Source: Acidiferrobacteraceae bacterium
GTDB taxonomy: Bacteria > Pseudomonadota > Gammaproteobacteria > Acidiferrobacterales > JAJDNE01
DNA length: 56,704 nt
Assembly: GCA_037388825.1 (NCBI GenBank)
Contig: JARRJV010000010.1
Coordinates: 1-56,704 of the forward strand
Reading direction: 5' to 3'
Of this stretch, positions 1-56,704 are shown in pieces (positions within the stretch are counted from its first letter, which is position 1; every line of letters starts with the position of its first letter). The translations under genes and the position numbers were made by a program. The notes under the pieces were generated by a model. The model was given only the letters and a program-made list of their open reading frames with translations, searched no databases and was not told the DNA's origin.

Positions 1-133
1 GCGGGAGCCGCGCCCCCTGCCGACCCTGTTGATCAATCCTGATCGAACATCCCTTTTTGACTTCGTATTCGAGGACTTCACGCTCATAAACTACAATCCT
101 CATCCTCATATCAAGGCCCAGGTGGCTGTCTAG
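1..133 (+). CDS. thyA: Thymidylate synthase, 3' end (partial, runs off window start)
   Basis: Frame from nt 2 reads [43 protein letters not shown], the typical ThyA C-terminus; directly upstream of folA. Confidence 0.93.
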
Positions 134-159
134 CCCGGTCCTCGTGCGGCACTTTGTCC

Positions 160-684
160 ATGAATCCTTCCCGGAACCGGATCCCCAGGATCTCGCTCAT
201 TGCTGCGGTGAGTGCGAATGGAGTGATCGGCCGCGAAGGCACCCTGCCCTGGCGACTGCCGGCCGACCTGAAATACTTTCGTCAGGTTACGACCGGACAT
301 ACCATCGTGATGGGTAGAAAGAACTACGAGGACATCGGCCGACCATTGCCCGAGCGGAACAATATCATTCTGACCCGGAAACCCGGCTTCTCCGCGCCGG
401 GCTGTACGGTCGTGCATACGCTGGACGACGCGATAGCCTGCGCAAGGGATGATCCGGAGGTCTTTTTCATCGGCGGTGCCGAAGTCTATCGGCAGATGCT
501 GCCACGCGCCGATCGCCTGTATCTCACGCGGGTCCAGGCCTCGGTCGAGGGCGACACCTACTTCCCGGATTTCGATGAGAGTGAATGGCAGCTCATTCAG
601 TCTAAACCAAGGGAGGCGGATGAGGCCAATCCCTACGCGCTCTCTTTCGATATCCTGGAGCGGCGGAGGCCTTCCCGGGGGTGA
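160..684 (+). CDS. folA: Dihydrofolate reductase
   Basis: ISLIAAVSANGVIG, LPWRLPADLKYFR, VMGRKN, GRPLPERNNIILTR, IGGAEVY, GDTYFP motifs. Start is ATG160 or TTG154. Confidence 0.97.
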   Translation: MNPSRNRIPRISLIAAVSANGVIGREGTLPWRLPADLKYFRQVTTGHTIVMGRKNYEDIGRPLPERNNIILTRKPGFSAPGCTVVHTLDDAIACARDDPEVFFIGGAEVYRQMLPRADRLYLTRVQASVEGDTYFPDFDESEWQLIQSKPREADEANPYALSFDILERRRPSRG

Positions 685-687
685 AAT

Positions 688-714
688 AAAAAAGCGCGCC
701 ACGGGCGCGCTTTT
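688..714. terminator. Bidirectional intrinsic terminator between convergent folA and fimV
   Basis: AAAAAA-GCGCGCC-acg-GGCGCGC-TTTT: a 7-bp GC stem flanked by an A6 run and a T4 run. Confidence 0.85.
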
Positions 715-732
715 CCTGGCGATCGGTCTCGA

Positions 733-3700
733 TCAGGCGATCTGGGCTGCAAGCTCGGCTGCCTGCTGCTGCTGCTCTTCGTTTCCTTCCACCGCCACTT
801 CTTCCAGGATGCTTCGCGCACCGTCGGCATCGCCCATATCGATGTATGCCTTTGCGAGGTCGAGCTTGGTTGCTGCCTCGTCCCACTGTTCCTGACTCCC
901 GCCGACGGTAACTGAGGGTTCATCGACTTCGGCGGAGATTCCGGGAGCGGCGGATACGGCCGGTTCAGATTCCGGCTCCGGTTCTGCGGCGGCCGATTCG
1001 AATGACAGGTCGGAACTGTTGAAACTGACGTCGTCCTCGACAGCAACCTCTCCCGACTCGTCATCAGGTGAACCCACTTCAGTATCAATATTCAGGCTCA
1101 GGCCCGATCGATTGTTGTCGGCCGTGTTCTGGCGCAGCGCCTCAAAGTCGAGACTCTCCGAGTCGCTCAGGCCACCCTCTTCTTCCAGGGCCTCGGAATC
1201 ACCACTGATCCCCATGTCGAGACTCTCGGACTCATCCGTACCCAGACTGAGGCTGTCGGAATCGCTTGCACTGAGATCCAGACCTTCCAGATCGGTTTCG
1301 CCGCTGACCTCTTCGCTGTCCTCGGACAGATCAGTTCCGAGATCTCCGAGACCGGTAAACTCAAGGCCGCCGGTATCGACTGCCTCCACTCCCTCGCCCG
1401 CTTGTGCCTCAGGCTCGGGCTCAGGCTCGGACGTGCTTCCCGTATCCATATCAAAGTTGAAATCCAGGGCATTCGAAGGGGTCTCAGATACAGAAGGCAT
1501 GTCTTCTTCCGGTTCAGCCTCCGCCTCCGCGCCACCGAGGTCCATATCCATTTCCAGCGATGTATTCGATTCCTCGGAGCCTCCCATATCGAAATTCAGG
1601 CCGCTCGTATCGAGATCAGCTGCTGGCTCGGCTTCGGGTTCACCGAATCCTGTGTCAACCGCCGCGGACCCGCCGCCCAGTGCGAGGGTTTCATTTTCAG
1701 CCGGAGCGGGAGCCGGCGCGGCCGGCGCGCCGCCGCCGGAGAACATGGGATTGTCCGGAGCGAGTTTGCGCCCCATATCGACCACGCGATCCCATAGTGG
1801 CCCGCCCTGTCCCTGTAGAGAGGCATACAGCTCTTCCGCCAGGGTTTCGAATGCACTGACGTCACTGCGATTTGCATAGATCTCAAGCAGCTTTTCCTTC
1901 AGCTCGTTCCGGTTGGGATTCTTGACCACGGCGTCCTTGAGAATCTCCTCTGCCTGCTCATCGCGTCCATAGGCGAGGTAGACGTCGGCTTCGGCAACCG
2001 GATCCACTTCATCGGTAGAGATATTCCCCAGGCCACCCTGGCTGAAGTCACTCAGGAACGAGGTATCCGTCGCGGAACTGCTGCTGACATGGTCTTCGCT
2101 GTCGGTCGAGAATTCACTGGTGGCGACATCGCCCGATGTGAGAATGCTTTCCTCGAACTCGGTCAGGGAGCGGCGCCGGCGGCGGACGTAGATCGTGCCC
2201 ACTCCCAGGGCAAGCACGACCACGCCACCCACGAGCATAAGCATGAACTGATCCCCAAGGATGCTGCTGAGCATGCCCTGGGCGGTTGCCAGCAAGCCCT
2301 CGTCTTCCTTGGGCTGGGCTGGCGGCGCGTGACGCGGCAGACTTGGCCGTCGTTGGACTCTAAGTGGTTTATGCGCCTTCGGCTTGGCCGGTGCCGCCTT
2401 TTGCTCAGTTCCCGCCTTGGGTTTGGCCTCGGACTTGGTTTCGGTCTGCGCAAGCTGCGTATTCGGAATTTCTACAGGACGGGCATCCGGTTTCGGCTTC
2501 GCCATGGGTTTGCCCGCTTCCTTGGCATCCGCTGCGCCCTTGGGTTTGGCCGCGGCACCATTCAACCGCGTTACGGATTGATCGAGCTTCTGTTCTTGGG
2601 CTGCCTTGTTCTCGCTTTCGGCTGACTTGCCTGCGGATGTTGCCTTCTGATCCAGGTTGGAGCGAACAATGCGCAACAATTCCGCCTTGCGTGCTTCGCG
2701 CGTCGGCGGCAACTGGATGCCATTGGGCTTGGCCTTGGCGCCCGCCTTCGCCTTGCTCGCATTGGCAGCCGGCTTTGCAGCATGAGCGCCCTTCGGGGCG
2801 GGCTTGCCGGCATGCTTGGGCTTGCTTGTCTGCGGCGCAGGCGTCTTCGCAGCTGAGGAGGCAGCCGTAGTCGTGGCCTTGTTGTCAGCAGTCGCCACCG
2901 TCACCGGTTCCTTGGAACGGGCCAGCTTCAGCTTGTACTCCTGCCAGACATCGTACTGGGCAACAAAATCGTGGTGCGCTGCCGCACGCGAGACCCTGGT
3001 CACCGCAACCTTATCCGGAATGCGCAGAATCTTTCCTGCTTTCAGGTTATTCACATTCTTGCCGAAGAAGGCCTTTGGATTGGCGTCGTACAATGCCAGC
3101 ACGACCTGCTCCAGACTCAGATTGCGGTCGCGCCGGATCCGCTGCGCGATCTTCCACGCGGTGTCACCACGTTTCACGTGATAGCGATTCGTGTTGGCCC
3201 AGTCGGGGGCATCGACTGGAAGCGCCTGGGGACCGAAGACTTCGCCCTTCAACATTCCGATCGGCTGAGGCGTTTCACCTGCTCCCTCCTGCGACAAGTC
3301 TTCCGTTCCCGGAGTCGCTCCGATGGACATGGTTGTCACAGATCCTGTTTGACCAGTCGACGTGGACTCCGTCGTTGCCACCGGGGGCGGTGTCGATTCC
3401 GTCGGCGCCGTGCTCGCCTGCATTTCTGATTTCGGAACCGGCTCTACTTTGATTTCCGGCGTGGCTTCCGCCCTGGTTTCGACGGCGGGCGGTTCGGCCG
3501 GCGGCGCCGCCTGCGGCTTCGGCGCCGGGGTGGGCGCGGTCTCCGGTTCAAGTTTCGCAACAGGCGGTTCGCTTACCTTGGGCGCTTCGATCCCGCTGGG
3601 CTTGGATGCGTTCAGGAACGGGGGGTCGATCAACGCGGTGTATTCACGCCGCAGTCTGCCGCCGGCCCACTCGGCCTGAACGAGAAGATGCAGATAGGGT

Positions 3701-4029
3701 TCGGGGAACGGGGAGCGGGTGGTGACACGAAGGAAGGGGCGACCGTCCGGATGATGCTCCACGAGAAACTGGATGTCATTCAGCTCCTGGCTGCGCTCAA
3801 TACCCACCGCCTGAAACGCACCGACAGGAGCCAGACCGACTTCCAACGTCTGCAGTTCCTTGTCAGTAATGGAGGTGAATTCAATGGTCGCGTCGAGCGG
3901 CTCGTTCAACGCCGAGGTTACCTTGATCGGTCCAAGGCCCAGGCCATAACTGATCGCCGGCAGCAGCGTAAGAACTGCTGTCGCACAAATCAGACCTGCT
4001 CGTCGCACCCCCCTAGAAACTAGGATCAT
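733..4029 (-). CDS. fimV: FimV/HubP polar landmark protein
   Basis: Signal peptide then LGLGPIKVTSALNEPL; LysM (YHVKRGDTAWKIA...NPKAF); one TM followed by RRRRR; VDPVAEADVYLAYGRDEQAEEIL; long acidic region; C-terminal TKLDLAKAYIDMGDADGARSILEEV. Confidence 0.95.
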   Translation of the reverse strand: MILVSRGVRRAGLICATAVLTLLPAISYGLGLGPIKVTSALNEPLDATIEFTSITDKELQTLEVGLAPVGAFQAVGIERSQELNDIQFLVEHHPDGRPFLRVTTRSPFPEPYLHLLVQAEWAGGRLRREYTALIDPPFLNASKPSGIEAPKVSEPPVAKLEPETAPTPAPKPQAAPPAEPPAVETRAEATPEIKVEPVPKSEMQASTAPTESTPPPVATTESTSTGQTGSVTTMSIGATPGTEDLSQEGAGETPQPIGMLKGEVFGPQALPVDAPDWANTNRYHVKRGDTAWKIAQRIRRDRNLSLEQVVLALYDANPKAFFGKNVNNLKAGKILRIPDKVAVTRVSRAAAHHDFVAQYDVWQEYKLKLARSKEPVTVATADNKATTTAASSAAKTPAPQTSKPKHAGKPAPKGAHAAKPAANASKAKAGAKAKPNGIQLPPTREARKAELLRIVRSNLDQKATSAGKSAESENKAAQEQKLDQSVTRLNGAAAKPKGAADAKEAGKPMAKPKPDARPVEIPNTQLAQTETKSEAKPKAGTEQKAAPAKPKAHKPLRVQRRPSLPRHAPPAQPKEDEGLLATAQGMLSSILGDQFMLMLVGGVVVLALGVGTIYVRRRRRSLTEFEESILTSGDVATSEFSTDSEDHVSSSSATDTSFLSDFSQGGLGNISTDEVDPVAEADVYLAYGRDEQAEEILKDAVVKNPNRNELKEKLLEIYANRSDVSAFETLAEELYASLQGQGGPLWDRVVDMGRKLAPDNPMFSGGGAPAAPAPAPAENETLALGGGSAAVDTGFGEPEAEPAADLDTSGLNFDMGGSEESNTSLEMDMDLGGAEAEAEPEEDMPSVSETPSNALDFNFDMDTGSTSEPEPEPEAQAGEGVEAVDTGGLEFTGLGDLGTDLSEDSEEVSGETDLEGLDLSASDSDSLSLGTDESESLDMGISGDSEALEEEGGLSDSESLDFEALRQNTADNNRSGLSLNIDTEVGSPDDESGEVAVEDDVSFNSSDLSFESAAAEPEPESEPAVSAAPGISAEVDEPSVTVGGSQEQWDEAATKLDLAKAYIDMGDADGARSILEEVAVEGNEEQQQQAAELAAQIA

Positions 4030-4292
4030 TCTTTGCTCCGCTTCCCACTATTCTTATCCCGGCGCCGGCTTGATAATAGCTTAAAAGACACAGAGTTACG
4101 CAAGTATAGTATTGCGATTTCTCACAATTCGCAACTAACTATAGCTGATAAATACGGTTTTGACATGGAACGGCCGCCTGGGCCCCCGGGACAGATTTCC
4201 GTCGAAATGAAGGACTTAGAGGCGCCATCCTGCCAGGCCGGGCACCTCCCCTGGATACTTTATAGTAATCCCAGCGCCGACCCGCCAGATTT

Positions 4293-5405
4293 CTACACCC
4301 CGGGAAGGATACGCAGCATGCGGCGAAGGGGTTCCGCCGCACCCCACAGGAGCTGATCCCCAACCGTGAAGGCCGCCAGATACTCTCCACCCATAGTGAG
4401 CTTGCGCAAGCGGCCCACCGGTACGGACAGGGTGCCGGTCACTTTTGCCGGCGTCAGTTCACGCATGCTGAGATCTCGGTCGTTCGGTACCACCTTCACC
4501 CAATCGTTGGCGGCTGCAAGCATCTGCTCGATCTCGGGCAATGGAACATCCTTCTTCAACTTGATAGTCAGGGCCTGACTGTGGCATCGCATCGCCCCCA
4601 CCCGCACACAGATCCCGTCGATCGGAACCGGATAGTCACTCCGACCCAGAATCTTGTTAGTCTCCACCTGGGCCTTCCATTCCTCCTTGCTCTGCCCGCT
4701 TTCCAGTGCCACGTCGATCCAGGGAATCAGGCTGCCCGCGAGCGGAACCCCGAACTGCTCATCAGGATATTCGTCGCTGCGAATGTGCTCCGAAACCGCC
4801 TTGTCGATCTCCAGAATCGCGCTTGCCGGGTCGTCCAGCAAGCTGCCCGCCGCGTCATGAATCGAACCCATCTGCTTCAACAGTTCGCGCATGTTGCGCG
4901 CGCCAGCGCCGGACGCGGCCTGGTAAGTCATCGGGGTAATCCAATCGATGAGGTCCTGCTCAAACAATCCGCCGATGGCCATGAGCATGAGACTCACGGT
5001 GCAATTCCCGCCCACATATGTCTTTACGCCGTCGTTCAGGCCCCGCTCAATGACGTCGAGGTTCACGGGATCGAGAACGATGATGCTTTCGGAATCCATG
5101 CGCAGGGTAGATGCCGCGTCGATCCAGTACCCATCCCAGCCCGCGGACCGCAGCTTGGGATAAATCTCCTTGGTGTAGCTGCCGCCCTGACAGGAAATCA
5201 CGACATCCATTTCCTTGAGGGCATCCACGCTCGTCGCGTCCTGCAAAGCAGGCACGACCTTGCCCACATCCGGACCCGGCTGACCCGCCTGGGATGTGGA
5301 GAAAAATACCGGTTCGATGACATCGAAATCCCGCTCCTCCCGCATCCGCTGCATGAGTACGGAACCGACCATCCCGCGCCAACCAACCAGACCTACCCGC
5401 TTCAT
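4293..5405 (-). CDS. asd: Aspartate-semialdehyde dehydrogenase
   Basis: Starts [15 protein letters not shown] at ATG5405; GGNCTVSLM catalytic Cys; [12 protein letters not shown]. Confidence 0.98.
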
Positions 5406-5439
5406 GTTCCTTCCCCGAAAAGATTCACTTTCAATTGAC

Positions 5440-6516
5440 CTATGCCAGAGCCGCGACCACGGCATCCCCCATGGCCTGTGTTCCGACCTCCTGTCCCTCG
5501 CCCGACCAGATGTCCGGGGTGCGGAGGCCCTGATCCAGCGCCCTGGAAACCGCCGATTCCACCCGGTCTGCAAGATCCGGCATCTCCAGCGTGTAACGAA
5601 GCATCATCGCCACCGACAGGATGGTGGCCAAAGGATTGGCCTTGCCCTGCCCGGCGATATCGGGTGCCGAACCGTGGATGGGCTCGTACATGCCCTTGCC
5701 TGCCGCGTCCAGCGACGCAGACGGCAACATTCCGATTGACCCGGTCAGCATGGCCGCCGCATCGGACAGGATGTCACCGAACATATTCGTAGTCACAATC
5801 ACATCGAACTGCTTCGGTTCCTTCACCAGCTGCATGGCGGCATTGTCCACGTACATATGGGACAACTCGACATCCGAATAGTCCTTGCCCATCTGGCTGA
5901 CGACCTCCCGCCAGAGTACCGTTGCCTCCAGCACGTTGGCCTTGTCCACGGAACAGACGCGCTTGTTGCGCCGCCGTGCAATATCGAACGCGGAACGGGC
6001 GATGCGGCGGATTTCCGATTCGCTGTAAACCAGGGTGTTGAAGCCCTCCCGCTCACCGTCGTCGCGGGTGCGGATACCCCGGGGCTGGCCAAAGTAGATG
6101 CCGCCGGTCAATTCGCGCACGATCATGATGTCCAGCCCGGCCACCAGTTCCGGTTTCAGGGTCGAGGCCCCGGCCAGTTGCGGATAGAGGATTGCCGGCC
6201 GCAGATTCGAAAACAGGCTCAACCCCGACCGCAGACCCAGCAGGGCCTTCTCCGGCCGTTGCGCCGTTTCAATCTGGTCGTATTTCGGCCCGCCTACCGC
6301 TCCCAGGAGCACGGCATCGGCTGAACGCGCGAGATCCATGGTTTCGTCCGGCAGAACCTTGCCGCACAGATCGTAGGCAGCGCCGCCCACCGGCGCCTCC
6401 ACAAGCTCGGCATCCAGACCGTGATCGGCCTTCAGGCATTCCAGGACCTTGATCGCCTCGGCGATAATTTCGGGCCCGATCCCGTCGCCGGGCAATACAG
6501 CAATGTTCTTGCTCAT
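5440..6516 (-). CDS. leuB: 3-isopropylmalate dehydrogenase
   Basis: [48 protein letters not shown]. Confidence 0.98.
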
Positions 6517-6525
6517 TTGTTTCTC

Positions 6526-7173
6526 TTACCCCTTGTTGGCGAAAAGCCACGGAGCCTCGCCCCGGCGTCGCTCCTCGTATTCCCGAATTTCATCCATGTG
6601 CTGCAGGGTCAACCCGATGTCGTCCAGGCCGTTCAACAGGCAATGGCGACGAAACCCGTCGACCTCGAACGGAATCTGCGTCCCATCCGGCTTCGTGATC
6701 CGCTGGGCCTCCAGGTCCACGTCGAGCTCGTAGCCCGGCGTCGCCTCCGTTTCGCGGAACAGTTCGTCTACGGTCCCACCGTCGAGAGCGATGGGCAGGA
6801 TGCCGTTCTTGAAACAGTTATTAAAGAATATATCCGCAAAACTGGGCGCGATAATGACGCGGAAACCGTAGTCGAGCAACGCCCAGGGCGCATGTTCGCG
6901 GGAGGATCCGCAGCCGAAGTTCTCGCGCGCCAACAGGATCTGCGCCTCCTGGAAACGCGCCTGGTTCAGGACAAAATCCGGATTCACCCGTCGCTGGCTG
7001 TGGTCCATGCCGGGCTCACCGGGATCCAGGTAGCGCCAGTCATCGAAAAGATTCGGCCCAAAGCCGGTGCGCTTGATGGACTTCAGGTACTGCTTCGGGA
7101 TGATCTGGTCGGTATCGACATTGGCGCGGTCCAACGGCGCCACGATTCCCCTGATTCGCTTGAAGGCATCCAT
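6526..7173 (-). CDS. leuD: 3-isopropylmalate dehydratase small subunit
   Basis: [38 protein letters not shown]; start ATG7173. Confidence 0.98.
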
Positions 7174-7175
7174 GG

Positions 7176-8579
7176 TCAGACCTCTCTCACGTCTACAAAA
7201 TGTCCGGCAACCGCCGCTGCCGCGGCCATCGCGGGACTGACCAAATGTGTTCTGCCACCCTGCCCCTGACGTCCTTCGAAATTGCGATTGGACGTGGACG
7301 CGCAGCGTTCCCCGGGCTCCAGGCGATCGGCGTTCATGGCAAGGCACATGGAACAGCCGGGCTCGCGCCACTCGAAGCCGGCGTCGGTGAAGACCCGGTC
7401 CAGGCCCTCCTGTTCCGCCTGCGCCTTTACCAGGCCCGAGCCCGGTACCACCATGGCGAGCTTCACATTGGCGGCGACCTTGTGGTCCTTTACCACCTCG
7501 GCGGCGGCGCGTAGGTCCTCGATACGCGAGTTCGTGCACGAACCGATGAAGACCTTGTCCACGGCAATCTCGGTGATTGGCGTGTTGGCCTCGAGGCCCA
7601 TGTATTCCAAAGCACGCTGCATGCCCGCACGCTTCACCTCGCTTGCCTCATTCTCCGGGTCCGGGACCCGCTCCGTTACCGGCACGCCCATTTCGGGCGA
7701 GGTGCCCCAGGTGACAAAAGGAGCGATCGCCGAGGCATCGATATGCACGACCCGGTCGAACTGGGCGTCGGCGTCCGTGTGCAATTCCCGCCAGGCGGCC
7801 ACCGCCCTCTCCCACATCTCGCCCGACGGCGCATAGGGTCGGCCTTTGGCGTAGTCGATGGTCTTGTCGTCCACGGCGACGAATCCGGCCCGGGCGCCCG
7901 CCTCGATGGCCATATTACAGACGGTCATGCGGCCTTCCATGGAAAGGGCCCGAATCGCCTCGCCGCCAAACTCAATGGCATAACCGGTGCCGCCGGCAGT
8001 GCCGATCTCGGCGATGATGGCGAGCACGATATCCTTGGCCGTCACCCCCTTGCCCGCCTGGCCGTCGACGCTGACCAGCATGGTCTTGGATTTCTTCTGG
8101 ATAAGGCATTGGGTCGCTAATACATGCTCGACCTCGGAGGTACCGATACCAAAGGCCAGGGCGCCGAAGGCGCCATGGGTGGACGTATGGGAATCCCCGC
8201 ACACCACGGTCATGCCGGGCAAGGTGGCGCCCTGTTCCGGACCGATGACGTGCACGATGCCCTGGCGGGGATCGTTCATCTCGAACTCCACGATCCCGAA
8301 CTGGTGACAGTTTTCGTCCAGGGTCTGCACCTGCAGACGGGACACCGGATCGGCGATCCCGTGGCTGCGATCGGTCGTGGGAACATTGTGATCGGGTACC
8401 GCGAGATTGGTCCCCACGCGCCACGGGGTCCGACCCGCGATCCGCAGACCCTCGAAGGCCTGGGGGCTGGTTACCTCGTGCACGAGGTGCCGATCGATAT
8501 ACAGGAGGCAAGTGCCGCCATCGTCCTGGCGCACCACATGGGCATCCCAAAGCTTGTCGTACAAGGTTCTCCGGCTCAT
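7176..8579 (-). CDS. leuC: 3-isopropylmalate dehydratase large subunit
   Basis: [41 protein letters not shown] [4Fe-4S] ligands. Confidence 0.98.
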
Positions 8580-8605
8580 TTGTCCTGGCTCCCGCTTCGA
8601 CTTGC

Positions 8606-8660
8606 ATGAATTATGGGGGCGGGATATAAATTACTCCAATTCATATTTTTCATTTTTTAT
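8606..8660. promoter_or_regulatory. AT-rich divergent leuC/LysR control region; probable LysR binding site
   Basis: Inverted repeat ATGAATT (8606-8612) and AATTCAT (8638-8644) with an adjacent T-rich tract, between divergent leuC and the LysR gene. Confidence 0.5.
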
Positions 8661-8673
8661 ATTCTTCGTAGTT

Positions 8674-9543
8674 ATGGATATATCCGCCCTCCAGACCTTT
8701 CTCGCGGTGGCCGAAACGGGCTCCTTCTCCGCCGCAGCGGAACGGGTTTTCCTGACCCAGCCTGCCATCAGCAAGCGCGTTGCGGCCCTGGAATCGGAAT
8801 TGGGCACCCCCCTGTTCGACCGCATCGGCCGCCGGGTACAGCTCACGGAGGCCGGGCGGGCGCTGCAGGAACGTGCCCACGGCATTCTGGCGGAGATCGA
8901 GGACGCCCGGCGGGCCATCTCGCGCCTGTCCGGGGCCGTCCGAGGCACCCTGCGGATGGCCGCCAGCCACCACATCGGCCTGCACCGCCTGCCCCCGGCC
9001 CTGAAACAGTTTCACGACACCTATCCGGACGCGCGCCTGGACATCCGCTTTCTGGATTCGGAAAGCGGATGCCAGGCCGTGGAACAGGGCGAACTGGAAC
9101 TGGCGGTGGTCACCCTGCCCAGCCACGCGAGCGCCCAGCTGCAGCTGATTCCGGTGTGGCCCGATCCGATCGACATTGTCGTCGGCCGGAGCCACCCCCT
9201 GGCCACCGAATCCGGCGTCACGGCGCTGACCCTGCTGAATTACCCCGCGATCCTGCCCGGCCCGGGCACCTACACGCGCGAAATCGTCCTGTCTGCCCTG
9301 GAACCCGTGCGCGAAGGCATCCAGATTGGCATGTCCACGAATTATCTGGAGGTATTGAAGATGCTGGCGTCCGTCGGTCTGGGCTGGAGTGCCCTGCCCC
9401 GGACCCTGATTGACGACAGCCTGAGCGTGGTCCAAATTAGGAATATAGCGATACAGCGCGAGTTGGGGGTTGTCATCCACCGCTCGCGTACTCTGTCCAA
9501 CGCAGGACAAGCCATGCTGGACATCATTCAATGCGAGAACTGA
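8674..9543 (+). CDS. LysR-family transcriptional regulator, divergent from leuC
   Basis: MDISALQTFLAVAETGSFSAAAERVFLTQPAISKRVAALESELGTPLFDR helix-turn-helix plus substrate-binding domain; start ATG8674. Confidence 0.95.
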   Translation: MDISALQTFLAVAETGSFSAAAERVFLTQPAISKRVAALESELGTPLFDRIGRRVQLTEAGRALQERAHGILAEIEDARRAISRLSGAVRGTLRMAASHHIGLHRLPPALKQFHDTYPDARLDIRFLDSESGCQAVEQGELELAVVTLPSHASAQLQLIPVWPDPIDIVVGRSHPLATESGVTALTLLNYPAILPGPGTYTREIVLSALEPVREGIQIGMSTNYLEVLKMLASVGLGWSALPRTLIDDSLSVVQIRNIAIQRELGVVIHRSRTLSNAGQAMLDIIQCEN

Positions 9544-9965
9544 GTTTCAGATCACTGGCCGAATTTCTCGAAGAGCGATTGGGATCTCACCAGTTCCCGA
9601 TCAATCACGGCGCGAGCTCGCCGCGCGACCTGTTCGACGGTTGCGCCCTGCACGATGAATTGAGCAAACAACTCTTGCGTGACATCTACAAGCGCAACGC
9701 CTGCAGGAGTCTCGATGACGAAGTGCACCGGGATCAGACAGAGGCCGCCCTGGCCGAGATTCGCACCGGGCTGCTTGCTGCCAAAAGCGGAATGGACGTG
9801 GACAAATACAACTATGTCGAGGATGTCTGTATCGCAGTCAAGGAATTCTTCCAGCCGCGGGATGAGGACACCTCGGTACGAAACCCGCAGACCCCTGAGT
9901 ACGCCTCGGCGGAAATCATCGATATCAATCGATATCGGCGACGCCGTATGAAGTGGCGGGCCTGA
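9531..9965 (+). CDS. Hypothetical protein (144 aa) overlapping the LysR stop
   Basis: Protein-like composition; 13-nt overlap with the LysR gene; no family recognised. Confidence 0.7.
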   Translation: MRELSFRSLAEFLEERLGSHQFPINHGASSPRDLFDGCALHDELSKQLLRDIYKRNACRSLDDEVHRDQTEAALAEIRTGLLAAKSGMDVDKYNYVEDVCIAVKEFFQPRDEDTSVRNPQTPEYASAEIIDINRYRRRRMKWRA

Positions 9966-11082
9966 TCCAGCGCCAGGCTACACCGAGGGCGAGCAGCGCG
10001 AGCAGCGATGCCGCAAGATAGGTGCTCAGGGGACCGCTGCTGCTCCAGCCCACTCCCGCATAAAGACTGCCAACCGCACCACCCAGACCGAAACTGACGC
10101 TTCCGTAGATGGCCTGTCCGCGGGTCTGGTGCGCCCCACGAAAGAACCGATGGACCATCTCCACAGCCGTGGCGTGATACGCGCCAAACGTGGCGGCATG
10201 AAGTACTTGCGCCAGAATCAGAATGGCAAGGTAATCCGGAAAGAAACCGATCAGCGCCCATCGAACCGCGGCAAGAGCGAAACTCGCCAGCAGCATCTCG
10301 CGCATTCCGATGCGCATGCGGGCACGGTGCAGCACGAGAAAAATCGCGATTTCACACACCACACCCAGGGCCCAGAGCGCACCAATGACGGTCTTGCTGT
10401 AGCCGTGTCCTCCGAGGTAAATCGTATAGAAGGTGTAATAAGGGCCATGGCTGGCCTGCATGAGGAATGCACTGAACAGAAAGGCCGCCACCTGTGGACG
10501 CAGGAAGATCTTCAACAAGGGGCCCGCATGTTCCGTCTGCCCCGGGACCTCCCGCTGCGGCACCAGAAGACTTGCCACCCAGATTCCTGAAAGCAGGACC
10601 AGCAAGGCCGGGAGCAGCCACCAGGCCGGGACGTGATCCAGTACCGAACCCAGAACCAGCACGGAAACAATGAAACCGACCGAACCCCAAAGGCGGACAC
10701 GCGCATAACGACCACCCTCTCCGCCAAAATGACTCAGTGTCGCGGCCTCGACCTGCGGCAGGGTCGCATTCCAGAAGAAACTGAACAGCAACATCACGAC
10801 CGCCAGCCACCAGAACGTGGCGGAGACGAATACCCCGGCAAAGCTGACAACGGAAAGCAGGGCCGCGGTGCGCACGACCACCATGCGCTGGCCCTGGTGA
10901 TCGGCGATCCAGCCCCACAGATAGGGCGCTACAATTCGCGACACCATCAACAGCGCCATAAGTTCGCCGATCTGTAGCGCACTGAAGCCTACCGACCGGA
11001 GATAGAGACTCCAGTACGGGACCAGCGCGCCGAGGGTCGCGAAATAGAAGAAATAAAAACCGGAGAGCCGCCAGTAGGGCAT
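9925..11082 (-). CDS. MFS transporter (MFS_1_like, HcaT-like)
   Basis: About 12 hydrophobic segments; YFFYFATLGALVPYW, WGWIADH, YARVRLWGSVGF, SHGPYYTFYTIYL. Confidence 0.9.
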   Translation of the reverse strand: MPYWRLSGFYFFYFATLGALVPYWSLYLRSVGFSALQIGELMALLMVSRIVAPYLWGWIADHQGQRMVVVRTAALLSVVSFAGVFVSATFWWLAVVMLLFSFFWNATLPQVEAATLSHFGGEGGRYARVRLWGSVGFIVSVLVLGSVLDHVPAWWLLPALLVLLSGIWVASLLVPQREVPGQTEHAGPLLKIFLRPQVAAFLFSAFLMQASHGPYYTFYTIYLGGHGYSKTVIGALWALGVVCEIAIFLVLHRARMRIGMREMLLASFALAAVRWALIGFFPDYLAILILAQVLHAATFGAYHATAVEMVHRFFRGAHQTRGQAIYGSVSFGLGGAVGSLYAGVGWSSSGPLSTYLAASLLALLALGVAWRWIRPATSYGVADID

Positions 11083-11111
11083 ATCGGGATCGAACCGTTC
11101 CCGAACGCGGC

Positions 11112-12215
11112 CTATTCGCTGCGGGCCGCCGGAATTGCCGGGGTTGAGCTGTGCACGTCCAGATTCTGCGCCCGGTTCCGCAGCGCGTGATCCACAAGCA
11201 CCAGGGCAAGCATGGCCTCGGCGATGGGTGTCGCACGAATTCCAACACAGGGATCGTGCCGACCGGTCGTCACCACTTCGACCGGTTTCCCAACCCGGTC
11301 CACGGTGTCTCCCGCCAGACGAATACTGGATGTGGGTTTAAGCGCGATACTGGCCACAATCTCCTGACCGCTCGAGATCCCGCCGAGCACGCCGCCGGCA
11401 TTGTTGCCGATGAAACCGTCCGGTGTGATTTCATCGCGGTGTTCCGTGCCTTTCTGCTCCACGCTGGCAAAACCGGCCCCCATCTCCACGCCCTTGACGG
11501 CATTGATACTCATCAGGGCCTTGGCGATGTCCGCATCCAGACGGTCGAATACCGGCTCGCCCCAGCCCACGGGTACGCCACTGGCGACCACGTTTACGCG
11601 CGCACCGATGGAGTTGCCCTCCTTGCGCAAGGCATCCATGTATTGCTCGAGCTCGTCCACACGAGCGGGATCCGGGCAGAAGAAGGCATTGGATTCCACG
11701 GCAGCCCAGTCCTTCAGATCCAGGGAGATGGGTCCAAGCTGTTTCAGGTAGCCGCGAACGGTCACACCGTAGCGCTCGCTCAGATATTTTTTGGCGATCG
11801 CGCCGGCGGCAACACGCATGGCAGTTTCGCGCGCGGACGAACGCCCGCCACCACGGTAGTCGCGCACGCCATATTTTTGCTGATAGGTATAGTCGGCATG
11901 CCCCGGCCGGAAACGATCCATGATCTTGCTGTAGTCCTTGGAGCGTTGGTCGGTATTGCGAATCAGCAGGCCGATCGGGGTGCCGGTGGTTCGCCCCTCG
12001 AACACGCCGGACAGGATCTCCACCTCGTCGGCCTCGCGGCGCTGGGTCGTGTGACGCGACTTCCCGGGCTTGCGCCGATCCAGATCATGTTGCAGATCGG
12101 CCGCGGAAAGCTCCATCCCCGGCGGACAACCGTCGACGATGCAACCCAGGGCGGGGCCGTGGGATTCGCCGAAAGAAGTGACCGTAAAGAGTTTGCCGAG
12201 AGTGTTGCCGGACAT
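11112..12215 (-). CDS. aroC: Chorismate synthase
   Basis: [38 protein letters not shown]. Confidence 0.98.
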
Positions 12216-12316
12216 CCACGGATGGTACCGGCAATTATCGGGCGCGACAATTGTCCCGCCGCGTGCTTTCTGATATGAACAGGTCTGGTTTCTGGCCAGC
12301 GGGAAACGAAAACGTC

Positions 12317-12739
12317 ATGAAGCAATTCGCGCGCTCCACCCCTCTGATTCTTCTCGTGCTCGCCGCAAGCCTTGTCCTGCCCTCCTGCGCCTCCTTGAAG
12401 AGGGGCAAACGCATGGATCAATTCCAGACGACGACCTCGCTCTACCGCAATGCCATTCGCTGGAACAATTTCAAGGCGGCCGCCGGTTTCCTTGAGGACC
12501 CCGGCCAGGCGCTGGAAGAGAACAGCCTGGACCGACTCAGGCTCGTGAAGGTCACGGAGTACGACGTTATCGGAGAGAAGGCATCGCCTGATTATCACAC
12601 CGTCGACGTAACGGCGGTCATTGAATACGTATGGCTCGATCAGATGGTGCAGCGTCGCGTCACAGACCGGCAAAAATGGATCTACGACGATTCCACGAAG
12701 CGCTGGCGGCTCGCCGGCGGCCTGCCGGACTTCAACTGA
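12317..12739 (+). CDS. Hypothetical lipoprotein
   Basis: MKQFARSTPLILLVLAASLVLPSC lipobox; likely start ATG12317. Confidence 0.75.
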   Translation: MKQFARSTPLILLVLAASLVLPSCASLKRGKRMDQFQTTTSLYRNAIRWNNFKAAAGFLEDPGQALEENSLDRLRLVKVTEYDVIGEKASPDYHTVDVTAVIEYVWLDQMVQRRVTDRQKWIYDDSTKRWRLAGGLPDFN

Positions 12740-12746
12740 GCCACAA

Positions 12747-13382
12747 CTAGATTTCGATCAGGTGATTGGGCAACTCGTCCACATCCCCACCTTCGCGGGG
12801 AAAGTGTTGTTGCAGCAGTGATCCGCAGCCATCGATAGCCGCCAGGAAGCCTTCGGTGACCTGGCCGACTGCAACCCGGCGAACAAAGTCGGCCACGATG
12901 GCGTCCCAGGCGCCCTCTTCCACTTGCTGATGGATGCCACGATCGGCAATGATCTCGACATAGTGTTCGGCCACGGACACGAACAGCAAAACGCCCGTGC
13001 TCCCTTCCGTGTTCGCCAGCCCCTGACGGTGGAACTGTTCGTGAGCAAGCCGACTCGCCCGCATGTGCTTCACGCGGGCCGGAATAAGCGCCATCTTCAG
13101 CGGAGACAGGCCGAACACGGCAATACCAACAAGAAATACCAGTATCTGAATGAGGTACACATCGGCCAGACCGGGCTCGATCCAGAAGGCGGAGAATTTG
13201 GACAGCACCAGAACCACAGCCGGCGTCACGAGCGCCACGAGGGCCGCCCACAATACCGGGATGAAGCGATATCCATCGCTCTCCTGGGCAAGCACTGCAA
13301 CGAACTCGCCGCTGGTCCTGCTCTCCGCCTCGCGGATGGCATCACGAATCGAATCCTTTTGCTCCTGACTAAGAAAGGCCAT
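12747..13382 (-). CDS. TPM-domain membrane protein (lemA-operon type)
   Basis: IREAESRTSGEFVAVLA, two TMs, TGVLLFVSVAEHYVEIIADRGI, DELPN; start ATG13382. Confidence 0.88.
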   Translation of the reverse strand: MAFLSQEQKDSIRDAIREAESRTSGEFVAVLAQESDGYRFIPVLWAALVALVTPAVVLVLSKFSAFWIEPGLADVYLIQILVFLVGIAVFGLSPLKMALIPARVKHMRASRLAHEQFHRQGLANTEGSTGVLLFVSVAEHYVEIIADRGIHQQVEEGAWDAIVADFVRRVAVGQVTEGFLAAIDGCGSLLQQHFPREGGDVDELPNHLIEI

Positions 13383-13383
13383 G

Positions 13384-14250
13384 CTACCAACTCCCCGAGG
13401 AGCCACCGCCACCAAAAGACCCACCACCACCGGAGAAGCCTCCTCCTCCCGAAAATCCGCCGCCGCCAATGCCCCCGCCTCCGTAGTACCCTCCGCCAAC
13501 CCAGGGTCCTCCCCGTCCACCGCGAGCGAAGAGCACGAACAGGGTTACAACCGTAGCCAGGACCATGGCAACCAGGATCGAGCCAAAAACAAGCCAGGCA
13601 AGCCCTACGGCCAGAGGCCACATCACGGCCGCAGCTGCAGCGCGACTGAAGACCGATACGAAGCTACCGAGGATCACCACCATGATGATGATAAACGGGA
13701 GATAGTGCGAGCTACGGAAGTGCTGGTGAACCGGCACCGGCGCCGCGTCAACGGCATTCGCGCTTCCTCCCAGGACCCCCAGTATGGATGTCACGCCGGC
13801 GACAATTCCGCCTTGCATGTCACCGGCTCGGAACCTGGGAAGGATGGCGGTACGGATGATGGTGTCGCTCAGGGCGTCGGTCAGGGTCCCTTCCAGGCCG
13901 TAACCGACTTCAATGGAAACCTTGCGTTCCTTCGGCGCCACGACAAGCAGCACGCCGTTGTCCTTGCCCTTCTGGCCAATCCCCCAGTGCCGTCCCAGCT
14001 GATATCCGTAATCCCGGATATCGTAGCCGCCCAGAGACTTCAGGGTAACAACCACGACCTGGTTGCCGGTGGACTGCTCTTCGGCAGCCAGCTGGGAAGT
14101 CAGTTGTTGCTCGGCGGCGGGCGAAAGCAGGCTGGCCTGGTCGACGACGCGGCCAGTGAGCGCGGGAAATTCGGGTTCGGCGCGGGCGGGCATGGCCACC
14201 ACAGCCGCCAGCAGAACCACAACGAAACCAATACGCAGCAAAGAAGACAT
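13384..14250 (-). CDS. TPM-domain protein (YgcG-like) with Gly-rich tail
   Basis: LTGRVVDQASLLS, WGIGQKGKDNGVLLVVAPKERKVSIEVGYGLEGTLTD, and a GGGGFSGGGGSFGGGGSSGSW end; start ATG14250. Confidence 0.92.
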   Translation of the reverse strand: MSSLLRIGFVVVLLAAVVAMPARAEPEFPALTGRVVDQASLLSPAAEQQLTSQLAAEEQSTGNQVVVVTLKSLGGYDIRDYGYQLGRHWGIGQKGKDNGVLLVVAPKERKVSIEVGYGLEGTLTDALSDTIIRTAILPRFRAGDMQGGIVAGVTSILGVLGGSANAVDAAPVPVHQHFRSSHYLPFIIIMVVILGSFVSVFSRAAAAAVMWPLAVGLAWLVFGSILVAMVLATVVTLFVLFARGGRGGPWVGGGYYGGGGIGGGGFSGGGGFSGGGGSFGGGGSSGSW

Positions 14251-14255
14251 CGCGA

Positions 14256-14867
14256 TCAGAACTTCACCTGCGGTACCTTCGTTTTCTCCTCGGAGACCGT
14301 GAAGTTGGCCTTCACCTGTGCGTCCGGATACAACCAGGCCTTCCACCAACGGCCGGGGATGGTGCGCAATTCGGTGTTGTAGACACGGACCGCGTTGATG
14401 TAATCGCGGCGCGCCACCGAGATCCGGTTCTCGGTTCCCTCCAGTTGGGACTGCAGGGCGAGAAAGTTCTGGTTGGCCTTGAGCTGCGGATACCGTTCCA
14501 CCACCACCATCAGCCGCGACAGGGCTGCCGTCAGGTTGTTCTGGTTCTGTTCGAACTGACGCAGGGCTTCCGGATTGGTCAGGATGTCCTTGGGTACCTG
14601 CATTTGCGACACCTTGGCCCGCGCGTTGACGACGGCGGTCAACGTGCTCTTCTCGTGCGCGGCGTAGCCCTTCACGGTATTGACCAGATTGGGTACCAGA
14701 TCGGTCCGGCGCTGATACTGGTTCAATACCTGGCTCCAGGCTGCCTTCACATTCTCATCATAGGTAGGGATGTTGTTGATTCCGCAACCGCCGAGCAGCA
14801 GGGTCGCGAAAAACAGGAGAAAGATATTCGTCTTGCGGATGAACGTATTCTTGCTGGCTGTGGTCAT
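14256..14867 (-). CDS. lemA: LemA family lipoprotein
   Basis: LLLGGC lipobox; AWSQVLNQYQRRTDLVPNLVNTVKGYAAHE; YPQLKANQNFLALQSQLEGTENRI. Confidence 0.95.
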   Translation of the reverse strand: MTTASKNTFIRKTNIFLLFFATLLLGGCGINNIPTYDENVKAAWSQVLNQYQRRTDLVPNLVNTVKGYAAHEKSTLTAVVNARAKVSQMQVPKDILTNPEALRQFEQNQNNLTAALSRLMVVVERYPQLKANQNFLALQSQLEGTENRISVARRDYINAVRVYNTELRTIPGRWWKAWLYPDAQVKANFTVSEEKTKVPQVKF

Positions 14868-14982
14868 GACCCGGCTAACTCCTTGCTTTTTGTTCGCTCT
14901 GCCATCGGAAACCCGCTATCTTGGGGGACGTGGAAATTCCACCAACGCACGCGCCCCGCTTTGGTCTAGAATTGGGACAATC

Positions 14983-15864
14983 ATGCCACGATTCAACACA
15001 AAACGCGTTCTAATCGCGTTAGTGGCCCTGGCAACCCTCGTGGCCGGTGCCCCGGCTGCTGCTGCCAGCCATGAGCACGGCCTTCTATGGAAGATTTCCG
15101 GCCACGGCTACAAGCCCAGCTGGCTGTTCGGGACCATTCATTCCAGCGATCCCCGCGTGACGCGATTGGCTCCCCCGCTGACACGGGTCTTCGACTCCTC
15201 GTCGTCCTACTCCATGGAGCTGATCTTCAGCGGACCCGGCTTCGTGCACATGGCAGAATCCATGTACCTGCCGGAAGATGAAAAGCTCGAGAACCTCATC
15301 GGCGACGATCTGTACAAACGCGTCCGCACGACCCTCTCCGACATGGGCGTGGCCACCGACGACCTCAACTACAAGAAACCCTGGGCGGTCATCCTGAGCC
15401 TCGGCAGCCCCCACGCCAGCCAGGGGCTGTTCCTCGACATGCTGCTCCAGGTCCGCGCGACGATGCAGCTCAAGCCCACCTTCGGACTGGAAAGCATGGA
15501 CGAGCAGATTGCCGTCTTCAACGACATGTCCACCGAAGACCAGGTCTCCCTGTTGACCGAGGCCATGCGCACACAGGCACAGGCAAGGAACGACATGCCC
15601 GAATTGATGCGCGCCTATCTCAACCGGGACCTGACCCAGCTCTACAGCATCAGCAAGCGCATGGAGTCCCGCACCGGATCCACCTACAGCAAGCTGATGA
15701 ACCGCCTGCTGGTGCAACGCAATCTGCGCATGCTCAAGCGCATGCAACCGCGCCTCAAGGAAGGCAATGCCTTCATTGCAGTCGGCGCCCTGCACCTGGC
15801 CGGACCGGACGGACTCCTGGCACTGCTGCGAAAGAACGGCTACCGCACCGAAGCGGTCTACTGA
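14983..15864 (+). CDS. TraB/PrgY/GumN (Tiki-like) secreted metalloprotein
   Basis: Signal peptide; LLWKISG...SWLFGTIH, GLESMDEQI, RNLRM, AVGALHLAG; start ATG14983. Confidence 0.9.
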   Translation: MPRFNTKRVLIALVALATLVAGAPAAAASHEHGLLWKISGHGYKPSWLFGTIHSSDPRVTRLAPPLTRVFDSSSSYSMELIFSGPGFVHMAESMYLPEDEKLENLIGDDLYKRVRTTLSDMGVATDDLNYKKPWAVILSLGSPHASQGLFLDMLLQVRATMQLKPTFGLESMDEQIAVFNDMSTEDQVSLLTEAMRTQAQARNDMPELMRAYLNRDLTQLYSISKRMESRTGSTYSKLMNRLLVQRNLRMLKRMQPRLKEGNAFIAVGALHLAGPDGLLALLRKNGYRTEAVY

Positions 15865-15999
15865 CTCTTCTCTATAACCCCGGACTCCATCGGGCCATCC
15901 GCACCCGCCCGCCGATATCCCCGGCGCGGGCCGCGCAAAAACCGGATGAATCCGGTACACTTCGCCGACTTTTCCCGGGGAAACCATCGTTCGTCCGCC

Positions 16000-18900
16000 A
16001 TGTCTCGCGATACAAAAGAAAAACTCGAAGCGCTGCTCCGTGAACGTATCCTGATTCTCGACGGCGCCATGGGCACCATGATCCAGCGTCACAAGCTGGA
16101 CGAGGCGGGCTATCGCGGCGAGCGTTTCCGCGACTGGCCGAGCGACCTCAAGGGCAACAACGACCTGCTGGTGCTGACGCAGCCGGAGATCATTCGCGGG
16201 ATCCACGAGCAGTACCTCGAGGCCGGTGCCGACATCATCGAGACCAATACCTTCAATGCCCAGGCGGTATCCCTGGCCGACTACGGCATGCAGGAGCTGG
16301 TCTACGAGATCAACGTGGCGGCGGCGCGGCTGGCGCGCCAAGCGGCAGACAAGTTCGCCACGCCCGACCGCCCCCGCTTCGTCGCCGGCGCCCTGGGTCC
16401 ATGCAACCGTTCCGCCTCGGTGGTGGTGGACGTGGACCGGCCCGGATACCGCAACATCACCTTCGACGAACTGGTCGCCGCCTACCGCGAGGCCGCGCGC
16501 GGCCTGATCGATGGCGGTGTCGACACCCTGCTCATCGAAACCATTTTCGATACGCTCAATGCCAAGGCGGCGGTGTTCGCCGTACGGGGATTGTTCGACG
16601 AGCTCGGCACCGAGGTCCCCATCATGATCTCGGGCACCATTACGGATGAGGCCGGGCGCAACCTAGCCGGCCAGAGCGTGGAGGCCTTCTACAACGCCAT
16701 CCGCCATGCGGAGCCGATTTCCATCGGTCTCAACTGCGCCTTCGGCCCGGACAAGATGCGCCCCTACCTGGAGGAGCTCTCGGGAATCTGCGAAACCTGG
16801 GTCAGCGCCTATTCGAACGCCGGACTTCCCAATGCCTTCGGCGAATTCGATCTCGGCGCGAGTGACATGGGCTCGCAGATCGGCGAGTGGGCACGCAGCG
16901 GTTTCCTCAACATCGTTGGCGGTTGCTGTGGCACGACACCGGACCACATTCGCGCCATGGCCGCCCAGGTACACGGCCAGCCTCCGCGCACGGTACCGGC
17001 ACGGGACTACACCCTGCGCCTTTCCGGCCAGGATCCGTGCAACATCGGCGCGGATTCCCTGTTCGTGAACGTGGGTGAACGCACCAATGTGACCGGTTCC
17101 GCCCGGTTCAAGCGTCTGATCCTCGAGGACAACTACGAAGAGGCGCTGTCGGTCGCGCGCGAGCAGGTCGAGGGAGGCGCCCAGATCGTCGATGTGAATA
17201 TGGACGAGGCCATGCTCGATGGCGAGGCCGCCATGCACGATTTCCTGAACCTCATTGCCGGTGAACCGGATATCGCCCGGGTGCCGGTCATGCTTGACTC
17301 GTCGAAGTGGAGCATCATCGAGACCGGGCTCAAGTGTCTGGCCGGAAAGGGTGTGATCAACTCCATCAGTCTCAAGGAAGGCGAAGAGGAGTTCGTGCGT
17401 CACGCGCGTCTTGCGAGACGCTATGGTGCCGCCGTAATCGTCATGGCCTTCGACGAACAGGGACAGGCCGACACGCTGGAACGCAAGACCTCGATTTGCG
17501 AGCGCACCTACCGCATTTTGACGGAACAGGCGGGCTTCCCTGCAGAAGACATCATCTTTGATCCGAACATCTTCGCTGTCGCCACCGGCATCGAGGAACA
17601 CAACAACTACGGCGTGGACTACATCGAGGCCACCCGCTGGATCAAGGAGCACCTGCCCCACGCGCGCGTCAGCGGCGGCGTGAGCAATGTCTCGTTCTCC
17701 TTCCGCGGCAACAACCCCGTACGCGAGGCCATCCACGCGGTATTTCTCTACCATGCAATCCGCGCCGGCATGGACATGGGCATCGTCAACGCCAGCCAGC
17801 TGGCCGTGTATGACGAACTGGATCCGGAGCTGCGTGAGCGCGTGGAAGACGTGGTGCTCAATCGCCGCGACGACGCCACCGAGCGCCTGCTGGAGATCGC
17901 CGATCGCTTCAAGGGCGAATCCGGTGTGGAGAAGAAGGAGGACCTCGCCTGGCGTGAGTGGCCGGTGGCCAAACGGCTGGAGCACGCGCTGGTCAAGGGC
18001 GTCGACACCTACGTGGTTGAGGACACGGAAGAGGCCCGCCAGGCCAGCACCCACCCGATCCAGGTGATCGAGGGTCCATTGATGGAAGGCATGAACGTGG
18101 TCGGCGACCTGTTCGGGTCGGGCAAGATGTTCCTCCCCCAGGTCGTGAAATCGGCGCGCGTGATGAAAAAGGCGGTTGCCCATCTCATTCCCTTCATCGA
18201 GGCGGAGAAGGAGTCTGGCGCGCGCCCCAATGCCCGCATCCTGTTGGCCACGGTCAAAGGCGATGTGCATGACATCGGCAAGAACATCGTTGGCGTGGTA
18301 CTGCAATGCAACAACTTCGAGGTCATCGATCTCGGCGTCATGGTGGCGTCACAGACCATCATTGATGCGGCACTGGAGAAAGATGTGGACATCATCGGCC
18401 TGAGCGGCCTGATCACGCCTTCGCTGGAAGAGATGGCCCACGTGGCAAAGGAGTTGCAGCGCCAGGGCCTGACGGTGCCGCTGCTCATCGGCGGTGCCAC
18501 CACCTCGCGCGCCCACACGGCGGTGAAGATCGAACCCAACTACGAACAGGCCGTGGTCTGGGTCAAGGATGCCTCACGCGCCGTGGGCGTGGCGCAAAAT
18601 CTCGTCAGCGCCGATCTCAAGGCCGACTTCGTGGCCGGGGTTCGCGAAGACTACGAAAAGGTGCGCGAGGCCCATGCCGGGCGTGTGGCCAGGACCGAAT
18701 GGCTGACTCTGGCCCAGGCGCGCGCCAACCGGGCCCCCATAGACTGGTCCGGCTACCAGGCACCGGCGCCCGAACATCCCGGCGTGCATGTGTTGGACGA
18801 CTACGATCTTGCGGAACTGGTGGACTACATCGACTGGACCCCCTTCTTCCATGCCTGGGAGCTCAAGGGAAGCTATCCAAAGATTCTCGATGACCCGGAC

Positions 18901-19689
18901 AAGGGCACCGAAGCGCGCAAGTTGCTGGACGATGCCCGCTCCATGCTACAGCGCATCATCGATGAAAAATGGCTGCGGGGGCGCGCGGTCATCGGCCTGT
19001 TCCCGGCGAATCGACAAGGTGACGACGACGTCCGGATCTATGCGGACGAATCGCGCAGCAAGGAGCTGACCACCCTGCACTTCCTGCGGCAGCAACTGGT
19101 AAAACCCGAGGGCAAACCGAACTACTGCCTTGCGGACTTTGTCGCGCCGGAAGACAGCGGCGTGCATGACTACGTGGGTCTGTTCGCTGTGACCGCCGGC
19201 ATCGGCATCGATGCCCGCGTCGCCGCCTTCGAGGCCGATCACGACGACTACAGCGCGATCCTGTTAAAGGCCCTGGCGGACCGTCTCGCCGAGGCCTTCG
19301 CCGAACGGCTGCACGAACGGGTGCGCAAGGAATTCTGGGGCTATGCTGCGGACGAAGAACTGGACAACGAGGGTCTGATCCGCGAGCGCTACCGCGGCAT
19401 CCGCCCGGCGCCTGGTTACCCCGCGTGCCCGGATCACACGGAGAAGGAGCTTCTGTGGAAACTGCTGGACGTGGAACAAAATGCCGGTATCTCCCTCACG
19501 GAGAGTTATGCCATGGTGCCGACCGCCGCCGTAAGTGGAGTCTATTTCGCCCATCCCGAGTCACGCTATTTCGCCGTCGGCAAGATCAATCGTGACCAGG
19601 TAGAGGACTATGCGCAACGAAAGGGCCTGACGCTGTCTGAGGCAGAACGCTGGCTCGCACCCAACCTCGGCTATTCACCGGACGCCTAG
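16000..19689 (+). CDS. metH: Cobalamin-dependent methionine synthase
   Basis: [13 protein letters not shown]; GLNC and GGCCGT Zn ligands; GERTNVTGS pterin domain; [12 protein letters not shown]12 motif; [12 protein letters not shown] activation domain. Confidence 0.99.
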
Positions 19690-20057
19690 CGCGACCAGTT
19701 GTAGGCGCGAACCTTTCCCCTGGCATCGAACTGGACCTCCAGATAACGGATCTGGGGTGCCTCGCCGCCGGACATGTCACCGCGACCATAGTAATAGGTC
19801 CACTTCGTATAGCGCGTGCCGTCCGGGTCCACGCCCACGCCGGTTCCGCCGGGCGCGCCAAGCCAGGCCCGGACCATTTCCCTGGTCGTCACGCCACGCT
19901 GCACGCCGGTTTCAAAGCGCTTCAGGTCGAACGGTGTACCGACCTCCACTGTCGAGCAGGCGGCAATGGAAGTCAGCGCGAAAAACAACAATGCCGGAAC
20001 CCATGGCGATCGCGCTCCCTTTCTCTCATGCTTCCTCAACATACGCCCTCCGGACAA
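19686..20057 (-). CDS. SmpA/OmlA-like small lipoprotein
   Basis: LTSIAAC lipobox; [15 protein letters not shown]...WTYYY...[11 protein letters not shown]. Start may be ATG20042. Confidence 0.7.
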
Positions 20058-20123
20058 TCAGTCCTGCCATGGTTTCGCAGCGATGTGTCAAGGGTATGAC
20101 AGCAAGACTTTGCGAGCGACTGG

Positions 20124-20429
20124 TCAATCCTCATCGTAGTCGGGCTCTTCCGGTGCGCTTTCCTCCCATTCCGTGGGCGACTCGGTACGATAGTTATCGG
20201 CCACATCATCGGCCTCTAGGTCATCGAAGGGGCCGGTCCAGTCCTCCGGCTCTTCAATCGGTTCCAGACTCATCTGGTACCAGGAATCGCGATCGAATTC
20301 CTCCACATCTCCATCGAAATACTGCACTTCGATGGTTCCATCATCCTCATCCACAGCGATTACACGAAAGCTGCGCCCGCTTTCATCCTCGTACCAGTCA
20401 TCGACATTGGGTCTGCGTGGTATGGCCAT
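20124..20429 (-). CDS. Small, very acidic protein (DUF6763-like)
   Basis: DDWYED...FRVIAVDEDDGTIEVQYFDGDVEE...EPEDWTGPFD; family name recalled from memory. Confidence 0.75.
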   Translation of the reverse strand: MAIPRRPNVDDWYEDESGRSFRVIAVDEDDGTIEVQYFDGDVEEFDRDSWYQMSLEPIEEPEDWTGPFDDLEADDVADNYRTESPTEWEESAPEEPDYDED

Positions 20430-20495
20430 TGCCGCCCCCTGTTGTCATTGCGATCGATACCGTAGTCCTGTCGTCGCGATACTGTCCCTGCCTGC

Positions 20496-20538
20496 AGTGT
20501 AGGAAAGCCGGGCGTTCGCACTCCTTGATCCGGATCAA
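20496..20538 (-). promoter_or_regulatory. FNR/Anr-type box with class-II -10 element
   Basis: TTGAT-ccgg-ATCAA at 20525-20538 is a perfect consensus; minus-strand TACACT at 20501-20496 puts the box centre near -42. Confidence 0.75.
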
Positions 20539-20556
20539 CGCACGCGGTGTAGTGCG

Positions 20557-23526
20557 TCAGAGCTTCAGTGTCTCGAGGCCGAGGTCCGTGGCCTGATCGG
20601 AAGCGGCGCCGCTGGTGACTACGGCGACACTGGCGACCTCGGGACGAAGATACTGAGCCCCTACCCTGCGAAGATCATCGAGGCTCACGCCCAGAATGCG
20701 GCTGCGGAAGCGGCGCCGCTGGTCCGACGTGCGCCCGTGCAGGCTACTATGAAAGGCCTTTTTCGCCTCGCCCGCCGGCGATCCCGGTTTGTCAATGGAA
20801 CCGATCACGCCGAGTATGGCCTCTTCCAGCTGGCGTCCGTCGTGACCGTTGCTCTGAAGCCAGTCCAGGGATCGGTCGAAATCCGCCAGGGTTTCCGCGA
20901 GACGTGGGTCGCGATAGGAGAAGAATCGAAACACGGCATTGTCCGGGTCGTGTCCGGCGCCGCCACCATAGGCACCCCCCTGTTCGCGAATAACGCGGTG
21001 CAGAAAACCATTGCGCAGGAAACCGCCCAGCACCGCCAACGGGGCGGCATCCTCGTGCTCGATGGGCACGGTCGGGTAGGCCTTGGCGCAGAAATTCACC
21101 TGGGTGCTGGTGACCCACATTTCCCGGACGGTTTCGCGTATCGGTGCAGGGGAGAACGCCTGCAGTCCGCCACTGGCGGCGCGCCAGTGGGCGCCGAGCC
21201 CGGCGGCGAAATCGGATCGACGCTCTTCCTCGCCCACGATCAGGAATTGTCGACCCGCCCGCAAGAGAATTTCATGGATGCGCTGAAAATCGCCGGCAAG
21301 TTTTTCCAGTGCGCCGCGGTCGGAAAGTCGGTCGTCCAGGGACTTCAGTGCCTGGATACCAGCCAAACCGCGCCAGCGATGGTTCAGTGCGGCGGCCGGG
21401 CTCATCCTGCTGGCTGCGGCACCCATGGCCAGGCCATGGCCGTTGCCGGTGACACTCTGCTCCGCATGAGCACGATCCTGCGCCAGGATTTCGCGCATAC
21501 GATCCAGCTCATCCCAACGCACGGTCTCCAGGGTCTCGTGCATGAACTCACTGAGCCCTTCATGATTTCGCGCCAGGGCCTTGCCGGACAGGACAAAGGT
21601 ACTGCGTGTTCGCTGGACGTCGTCGATCGCGCCACGAACACTGGCCGAAGCATGCACGCCTCCCGTAACCGCATCCATATGCGCCTGGGTTTCCATATAG
21701 TCACGGCCGCCGCTTCCGAGTTCGGTCAGACAGTGAGTGAAGTGCGGCAACAGGGGGACGAGATCATCGTCCAGTTGCGGCAGATCAATCACAACCTGTT
21801 CATAGACCAGACCATTGGTTCCCTGGGTATAGAATGTCGCGGGGGCACCGCCGATTTCCGACCTCTCCCCTTCAGGAATCGGAAAGTCCTTGGGCACATC
21901 GTCCAATGTGACCTTCGGGAGAACTTCCGGATCGTCTTCCTGCTCCTGCCGCGCGGCCAGAGCCGCGGCCTGCTCCACGATGTGCTGTTTTTCCTTTGCA
22001 TCAAGATTGTCCTTGATCGCTGCCAGCCGATCCCGCTCCGCCCGATCGCGCTCGGCGGCCAATCCGCTATCCGGTCGCAGGGTCAGGCGAACCCGGTGCG
22101 GATTCTCCAGCAACAGTTCCCTTGCCAGACCCTTGATGAATTCCGGGTCCTGAATCGCCTGGCGCAGGTCCTCGAGCACAGGATCGAGATTCAACAGCGC
22201 CACCGGATCTCCACCATGGACCACGGGCGACAAGCCTTCCAGAATCAGCTGCAACCCATAGGGATAATGATCTCCGCGGATTTCACGCTGGCCGAGTTCC
22301 AACTGGTGCAATACGGCTTCCACCCGATCCTGCGGAACCCCTTGCTCCGCCACCTGGCCCAGCACATCCAGCACCAGTTCCTCCACCGCCTGGGCATTTT
22401 CCACCCGACTGCCCTCGAGGCCGCAGACGAACGCCATCTCGCGATTCGAGTCCTCCAATCCAGACAGGGGCGACGGGGCCGCGCCCAGGTCCGTGGTTTC
22501 AAGCGCGTGGCGCAGGGGTGACGCACCATTGTCCAGCAGGACACTCGACAGCAGATGGGCCTCCATGAGCTTGCGCGCGTCCGCACTCTTCCCCAGTAGC
22601 CAGCCGACGACGATATGGGTCTTGTCTTCCTGCCCCTGCGGTTCGTCCAGTGCGTAGCGATCCTCAACCACGACCGGCTGTGTATAACGCCGTTCGTCCC
22701 CGACTTCGATATGACTATCGAGACGGTCGAAACGGGCCAGGGCTTTCTCCTCGAAGCGCGCCTGATGTTCCACCGCGGGGATGTTGCCATATGTCATGAA
22801 CACCGCATTCGACGGATGATAATGCGTGGCATAGAACGCCTTCAGCTCCTCATAGCTGAGGGTCGGAATGTCCGCAGGCTCGCCGCCACTGTTGTAGTGA
22901 TAGGTGGTCGTGGGATAGAGATGATGGCTCAGGGTATGCCACAGCGTGTTCACGGGCGAACTCATGGAGCCCTTCATCTCGTTGAAGACGACGCCCTTGT
23001 AAACCAGATCGGTATTCGGATCGTCCGGGGTCTCAAACTCGAGGCGATGACCCTCTTGGGCGAAATCCAGTTCGTGCAGACGCGAAAAGAAGACTGCGTC
23101 CAGATATACATCCATCAGGTTGTTAAAGTCTTTGGAGTTCTGGCTCGAGAACGGATACGCGGTCCAGTCGCTGCTTGTAAATGCATTCATGAAGGTATTC
23201 AGCGAACGCCGAATCATCATGAAAAAGGGATCGCGCACCGGATAGTGTTCACTGCCACACAGGGCGGTATGCTCCAGGATGTGGGCGACACCGGTAGAAT
23301 CCATGGGGACGGTGCGCAGGGCGACCAGAAAGACATTTTCCGGATTGCTGCTTGCAAGATGAAAATACCGGGCACCTGTCTTGCGGTGACGATATTCCTC
23401 CACCGTCAGCCTGAGGGAATCAATCGGAACCGCTCGAATGAATTCGAACGAGGGATGAACAGCGGGAGTGGTCGCTACGGCGGTCTTTCCCGATTCGGCG
23501 GTGGTCTTGCTGTGGATACGCGTCAT
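20557..23526 (-). CDS. Insulinase-family M16C metallopeptidase (PreP/Cym1-like)
   Basis: STGVAHILEHTALCGS inverted HxxEH motif; RDPFFMMIRRSLNTFMNAFT; IREQGGAYGG; FFSYRDP. Confidence 0.93.
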   Translation of the reverse strand: MTRIHSKTTAESGKTAVATTPAVHPSFEFIRAVPIDSLRLTVEEYRHRKTGARYFHLASSNPENVFLVALRTVPMDSTGVAHILEHTALCGSEHYPVRDPFFMMIRRSLNTFMNAFTSSDWTAYPFSSQNSKDFNNLMDVYLDAVFFSRLHELDFAQEGHRLEFETPDDPNTDLVYKGVVFNEMKGSMSSPVNTLWHTLSHHLYPTTTYHYNSGGEPADIPTLSYEELKAFYATHYHPSNAVFMTYGNIPAVEHQARFEEKALARFDRLDSHIEVGDERRYTQPVVVEDRYALDEPQGQEDKTHIVVGWLLGKSADARKLMEAHLLSSVLLDNGASPLRHALETTDLGAAPSPLSGLEDSNREMAFVCGLEGSRVENAQAVEELVLDVLGQVAEQGVPQDRVEAVLHQLELGQREIRGDHYPYGLQLILEGLSPVVHGGDPVALLNLDPVLEDLRQAIQDPEFIKGLARELLLENPHRVRLTLRPDSGLAAERDRAERDRLAAIKDNLDAKEKQHIVEQAAALAARQEQEDDPEVLPKVTLDDVPKDFPIPEGERSEIGGAPATFYTQGTNGLVYEQVVIDLPQLDDDLVPLLPHFTHCLTELGSGGRDYMETQAHMDAVTGGVHASASVRGAIDDVQRTRSTFVLSGKALARNHEGLSEFMHETLETVRWDELDRMREILAQDRAHAEQSVTGNGHGLAMGAAASRMSPAAALNHRWRGLAGIQALKSLDDRLSDRGALEKLAGDFQRIHEILLRAGRQFLIVGEEERRSDFAAGLGAHWRAASGGLQAFSPAPIRETVREMWVTSTQVNFCAKAYPTVPIEHEDAAPLAVLGGFLRNGFLHRVIREQGGAYGGGAGHDPDNAVFRFFSYRDPRLAETLADFDRSLDWLQSNGHDGRQLEEAILGVIGSIDKPGSPAGEAKKAFHSSLHGRTSDQRRRFRSRILGVSLDDLRRVGAQYLRPEVASVAVVTSGAASDQATDLGLETLKL

Positions 23527-23649
23527 GAAATCTCGCAGTGACAGACTGTCAGAGGAATGCCCATTCTACCCCAGGCTTGCCACGGCGATAATGGGGGACC
23601 GGGAAAACCGGATTGATTTCGACACTATTCGACCACAATCATTAAAGCC

Positions 23650-23979
23650 ATGGATCGCAACACCGAAGAAATTATTGAACTGCTCCGGCAAATGGAGCAG
23701 GAGCTTCGCCGCCTGCAACTCTGGGAGGACGAAGCGCCGGCCGACGAGGATCTCGCAAGTACCCTGCCCTTCGCCCACGATCGCCTGGAATTCCACCAGT
23801 GGCTGCAGTGGATTCTGCTGCCGCGAATGCGTCAGCTGTGCCGCGACTCTGGGCCCCTGCCCACATCCAGCGGCATTGCGCCTATGGCCGAAGTGCAACT
23901 TGCACCCTGGGGCGCCGATGCCGGAACCCTGTTGGGCCTGCTGAGAGAACTCGATCGCCGCCTGGAGCCATCGGCTTGA
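23650..23979 (+). CDS. YqcC family protein
   Basis: LRRLQLWE..P....LASTLPFAHDRLEFHQWLQWILLPRM...LPTSSGIAPMAE. Confidence 0.88.
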   Translation: MDRNTEEIIELLRQMEQELRRLQLWEDEAPADEDLASTLPFAHDRLEFHQWLQWILLPRMRQLCRDSGPLPTSSGIAPMAEVQLAPWGADAGTLLGLLRELDRRLEPSA

Positions 23980-24036
23980 AAACTGCGCACAGGCGATGGA
24001 TATATAGTGTGTTAAGGCTATTTACGGAGCCGGGGT

Positions 24037-24441
24037 ATGGTGATTTACGATCTGGTTTGCGCCGAGGGGCACCGATTTGAAGGCTGGTTCGGGCAGGCGG
24101 CCGACTTTGGCTCGCAGAAGGCCGATGGTCTCCTGAGCTGCCCTCACTGCGGTTCCAGCGAAATCAGCAAGCTCCCCACGGCCAGCCGCATTCGCACGCA
24201 ACGCCACAGCAAACCCGCGGAAGTGTCCGCGGAGACGGCGCTGGAGCGCCTTCAGCGTCTGGTCACCGAACAGTTTGAGGACGTGGGCGACCGGTTTCCC
24301 GAGGAGGCCCGCCGGATTCACTACGGTGAGGCCGAGGCGCGGGATATCCGCGGAACGGCCACGGCCGAGGAAGCCCGGGAACTGCTGGAAGAAGGTGTTT
24401 CCGTCCTCCCGTTCCAAACCGATCCCAAGAAATTCAACTAG
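24037..24441 (+). CDS. DUF1178 family protein (putative Zn ribbon)
   Basis: MVIYDLVCAEGHRFEGWF...LLSCPHCGS; DVGDRFPEEARRIHYGE..RDIRGTAT. Confidence 0.9.
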   Translation: MVIYDLVCAEGHRFEGWFGQAADFGSQKADGLLSCPHCGSSEISKLPTASRIRTQRHSKPAEVSAETALERLQRLVTEQFEDVGDRFPEEARRIHYGEAEARDIRGTATAEEARELLEEGVSVLPFQTDPKKFN

Positions 24442-24557
24442 GCCCGCACTTTCCGCGGGCAGGCCCGATGGTGCGCGGCCGCACCCGGGTCTGTGGCTCC
24501 AGGCGATGAGTTAGTATATTATTAATTGCTAATTCTTCTGCGACAGCGAGTTTTTCC

Positions 24558-24758
24558 GTGGATATGGAAACCTTCGACTCCTGGTCCCTGCACCTTGGGA
24601 TCGGCGGCCTGATTCTGTACATGATTTTCATCATCTACCGCCTGGGCAAGGAGTCCGGGGCCGGCCGCTTCGGGTACTTCGTCCTGTTCTTCTCCCTGGG
24701 ACTGGGCTTCGTCGGCTATCTGGCAAAGACGATCCTGGTCGAGTTTCTGCACATCTGA
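24558..24758 (+). CDS. DUF2788 small membrane protein
   Basis: YMIFIIYRLGKESGAGRFGYFVLFFSLGLG; start GTG24558 or ATG24564. Confidence 0.85.
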   Translation: MDMETFDSWSLHLGIGGLILYMIFIIYRLGKESGAGRFGYFVLFFSLGLGFVGYLAKTILVEFLHI

Positions 24759-24890
24759 GTCGCAGGCAGGCCATCGCCTTCCCTCCCCCTGTTTGCCGCG
24801 GCCGGCGGGTTTGACCTCCGCTGTCGGGGCGGTTTATGTTTAGCGCCCGCCCGATACACCCGATAACCATAACTCACGGAGCACCCCGCT

Positions 24891-25373
24891 ATGCCCTCTT
24901 TTGACGTGGTCTCGCGCATCGACCGACATGAATTGACCAATGCCCTGGACCAGGCCAACCGTGAGGTGGGGAACCGATACGACTTCAAGGGCTCCGAAGC
25001 GAAGTTCGTCGAAAATGACGATTCCCTGAACCTGGACGCAGCCTCCGAGTTCCAGCTGCAACAGATGCTCGACATCCTCTACGGCAAGGTTTCGAAGCGG
25101 GGAATCGACCTCACGGCTCTGGATGCGGGCGAGCCCCAGATAAGCGGCAAACGGGCGACGCAAAAGGTCGCCCTGCGCCAGGGTATCGACAAGGACCTCG
25201 GCAAGAAGATCACCAAGCTGGTCAAGGATTCCAAACTGAAGGTGCAGGCCTCCATCCAGGGGGAACAGGTTCGGGTGACAGGCAAGAAACGGGATGACCT
25301 GCAGGAGGTCATCACCATGCTCAAGGGCGCGAACCTCGGCATCCCCTTGCAGTTTGAGAACTTCCGCGACTGA
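24891..25373 (+). CDS. yajQ: YajQ family nucleotide/c-di-GMP-binding protein
   Basis: MPSFDVVS, RYDFKGS, KLKVQASIQGEQVRVTGKKRDDLQ, PLQFENFRD. Confidence 0.96.
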   Translation: MPSFDVVSRIDRHELTNALDQANREVGNRYDFKGSEAKFVENDDSLNLDAASEFQLQQMLDILYGKVSKRGIDLTALDAGEPQISGKRATQKVALRQGIDKDLGKKITKLVKDSKLKVQASIQGEQVRVTGKKRDDLQEVITMLKGANLGIPLQFENFRD

Positions 25374-25402
25374 CGGAAGCCTCATCCCTCCACTCCTCTT
25401 CC

Positions 25403-26284
25403 TTGCATCCCGTGGAGATCACACGCACCCTCGAGCGTCCCGGCAAAGACCCGCTTGGGTACCGGCTGTGGCGCAACTCCGGCGCGCGTGATGTGCTGGT
25501 GATGATTCATGGGGCAGCGAGCAATCTTACGCGCTGGTCCGAATTCGTCAGCCATAGCTCACTGAAGGAGTCGTGGAACCTGTTGCGCATGGATCTGCGC
25601 GGCCACGGCAGTTCCATGTCCCGCCGGGGCATTCGAATCGAATCCTGGTGCGAAGACCTGAGGGCGATCCTCGACGCTGAAGAGTTTGACCGCGTCGTGA
25701 TCATCGGACACAGCCTGGGCGCGCACGTCGCACTCTATTTCCGCGACACGTTTCCGGAACGCGTGCGGGCGATGATCCTGATCGACCCGGTGATACCGCA
25801 GAATCTCAGCGGCAAGCTCCGCCTTGCGCGAAATCTGCGCTGGTTCCTGCAACTGATCGTCTATGGCATCCGTTTGCTGAATGCCCTGGGTCTTCGTCGG
25901 CGTTCCTTTCCGCCACGCGATCTGCGGGAACTGGATGAGCACACGCGGAAGATACTCGCGGGGGACTCCGGGACCGACATCGCCGATCTTTATACCAAAC
26001 CGAGTATCGACATGGCCTACCTCCCGGTCGCTAACTACATCCAGGACATGATCGAGGTCACACGCAAATTGCCATCACTGGAACACATCGATATCCCCGT
26101 GCTGGTGCTGCTGTCCGCCGGTGCGACCGTAAGCGATCCGGAACGCAATCTCGCCGTGATCCGGCGCATCCCGGGAGTTGAGATCCAGAGTATCAACGCC
26201 AACCACTGGCTGATGACGGAACGCCCGGAAGAGGCGCGCAAGGCGATCGACGGGTGGTGCCTGAAACAGCGGAGTAAGGGCTAG
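25403..26284 (+). CDS. Alpha/beta hydrolase
   Basis: MIHG oxyanion motif, DLRGHGSS, GHSLG nucleophile elbow, NHWLMTERP catalytic His. Confidence 0.9.
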   Translation: MHPVEITRTLERPGKDPLGYRLWRNSGARDVLVMIHGAASNLTRWSEFVSHSSLKESWNLLRMDLRGHGSSMSRRGIRIESWCEDLRAILDAEEFDRVVIIGHSLGAHVALYFRDTFPERVRAMILIDPVIPQNLSGKLRLARNLRWFLQLIVYGIRLLNALGLRRRSFPPRDLRELDEHTRKILAGDSGTDIADLYTKPSIDMAYLPVANYIQDMIEVTRKLPSLEHIDIPVLVLLSAGATVSDPERNLAVIRRIPGVEIQSINANHWLMTERPEEARKAIDGWCLKQRSKG

Positions 26285-27357
26285 GTCCCTTCCTCGGCCG
26301 GGTGTTGGGAATCATCAACCCGGGGCCAGGAAGTGAGCAACACCTGCACGAAACTCGCCAGCGGAATCGAGAAGAACACACCCCAGAATCCCCAAAGTCC
26401 GCCGAAGAAGAGCACCGCGACGATAATCGCGATGGGATGCAGGTTCACCACTTCGGAAAAAAGCAAGGGAACCAGAACCACCCCGTCCAGGGCCTGAACG
26501 ATTGAATAGGCAAGGATTAGATAGAAAAACGGTGCCGTCCAGTCCCATTGAAAGTAGGCGATGATCACAACCGGGATGGTGACCACCACCGCACCGATGT
26601 ACGGAATCAGCACCGACAGGCCGACGAGTACACCCAGGAGGATGGCGTAGTTCATCCCCATGACCACGAAGACTGCCGCCGTGGCCACACCCACGATCAG
26701 GACTTCCCAGAACTTGCCGCGCACATAGTTGCCTATCTGCCGATCCATCTCCACCCAGACCCCGTGCATGAGCCGACGGTCGTCCGGCAGATACTGTCGC
26801 AGCCAATCAAGAATCCGCGCCTTGTCCTTGAGAAAGAAAAGCACCAACAGGGGCATCAGGATAAGGTAAACGATGCTGGTAATGACCCCGGGAATCCGGG
26901 CTACCGAGAATGACAGGGCGCTCTGTCCGAATGCACCAATCTGTCTGCGAACAGCCGTCATGATATCAACCAGCTGTTCCTCGGAGATAAACGAATATTT
27001 CTGTGGCAGGGCGGCAAGGGCGTCCTGTCCGCGCGACAGCATGTTCGGCAGTTCGCCCACGAGATGGCTGATCTGAATTGACAGCAGCGGGATCAGGCCA
27101 AAGATGATGAACAACAGCGCGGCGAGAAAGACAAGGAACACCAGCCATACCGAGCGCGAACGCGATATGTGATAGCGCTCCAGAATATCGACCACGTCAT
27201 CAAGCAGGTAGGCCACAACGATGGCTGCGAACACCGGCAGCAACATGGCTCCGGTCACGATGACCACGGCGAACCCGCCAATGATCAGCAGGGCAAGCAA
27301 CAAGGCCTGGGGATCGGAAAAATGCCGACGGTAGAACTCTTGCAGCAGCTTGATCAT
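26281..27357 (-). CDS. AI-2E family transporter (PerM-like)
   Basis: RRHFSDPQA, FFLKD, IGNYVRGK, LIPYIGA, LVPLLFSEVVNLHPIAIIVAVLFFGGLWGFWG. Confidence 0.93.
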   Translation of the reverse strand: MIKLLQEFYRRHFSDPQALLLALLIIGGFAVVIVTGAMLLPVFAAIVVAYLLDDVVDILERYHISRSRSVWLVFLVFLAALLFIIFGLIPLLSIQISHLVGELPNMLSRGQDALAALPQKYSFISEEQLVDIMTAVRRQIGAFGQSALSFSVARIPGVITSIVYLILMPLLVLFFLKDKARILDWLRQYLPDDRRLMHGVWVEMDRQIGNYVRGKFWEVLIVGVATAAVFVVMGMNYAILLGVLVGLSVLIPYIGAVVVTIPVVIIAYFQWDWTAPFFYLILAYSIVQALDGVVLVPLLFSEVVNLHPIAIIVAVLFFGGLWGFWGVFFSIPLASFVQVLLTSWPRVDDSQHPAEEGT

Positions 27358-27432
27358 CGTACTTGAACCGGGCTCCGTTCGGCTGCGGCATCGACCGGAA
27401 CCGGGTTGAAGGATAGCGTGGCTCCGGGCCTC

Positions 27433-28101
27433 CTAGGCCAGCAATACGGCGAGGATACCCGTTATGAAGATTCCGTCAAACGTTCCCGCCCCGCCCACCG
27501 AAGCAAATGGGGTTCCGAGACGCCGGATGTCGCCCAGGCGAAGGATATCGGCTCCGATGAGCACGCCAAGGGTTCCCGAGATATAGGCCAGAGGCGCGCT
27601 TTCGCCGGCATTGATCAACAACGCCACCAGGGCCGCGGTCAGTGGTGCGATAAAGATCGGCATGCCGATCCCGAAGCCGCTGATCGGTCGGCTGGCGAAA
27701 CGGCTTACCGCCGTGACCACGGCAATACCCGCGAGCGCCTCGAGTACGCCGACATCACTCACGACCAGGAGATAAATGGAAAAGACCAGCGGAATGATGG
27801 CCCCACCGACATTGACCGCAACCAGGGTCTTGCCTTCGTATGTGCGGCGTGGCGGGCGAAGCATGCCCCACGGTAGCTTGGGCACCGTTTCCGGGTGCGC
27901 TCCATGGGAATCAATCAGGAAAAGGGGCAAATTGATGGCGCTGCCGAACAGGGAAGCGAACAGCAGAAGGAACGCGGAATTCGACGACAGGCCCAACTTG
28001 TCGAACGCAATGGTAATTGCGCCAACCTGTACAACCACGAGCAAGCCGATCAGAACAACGACGAACAGGAATAGCTGCGACGGCGAATACGGAGAGCGCA
28101 T
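27433..28101 (-). CDS. DUF1614 membrane protein
   Basis: GSAINLPL, VAVNVGGAIIP, GTLGVLIGADIL, SVGGAGTFDGIFITGILAVLL. Confidence 0.9.
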   Translation of the reverse strand: MRSPYSPSQLFLFVVVLIGLLVVVQVGAITIAFDKLGLSSNSAFLLLFASLFGSAINLPLFLIDSHGAHPETVPKLPWGMLRPPRRTYEGKTLVAVNVGGAIIPLVFSIYLLVVSDVGVLEALAGIAVVTAVSRFASRPISGFGIGMPIFIAPLTAALVALLINAGESAPLAYISGTLGVLIGADILRLGDIRRLGTPFASVGGAGTFDGIFITGILAVLLA

Positions 28102-28106
28102 GAAAC

Positions 28107-28143
28107 GGGCTCCGAAACCGGAGCCCCGCGCAGGAGGCTCCGG
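28107..28143 (-). promoter_or_regulatory. Alternative hairpins overlapping the DUF1614 Shine-Dalgarno
   Basis: mRNA CCGGAGCC...GGGCUCCGG-UUU-CGGAGCCC-GUUUC-AUG; the middle arm can form an 8-bp stem with either flank. Confidence 0.5.
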
Positions 28144-28154
28144 CTACTGGGTCG

Positions 28155-29645
28155 TCAGGGCGATATGGAAAGGAACAGCTGACTGCCGCGCCGGTTGATC
28201 AGCAGAACGGCAGAACCGTGCTTGCCGAGCCTGCGCGCCTGTCGCTTGAATTCTTCGACGGACGTAACCCGCGCCTGGTTGATTTCCAGGATGACGTCGC
28301 CCGCGTGCAGGCCAGCTTCTTCGGCCGGTGTACCTACGTCCACCTGCGTCACGACCACACCCGCGGTCGTAGACGGTATCCCTAGCTGGTTGGCGATCTG
28401 CGGAGTCAGGCTGCGGATCTCCACGCCCGCCAGAGCGGTCCCCTCGCCACCACCGCCGGTGGATTCGTCCTGTGGACCCTTGGCCAGATTCTTCGGCTGC
28501 TCCACGATCCTGGCATTGAGCGTTCGCGTCTTGTGATTGCGAATGACCCTGATCTTCACCGTCTTCCCGACTTTCGTGGCAGCAACGACATTGCGAAGAG
28601 TCGTGGGGTTGTCGATATCCTTGCCATCAAACTTGACGATGACGTCCCCGCTCTTTACTCCCGCCTTCGCCGCCGGCGTACCGTCCATGACCTCGCTGAC
28701 CAGGGCCCCCTCAGCCTTGGGCACGCCGAACTGTTTCGCAAGTTCCGGGGTAACTCCCTGAATGGATACACCCAGCCAACCACGAATGACCTTTCCATTC
28801 TTGATCAGGCTGTCCATGACGCTGCGCGCCATGTCGCTCGGCACAGCGAAGCCGATACCCATGTATCCGCCGGACCGGGAAAAAATTGCGGTGTTGATGC
28901 CGATGAGCTGGCCGCGTGCATTGACCAGGGCGCCACCGGAGTTACCCGGATTGATGGCGGCGTCAGTCTGGATGAAGTCCTCGTAGTCGGCGATTCCGAC
29001 ATTCGCGCGTCCCTTGGCACTGATGATGCCCATGGTCACGGTCTGATTGAGTCCGAACGGGTTGCCGATGGCCAGCACATAGCCGCCAACCTCGATCTTG
29101 TCCGAATCGCCCCACGGTACCGTGGGAAGATTGTCGGCCTTGATCTTCACTACGGCGATGTCGGTCTTGGGATCGGTACCAACGACCTTGCCTTTGAACT
29201 TGCGGCCGTCGCCCAGCAGAACCTTGATCTCATCGGCCTTCGCAACCACGTGATTGTTGGTGATGATGTAACCGTTCGAATCCACGATGACGCCGGAGCC
29301 CAACGCGCTTTCACGATGTTTTTGCTGTCCCTGGGGGAATTGATCGCCAAAGAAGTGGCGGAAGAACGGATCCTGCATCAGGGGAGATATCTGCGAGCCC
29401 CCGGTCACGACACGGGTGGTGGATATATTCACGACCGCGGGCATAACGCGCTTGACGACTGCCGGGAAGTTGGGCGCATGTCCGTCGGATACGGGTGACT
29501 GCATCGCCGCAGTGGCCTGCGTATCGCTGTTGGCCGGCGTGACAAGGTCGGCCCGAATGGTAAATGCAACTCCGATGAATACACCGAGCAGTACAAGTGC
29601 ACTGGTCAGCATTCCGATTCTGAACGAACGGCGATCTATGGGCAT
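28155..29645 (-). CDS. DegP/DegQ (HtrA) periplasmic serine protease with two PDZ domains
   Basis: TNNHVV (His), DPKTDIA (Asp), INPGNSGGAL (Ser); N-terminal signal or anchor. Confidence 0.96.
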   Translation of the reverse strand: MPIDRRSFRIGMLTSALVLLGVFIGVAFTIRADLVTPANSDTQATAAMQSPVSDGHAPNFPAVVKRVMPAVVNISTTRVVTGGSQISPLMQDPFFRHFFGDQFPQGQQKHRESALGSGVIVDSNGYIITNNHVVAKADEIKVLLGDGRKFKGKVVGTDPKTDIAVVKIKADNLPTVPWGDSDKIEVGGYVLAIGNPFGLNQTVTMGIISAKGRANVGIADYEDFIQTDAAINPGNSGGALVNARGQLIGINTAIFSRSGGYMGIGFAVPSDMARSVMDSLIKNGKVIRGWLGVSIQGVTPELAKQFGVPKAEGALVSEVMDGTPAAKAGVKSGDVIVKFDGKDIDNPTTLRNVVAATKVGKTVKIRVIRNHKTRTLNARIVEQPKNLAKGPQDESTGGGGEGTALAGVEIRSLTPQIANQLGIPSTTAGVVVTQVDVGTPAEEAGLHAGDVILEINQARVTSVEEFKRQARRLGKHGSAVLLINRRGSQLFLSISP

Positions 29646-29681
29646 GGATTTCCTCTGGTTAAAATTCCGTCCACAACTAGG

Positions 29682-32261
<2,580 letters not shown>

Positions 32262-32302
32262 GGTTGTTCGCCCCTTTTTCCGGAAGATTTGTATTGCTAC
32301 TG

Positions 32303-32331
32303 AGGTGGGGCGGATTCCCCGCGATTTCAAG
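32303..32331 (-). promoter_or_regulatory. Sigma-32 (RpoH) heat-shock promoter of clpB
   Basis: Minus strand CTTGAAA-N14-CCCCACCT versus consensus CTTGAAA-N13/14-CCCCATnT, 41 nt upstream of the ATG. Confidence 0.85.
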
Positions 32332-32355
32332 CAAAATGCACCGCCACGGGCAGTG

Positions 32356-33843
32356 TCAGCCGCTTACCTCGGGGTAGGGATAGAGTTCCATCAGGGGCCT
32401 GCTGCGACCGGCGGTTTGTACGATGCGCGCATGGCGGCGGGTGAATTCCCGTGCATTGGTCAAACCACAGGAATGGGCGATCACGTCGAGGTCATTGTTG
32501 ATGCCGATGGCATAGGTTGCGACTCGCTTGGCCTTGTCCATGGGTACCAGGCCCTTCTGCAGGCGCGGATTGTGGGTGGCGACCCCGGTCGGACAGGTGT
32601 CCTTGTGGCACTGAAGCGACTGGATGCAGCCCAGGGCGAACATGAAACCACGGGCGCTGACGGTGAAGTCCGCGCCCACGCAAAGGGCCCAGGCCGCCCG
32701 GTCCGAAGTGACCAGCTTGCCCGAAGCGATTACGCGAATCCGGTCTCGCAAACCGGCAGCGATGAGCACATCGACGGCGATGGGCAGCGCCTCGCTCAGG
32801 GGCAAACCTACGTGGTCCGCCAGGACCTGCGGCGCAGCACCCGATCCCCCATCACCCCCGTCCACGGTCATGAAGTCTGGTGCGCTGTCTTCGCCGCGAC
32901 GGTGGACAGCCTCGCACAACGCGGTCGGGTAACTTCCATCGGCAATCACGGTCTTGAAACCCACCGGGCGTCCCGTCACGTCGCGTATGCGCGCGATCAT
33001 GTCCAACAGGTGGTCCGGTGAATCGATCTCCACATGCCGATTGGGGCTGCGCGATGCATGGTGCGCCGGAATGCCCCGAATCTCGGCAATCTCCTCGGTC
33101 ACCTTGGCCGCCGGCAGGATCCCGCCTTTTCCGGGCTTGGCCCCCTGCGCCAGCTTGATCTCGAAGGCGTTCACATACTGAGACACCTCGCGCAGACGCG
33201 CCTCGCTCAGGCGCCCGTTCTCGTCGCGCACCCCGTACTTTGCCGTGCCGATCTGGAAGATGCGGTCGCAGTCCCCTTCGAGATGATACCTGGTCAGCCC
33301 ACCCTCACCCGTGTTCATCCACACGCCCGCGGCGGCAGCGCCACGCGACAGGGCCTCCACCGCCACCGAGGAAAGCGCGCCGAAACTCATTCCGGAAATG
33401 TTGACGATGCGCCTGGCGGTAAATGGCTTGTCGCAGCCGGGACCGATGACCATGGGTGGCGACGGCGTGCAGTCATCCTCCAGCTTGGGATAGGGCGAGT
33501 TGATGAATATTACGGATCCCGGCTCGCGCATGTCTGCCCCGGTCCCAAAGCCGATGATTCCACCCAGACCCTTGGCGGTGCGGTAGACCCAAGTCCGCGC
33601 CATGCGGTTGAAGGGCATCTCCTCGCGATCATTGGCGAACAGATACTGGCGCAGGTTCACGCCCAGACTTTCCATGAAATAGCGCAGGCGTCCAATGACC
33701 GGGAAATTGCGCCGAACCGCGTCCTCGGTCTGGGTTACGTCCCGAATGAACATCACAAACAGGATGGCAAGGATCGCCCCGGCCACCCAACCGAGAATCA
33801 CGATTACCCAATGGATGGTCGTGATGAGAGAGCTGACTTCCAT
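32356..33843 (-). CDS. FMN-binding glutamate synthase family protein (stand-alone, membrane-anchored)
   Basis: N-terminal TM; [56 protein letters not shown] [3Fe-4S] motif. Confidence 0.93.
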
Positions 33844-33919
33844 GATCTTCCTGCGTTTGTCTTTTTATATAGTTTCTGTAGACGGACAAATCGCTATTCG
33901 GTTCCCTTCAACTATTCGG

Positions 33920-35251
33920 TCAATCGCCCGCCGGCTCCCGTGCCGCCTCCCGGCCACGTCGTTCATTGACCGTTGTCAGCATCGCCGCGCCGATGACGAA
34001 ATAGGCGGCGGTGACGAGAATCGCCAGGCGATGGTTTCCCCGGGACAGCACCGTGACTGCGCCGTAGGATACAGGTCCGACAATGGCCGCAAGCTTCACC
34101 GCCAGGCCCCACATACCGAAGAATTCGCCCGAGCGGTCCGGCGGCGAGAATTGCCCCACCAGCGCCCGGCTGGCCGACTGGCTGGAGCCCATCGCCAGGC
34201 CGATGAGATTGGCGCTGACCCAGAAACCGGTACGATCGCTGCTCAGGTAGGCCAGCACCAGCGCACTGGTCCACAACAGCAGGGTCAGAATGAGTGTACG
34301 AATCGAACCGATCCGGTCCTGAACCCGGCCAAACAGAAATGCGCCGACGGCCGAGGTGACATTCACCACCATGATCATGACCAACGATTCCTGGGTACTG
34401 AAGCCCATCACTTCGCGCGCATAGACGGCCGCCAGCACGATGACCGTATAGATTCCACAATGGAAAACCGTGACGGTAAGCAGAAACCGGAACAGGTCCC
34501 GGTACCGGCGCACGTGATGCCAGGTGGAGGCCACCCGATGAAAGCCGATGCCGATATAGCCATACCCCCGGGGCAGGGTTTGACCAACGGCGCGCTCGCG
34601 CAGCCAGATAAAGGTAGGCAAAGATGCCAGCGCAAAGGTGCCGGCAGTAATGAGCATGGTCACCGGGACATACTGTGCGGCCCCCTGGCCATGGCCCTCG
34701 GCCCAGTGCACATAGGCAACGCAAAGACCCAGGGCCAGCAGACCGCCGAAGTACCCGAGAGACCAGCCATAGCCGGAGATTCGACCCATGTCTTCCTGCG
34801 GCGCAATCTCCGGCAGGAAGGCGGCGATCAGATTCTCTCCCGCGGAAAACATGATCGTGGCCAGAATGACACAGATCATTCCGCTTGCCACGTCCCCCGG
34901 CCCAATCAGTGCAAGCAAGGCGGTAAAACTGACACAGCCAATCGTGGTCGCGGCCAGAAAACGTTTCTTGTGCGCGCCGAAATCCGCAATCGCTCCCACG
35001 ACGGGGGCGCTCAACAGGACGATGCCGTTGGCAACACCCATGGCCAGCGTCCAGTACAGAGTCGCCAGGCCGTGGTTGCCGACACCGGCGGCCACTACCG
35101 AGACAAAGTAGGCATTGAAAATTGCCGTCAGGACGATGGTCGTGTAGCCGGAATTGGCGAAGTCATACATCGCCCAGGCGAAGATCTCGATGCGGGGCGC
35201 GAGTTGCGTCGCCCCGGCAATGCTGGCTCCCTGCGTGTCTTTGGACGTCAC
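33920..35251 (-). CDS. MFS transporter (UMF1/Atg22-like)
   Basis: AWAMYDFANSGYTT, SAPVVGAIAD, GRISGYGWSLGYFGG, QSASRAL, GEFFGMW. Confidence 0.92.
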   Translation of the reverse strand: MTSKDTQGASIAGATQLAPRIEIFAWAMYDFANSGYTTIVLTAIFNAYFVSVVAAGVGNHGLATLYWTLAMGVANGIVLLSAPVVGAIADFGAHKKRFLAATTIGCVSFTALLALIGPGDVASGMICVILATIMFSAGENLIAAFLPEIAPQEDMGRISGYGWSLGYFGGLLALGLCVAYVHWAEGHGQGAAQYVPVTMLITAGTFALASLPTFIWLRERAVGQTLPRGYGYIGIGFHRVASTWHHVRRYRDLFRFLLTVTVFHCGIYTVIVLAAVYAREVMGFSTQESLVMIMVVNVTSAVGAFLFGRVQDRIGSIRTLILTLLLWTSALVLAYLSSDRTGFWVSANLIGLAMGSSQSASRALVGQFSPPDRSGEFFGMWGLAVKLAAIVGPVSYGAVTVLSRGNHRLAILVTAAYFVIGAAMLTTVNERRGREAAREPAGD

Positions 35252-35305
35252 GAGAGGGGCTGCGAATGGAAAGACAACAAGTTGATGTGCCCGGTAGGCA
35301 CCGGT

Positions 35306-35653
35306 TCAGCCGGAGACCGCCTCGCTGTTCTCGTGCGGCGCGGGCGACTCGCGCTCGGCGATTTTGAGGACCACATTCAGGATATCGGAGTTCTCGTTTT
35401 CGTTGATCCGATAATACACCTCTTTGCCGCGCTTCTCGCAAACGAGCAGTCCCGTGTTGCGCAGCACCTTGAGGTGGTGGGAAATGGCGGGACGACTGAG
35501 ACGAAAGACAGCAGCAATGTCGGTTACGCAAATCTCCTCGTGGGGATCAAACAGAAGCAGGATCTTCTGACGGGTCGCGTCGCCGAGGGCCGAAAATACC
35601 GCGGTGTTGCGCTCCCATTGTGGCGACAGATGTTCGACGAAATTCTTGTTCAT
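35306..35653 (-). CDS. ArsR/SmtB family transcriptional regulator
   Basis: FSALGDATRQKIL, EICVTDIA, LSRPAISHHLKVLRNTGLL, GKEVYY; start ATG35653. Confidence 0.93.
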   Translation of the reverse strand: MNKNFVEHLSPQWERNTAVFSALGDATRQKILLLFDPHEEICVTDIAAVFRLSRPAISHHLKVLRNTGLLVCEKRGKEVYYRINENENSDILNVVLKIAERESPAPHENSEAVSG

Positions 35654-35706
35654 GGAAGCGAACGACGGACCAAAACAGCTCCGCTCCAGTACTACCGACA
35701 GCCCCC

Positions 35707-35743
35707 ATCCTATCCGAGTCGACCTGAATGTCAATATATTTGA
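35707..35743 (-). promoter_or_regulatory. Sigma-70 promoter and putative ArsR operator
   Basis: Minus strand TTGACA (35734-35729)-N16-TAGGAT (35712-35707); a TCAA-N5-TTGA inverted repeat (35731-35743) overlaps the -35. Confidence 0.7.
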
Positions 35744-35746
35744 ATT

Positions 35747-36787
35747 TTATACTTTACTTATTTTGCCCAGTTTCCCGGCGGATGTTTTGCTGGGTCCCAG
35801 CAGGACCAGCGAAAAATAGCGATTGTCCGGTTCGTAGTGCTCCCGTATTTCCAGTCCCGCGAGCCCCAGCAGTCGCTCCAGCGCGGTCACCGTGAATTTT
35901 CGGCTGATCTCCGTGCGAATGGTCTCGCCCTGTTCAAACTCCACCTCAAGGTCCAGCCCGTCGATGCGGACCGATTGTGCACGCCGCGACTCCAGATGCA
36001 TCTCGATCTGGGACTCGGCCTCATTGAACCATGCGCGATGACAAAACGCCGCCGGGTCGAAACGCGCATCCAGCTCGCGATTGATGACCTGCAGAACATT
36101 CAGATTGAACTCGGCGGTCACTCCCTGCTTGTCGTTGTATGCCGCGTTCAAAACCTCGTGATTCTTTACTCGATCGACGCCGAGCAGGAGCAGATCCGAC
36201 GGTCCCATGGCCCGCCGCACCTGCCGCAGAAAACTTTGCGCCTCCAGGTCCGTCAGGTTCCCCAGAGTTCCGCCAAGGAATACGAATAGACGCTTGCCCG
36301 CGACATAGGACAACACCTCCAGCCCGTGACCGTAATCGCCAACCAGGCCGTCGATGGTCAACCACGCGAAGTTGTCCAGAAGTCGCGCCCCCGCCTCCCG
36401 CACCACTTCTTCGCACACGTCCAGCGGCTGGTACCGCACGGGGTGTCCAAGTTCGGAACAGGCCTGCAGCAGATGTTCGGTCTTGCGCGAAGTCCCGCTG
36501 CCCAGTTCGATAATGGTATCCGGGCGGGCCGCCTCGACAATCGCGCGCGCCGATGTCTCGAGCAGTGCCGTTTCCGTTCTCGCGGGGTAGTACTCGGGCA
36601 CTTCACAAATGAGGTCGTACAGGTATGAACCCCGCTCATCATAGAAGTACTTGGGCGGGATCCGCTTCGGGTTTGCACGCAAACCCGTTCTCACGTCTGT
36701 GGCGAGACTTGCGGCTGGAACATCGTCGCCGAATCTTGATACCCGAAATCGCTGGCTCACAGCGACTTCGCTCGCTCCTGTCTTCAT
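35747..36787 (-). CDS. egtD: L-histidine N-alpha-methyltransferase (hercynine synthesis)
   Basis: PPKYFYDERGS, PEYYPARTE, ELGSGTSRKT, AAYND..GVTAEFNLN, IEMHL, RTEISRKFT; start ATG36787. Confidence 0.95.
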   Translation of the reverse strand: MKTGASEVAVSQRFRVSRFGDDVPAASLATDVRTGLRANPKRIPPKYFYDERGSYLYDLICEVPEYYPARTETALLETSARAIVEAARPDTIIELGSGTSRKTEHLLQACSELGHPVRYQPLDVCEEVVREAGARLLDNFAWLTIDGLVGDYGHGLEVLSYVAGKRLFVFLGGTLGNLTDLEAQSFLRQVRRAMGPSDLLLLGVDRVKNHEVLNAAYNDKQGVTAEFNLNVLQVINRELDARFDPAAFCHRAWFNEAESQIEMHLESRRAQSVRIDGLDLEVEFEQGETIRTEISRKFTVTALERLLGLAGLEIREHYEPDNRYFSLVLLGPSKTSAGKLGKISKV

Positions 36788-37017
36788 CGAATTCTCCGTT
36801 CGGGTGCAATTCCCTGTTTGTTCTTGCGCAAGGATTAAAACGAATATTCGCTCGTACGGCAAAACAATACGAAAGAACATCCCCGGTATCCCTTGTCACA
36901 GTGCTGTAATTCAATTGTAGGACCGCGGCGCACACCCCAGGTTCTCCCGATTGTCGGTCGTTTTTTCGGATACCCGCCCTGCTTGTCTGCCTGGAATATT
37001 TGCGCGATAGTCGCAGC

Positions 37018-37794
37018 ATGTGCCGCCTCGCCGCCTATCTCGGGCCCTCGGTGCCCCTCAACAGATTCCTGCTCGAACCGCCCCACAGCCTGGTGGAACA
37101 ATCCTGGGCGCCGCGGGAAATGCGGGAGGCGAGATTGAACGCGGACGGATTCGGATTCGGCTGGTTTACCGGACCAGAAGATCCGCCGTCGGTCTACACC
37201 AACCCCATGCCCATCTGGACCGATCCAAACCTCGCAGGCCTTGGACGCGCCCTGGAATCTGGCTTGTGGCTGGCCTATGTCCGGAGCGCCACCCGTAGAA
37301 CCGACGTATCCCATGCCAACACCCAGCCCTTTGCCGGTGCATCGCTGCTCTTCATGCACAACGGATACATTGATCTGTTCGGCGAAACGCTGCGTCACCA
37401 TATCCGCCACGCACTTTGCACGGAATGCGAACGGACCATTCACGGAAACACGGACTCCGAATATCTGTTCGCACTGCTGCGCCAGCAACTGCTTGACGGT
37501 CGATCCCTGGAATCGGGAATGATGCAACTCTTCGATCTGCTAACGCAGTGGGCCGCTGATGTACGGCTGCTTCTCAATTTCATCATCACTGACGGCACGC
37601 GCATCGTTGCAACGCGACATGCCATTAACGGGGAATGTCCATCACTGTATTACAGTGATCGCGTCGCCGATCTCGAAGGTGCCTTGTGTGTTGCCTCTGA
37701 ACCCCTCACGGATCGGGACCAATGGGAGTCCGTACCGGAACACAGCCTGGTGCTTCTGGATCGTGACAAGGGAATCGTCGTGCGAGCGCTATGA
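37018..37794 (+). CDS. egtC: Ergothioneine biosynthesis class-II glutamine amidotransferase/hydrolase
   Basis: MCRL N-terminal nucleophile Cys, NADGFGFGW, VRSAT, NTQPF, MHNG, GNTDSE, VASEPL. Confidence 0.92.
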   Translation: MCRLAAYLGPSVPLNRFLLEPPHSLVEQSWAPREMREARLNADGFGFGWFTGPEDPPSVYTNPMPIWTDPNLAGLGRALESGLWLAYVRSATRRTDVSHANTQPFAGASLLFMHNGYIDLFGETLRHHIRHALCTECERTIHGNTDSEYLFALLRQQLLDGRSLESGMMQLFDLLTQWAADVRLLLNFIITDGTRIVATRHAINGECPSLYYSDRVADLEGALCVASEPLTDRDQWESVPEHSLVLLDRDKGIVVRAL

Positions 37795-38951
37795 CCGGCT
37801 CTGCATTGAAAGAACTGGAAGACAGCCAGTCTCGCCTTCTCGACCTCGTTTCCGGAATCCCTGCGACCGATCTTAGCCGCCAGTATCACCCGGATCTGAG
37901 TCCCCTGGTGTGGCATCTCGGCCACACGGCCTTCATGGAGGCATTCTGGATCCGCAAGACCGTGATGGGAGACAGGCGAATCACTGAACCGCTGGAATCG
38001 CTTTATCGGCCGGAACTGAGTCCGAAGACCCGACGCGGGGTCCGGGCCGGTGATCCGGAACAGGTGCTGTGCTTCGCATCCCGGTTATACAGGGAGCATC
38101 TGGATCTTCTCGCCGAGCTGCAGGCGCAAAGGAGTGCTCATGCGCTGCTGCAGAATGACTACCTGGTGCAGTTTCTGGCGCAGCACAACCAGCAACATGC
38201 AGAAACCGTATCCCAGGTACTTCAGCAGCGTGCAAAGGAGCAAAATGACCCGCAAGGGTTTCCCATGCCCTCACCCGATCGCGAACCGACAAGGGTACAT
38301 GAGCTTTCTGCACAGGAGATCTGGCTGGGCAGTGACGATTCCGCGTTGGCGTACGACAACGAACGACCGCGACATCGACAAAAGGTCGATGCATTCGCCA
38401 TCGCGGCAGCACCCGTCAGTAATGCACAGTATCTCGCCTTTATCCTTGACGGAGGCTACGCCGACCGCCGGTTCTGGAGTGTGGAAGGCTGGAACTGGCG
38501 CACCGAGTCGGCACGCACGCTTCCGGATTCCTGGTGCCGCACCGGACCTGAAGACATCTGTTGCATGGCGCCCTCCGGGCCGGAGCCCGTACAGGGCACG
38601 GATTCGGTGACTGGCCTGGCGTTCTACGAGGCCGAAGCCTATGCGCGATACGCCGATGCCCGCCTGCCGTGCGAGGTGGAATGGGAAACCGCCGCCCAGC
38701 GGATTCCCGATTTCCTCGCCAGCAGCGGTCGGGCATGGGAATGGTGCGCGAATGCCTTCTATCCCTACCCCGGCTTCCAGCCCTTCCCCTACGACGGCTA
38801 TTCCCAGCCGTGGTTCGACGGGAAACATCGCTCCCTGCGCGGCGCAAGCCGGTTCACCGGCGCGAAACTGCGGCGCGCGACTTTCCGTAATTTTTACCTG
38901 CCCGACAAGCGTCATGTTTTCGCGGGCGCGCGTCTCGCCTACGATCGCTAG
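37791..38951 (+). CDS. egtB: Non-heme iron sulfoxide synthase (DinB_2 + FGE-sulfatase fold)
   Basis: SPLVWHLGH and QHNQQHAET (3-His Fe triad, HxxxHxE), RLPCEVEWE, WEWC, YDGYSQPWF, FRNFY...FAGARLA; ATGA overlap with egtC. Confidence 0.9.
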   Translation: MTGSALKELEDSQSRLLDLVSGIPATDLSRQYHPDLSPLVWHLGHTAFMEAFWIRKTVMGDRRITEPLESLYRPELSPKTRRGVRAGDPEQVLCFASRLYREHLDLLAELQAQRSAHALLQNDYLVQFLAQHNQQHAETVSQVLQQRAKEQNDPQGFPMPSPDREPTRVHELSAQEIWLGSDDSALAYDNERPRHRQKVDAFAIAAAPVSNAQYLAFILDGGYADRRFWSVEGWNWRTESARTLPDSWCRTGPEDICCMAPSGPEPVQGTDSVTGLAFYEAEAYARYADARLPCEVEWETAAQRIPDFLASSGRAWEWCANAFYPYPGFQPFPYDGYSQPWFDGKHRSLRGASRFTGAKLRRATFRNFYLPDKRHVFAGARLAYDR

Positions 38952-39059
38952 CGAAGCGCTCTTGCCTGCGTTAGGATTCGGCCGCCCGGGAGCTGAATTC
39001 GGCCAGACGCGTTACCGGGATTCGACGCGACGTCACCGCCCCGACAACACGTACAATAA

Positions 39060-40544
39060 ATGAGAACTCAAATGCGCCCCTGGCTATCCCTTCACGCCGC
39101 GATCAAGGCGGCAATCGTCGTCCTTCTGCTGTCACCCATTCTTGCCATGGCCTCCGATGTGGTCATGGGTGGCGGCTCACGCCTGGACCTGACCGCAAGC
39201 CCCTTCGGCATTTTCTCCCTGATTGCCTTTGTCGTGTCCTATGGTTTCGTTATCAACGAGGAGTTCCTGGATCTTCGAAAATCGAAAACCGTCATCGTCG
39301 CGGCAGGCTTCATCTGGTTGCTGGTATCCATTGCCTACACCCTGGAAGGTCGCAGTGCGGAGGCGGCTGAAGCCCTGCGCCATAACCTCCTGGAATACGC
39401 CGAGCTGCTGCTGTTCCTGCTTGCAGCCATGACCTATATCAACACCATGGAAGAGCGGCGCGTCTTCCGCGCCCTGCGCGCGTGGCTGGTGTCCAGCGGA
39501 TTCTCTTTGCGAACCATCTTCTGGCTGACCGGATTGATGGCATTCCTGATTTCACCAGTGGCCGACAACCTCACTACGGCCCTGCTTATGGGAGCCGTTG
39601 CCCTGGCCGTGGGCGGTAACAACAAACGTTTCGTAACCCTTTCCTGTATCAATATTGTTGTGGGTGCCAACGCCGGCGGTGCGTTCAGCCCCTTCGGCGA
39701 TATCACGACCCTGATGGTCTGGCAGAAAGGCGTGGTGCATTTCTGGCAGTTCTTTGACCTGTTCATCCCCTCCTTCGTGAACTGGTTCGTCCCGGCACTG
39801 ATCATGTCCTTCGCCGTGCAATCGGGAAAACCCGAGGCGGTAGCGGAAGAAATCCGGATCAAACGCGGCGGCATGACGATCGTCGGCCTATTCCTGTTCA
39901 CGATTGCGATGACCGTCACCATGCACAACTACCTGGACATGCCTCCCTTTATCGGAATGATGACGGGTCTGGGTCTCTTGAAGGTCTACGGCTATTTCAT
40001 TCGTCGTGACGAACTTCGCACCATGTCGTTCGCCATGGGGCCCGAGTTCGATGCGCTGCAGGAACGCTTCCCGGTCAAGCCGGCGGTGAAGCCGTTCGAC
40101 ATATTCATCAGCATGAAACGGGCCGAATGGGATACGCTGATGTTCTTCTACGGGGTTGTACTCTCCGTCGGCGGTCTGGGTCTGATCGGCTATCTCGCGC
40201 ACCTGTCCCACTTCATGTATGTCGGTCTCGGCGCCACCGAGGCCAATATCCTCGTCGGCATTCTCTCGTCCATCGTTGACAATATTCCGGTGATGTTCGC
40301 CGTCCTGACCATGCACCCGGACATGTCGGTAGGCCAGTGGCTGCTTGTGACGCTTACCGCCGGGGTGGGCGGTTCCCTGCTCTCCATCGGGTCTGCCGCG
40401 GGCGTTGCGCTGATGGGCCAAGCCCGTGGCGTATACACCTTCTTCGCCCATCTGCGCTGGAGCTGGGCCGTGGCGCTGGGCTACGCGGGCAGTATCTGGA
40501 TACACTTCATGATCAATACTACGGTCCTGCACACGGTACCCTAG
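39060..40544 (+). CDS. nhaD: NhaD family Na+/H+ antiporter
   Basis: LDLRKSK, YAELLLFLLAAMTYIN, SPVADNLTTALLM, FSPFGDITTLMVWQ, SSIVDNIP, GGSLLSIGSAAG. Start 39060 or 39072. Confidence 0.93.
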   Translation: MRTQMRPWLSLHAAIKAAIVVLLLSPILAMASDVVMGGGSRLDLTASPFGIFSLIAFVVSYGFVINEEFLDLRKSKTVIVAAGFIWLLVSIAYTLEGRSAEAAEALRHNLLEYAELLLFLLAAMTYINTMEERRVFRALRAWLVSSGFSLRTIFWLTGLMAFLISPVADNLTTALLMGAVALAVGGNNKRFVTLSCINIVVGANAGGAFSPFGDITTLMVWQKGVVHFWQFFDLFIPSFVNWFVPALIMSFAVQSGKPEAVAEEIRIKRGGMTIVGLFLFTIAMTVTMHNYLDMPPFIGMMTGLGLLKVYGYFIRRDELRTMSFAMGPEFDALQERFPVKPAVKPFDIFISMKRAEWDTLMFFYGVVLSVGGLGLIGYLAHLSHFMYVGLGATEANILVGILSSIVDNIPVMFAVLTMHPDMSVGQWLLVTLTAGVGGSLLSIGSAAGVALMGQARGVYTFFAHLRWSWAVALGYAGSIWIHFMINTTVLHTVP

Positions 40545-40587
40545 ACAGAGACCGTCGCGACGCATCGAATCACAACCGGGAGGAAGC

Positions 40588-42012
40588 ATGAACGATGCGA
40601 TACATTCCCTGACCGCCCTCCTTGGGCAGGTTGACGATTTCCTGTGGGGCAACTACGTCACTCTCGGTGCCCTTTTGGGAACCGGTCTGTATCTCACCTG
40701 GCGCATGCGCGGCATACAGCTGCGTGGTTTCCGCCACTCGATTCACCTGATCCAGGGGCGCTACAGCCGCCCCGAGGACGTGGGCGAGGTTTCCCATTTT
40801 CAGGCCCTGGCCACTGCCCTGTCGGCAACCGTTGGCACCGGCAACATCGCCGGTGTTGCCACGGCGATCACCCTGGGCGGACCGGGAGCCCTGTTCTGGA
40901 TGTGGGTGACCGCGGCTCTGGGCATGGCAACCAAGTTCACGGAATGCACCCTTTCCCTGAAGTTCCGCGAAGTGGATCCGGACGGCCACGTCGCCGGTGG
41001 GCCCATGTACACCCTGCTGCATGGCCTGAAAATGCGGCGCACCGCGATCGCGTTTGCGAGCTTCGCACTGATCGCCTCATTTGGCATCGGCAATATGGTG
41101 CAGGCCAATTCCGTAGTCGACGGCCTGGGTTATGTCTTCGCACCACTACTGAAGACCGATGCCGGGACCCTGCAGCAGGCCCGGGAGGCGTTCAATGCCC
41201 AGTATGGCTGGCTCGTGGGCTCGGGCATGGCCGTACTCGTGGGCCTGGTCATCATTGGTGGCGTGAAGCGAATCGCCCGCGTCGCCAGCGCACTGGTTCC
41301 ATTCATGGCCATTCTCTATATCGCAAGCGCGCTGATCGTGCTTGGGAACCATGTGAGCGAGATTCCGGCGGCCGTTGCCACGATCTTCAACTACGCGCTC
41401 AACCCCTGGTCCGTGGGCGGCGCGGTGGTTGGCGAGGCAATGCGCTGGGGCGTGGCGCGCGGTCTGTTTTCGAACGAGGCAGGCCTCGGTTCCTCACCCA
41501 TGGCCCACGCGGCCGCACGAACGAACGAACCCGTGCGCGAGGGTCTGGTGGCAATGATGGAACCCTTCATCGACACCCTGTTGATCTGCTCCATGACCGG
41601 GCTTGTGATCGTTGTCAGCGGCGCCTGGGGCGCCGGCCGACCCGCAGGGCTTGAGGGCGCGGCGCTGACCGCATACGCCTTTGGGAAAACGCTGGACCAT
41701 ACCGGATCCATCGTCGTCGGCATCGGCCTGATGCTGTTTGCCTTTTCGACCATGATCTCCTGGTCCTACTATGGGGATCGCTCGGCCCATTTCCTGTTCG
41801 GCGAGAAAGCGGTGTTACGCTACCGAATCGTCTATATGATCCTGGTCGCAGTGGGTGCCGCCGTTCCACTGAAGCTGGTCTGGAATATCGCCGACATCAC
41901 CAATATCCTCATGGCACTCCCCAATCTTCTCAGCCTGATTCTTCTTGCGGGTCTGGTAAAACGGCTGCATGACCAGTACTTCAGCGCCCATCGCGCGTCA
42001 TCCAGCGCCTGA
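40588..42012 (+). CDS. Alanine/glycine:cation symporter (AlsT family)
   Basis: ALSATVGTGNIAGVA, GGPGALFWMW, GGPMY, GVARGLFSNEAGLGS, MEPFIDT, MALPNL. Confidence 0.95.
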   Translation: MNDAIHSLTALLGQVDDFLWGNYVTLGALLGTGLYLTWRMRGIQLRGFRHSIHLIQGRYSRPEDVGEVSHFQALATALSATVGTGNIAGVATAITLGGPGALFWMWVTAALGMATKFTECTLSLKFREVDPDGHVAGGPMYTLLHGLKMRRTAIAFASFALIASFGIGNMVQANSVVDGLGYVFAPLLKTDAGTLQQAREAFNAQYGWLVGSGMAVLVGLVIIGGVKRIARVASALVPFMAILYIASALIVLGNHVSEIPAAVATIFNYALNPWSVGGAVVGEAMRWGVARGLFSNEAGLGSSPMAHAAARTNEPVREGLVAMMEPFIDTLLICSMTGLVIVVSGAWGAGRPAGLEGAALTAYAFGKTLDHTGSIVVGIGLMLFAFSTMISWSYYGDRSAHFLFGEKAVLRYRIVYMILVAVGAAVPLKLVWNIADITNILMALPNLLSLILLAGLVKRLHDQYFSAHRASSSA

Positions 42013-42101
42013 ACGCGGATACATGGGATTACTAGCCCTGGTGTAAGCTTCAGGGTTTCATGTTTCAGGCAACATCGGCGCGCGCAGGAAGGACACAATT
42101 C

Positions 42102-42944
42102 ATGGGACAGAAACCGGCACCTCTCCAAACCGTCACCGACGATGTGCGCCGCGCACTGGAGGAGGACGTGGGTTCGGGAGATCTGACCGCCGAACTGATT
42201 CCCGCCTCCGAAAATGCGGTGGCCCACGTGGTCACGCGCGAGGACATGGTGGTTTGCGGCCGCGCCTGGTTCGATGAATGCTTTCACCAACTGGACTCCG
42301 GGCTCCGCATTGAGTGGAAGGTCGACGATGGAGACCTGCTTGCCGCGGGCACCGTGCTATGCACGCTCGAGGGAAATGCGCGGGCGCTGCTAACCGGCGA
42401 GCGCGCCGCACTGAACTTTCTGCAACTGCTTTCCGGAACCGCCACCATCTCCCACCGCTACAGTTCTGCCGTAGCCGGAACCGGTGCCGCGGTTCTGGAT
42501 ACGCGCAAGACACTGCCCGGACTGCGTCAGGCGCAGAAGTATGCCGTTCGTAGCGGTGGCGCCCGGAATCATCGCATCGGTTTGTTCGACGCCATCCTCA
42601 TCAAGGACAATCACATCCGTGCCGCCGGGTCAGTGACCGCGGCACTGGAACAGGCGCAAGGCATTGGCCCCAAAGGAACACTGATCGAGATCGAAGTGGA
42701 AAACCTGGAACAGCTCCAGGAGGCTCTGGATGCCGGGGCACGTCGTGTGTTGCTGGACAACTTCAGCGTGGCCGAGTTGCGGCAGGCGGTAAAGCAGAAC
42801 GGCGGGCGTGCGGAACTGGAGGCATCTGGTGGCGTCTCCCTCGACAACGTCCGCCAAATCGCCGAGACCGGTGTGGACTACATTTCCGTCGGCGAACTGA
42901 CCAAGCACGTGCACGCGATCGATCTGTCCATGCGCTTTGACTAG
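42102..42944 (+). CDS. nadC: Nicotinate-nucleotide diphosphorylase (carboxylating)
   Basis: ALEEDVGSGDLT, GERAALNFLQ, LDTRKTLPGLR, NHRIGLFDAILIKDNH, EASGG; likely start ATG42102. Confidence 0.97.
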   Translation: MGQKPAPLQTVTDDVRRALEEDVGSGDLTAELIPASENAVAHVVTREDMVVCGRAWFDECFHQLDSGLRIEWKVDDGDLLAAGTVLCTLEGNARALLTGERAALNFLQLLSGTATISHRYSSAVAGTGAAVLDTRKTLPGLRQAQKYAVRSGGARNHRIGLFDAILIKDNHIRAAGSVTAALEQAQGIGPKGTLIEIEVENLEQLQEALDAGARRVLLDNFSVAELRQAVKQNGGRAELEASGGVSLDNVRQIAETGVDYISVGELTKHVHAIDLSMRFD

Positions 42945-42985
42945 GCGCATGGCCGTTGCTCCTGCTGTGTTAAAATAATGGCACC

Positions 42986-43498
42986 ATGAGAACCGTATAC
43001 AAAGCCGGGTTTCCCGTCTTCGGGCTTGTCTTGTTCCTGCTCGCAGGGACATTCGATTCCATCGGCCTGGCCGCCGAACCCGCACCACTTCCAACCGTAG
43101 ACGAGTCGGCAGGCCCCGAACGGCCCGCGCCGCAACACGGACACCATTTCATGTTCCGGGTTACCCTGCACAGCGCGAAGGAAATCGATTCCATGCTTAC
43201 GCGCGCGGAAACCCTTTCACACAGGATCGATATCGACAAGAGCCAGAGCGGCATCGCTCTGGTTCTGCATGGACCAGAGATCGAGATCTTCAACAAGAAG
43301 AACTACGGCAAGTATCGTCACATTGTCGACAAGGCCAAACGCCTAAACGCGGAGCACATCATTGCCATCAAGCTTTGTCGGACCAAGATGAGAGAGTTGC
43401 ACATGCGTGACCAGGACGTGCCATCCTGGATCGACATCGTGCCCTATGGTCCCGATGAGGAAAAACGTCTTGAGGGTCTGGGCTACACCTACTTGTAG
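42986..43498 (+). CDS. Secreted DsrE-like protein
   Basis: Signal peptide ending GLA-AE; IALVLHGPEIEIF and a single Cys in IKLCRT, matching the DsrE/DsrF-like pattern. Confidence 0.7.
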   Translation: MRTVYKAGFPVFGLVLFLLAGTFDSIGLAAEPAPLPTVDESAGPERPAPQHGHHFMFRVTLHSAKEIDSMLTRAETLSHRIDIDKSQSGIALVLHGPEIEIFNKKNYGKYRHIVDKAKRLNAEHIIAIKLCRTKMRELHMRDQDVPSWIDIVPYGPDEEKRLEGLGYTYL

Positions 43499-44004
43499 GT
43501 CTTGCGGCGGAACAGTTCTCGCGAACTCATGACGCGATCCAGAAACAGCTTTCCGTCCAGATGATCGATTTCATGCTGTATCGCGCGTGCCTCGAATCCC
43601 TCGCACGACAGCTCGATCTGCGAACCATCGGGTCCACGAGCCTGCAGCCGAATGCTCTGCGCCCGGGCCACATTCCCGGTGTAGTCCGGTACCGACAGGC
43701 ACCCTTCCCGTCCGATGACTTCACCGGAACGCTCCACGATTTCCGGATTGATGAGTACCATACGTCCGTGATTCGAACTCTTCAGCTTCGGCCGCGCCTG
43801 CAGCATGGATGAGACATCGACGAGCACGATGCGCTGAAAGTATGCAACCTGGGGCGCGGCAATTCCCACGCTCGGCGGACCCGCGTCCATGGTCTCTTCG
43901 AGGTCTCCAAGGAAGTCAGCGAGCGTCGCATCAAAGGTATCCACAGGTTTGGATACCTGTAACAGGCGCTCATCCGGGTACACCAGAACCTGTAATACAG
44001 CCAC
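43489..44004 (-). CDS. def: Peptide deformylase
   Basis: VGIAAPQV, EGCLS, QHEIDHLDG. Confidence 0.96.
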   Translation of the reverse strand: MAVLQVLVYPDERLLQVSKPVDTFDATLADFLGDLEETMDAGPPSVGIAAPQVAYFQRIVLVDVSSMLQARPKLKSSNHGRMVLINPEIVERSGEVIGREGCLSVPDYTGNVARAQSIRLQARGPDGSQIELSCEGFEARAIQHEIDHLDGKLFLDRVMSSRELFRRKTYK

Positions 44005-44009
44005 GGTAC

Positions 44010-44531
44010 TCAGCCAAGCAAGGTGTCGGTGGATTCCATGCCGAGCGTGATTCCGCTGGCGCGGAGGCTCGCAACCGCCGGCTCCAGGGTTTCCGCACCG
44101 CCTTCCACAAAGCCGTCCAGAATCATGATGTAGACGGGCTCCGTATCCGTCCCGCCCACATCCGAGTCGAGATCAAGAATGTGAAATCCCGCTTCCGCGA
44201 GCGCCCCGGTTACATCCGCCACGATGCCCGTACGATCCGCGCTGTAGACGCGAACCTGGACATTGGGTTCGGGGTGGGAATGGGGTACCGATTCGATGCG
44301 GTCGATATGCAGGTGGAGATCCAGGGATTCGGCTACGGGCTCCACGACTGCCTTCAGGCCGGTCTCGCCAGATTCTCCCTGCACCATCATCATGATGGTG
44401 AAGTTGCCACTGAGCCGGGCCATGGAGGCCTCACCCAGATTCCAGTCCGCATCCGCCAGGGCGCGGCTCAGCCGCGCGACGATCCCCGGCCGGTCCTTTC
44501 CGACCACCGCAAGCATGTACCAATCTGCCAT
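44010..44531 (-). CDS. Tandem ACT-domain protein (GcvR-like)
   Basis: VVGKDRPGIVARLS and VYSADRTGIVADVT ACT signatures. Confidence 0.88.
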   Translation of the reverse strand: MADWYMLAVVGKDRPGIVARLSRALADADWNLGEASMARLSGNFTIMMMVQGESGETGLKAVVEPVAESLDLHLHIDRIESVPHSHPEPNVQVRVYSADRTGIVADVTGALAEAGFHILDLDSDVGGTDTEPVYIMILDGFVEGGAETLEPAVASLRASGITLGMESTDTLLG

Positions 44532-44596
44532 GGATTCCGCTCCTTACCTTGTTGGGTCCCCTGTGTATCCGGGACCGGACCCGTTATGATTCCGCC

Positions 44597-44834
44597 ATGT
44601 TCGTCATTGCAATCGTCTGGCTCTACTTTTCCCTACTGCTGGCCATCGGCCTGTGGCCCAATGTATTGGCGATGGTCGGCACATTCGTGGTCCTCGGTAT
44701 TCTCCCTGCGGCCTTTCTGCTCCACAACCTTCGTGGCTCGGCCAACAACCGTATTCGCGAGCAACAGAGGGCGCGCCGGGACGCGGAACTAGTGCAGCAG
44801 CCGGTGAGTAACCGCCGACGAGAATCAGCAATAG
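44597..44834 (+). CDS. Small two-TM membrane protein; 3' end apparently frameshifted (as given it reads through to 44908)
   Basis: MFVIAIVWLYFSLLLAIG...TFVVLGILP; a natural-looking end ADENQQ* (TAG 44832-44834) lies one frame away. Confidence 0.6.
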
Positions 44835-45560
44835 CTGTTGAACTGAAACCCGGAATTCGGTCCGGTGATGCAGGCCGGGAATCAGGTCGGCGACAGCGAT
44901 ATAGATGAAACTGGAAGCCGCAATCGCCAGCACGTACGGGATCAGGCTCGTGGTGACCGCAAGGAAGTAATAGGCCGCCAGGGCGCCGATCAGGGTCGTC
45001 ACCGACGACAAACCATTAAACAGGAATGCCCGGGCGCGCGAGTATCCACCGTTCAACAGCAACGCAAAGTCGCCGACTTCCTGGGGAATCTCATGGGCCG
45101 TCACCGCAAGAGCCGTGACGATACCAAGATGGATGTCTGTCATGAATGCGGCAGCGATCAGCACCCCATCCATGGTGTTATGAACAGCGTCACCGATCAA
45201 AATCAGATTCGCGGCGGCGACATTGCGCGCGTGACCGATGTCCGGAACATGGGCCTCACAATCATCGGCGTGGCAGTGCCGCCACAAAACCAGTTTTTCC
45301 AGAACGAAGAAAACCAGAATCCCGCCCAGCAGTGTCGCGCCAAACCTGTGGGCATTCTGGGTCCCGATGGTCTCGATTGCGTGCGGGATCAGGCCCAGGA
45401 ACGCCGCCCCCAACAAGGCCCCGATGGCGATACTCACCAATGCGGGCAAGGTGCGTTCGCGCACGGTCTCGGAAACCACCAGACATGCGGACGCCGCCAC
45501 TACGCTCAGAAGACCTCCGAGCAGGGAGAAGGCGAGAATCCACAACAGTAGCGTATTCAT
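44789..45560 (-). pseudogene. ZIP family metal transporter with apparent frameshift in the last TM (as given it reads through to 44604)
   Basis: AIGALLGAAFL, LWRHCH, IGDAVHNTMDG, HEIPQEVGDF, FIYIAVADLIP; hydrophobic ZIP sequence stops at LLLILVG, while AVTHRLLH* (TAG 44791-44789) is in another frame. Confidence 0.75.
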
Positions 45561-45597
45561 TGGTGCATCCGCAGTTTCAGGGCTGCGGCATCATACC

Positions 45598-46353
45598 TCA
45601 ATTCGAGCCCGTCTCATCGATCCAGATCAGTGATGCCATGCGCCCGGTCTCCCCATCGCGCCGGAACGAATAGAACCGCTCCTGCTCGGTAAACGTGCAA
45701 TGACCGCCACCGTAGACCGCCTGCACCCCGGCACGTGCCAGCCTTCGCCGGGCAAGTACATAGAGATCGGCATACCAGCGGTCCCCTTCCCCCTCCACGA
45801 AGGCCCCGGACGCACCCTCGTCGGCTTGCAGGAACCGGTTTCGCACCTCGGGACCGACTTCGAATGCGGCCGGTCCGATGGCAGGTCCCAGCCAGACCAG
45901 CAGCGAATCGGGCCCGGCCGCGAAACAGGCGACCGCCGCTTCCACAACTCCCGCAACCAGGCCACGCCAGCCCGCATGAACGGCGGCAACTGCGCCGCCT
46001 TCGCGGTCGCACAGCAGCACGGGAAGACAATCCGCGGTCAGAACCGCACACACCACGCCTGGACGATCCGCGTACGAAGCGTCAGCCTCCCCCGGACCGT
46101 CGACAGCCTGGCGCACGTTCCGCCCGTGAACCTGGCGCAACCACACCGGCTCGCCAGGCAAGGAAAGGGTTTCGCGCAAGCGCGCGCGATTGCTCGCTAC
46201 GTGTTCGGGATCGTCGCCGACGTGATCGGCAAGGTTAAAGCGATCCCACGGCGGAAGACTCACACCCCCGACCCGGGTAGTCGTGTACGCGTGCACGTTC
46301 GCCGGCGCGGGCCAGTCTGGCAGAATGTATTCCGGTTGAGTCATGCTCTTCAT
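45598..46353 (-). CDS. pgeF: Purine nucleoside phosphorylase / peptidoglycan editing factor (YfiH)
   Basis: NLADHVGDD, QVHG, TADCLPVLL, HAGWRG, LGPAIG, FYSFRR. Confidence 0.95.
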   Translation of the reverse strand: MKSMTQPEYILPDWPAPANVHAYTTTRVGGVSLPPWDRFNLADHVGDDPEHVASNRARLRETLSLPGEPVWLRQVHGRNVRQAVDGPGEADASYADRPGVVCAVLTADCLPVLLCDREGGAVAAVHAGWRGLVAGVVEAAVACFAAGPDSLLVWLGPAIGPAAFEVGPEVRNRFLQADEGASGAFVEGEGDRWYADLYVLARRRLARAGVQAVYGGGHCTFTEQERFYSFRRDGETGRMASLIWIDETGSN

Positions 46354-47339
46354 TCCGCCGCTCCTCCGTCCGCATTCGGGTGTGCGCGCGCGTCTTCCTC
46401 CAGGGCTTCAATCAATTGGCGCATATCATCGGGCGGGCCCGCTTCCCATTCCATCTCCTGTCCGGTACGCGGATGAATCAGGCCAAGGCGCGTTGCATGC
46501 AGGGCCTGTCGATGAAAGCCCCTGAGGGTCTGCGCGAAATCGAGGCTGCTGTCCGGCGGAATTCGAAGGCGCCCGCCATAGACGGGGTCACCGAAGACCG
46601 CAAACCCCACGTAGGCCATATGCACGCGGATCTGGTGGGTGCGCCCGGTCTCAAGCCGCACTCGTACCAGGGTATGCTGGCGGAATCGCCGTTCAATACG
46701 ATAATGAGTAATCGCCGGCTTGCCACCCGGGACTACGGCCATGCGGGTTCGGTCCCTCGGGTTCCTGCCAATGGGTTCCTCCACGGTCCCGCCGGAAATC
46801 AGGCGGCCGGTCACGACCGCCAGGTACTCGCGCTTCAGACTGCGTTGCGACAACTGCTCGATCAGGTCGAGCCGCGCGGCCTCATTGCGCGCGACCACCA
46901 TCAGGCCGGATGTCTCCTTGTCCAGCCGATGCACAATCCCCGCGCGGGGCAAGACAGCGAGCTCGGGCGAATGATGCAACAGCGCATTCAACAGGGTTTG
47001 ATCCGGGTTGCCCGCCCCGGGGTGAACAACAATGTCCGGAGGCTTGTTGAGTACCAGGAGGTCCTGGTCTTCAAAACAGATTTCGAGTGGTATCTCCTGG
47101 GCCTGCCACTCACCCGACTCCGCCGGTGGTACGTCCACCACCACGGTCTCTCCCCCAAGCACGGGATCCCGCGGGCGCGGTGTAGCCTCGTTCACCCGCA
47201 CCCGGCCCTCGCGGATCCATTGCTGGATTCGGGCACGGGAGACGTGCGGGAGCACCTGCGCCAGGCACTGGTCCAGCCGCATGACCTCCGGTTGGTCACA
47301 AAAACAGAAATCAATACGCTCCGACGGGGTTCCGCTCAT
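46350..47339 (-). CDS. rluD: 23S rRNA pseudouridine synthase RluD
   Basis: S4 domain; NKPPDIVVHP, GIVHRLDKETSG, LETGRTHQIRVH, RQALHA. Confidence 0.96.
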   Translation of the reverse strand: MSGTPSERIDFCFCDQPEVMRLDQCLAQVLPHVSRARIQQWIREGRVRVNEATPRPRDPVLGGETVVVDVPPAESGEWQAQEIPLEICFEDQDLLVLNKPPDIVVHPGAGNPDQTLLNALLHHSPELAVLPRAGIVHRLDKETSGLMVVARNEAARLDLIEQLSQRSLKREYLAVVTGRLISGGTVEEPIGRNPRDRTRMAVVPGGKPAITHYRIERRFRQHTLVRVRLETGRTHQIRVHMAYVGFAVFGDPVYGGRLRIPPDSSLDFAQTLRGFHRQALHATRLGLIHPRTGQEMEWEAGPPDDMRQLIEALEEDARAHPNADGGAAE

Positions 47340-47421
47340 GTTTCCGGATCCGGCTTCACTGCACCGCGAAATCAGGGTAAGCTTTGCGCCGAATTTTCAC
47401 CACGTCGACCCCGCGAACGGC

Positions 47422-48186
47422 ATGCGCCCTGCTCTGTTTCTTTTCGTTACCATTGTCGTGGCAACCACCCTGGGTGGCTGTGCCTCCGTGACCAAACCAA
47501 AGGACGAAACCGCCAAGTGGTCGGCCGAAAAGCTGTACCAGGAAGCTACAAACTCTCTGCATCAAAACGATTTCGAAATCGCAGCCGGCTATCTCGAAAA
47601 GCTGGAGGCGCGCTATCCATTTGGCAAATATGCGGCGCAAGCACAGCTGGAGTCTGCCTACGCCTACTATCGAGCCGGCGAACCGACCCTGGCCATTGCT
47701 GCCGCCGAGCGGTTTATTCGACTGCACCCGACCCACCCGTTCGTGGATTACGCCTACTATCTCAAGGGATTGGTGAGTTTCAATATCAAGCACGGCAGCC
47801 TGGACTCGTTGATCGGTGAAAAAGACTACTCCGACCGGGATCCGCAATCCATGCGCGATGCCCCCGATGCAAGCCTGCGCATTACGTACCTGCACAACCT
47901 GATGGCCAAATCAGAGATCAATGTGGCGCGCCACTACTATGCACGCAAGGCGTACGTGGCGACGGTGAATCGCTGCAAGTACGTGCTCGATCACTACCAG
48001 GCCACCCCGGCCGCCGAAGATGCGCTCGGACTGCAGTCCATGGCCTATCTTCAAATGGGGATGCCAAAGCTGGCAGAGGACTCTGCCCGGGTCCTGAAAC
48101 TCAACTTTCCGAAAAGCAAGTACCTGAAGCAGGTTCAGGCAATGCTCCCGGCGTCAAAGAAACCGCACAGCGACGCCAAGGGCTGA
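47422..48186 (+). CDS. bamD: Outer membrane protein assembly factor BamD (apparent in-frame internal deletion)
   Basis: LGGC lipobox; LEARYPFGKYAAQAQLE; FIRLHPTHP..DYAYY; SDRDPQ; divergent from rluD as usual. Confidence 0.93.
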   Translation: MRPALFLFVTIVVATTLGGCASVTKPKDETAKWSAEKLYQEATNSLHQNDFEIAAGYLEKLEARYPFGKYAAQAQLESAYAYYRAGEPTLAIAAAERFIRLHPTHPFVDYAYYLKGLVSFNIKHGSLDSLIGEKDYSDRDPQSMRDAPDASLRITYLHNLMAKSEINVARHYYARKAYVATVNRCKYVLDHYQATPAAEDALGLQSMAYLQMGMPKLAEDSARVLKLNFPKSKYLKQVQAMLPASKKPHSDAKG

Positions 48187-48194
48187 TTTCCGGC

Positions 48195-48605
<411 letters not shown>

Positions 48606-48616
48606 TTAACATAACT

Positions 48617-50242
48617 CTACCTGCTTTCCTCCCTGCCCATCCCTGAGGTAATGGGATAGCGGCGGTCCCGACCAAACGCCCGCGGCGTCACGCGCACCCC
48701 CGGCGCCGCCTGGCGACGCTTGTACTCATTGCGATCAACCATGCGCACCACCCGCCGCACGATCGCCTCGTCGAAACCAGCGGCAACGATGTCCTCGACC
48801 GAAGCGTCATGCTCGACGTAGCGCTCCAGGATCGGGTCCAGGATCTCGTACGGGGGAAGGCTGTCCGTGTCCTCCTGGTCAGGGGCCAGTTCCGCCGACG
48901 GGGCCCGGGTCAGCACCCGGGTCGGGATCACTTCACCGATCGCGTTTCGGTATCGCGCCAGGCGATAGACCAGGGTCTTGGGGACATCCTTGATCGCACC
49001 GAAGCCACCGACCATGTCCCCGTACAGGGTCGCGTAGCCGACGGCCATCTCGCTCTTGTTGCCCGTGGTCAGCACCATGGCCCCGGATTTGTTGGAGATC
49101 GCCATCAGCAAGGTGCCCCGGATACGCGCCTGCAGATTCTCTTCGGTAACATCCACCGGCAATCCCCGGAACCTGTCCTCCAGCGCGCCCAAAAAGGCCT
49201 CGAACACAGGCGCGATGGGAATCACCGTGTAGTGAACGCCGAGTTTTCCCGCCTCGACTTTGGCATCCTCGACACTGATATCGCGCGTATAGGCGGACGG
49301 CATCATCACCGCCTCCACCCGCTCCGGCCCCAGGGCGTCGACGGCGATCGCCAGCGTCAAGGCCGAATCGATGCCACCGGACAGGCCCAGCACCACACCC
49401 GGAAAGCCGTTCTTGTCCACGTAGTCCCGGACTCCCAGGACGATGGCGCGATACACGCTTTCATCATCCGCCAGTTCGGGAGCACGCTCCGCGGCTACTG
49501 GCACGCCGTCGTGCAAGTCCACGGCAACGAGGCCCGCTTCGAATGCCGGCGCCCGCTGGGTCACGACCCCTTCACCGTTGACCACAAACGAGTCGCCGTC
49601 AAACACAAGCTCGTCCTGCCCGCCGACCAGGTTCACATAGATCACGGGCACACCGGTCTCGCGCGAGCGGTGGATCACAGCCTCTTCCCGCTGCCGCCAT
49701 TTGGTCATGTGGTACGGCGATGCGTTCAGGTTCAACAGCAAACGGGCACCCTGTTTGACCGCTTCTGCGGCCGGGCCGGGCTCCCAGATGTCTTCACAAA
49801 TGGTGAGCCCGGTCGGGATTCCTTTCAGGTCGAACACAATCGATTCGGTGCCGGGAGTGAAGTAGCGCTTTTCATCGAAGACCGCGTAGTTGGGCAGGCA
49901 CTGTTTGTAGTACGTGGCGATGACGGAACCGTTGCGGATGACCGATGCCGCGTTGTAGTGCCGCCCGCCGTCCAGCGTCGGGTAGCCAACGACGATGTCG
50001 ATCCCGAGTTTTGCCTCGCGAATCCGCTCCAGGGCCCGGACGACCCGTTCGTACAGCTCCGGACGCAACAGCAGATCCTCCGGCGGATAGCCGGTAAGCG
50101 CCAACTCGGGGAAGACGACTGCGTCGGCCCGGAACTCGTCCTGCGCCCGCCGCGCGGCATCCAGGATCAGCGATGTATTGCCATGCACATCGCCCACCAG
50201 CAGATTGATCTGCGCCATGACTACGCGCAGCTGTTGCGGCAT
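48617..50242 (-). CDS. nadE: Glutamine-dependent NAD+ synthetase
   Basis: Nitrilase-type domain (FPELALTGYPPED, FDEKRYF, ICEDIW) fused to synthetase domain (GLSGGIDS, TTGNKSEMAVGYATLYGD). Confidence 0.97.
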   Translation of the reverse strand: MPQQLRVVMAQINLLVGDVHGNTSLILDAARRAQDEFRADAVVFPELALTGYPPEDLLLRPELYERVVRALERIREAKLGIDIVVGYPTLDGGRHYNAASVIRNGSVIATYYKQCLPNYAVFDEKRYFTPGTESIVFDLKGIPTGLTICEDIWEPGPAAEAVKQGARLLLNLNASPYHMTKWRQREEAVIHRSRETGVPVIYVNLVGGQDELVFDGDSFVVNGEGVVTQRAPAFEAGLVAVDLHDGVPVAAERAPELADDESVYRAIVLGVRDYVDKNGFPGVVLGLSGGIDSALTLAIAVDALGPERVEAVMMPSAYTRDISVEDAKVEAGKLGVHYTVIPIAPVFEAFLGALEDRFRGLPVDVTEENLQARIRGTLLMAISNKSGAMVLTTGNKSEMAVGYATLYGDMVGGFGAIKDVPKTLVYRLARYRNAIGEVIPTRVLTRAPSAELAPDQEDTDSLPPYEILDPILERYVEHDASVEDIVAAGFDEAIVRRVVRMVDRNEYKRRQAAPGVRVTPRAFGRDRRYPITSGMGREESR

Positions 50243-51112
50243 TTAGGCCAGGACCTCGCGCAGTCGTTCGCCCATCTCCGCAGGCGAACGGACCGTGTGC
50301 ACGCCCGCCGCCTCCAGGGCGCGATACTTTTCTTCCGCCGTTCCGGTGCCGCCGGCGATCACGGCGCCCGCATGTCCCATGCGCTTTCCGGGCGGCGCGG
50401 TCACACCGGCAATATAGGCCACCACCGGCTTGCTTACGTGCTCCTGGATATAGGCCGCGGCGGCTTCTTCCGCTTCGCCGCCAATCTCACCGACCATGAT
50501 AATACCTTCGGTCTGCGGGTCTTCTTCGAAGGCACGCAGGCAATCGATGAAGCCCATACCATGAATGGGATCACCGCCGATACCGACACAGGTGCTCTGC
50601 CCCAGACCGGACTGACTGGTTTGATGAACTGCCTCGTAGGTCAGCGTGCCGGAACGGGAAACGATACCGATGCGACCCGGCTGGTGGATCGCGCCAGGCA
50701 TGATGCCGATCTTGCACGCGCCCGGTGTGATCACTCCCGGGCAATTGGGTCCGATGAGCCTGGCGTCATATCGGTTGAGGGCCTCTTTCACCTTGAGCAT
50801 GTCGAGCACCGGAATCCCTTCGGTGATGCACACGATCACGCGAATTCCCGCATCGGCTGCCTCAAGGATGGAATCGGCAGCAAAGGCCGCCGGCACATAG
50901 ATCATGCTGGCGTCGGCGCCGGTTTCCGCCACCGCATCGCGAACCGTATCGAACACGGGCCGGTCCAGGTGGGTCTGTCCGCCCTTACCCGGGGTTACGC
51001 CGCCGACAAGATTGGTTCCATAGGCGAGCGCCTGCTCGGAATGAAAGCTGCCCTGCTTGCCGGTGAAACCCTGGCAAATCACCTTCGTATTCTTGTCCAC
51101 CAGAATACTCAT
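50243..51112 (-). CDS. sucD: Succinyl-CoA synthetase alpha subunit
   Basis: [35 protein letters not shown]. Confidence 0.98.
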
Positions 51113-52293
51113 GCGTCCGCCTCCACGGCCGCGCCACTGCTCGCCGCAACCACCTTGGCCGCGGCATCGGCAAGCGTGGCGGCGGTGATGATGTCCAAAC
51201 CGCTGCTCTCCAGCAATTCGCGTCCACGATCGGCGTTCGTGCCTTCCAGGCGCACCACCACCGGCAAGGCCAGGCCTACCTCACGCACCGCGGCGATGAT
51301 CCCGTCGGCAATGAGGTCGCAGCGCACGATACCGCCAAAGATATTGACCAGGATGGCGCGTACCTTTTCGTCGGAAAGAATAATCTTCAGCGCTTCCGCG
51401 ACCTTGTCCGAGGTGGTGCCGCCGCCGACATCGAGAAAGTTCGCCGGACGGCCGCCGTGCAACTGGATCAGATCCATGGTCGCCATGGCCAGGCCAGCAC
51501 CGTTCACCATGCAACCGATCTCGCCGTCCAGCGCGACATAGTTCAGACCGAACTGATGCGCCTTGTGTTCTTTCGGGTCTTCCTGCGTCGGGTCGCGCCA
51601 CTCCTCAATCTGCTTCTGGCGGAAGAGCGCGTTGTCATCGACATTGATTTTGGCATCCAGCGCCAGCAGTTCACCTGCGGTCGTGCGGGCGAGCGGGTTG
51701 ATTTCCACCAGGCTCAGGTCCCGTTCGAGGAACAGGCGGTACATGGCCAACATGATCCGCGTCAGGGCGCCGACTTGCTTGTCGCGCAGACCCAGGGCAA
51801 AGGCTAGCTCGCGGCACTGATAGGCCTGCAGACCCGTGACGGGATTAACCACGGCACGCAGGATCTTCTCCGGTGCAGTGGCCGCCACCTGCTCGATGTC
51901 CATTCCGCCCTCGGCCGAGGCGACGAACACCACCCGTGCGCGGCTGCGATCCACCAGACAGGCGACATAGTATTCATGATCAACCGCGACCGGGGCCTCC
52001 ACCAGGATGCGCTCCACCGGTTGCCCCTCGGAACCGGTCTGGGCCGTCACCAGCCTCGTCCCCAGAAGCTGGTCCGCCGCCTTCTCCAGCTCAGCCCGTC
52101 CCTGAACCGGACGCACGCCGCCCGCCTTGCCGCGACCGCCGGCGTGCACCTGCGCCTTCACGATCCAGTCGTTGCCACCCAGCTCCTCGGCCACGGCCAG
52201 GGCCTCGCGCACGGAAAAGGCCGCCTTCCCCGCCGGCACCGGAATCCCGGCAGTAGCCAGCAGGGACTTGGACTGGTACTCATGTAAATTCAT
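51109..52293 (-). CDS. sucC: Succinyl-CoA synthetase beta subunit
   Basis: [51 protein letters not shown]. Confidence 0.98.
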
Positions 52294-52474
52294 CGAAAAG
52301 AAACCTTTGTGCTTGTTTTCGCGAAACGGACGCTATTTTCGTGCAAAACACGTCCGTCGTCGACCGCCCCATCCCGGGCGCAATTCCGCGAACAGTTTGC
52401 GGGAACGTGCTGACGGGAATCCGTTATCATAAACCCGTCTGGTCGCGTATTACCCATCGACGAGAAGGTTCACC

Positions 52475-53614
52475 ATGCAGCTGACTGTCACCTCCAGCCT
52501 GGATTCCGTCGATTCCGCACAGTGGAATGCCTGCACCGGGGGCAATTCTTTCCTGCGCCATGAATTCCTGTCCGCCCTGGAACACAGCGGATGTGTCGGA
52601 GCCGGCAGTGGCTGGGAGCCACGCCACCTGGTGCTGCTGTCCGACGACAACGGCGACCGCAGACTGCTGGGCGCGGTGCCCATGTATCTAAAGACACATT
52701 CCTACGGCGAATACGTATTTGACTGGGCCTGGGCCGACGCCTATGAGCGCTCGGGACTTCACTACTACCCGAAACTGGTCGTGGCCGTGCCTTTCACACC
52801 AGCGACGGGGCCCAGGATTCTGGTTGCCCCGGACCAGGACCATGCGCGGATCGGATCGGCCCTGGTGGACGGCGCATTGACCGTCGCGCAGGAAACCGGC
52901 GCTTCCTCATTGCACTGGCTGTTCACGAACGAAAGGGATACGGGCCTGTTGGAAGGCAAGGGCCTGTTGCGGCGCACCGGCATGCAGTTTCACTGGCACA
53001 ATCGTGACTACCGGGACTTCGACGATTTCCTTTCCGGTTTCTCCGCCGCCAAACGCAAGAAGGTGAAACGCGAACGGCGCTATGTACGCGAGGCCGGCAT
53101 CGTGCTGGAACGGATCTCCGGGAACGAGGCCACCGATGCGCATTGGGAGCGATTCCATCGTTTCTACCTGAACACAATACGCTCCCGTGGCGCCATGCCC
53201 TATCTCAATCTGGAGTTCTTTCGCGAACTTGGCCGCACCATGCCGGATCAGGTGCTGTTGATTCTTGCCCGCTACGAGGATCGGCATGTGGCGGGTGCCT
53301 TGTTCCTGCGTGGAAGCGATACCCTGTACGGGCGCTACTGGGGTTCCAGTGAGGAGTTTCACAGTCTGCACTTTGAGACCTGCTATTATGACCCCATAGC
53401 CTACTGCATCGAACAAGGCATCCAACGCTTCGAAGCGGGCGCACAGGGCGAACACAAACTCAGCCGCGGCTTCCTGCCCACGCCAACGTGGTCCGTGCAC
53501 TGGCTGGCGCATCCCGAGTTCGAGCGGGCCGTTTCCGATTATCTCGCCCGGGAACGCATCGGCATGGAACATTATATGGATGATCTCAACGAACACTCGC
53601 CCTATCGTGGCTAG
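52475..53614 (+). CDS. DUF482 / FemAB-like tandem GNAT protein
   Basis: FLRHEFLSALE, YLKTHSYGEYVFDWAWA, YYPKL..AVPFTP, LYGRYWG, LHFETCYY, FEAGAQGEHKLSRGF. Confidence 0.92.
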   Translation: MQLTVTSSLDSVDSAQWNACTGGNSFLRHEFLSALEHSGCVGAGSGWEPRHLVLLSDDNGDRRLLGAVPMYLKTHSYGEYVFDWAWADAYERSGLHYYPKLVVAVPFTPATGPRILVAPDQDHARIGSALVDGALTVAQETGASSLHWLFTNERDTGLLEGKGLLRRTGMQFHWHNRDYRDFDDFLSGFSAAKRKKVKRERRYVREAGIVLERISGNEATDAHWERFHRFYLNTIRSRGAMPYLNLEFFRELGRTMPDQVLLILARYEDRHVAGALFLRGSDTLYGRYWGSSEEFHSLHFETCYYDPIAYCIEQGIQRFEAGAQGEHKLSRGFLPTPTWSVHWLAHPEFERAVSDYLARERIGMEHYMDDLNEHSPYRG

Positions 53615-53631
53615 CTACGCGGAGTCCTGGC

Positions 53632-54354
53632 GTGTTTCTTTTATCGCTTGATAACGACGAGCTCCGCTTCCCGCCGGTTGACCTGGCTTCTCCGGAGGGT
53701 TTGCTGGCCGTCGGCGGGGACCTGCGCAGCGAGCGCCTGTTGACTGCGTATCGCCACGGCATCTTTCCCTGGTACAGCGACGACCAGCCCATTCTCTGGT
53801 GGTCCCCCGATCCGCGGGCCGTGTTCTTCCCGGACCGGATTCACATCTCCCGCAGCCTGCGCAAGACCCTGCGCCGCGGGCGTTTTACCATCACCATGGA
53901 TACATCTTTCAAAGACGTGATTTCGGCCTGTGCCGAAACCGGGCTGCGTCGCGGTGCAAAGGGCACGTGGATTACAACGGAAATGCAGCAGGCCTATATC
54001 GATCTGCACCGCAAGGGATATGCACACTCGGTTGAAGTCTGGGAAAACGGTGAACTGGCAGGCGGCCTGTACGGCCTGTCACTGGGCCGGGCCTTTTTCG
54101 GCGAATCCATGTTTCATCGGCGCACCGATGCCTCCAAGGTCGCGCTCGTGGCACTGTCACGGCAGGCGCAGGCGTGGGGATTTCTGTTCATCGATGCCCA
54201 GGTCAGCTCGGACCACATTCTTCGCCTGGGCGCGGTGGAGATTCGACGAACCCGGTTCATGGAGTTGTTGGCCCGGGCCCTGGAGTCGCCGACGCGGATC
54301 GGCCCCTGGACCCTGGATGAGAGACTCATGGACCGCACCAGGGGCAAGCAATGA
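53632..54354 (+). CDS. aat: Leucyl/phenylalanyl-tRNA--protein transferase
   Basis: GLLAVGGDL, AYRHGIFPW, WWSPDPRAV, GTWIT, AHSVEVW, GESMF, ASKVAL. Confidence 0.97.
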   Translation: MFLLSLDNDELRFPPVDLASPEGLLAVGGDLRSERLLTAYRHGIFPWYSDDQPILWWSPDPRAVFFPDRIHISRSLRKTLRRGRFTITMDTSFKDVISACAETGLRRGAKGTWITTEMQQAYIDLHRKGYAHSVEVWENGELAGGLYGLSLGRAFFGESMFHRRTDASKVALVALSRQAQAWGFLFIDAQVSSDHILRLGAVEIRRTRFMELLARALESPTRIGPWTLDERLMDRTRGKQ

Positions 54355-55085
54355 CGGTCTCGCAGAAGATCCCGGATCTCTATCTGTCCATGCCCCACGA
54401 GTGTGGATACCTGGACGATCGTATCGCCACCACGCTCTTCGTCGATCCCCACGTCCCCCTTTCCCGCCGGCAGTACACGGAGTTGGTGAAGACGGGCTTT
54501 CGCCGCAGCGGCGGCCTCGTGTACCGGCCTCACTGCCAGGGATGCAACGCCTGTGTCCCGGTACGCATCCCGGTCCATCGCTTTGCCCCGTCACGGGCAC
54601 AGCGCCGAAACCGGAAACGCAATTCCGACCTGATTGTCCAGACGGTGGAAGGCGGATATCGGGAGTCTCACTTTGACCTGTACTGCCGTTACCAGAGTTC
54701 CCGGCACCGTGGCGGCAGCATGGACGTCGGCGATCCACTGCAATATCGGGACTTTCTTTTCAGCAGTGATTTTGAGACCCAGGTGTTTGAATTTCGTCCC
54801 CGCGAAGACCCCGACCGACTGATCGCCGTGGCCATCGCCGATCGGCTCGACGACGGGCTCTCGGCGGTATACACGTTTTTCGACCCGGACGAACAGCACC
54901 GGGGTCCCGGGGTGTACGGGATCCTGTGGGAAATTGACGAGGTGCGCCGCCTTGGCCTGCCCTATCTCTATCTCGGCTACTGGATTGGGGAATCACCCAA
55001 GATGAGCTACAAGACCAACTACCATCCCTTGCAGGCCCTTTTGCATGGCGAATGGCGGGATTTTTCGTTTGACGCAAATCCGTAA
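54351..55085 (+). CDS. bpt: Arginyl-tRNA-transferase-like / Asp,Glu-specific leucyltransferase (Bpt, ATE family)
   Basis: HECGYL, GFRRSG..YRPHCQGCNACVPVRI, LSAVYTFFDP, YLYLGYWI, KMSYK. Confidence 0.93.
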   Translation: MTVSQKIPDLYLSMPHECGYLDDRIATTLFVDPHVPLSRRQYTELVKTGFRRSGGLVYRPHCQGCNACVPVRIPVHRFAPSRAQRRNRKRNSDLIVQTVEGGYRESHFDLYCRYQSSRHRGGSMDVGDPLQYRDFLFSSDFETQVFEFRPREDPDRLIAVAIADRLDDGLSAVYTFFDPDEQHRGPGVYGILWEIDEVRRLGLPYLYLGYWIGESPKMSYKTNYHPLQALLHGEWRDFSFDANP

Positions 55086-55147
55086 CAAACCGTGATCTAT
55101 ACTTTGGGTACGCCCAAAACCCGGTCCCCGGGAAAAGGAGTCGCGCA

Positions 55148-55378
55148 ATGCTCAGCCATCTGTACCGGCTCATCCGCGCTTTCGAAACCAGACACGGCTA
55201 TCGCCCCAACATCCTCACCATCCACCCCCGCCACTATTCCGAACTACGCGACAGCCTTCCAGCCTATACCCGCTACCTGGAACTGACCCGCTTTCTGGGC
55301 ATGCGCGTGGTTCTCAGCTCCGACAGCATCCACCCGCATGTGTCGTGGAGCGCGGTCGCGGAACGCGACAGCGCCTGA
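55148..55378 (+). CDS. Small hypothetical protein (76 aa), possible stand-alone HK97 A-domain
   Basis: Strong RBS AAGGAG (55135-55140) and an upstream TATACT -10 candidate (55098-55103); protein-like sequence. Fold call is inference only. Confidence 0.75.
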
Positions 55379-55433
55379 GCCCCGCCACACCGGGTTTCAC
55401 CACCATCGCCCCGGATTTCCCGGGAATCGGCGC

Positions 55434-55462
55434 TTTACCTCTCCTGACGCATCCGGCATCAT
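55434..55462 (+). promoter_or_regulatory. Candidate sigma-70 promoter of infA
   Basis: TTTACC-N17-CATCAT upstream of infA. Confidence 0.35.
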
Positions 55463-55526
55463 ACGCGCGCAATCGGCCGCGGAAGCGTATTTTGGCCGGA
55501 ATTTAGAGAAATCCAAGAGGAGAAGC

Positions 55527-55745
55527 GTGGCAAAAGAAGACCATATCGAGATGGAAGGGGTCGTAGTCGAGACCCTGCCCAACACCCTGTTTCGCGTCGA
55601 ACTGGAGAACGGCCATGTAGTCACGGCCCACATCTCCGGAAAGATGCGCAAGCACTACATCCGTATTCTCACCGGTGACAAGGTCACCGTGCAGCTCACC
55701 CCCTACGACCTGAGCAAGGGCCGCATCGTCTTCCGCACCCGCTAG
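55527..55745 (+). CDS. infA: Translation initiation factor IF-1
   Basis: GTG start after GAGGAG; [48 protein letters not shown]. Confidence 0.99.
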
Positions 55746-55787
55746 ACCCGCGCCGGTCCTCCCGGTGGCCCCCTAGTCTTCACTGGC

Positions 55788-55814
55788 AAAAAAAGACCCC
55801 GGCGAACCGGGGTC
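55788..55814 (-). terminator. Intrinsic terminator of the porin gene
   Basis: 8-bp stem GACCCCGG/CCGGGGTC with a UUCG loop on the minus strand, followed by T7. Confidence 0.9.
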
Positions 55815-55857
55815 GAGATAGCGTCGTGCAACGCGAACGTTGCAGCGAATCTTGCGG

Positions 55858-56704
55858 CTAGAAGATCGTGGTGATCTGGATGCCGTAGCGGTTCCCGATC
55901 TGAGCCAATCCAGCTACCAGGGGTCCCAGCGGTGCGGAACCGGTGGTCTCGGCCGACCGGATTTCATAGTTCAGGATAATCCGCGACTTCTTGTTCAGGT
56001 GGTACTGCGCACCGATTGTCGTGCGCTTGAATTGCGCCGCGATGGCTGCACTCTCCGTGGACCGGTTGTACACGTCATAGCGCAGATCGGCTTCCCAGTT
56101 GGAGCCCGGGATGTAGTAGCCGACATCGGCATAGTAACCATTGGCTTTGCCGTCCAGGCCCGAACCACCACCGATAGCGAAGTTCGGTTTCTCGGGCCCC
56201 TGGAAGATCATGCCCTTGCCGGCCATATACTCCGCGGTCACACGCCAGTCGCCCCGGCGATAGCGGGTACCGATACCGTAACGGTTGCGATCGTGGACCG
56301 TGGGATTCGCCACGCCATCATCGGTGTTGTCGAGCTGACGCTTGCCGGTCTGACTCCAGACGAAGGTTTTCCATCCCTGCTGGAACGGCCCATGGCCGCC
56401 AAATACCCACTCCGAAGACCAGTAGGCATAGATATCGTGCTGCCCCTCTACAGTTTCCGAGGTGTACGGCTCGAGGCCGGCGCCATTACCGATCATCAGC
56501 GCATAGCTATGCTCCCAATCGCCGGTCTTGAACCAGTCAAATACCTCCAGACCGGTATCACGCGCGGCACCAAAGGACGAATCCCAGGATGCTTCCCCGG
56601 GAAGCGCCAACGGTGGCGGTGCCGGAGAGAGGATGGCACCGGTTTGGTTTATGCCGTTTGAGAACCGCTCCAACATCAGCTGGTTGCCCACCCACGTGAA
56701 GTTG
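55858..56704 (-). CDS. Outer-membrane beta-barrel porin (OprO/OprP-like), 5' part outside window
   Basis: Alternating aromatic beta-strands (DWRVTAEY, GYYADVGY, WEADLRYDVY, TIGAQYHL) and a terminal Phe; frame open to the window edge. Confidence 0.75.
   Translation of the reverse strand, partial: NFTWVGNQLMLERFSNGINQTGAILSPAPPPLALPGEASWDSSFGAARDTGLEVFDWFKTGDWEHSYALMIGNGAGLEPYTSETVEGQHDIYAYWSSEWVFGGHGPFQQGWKTFVWSQTGKRQLDNTDDGVANPTVHDRNRYGIGTRYRRGDWRVTAEYMAGKGMIFQGPEKPNFAIGGGSGLDGKANGYYADVGYYIPGSNWEADLRYDVYNRSTESAAIAAQFKRTTIGAQYHLNKKSRIILNYEIRSAETTGSAPLGPLVAGLAQIGNRYGIQITTIF

Follow-up and report, generated by a model that had tools for sequence, protein, structure and literature searches.

Which sulfur donor feeds a set of ergothioneine genes that follows neither of the two usual routes, i.e., the five-gene mycobacterial one (gamma-glutamylcysteine, EgtA–E) or the two-gene one (cysteine, EgtB/EgtD)? 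This question is raised by a sediment-type gammaproteobacterium, which carries a three-gene set for the antioxidant ergothioneine (egtD, egtC, and egtB) in the 56,704-nucleotide stretch of DNA analyzed here (hereafter, the window). The locus is a third, widespread layout without egtA or egtE, and its EgtB belongs to no characterized class and, judged from sequence, has a rebuilt donor pocket.

Locus organization

All three open reading frames were recovered at positions 35,747–38,951, where the initial annotation had placed a divergent egtD/egtC–egtB cluster, with egtD on the minus strand and egtC and egtB on the plus strand (Table 1). It had also listed egtA, egtE, senB, and senC as missing next to the cluster, and none of these genes was found in the window. 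The ATGA overlap of egtC with egtB (gcgctATGAccggc) indicates translational coupling of the two genes. The egtD and egtC promoters are both presumably located in the region between these genes, for which promoter scan, palindromes, and the motif of relatives provided no regulatory motif: a consensus scan detected no sigma-70-like site, the upstream motif of relatives (ATAGGCTA[AC]CAT) was absent, and a weak palindrome at 36,903–36,926 was the sole such element. Horizontal transfer of the cluster was considered and rejected, given an even GC content and synteny with nadC at 17 related loci.

Table 1 Features of the egtD/egtC–egtB locus, with positions given in the window.
Feature	Position	Strand	Remarks
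egtD, L-histidine N-alpha-methyltransferase (hercynine synthase)	35747..36880	-	Longest ORF, 377 aa; TIGR03438, PF10017
Divergent intergenic region egtD/egtC	36788..37017	.	Both promoters presumed inside
egtC, class-II (Ntn) amidohydrolase, removes glutamate from gamma-glutamyl-hercynylcysteine sulfoxide	37018..37794	+	TIGR03442
egtC stop/egtB start overlap ATGA	37791..37794	+	Sequence gcgctATGAccggc
egtB-like non-heme iron sulfoxide synthase, 386 aa, compact Qa lineage	37791..38951	+	DinB_2 and FGE-sulfatase domains

EgtD and EgtC could both be assigned through NCBI equivalog models. EgtD scored 359.6 bits against TIGR03438 (cut-off 290.9), and matched PF10017 (1.3e-107) as well as the Mycobacterium smegmatis EgtD (PDB 4uy6, about 2.5e-72). 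Alignment to the latter pairs IEMHL and TEIS with IEMWL and TEVS, which we take to be the Met252 and Glu282 positions of the EgtD literature, and thus bears out the annotation's statement that the Met and Glu linked to histidine specificity are kept. The first ATG of the egtD ORF is probably upstream of the true start: the ATG at 36,787, which would give 346 aa, is the likely start since a GGAG lies 7–8 nt upstream of it and alignments with homologues begin only at about residue 30–58. EgtC scored 248.7 bits against TIGR03442 (cut-off 218.65), with matches to PDB 3mdn (1.3e-30) and to M. smegmatis EgtC (4zfk, 4.3e-19). Its ORF is open from a TTG at 37,000, and the start is most likely not this codon but the ATG at 37,018, which gives the N-terminus M-C-R, with Cys2 as the nucleophile.

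An EgtB-like protein outside the named classes

The EgtB-like protein matches both PF12867 (DinB_2) and PF03781 (FGE-sulfatase), i.e., the domains of the NHISS superfamily. The His triad, the catalytic-Tyr-like YSQP, and the compact length initially described were all found: the triad (H45/H132/H136) is invariant, and Y334 and Y337 lie inside PYDGYSQP. We next read the protein through a composite-motif scheme of sulfoxide and selenoxide synthases (PMC11030361), which yielded S37, H42, H45, K79, R82, H132, Q135, H136, Y334, Y337, N367, F368, Y369, and K373. The query reading of the published 17-position active-site motif, SHH--KRHQHYYNFYK, corresponds to no named class (I, II, IV, SenA, OvsA, or OvoA), while the triad, Y334, Y337, N367, and the aromatic F368 are features of hercynine-accepting, C2-directed members in that scheme. 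Y334 aligns with the catalytic Tyr377 of M. thermoresistibile EgtB (MthEgtB) and is invariant in type I, SenA, and the Qa and Qw groups introduced below. The segment FRNFYLPDKR aligns with FRNWDHPIRR of MthEgtB; the annotation had thus read the query motif (RNFYLPDKR) correctly, and its version of the mycobacterial counterpart, RNWDHPYR, was nearly right. The scores against NCBIfam models fell short of the cut-offs of both families, with 276 bits for TIGR03440 (EgtB; cut-off 360; 268.5 bits in the genome search) and 295 bits for NF041186 (SenA; cut-off 420). The AlphaFold2 (AF2) model (pLDDT 94.2) gave TM scores of 0.82–0.86 across EgtB and SenA structures.

To place this protein, two trees were built (FastTree and IQ-TREE), in which distant relatives (37% identity or less, among the matches listed by a genome-contig scan) served as labeled outgroups for type I, type II, and SenA; six partial or degenerate sequences were left out (P0261, P0265, P0209, P0219, L021, and L043). 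The EgtB-like protein grouped with none of the type I, type II, and SenA clades, all of them well supported: it is excluded from type I with support of 97 (FastTree) and 98 (IQ-TREE), and type II and SenA each form a separate clade with support of 100. It belongs instead to a gammaproteobacterial group of compact proteins (about 385 aa), here named Qa, whose nearest kin, Qw, includes EgtBs of cyanobacteria; both names are labels coined in this analysis, and we refer to Qa and Qw jointly as the Q lineage. The position of this lineage was sister to I+II in FastTree and a grade between II and I+SenA in the quick IQ-TREE run, and support for Qa monophyly differed strongly between the two trees (93 versus 14). 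With scores below cut-off, an unnamed motif, and these trees, the enzyme falls in no characterized clade that shares its residues, so that the initial description of an atypical sulfoxide synthase stands. Of the gammaproteobacterial genomes sampled, about 10% carry the Qa lineage, a tally that includes two genomes flagged as unpublished (G583 and G435), from neither of which a locus was taken and on which no claim rests. A protein of Thioalkalivibrio sulfidiphilus, a cultured carrier, has an identical motif. The enzyme represents a large lineage related to EgtBs from cyanobacteria, and not a one-off. No report of an in vitro characterization of any Qa or Qw member was found in the literature searched.

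Linkage of egtC to egtB

We then evaluated how consistently egtC accompanies each class of egtB. In all 33 gammaproteobacterial Qa loci, egtC immediately precedes egtB on the same strand, and this arrangement is shared by 10 of the 13 Qw loci with enough flank. It was seen at 16/22 loci for the gamma-glutamylcysteine-dependent type I, 0/42 for the cysteine-dependent type II, and 0/9 for SenA. The EgtC tree mirrors the EgtB classes, with one clade each for the partners of type I (support 98), Qa (99), and Qw (95). The EgtC–EgtB partnership is strict and ancient, and the earlier suggestion that EgtC points to a gamma-glutamyl route gains much support from both the coupling and the matching trees. 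The N-terminal M-C-R is invariant in the 88 EgtCs that accompany a type I, Qa, or Qw EgtB, and 25 further positions are unchanged in all three groups (Cys2 and 27 others in total). No fixed difference between Q- and type-I-linked EgtCs was found in this set, which suggests that EgtC acts on a similar type of substrate throughout. Among the neighborhoods of the 33 Qa loci, no conserved peptidase gene was detected, and neither the window nor these related loci included a senB- or senC-like neighbor, or any glycosyltransferase neighbor.

Supply genes in the genome

Searches were extended to the whole genome, which is rated 100% complete. EgtE, EgtA, and SelD had no match above cut-offs, the best match to TIGR00476 (selenophosphate synthetase) reaching 58 bits for a cut-off of 125. 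As the annotation had indicated, the final C–S lyase could not be identified. The proposal that the pathway is "fed by GshA" did not hold in its original form: the E. coli-type GshA (PF04262) is absent from the genome. In its place, there are two GCS2-family ligases along with GshB (258 bits), from which production of gamma-glutamylcysteine is to be expected.

Proposed pathway and alternative donors

Our preferred reading, to which we assign a probability of roughly 60%, is an ergothioneine pathway fed with gamma-glutamylcysteine from glutathione metabolism and completed by a lyase supplied from elsewhere. Its observed basis consists of the gene identities, the catalytic and hercynine-binding residues, the EgtC–EgtB partnership, and the placement outside characterized clades. 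In this pathway, EgtD would trimethylate histidine to hercynine, and the EgtB-like Fe(II)- and O2-dependent synthase, with its three His and type-I-style Tyr, would form the bond between hercynine C2 and the sulfur atom of a gamma-glutamyl thiol. We infer that this thiol is most likely gamma-glutamylcysteine, supplied by the cell's glutathione pathway through a GCS2-family ligase, and it would be bound by H42, K79, Y369, and K373 where the mycobacterial enzyme has D48, R87, D416, and R420. EgtC, made from the same message as EgtB, would then hydrolyze off the glutamate, after which, we infer, an unlinked PLP-dependent C–S lyase would release ergothioneine. Organism-level support for such a pathway is provided by cyanobacteria, which are described as ergothioneine producers with egtB, egtC, and egtD but without egtE (PMC10295655; PMC3826126). 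The sister Qw type occurs in several of their genera, among them Nostoc and Limnospira.

Several observations argue against gamma-glutamylcysteine, however. The residues reported to hold its glutamyl part in MthEgtB, D416 and R420 (PMC11237966), are replaced by Y369 and K373, and position 369 cannot be an essential hydrogen-bond donor since it varies between Y, F, and H within the clade. Similarly, D48, a cysteinyl contact, corresponds to H42, as in the cysteine-using type II, R87 corresponds to K79, and the genome encodes neither a canonical GshA nor EgtA.

These changes could be accommodated if the same pathway used glutathione or another gamma-glutamyl thiol as donor, with EgtC acting on hercynyl-glutathione sulfoxide and a dipeptidase preceding the lyase, a variant that we consider unlikely. 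Throughout the Q lineage, neither the glutamyl-binding pair nor R87 is retained, yet a gamma-glutamyl amide is still required to account for the strict egtC linkage, and GshB is encoded in the genome. In Synechocystis, moreover, glutathione itself and not gamma-glutamylcysteine is described as supporting ergothioneine synthesis (PMC10295655), and several cyanobacterial genera have Qw EgtBs, although these genetics are second-hand via a review and the Qw type of the Synechocystis enzyme is only an assumption. The lack of a fixed difference between these EgtCs and the type-I-linked ones weighs in the other direction, as does the extra peptidase step, for which the 33 neighborhoods include no conserved gene. 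It is equally doubtful that the Q lineage (Qa and Qw) constitutes a distinct functional class of sulfoxide synthases that naturally draw their sulfur from glutathione or a different gamma-glutamyl thiol. If true, a glutathione-using Q lineage would represent a third sulfur-donor route to ergothioneine, besides gamma-glutamylcysteine and cysteine, and would explain the reported glutathione dependence of cyanobacterial ergothioneine synthesis.

Free cysteine, used in a type II-like manner with EgtC dispensable for the main route (e.g., acting on a side product or serving as a structural partner), has a similarly low probability. S37, H42, H45, and the aromatic pair 368/369 resemble type II, the Asp that binds the glutamyl group is gone, and EgtB and EgtD alone suffice for ergothioneine in many bacteria. 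Yet this would account neither for the egtC coupling in 33/33 Qa and 10/13 Qw loci and the ATGA overlap, nor for the agreement between the EgtC and EgtB trees and the conservation of catalytic residues in EgtC. None of the 42 type II loci has egtC, and the enzyme has the type I catalytic Tyr and not the type II Tyr–Tyr pair. Finally, a SenA-like selenoxide synthase making selenoneine from a selenosugar, suggested by the compact length, the top NCBIfam score for the SenA model, and an N-F-Y at 367–369 that fits the SenA pattern N(F/Y)(F/Y), is very unlikely: selD had no match above cut-off in this complete-rated genome, the score is far below cut-off, the query has S37, H42, K79, and Q135 at the signature positions N, E, H, and M, senB- and senC-like neighbors are lacking, and the SenA clade is separate. 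Of the "S or Se donor" choice originally left open, the selenium part has thus become very unlikely.

Resolving the donor thiol of Qa enzymes bears on ergothioneine supply in environmental bacteria that are abundant, with cyanobacteria probably included, as well as on the debate over whether gamma-glutamylcysteine or cysteine use is ancestral. The Qa enzyme could also show how donor specificity is encoded in the EgtB family. From a practical standpoint, the NCBI EgtB model could be extended, as Qa-type proteins are currently left as "SUMF1/EgtB/PvdO family", and the compact enzyme may interest ergothioneine engineering in glutathione-producing hosts such as E. coli.

Comparison with known systems

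Type I EgtB (M. thermoresistibile and M. smegmatis; EC 1.14.99.50; PDB 4X8B/4X8D; egtABCDE pathway) is the closest PDB match both by sequence (MthEgtB, 5e-50) and by fold (TM 0.86 to 4x8b). It shares with the query the DinB_2 and FGE-like fold, the 3-His triad, the residues Y377, Y380, N414, S43, and R90 (Y334, Y337, N367, S37, and R82 in the query), and linkage to egtC and egtD. However, the query is missing a 47-residue segment (positions 309–355 of chain 4x8b_A), carries the changes D48->H, R87->K, W415->F, D416->Y, and R420->K, and differs from the type I motif (xSDH--RRHQHYYNWDR) at 5 of 16 specified positions; it also scores below the TIGR03440 cut-off, lies outside the type I clade, and is accompanied by egtA or egtE neither in the cluster nor in the genome as a whole.

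Type II EgtB (Chloracidobacterium thermophilum; EC 1.14.99.51; PDB 6QKI/6O6L; TM 0.83) has in common with the query the S-H-H motif start, Q135, and the replacement of Asp by an aromatic residue at position 416. Unlike type II, the query lacks the Tyr93/Tyr94 insertion after helix 2 (E and L align with the CthEgtB YY pair) and has the type I catalytic Tyr (Y334), and egtC, never linked in type II, always adjoins in Qa. SenA (Variovorax paradoxus; PDB 8K5I; TM 0.82–0.84) is likewise compact, without the type I insertion, and shares N-(F/Y)-(F/Y) and an acidic–basic pair after Pro. Its motif, xNEH--HRHxHYYN(F/Y)(F/Y)R, nonetheless differs from the query in N63, E68, and the His of "HR" (S, H, and K), in the terminal R (K), and its Met is a Q in the query, which is moreover egtC-linked, without selD, senB, or senC, and in a separate clade.

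The closest resemblance is to the Qw EgtBs of cyanobacteria (Nostoc, Limnospira, Oscillatoria, and Lyngbya), for which no report of an enzyme assay was found and ergothioneine production is known at the organism level. Qw proteins are 410–450 aa long with an insertion that the Qa proteins, at about 385 aa, lack. Position 368 is W in Qw, and position 373, mostly K in Qa, is occupied by a non-basic V, T, or I. Both share the motif S-H-H-K-R-H-Q-H-Y-Y-N-x-Y and the linkage to egtC and egtD, and their associated EgtCs group together against the type-I-linked ones.

Organization of the ergothioneine locus and its genome

The pathway logic of this locus is already known. EgtD and EgtC, the hercynine synthase and the amidohydrolase that removes glutamate, scored above the cut-offs of TIGR03438 (359.6 bits, cut-off 290.9) and TIGR03442 (248.7 bits, cut-off 218.65), respectively. 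EgtD from M. smegmatis aligned across the whole domain, with IEMWL and TEVS opposite IEMHL and TEIS, of which the Met and Glu are the positions tied to histidine specificity. The egtC stop and egtB start overlap in an ATGA. Translation of egtD probably begins not at the first ATG of its ORF but at a later one, which has a GGAG 7–8 nt ahead of it; alignments to relatives start no earlier than residue ~30–58. The divergent intergenic region would then span 230 bp.

The cluster is surrounded by clpB, a glutamate-synthase-domain gene, an MFS transporter, nhaD, a sodium:alanine symporter, and nadC, the last three following egtB, and GC content is even throughout the window. Among relatives, nadC was syntenic with the cluster in 17 loci and the symporter in 10, a sign that the region is vertically inherited. 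The other recurring neighbors (ampD/ampE, phoB/phoR, cysS, and ppx) were also housekeeping genes. The module therefore lies in a part of the chromosome that is passed on vertically, without any further conserved pathway gene. The ATG22-like MFS transporter directly downstream of egtD has its own promoter-like site (TTGACA-16-TAGGAT) and was not conserved beside the cluster in relatives, which makes any part in ergothioneine export speculative. An antisense 682-aa ORF had no family match and is probably spurious.

Features of the egt locus and related genes elsewhere in the genome (C, contigs of the source genome; L, loci; other positions refer to the window)
Feature	Position	Strand
egtD (ORF from first ATG)	35747-36880	minus
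Alternative egtD start (ATG)	36787	minus
egtC (probable start ATG 37018)	ORF from 37000, end 37794	plus
egtB-like gene	37791-38951	plus
nhaD, sodium:alanine symporter, nadC	39060-42944	
ATG22-like MFS transporter	33920-35251	minus
Promoter-like site of the transporter	35734-35707	
682-aa ORF, probably spurious	33695-35743	antisense to transporter
GshB / glutamate-cysteine-ligase-like genes	C57:2867-3991, C8:43762-45186 (L005, L006); C15:41280-41798 (L099)	

The closest ClpB matches ("Acidithiobacillales bacterium SG8_45", 86%; Acidiferrobacterales MAGs, 84%) indicate an uncultured relative of those sulfur-oxidizer lineages. In its genome (2.49 Mb, 136 contigs, rated 100% complete), neither EgtE nor selenophosphate synthetase was detected above cut-off, and the top class-V aminotransferases were IscS and an unclassified 454-aa enzyme. 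GshB was clearly present and an E. coli-type GshA was not found, the only glutamate-cysteine-ligase-like genes encoding a ligase of the YbdK family and a divergent GCS2 protein of 474 aa named "putative glutamate-cysteine ligase".

A distinct lineage of EgtB-like proteins

The EgtB-like gene, the sole one of its kind in the genome, encodes DinB_2 and FGE-sulfatase domains and falls below both equivalog cut-offs (SenA, 295 vs 420 bits; EgtB, 276 vs 360). Its top match among solved structures was the M. thermoresistibile type I EgtB (5e-50), the alignment breaking in two where our protein lacks 47 consecutive residues of that enzyme; SenA and type II EgtB came next (each ~1e-40). A confident AF2 model (pLDDT 94.2) superposed near-equally on type I (TM 0.86), type II (0.83), and SenA (0.82–0.84). 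Kayrouz et al. (PMC11030361) summarized these enzymes by a 17-position motif, i.e., xSDH--RRHQHYYNWDR for type I, xSHHYYRRHQHxYNFFx for type II, and xNEH--HRHxHYYN(F/Y)(F/Y)R for SenA, and the same 2024 paper placed 4,580 sequences in "other", with many divergent motifs given no class. Here, the motif reads S37 H42 H45 -- K79 R82 H132 Q135 H136 Y334 Y337 N367 F368 Y369 K373.

Hundreds of ~385-aa proteins (40–62% identity) share this motif; those with a named source belong to Acidiferrobacterales, Thioalkalivibrio, Nitrococcus, or Arenicellales, and the NCBI annotation goes no further than "SUMF1/EgtB/PvdO family". Proteins of this compact group (Qa) were carried by ~40 of 400 evenly drawn gammaproteobacterial genomes, tallies that alone include unpublished genomes G583 and G435. 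Longer kin (Qw, 410–450 aa), among them the Nostoc, Limnospira, Oscillatoria, and Lyngbya EgtBs, differ from this motif only in having W at 368 and no basic residue at 373. In a FastTree phylogeny (324 sequences, OvoA root), Qa (support 93) was nested inside a grade of Qw proteins, and the two together (88) were sister to types I+II, whereas in an IQ-TREE phylogeny (LG+C20, 98 sequences) type II diverged first, followed by Qa and next by a grade of Qw proteins giving rise to SenA and type I. The two trees thus disagree on the deep order, and the topology there is unstable; both trees nevertheless recovered clades excluding our protein for type I (97/98), type II (77/100), and SenA (99/100). 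No published characterization of this combined Q lineage was found in the literature searched, including an October 2026 survey (PMC13674229).

Two other kinds of proteins were encountered. Gammaproteobacterial DinB_2/FGE-like paralogues at six loci (L134-L139, from genomes G556, G367, G413, G631, G615, and G455; 32–37% identity) have lost the His triad and tyrosines, lack egt neighbors, and are presumably non-catalytic or repurposed. Many ~745-aa metagenomic proteins (P0297, P0306, P0311, P0312, P0326, and others) are EgtD (PF10017)-EgtB fusions. Once long proteins were trimmed to their last 450 aa, 12 from the same search retained no more of the type I motif than its C-terminal YYNWDR and are probably among these fusions.

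Association with EgtC

We examined 15-kb neighborhoods around 40 gammaproteobacterial matches. In all 33 loci with the Qa motif, egtC directly preceded egtB in the same orientation (gaps 12–295 nt), and 24 of them had a divergent egtD as in the window; the remaining 7 were degenerate paralogues with an incomplete or lost His triad and no egt neighbors. Among labeled outgroup loci, egtC adjoined egtB in 16/22 type I, 0/42 type II, and 0/9 SenA loci, and in metagenomes it was present at 10 of the 13 Qw loci whose flanks were long enough and at 17 of 30 type I loci. The sampling of loci covered one class plus metagenomes, and related genomes are not independent of one another. About 15 of the 33 relatives (L108, L112, L113, L109, L117, L140, and ~9 others) also carry a conserved 12-mer, ATAGGCTA[AC]CAT, 40–110 nt upstream of egtC and always on its strand. 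It may serve the egtCB promoter as a common -10 region or as an operator; the window, checked at 36788-37017, has no copy.

A tree of 90 EgtCs split by adjacent EgtB class into type-I-linked (98), Qa-linked (99), and Qw-linked (95) groups, the latter two together against the first (98). Residues M1-C2-R3 and 25 other positions showed 90% conservation or more and did not differ among the three groups, with no fixed difference between Q-linked and type-I-linked EgtCs at any position. This conservation and the matching split point to a predicted active amidohydrolase, its pocket unchanged, which has accompanied this EgtB lineage throughout.

Predicted acceptor and sulfur donor

The protein keeps its iron ligands, the catalytic tyrosine of type I enzymes, and the residues on the hercynine side, among them the bulky aromatic at 368, a feature linked to the use of hercynine, not histidine, as the acceptor (PMC11030361). 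On these residues, we consider the predicted acceptor settled as hercynine, which would be attacked at C2. For the donor, residues and gene context point in different directions. We favor gamma-glutamylcysteine (probability of roughly 0.6), giving context more weight because it is invariant across a wide phylogenetic span and reinforced by translational coupling, because EgtC appears catalytically intact and unchanged, and because Qa keeps a basic residue (K, 81%) at the position of mycobacterial R420, adjoining a mostly acidic 372.

Glutathione or another gamma-glutamyl thiol is an unlikely donor by comparison. Glutathione is nevertheless worth considering, as a review describes cyanobacteria as having egtB, egtC, and egtD but lacking egtE, and Synechocystis is reported there to need glutathione itself for ergothioneine synthesis (PMC10295655), which may bear on this lineage. 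Cysteine seems just as improbable, as the partly type-II-like look of the donor-side residues is set against a context typical of gamma-glutamylcysteine-dependent enzymes and never seen with cysteine-dependent ones. A selenium route is very improbable, given the lack of egtC beside selenosugar-dependent SenA.

The preferred donor, gamma-glutamylcysteine, would be bound by an altered pocket. In mycobacterial EgtB, D416 hydrogen-bonds its glutamyl part, with R420 beside it, whereas its cysteinyl portion is held by R90, D48, and S43 (PMC11237966); the corresponding residues here are Y369, K373, R82, H42, and S37, respectively.
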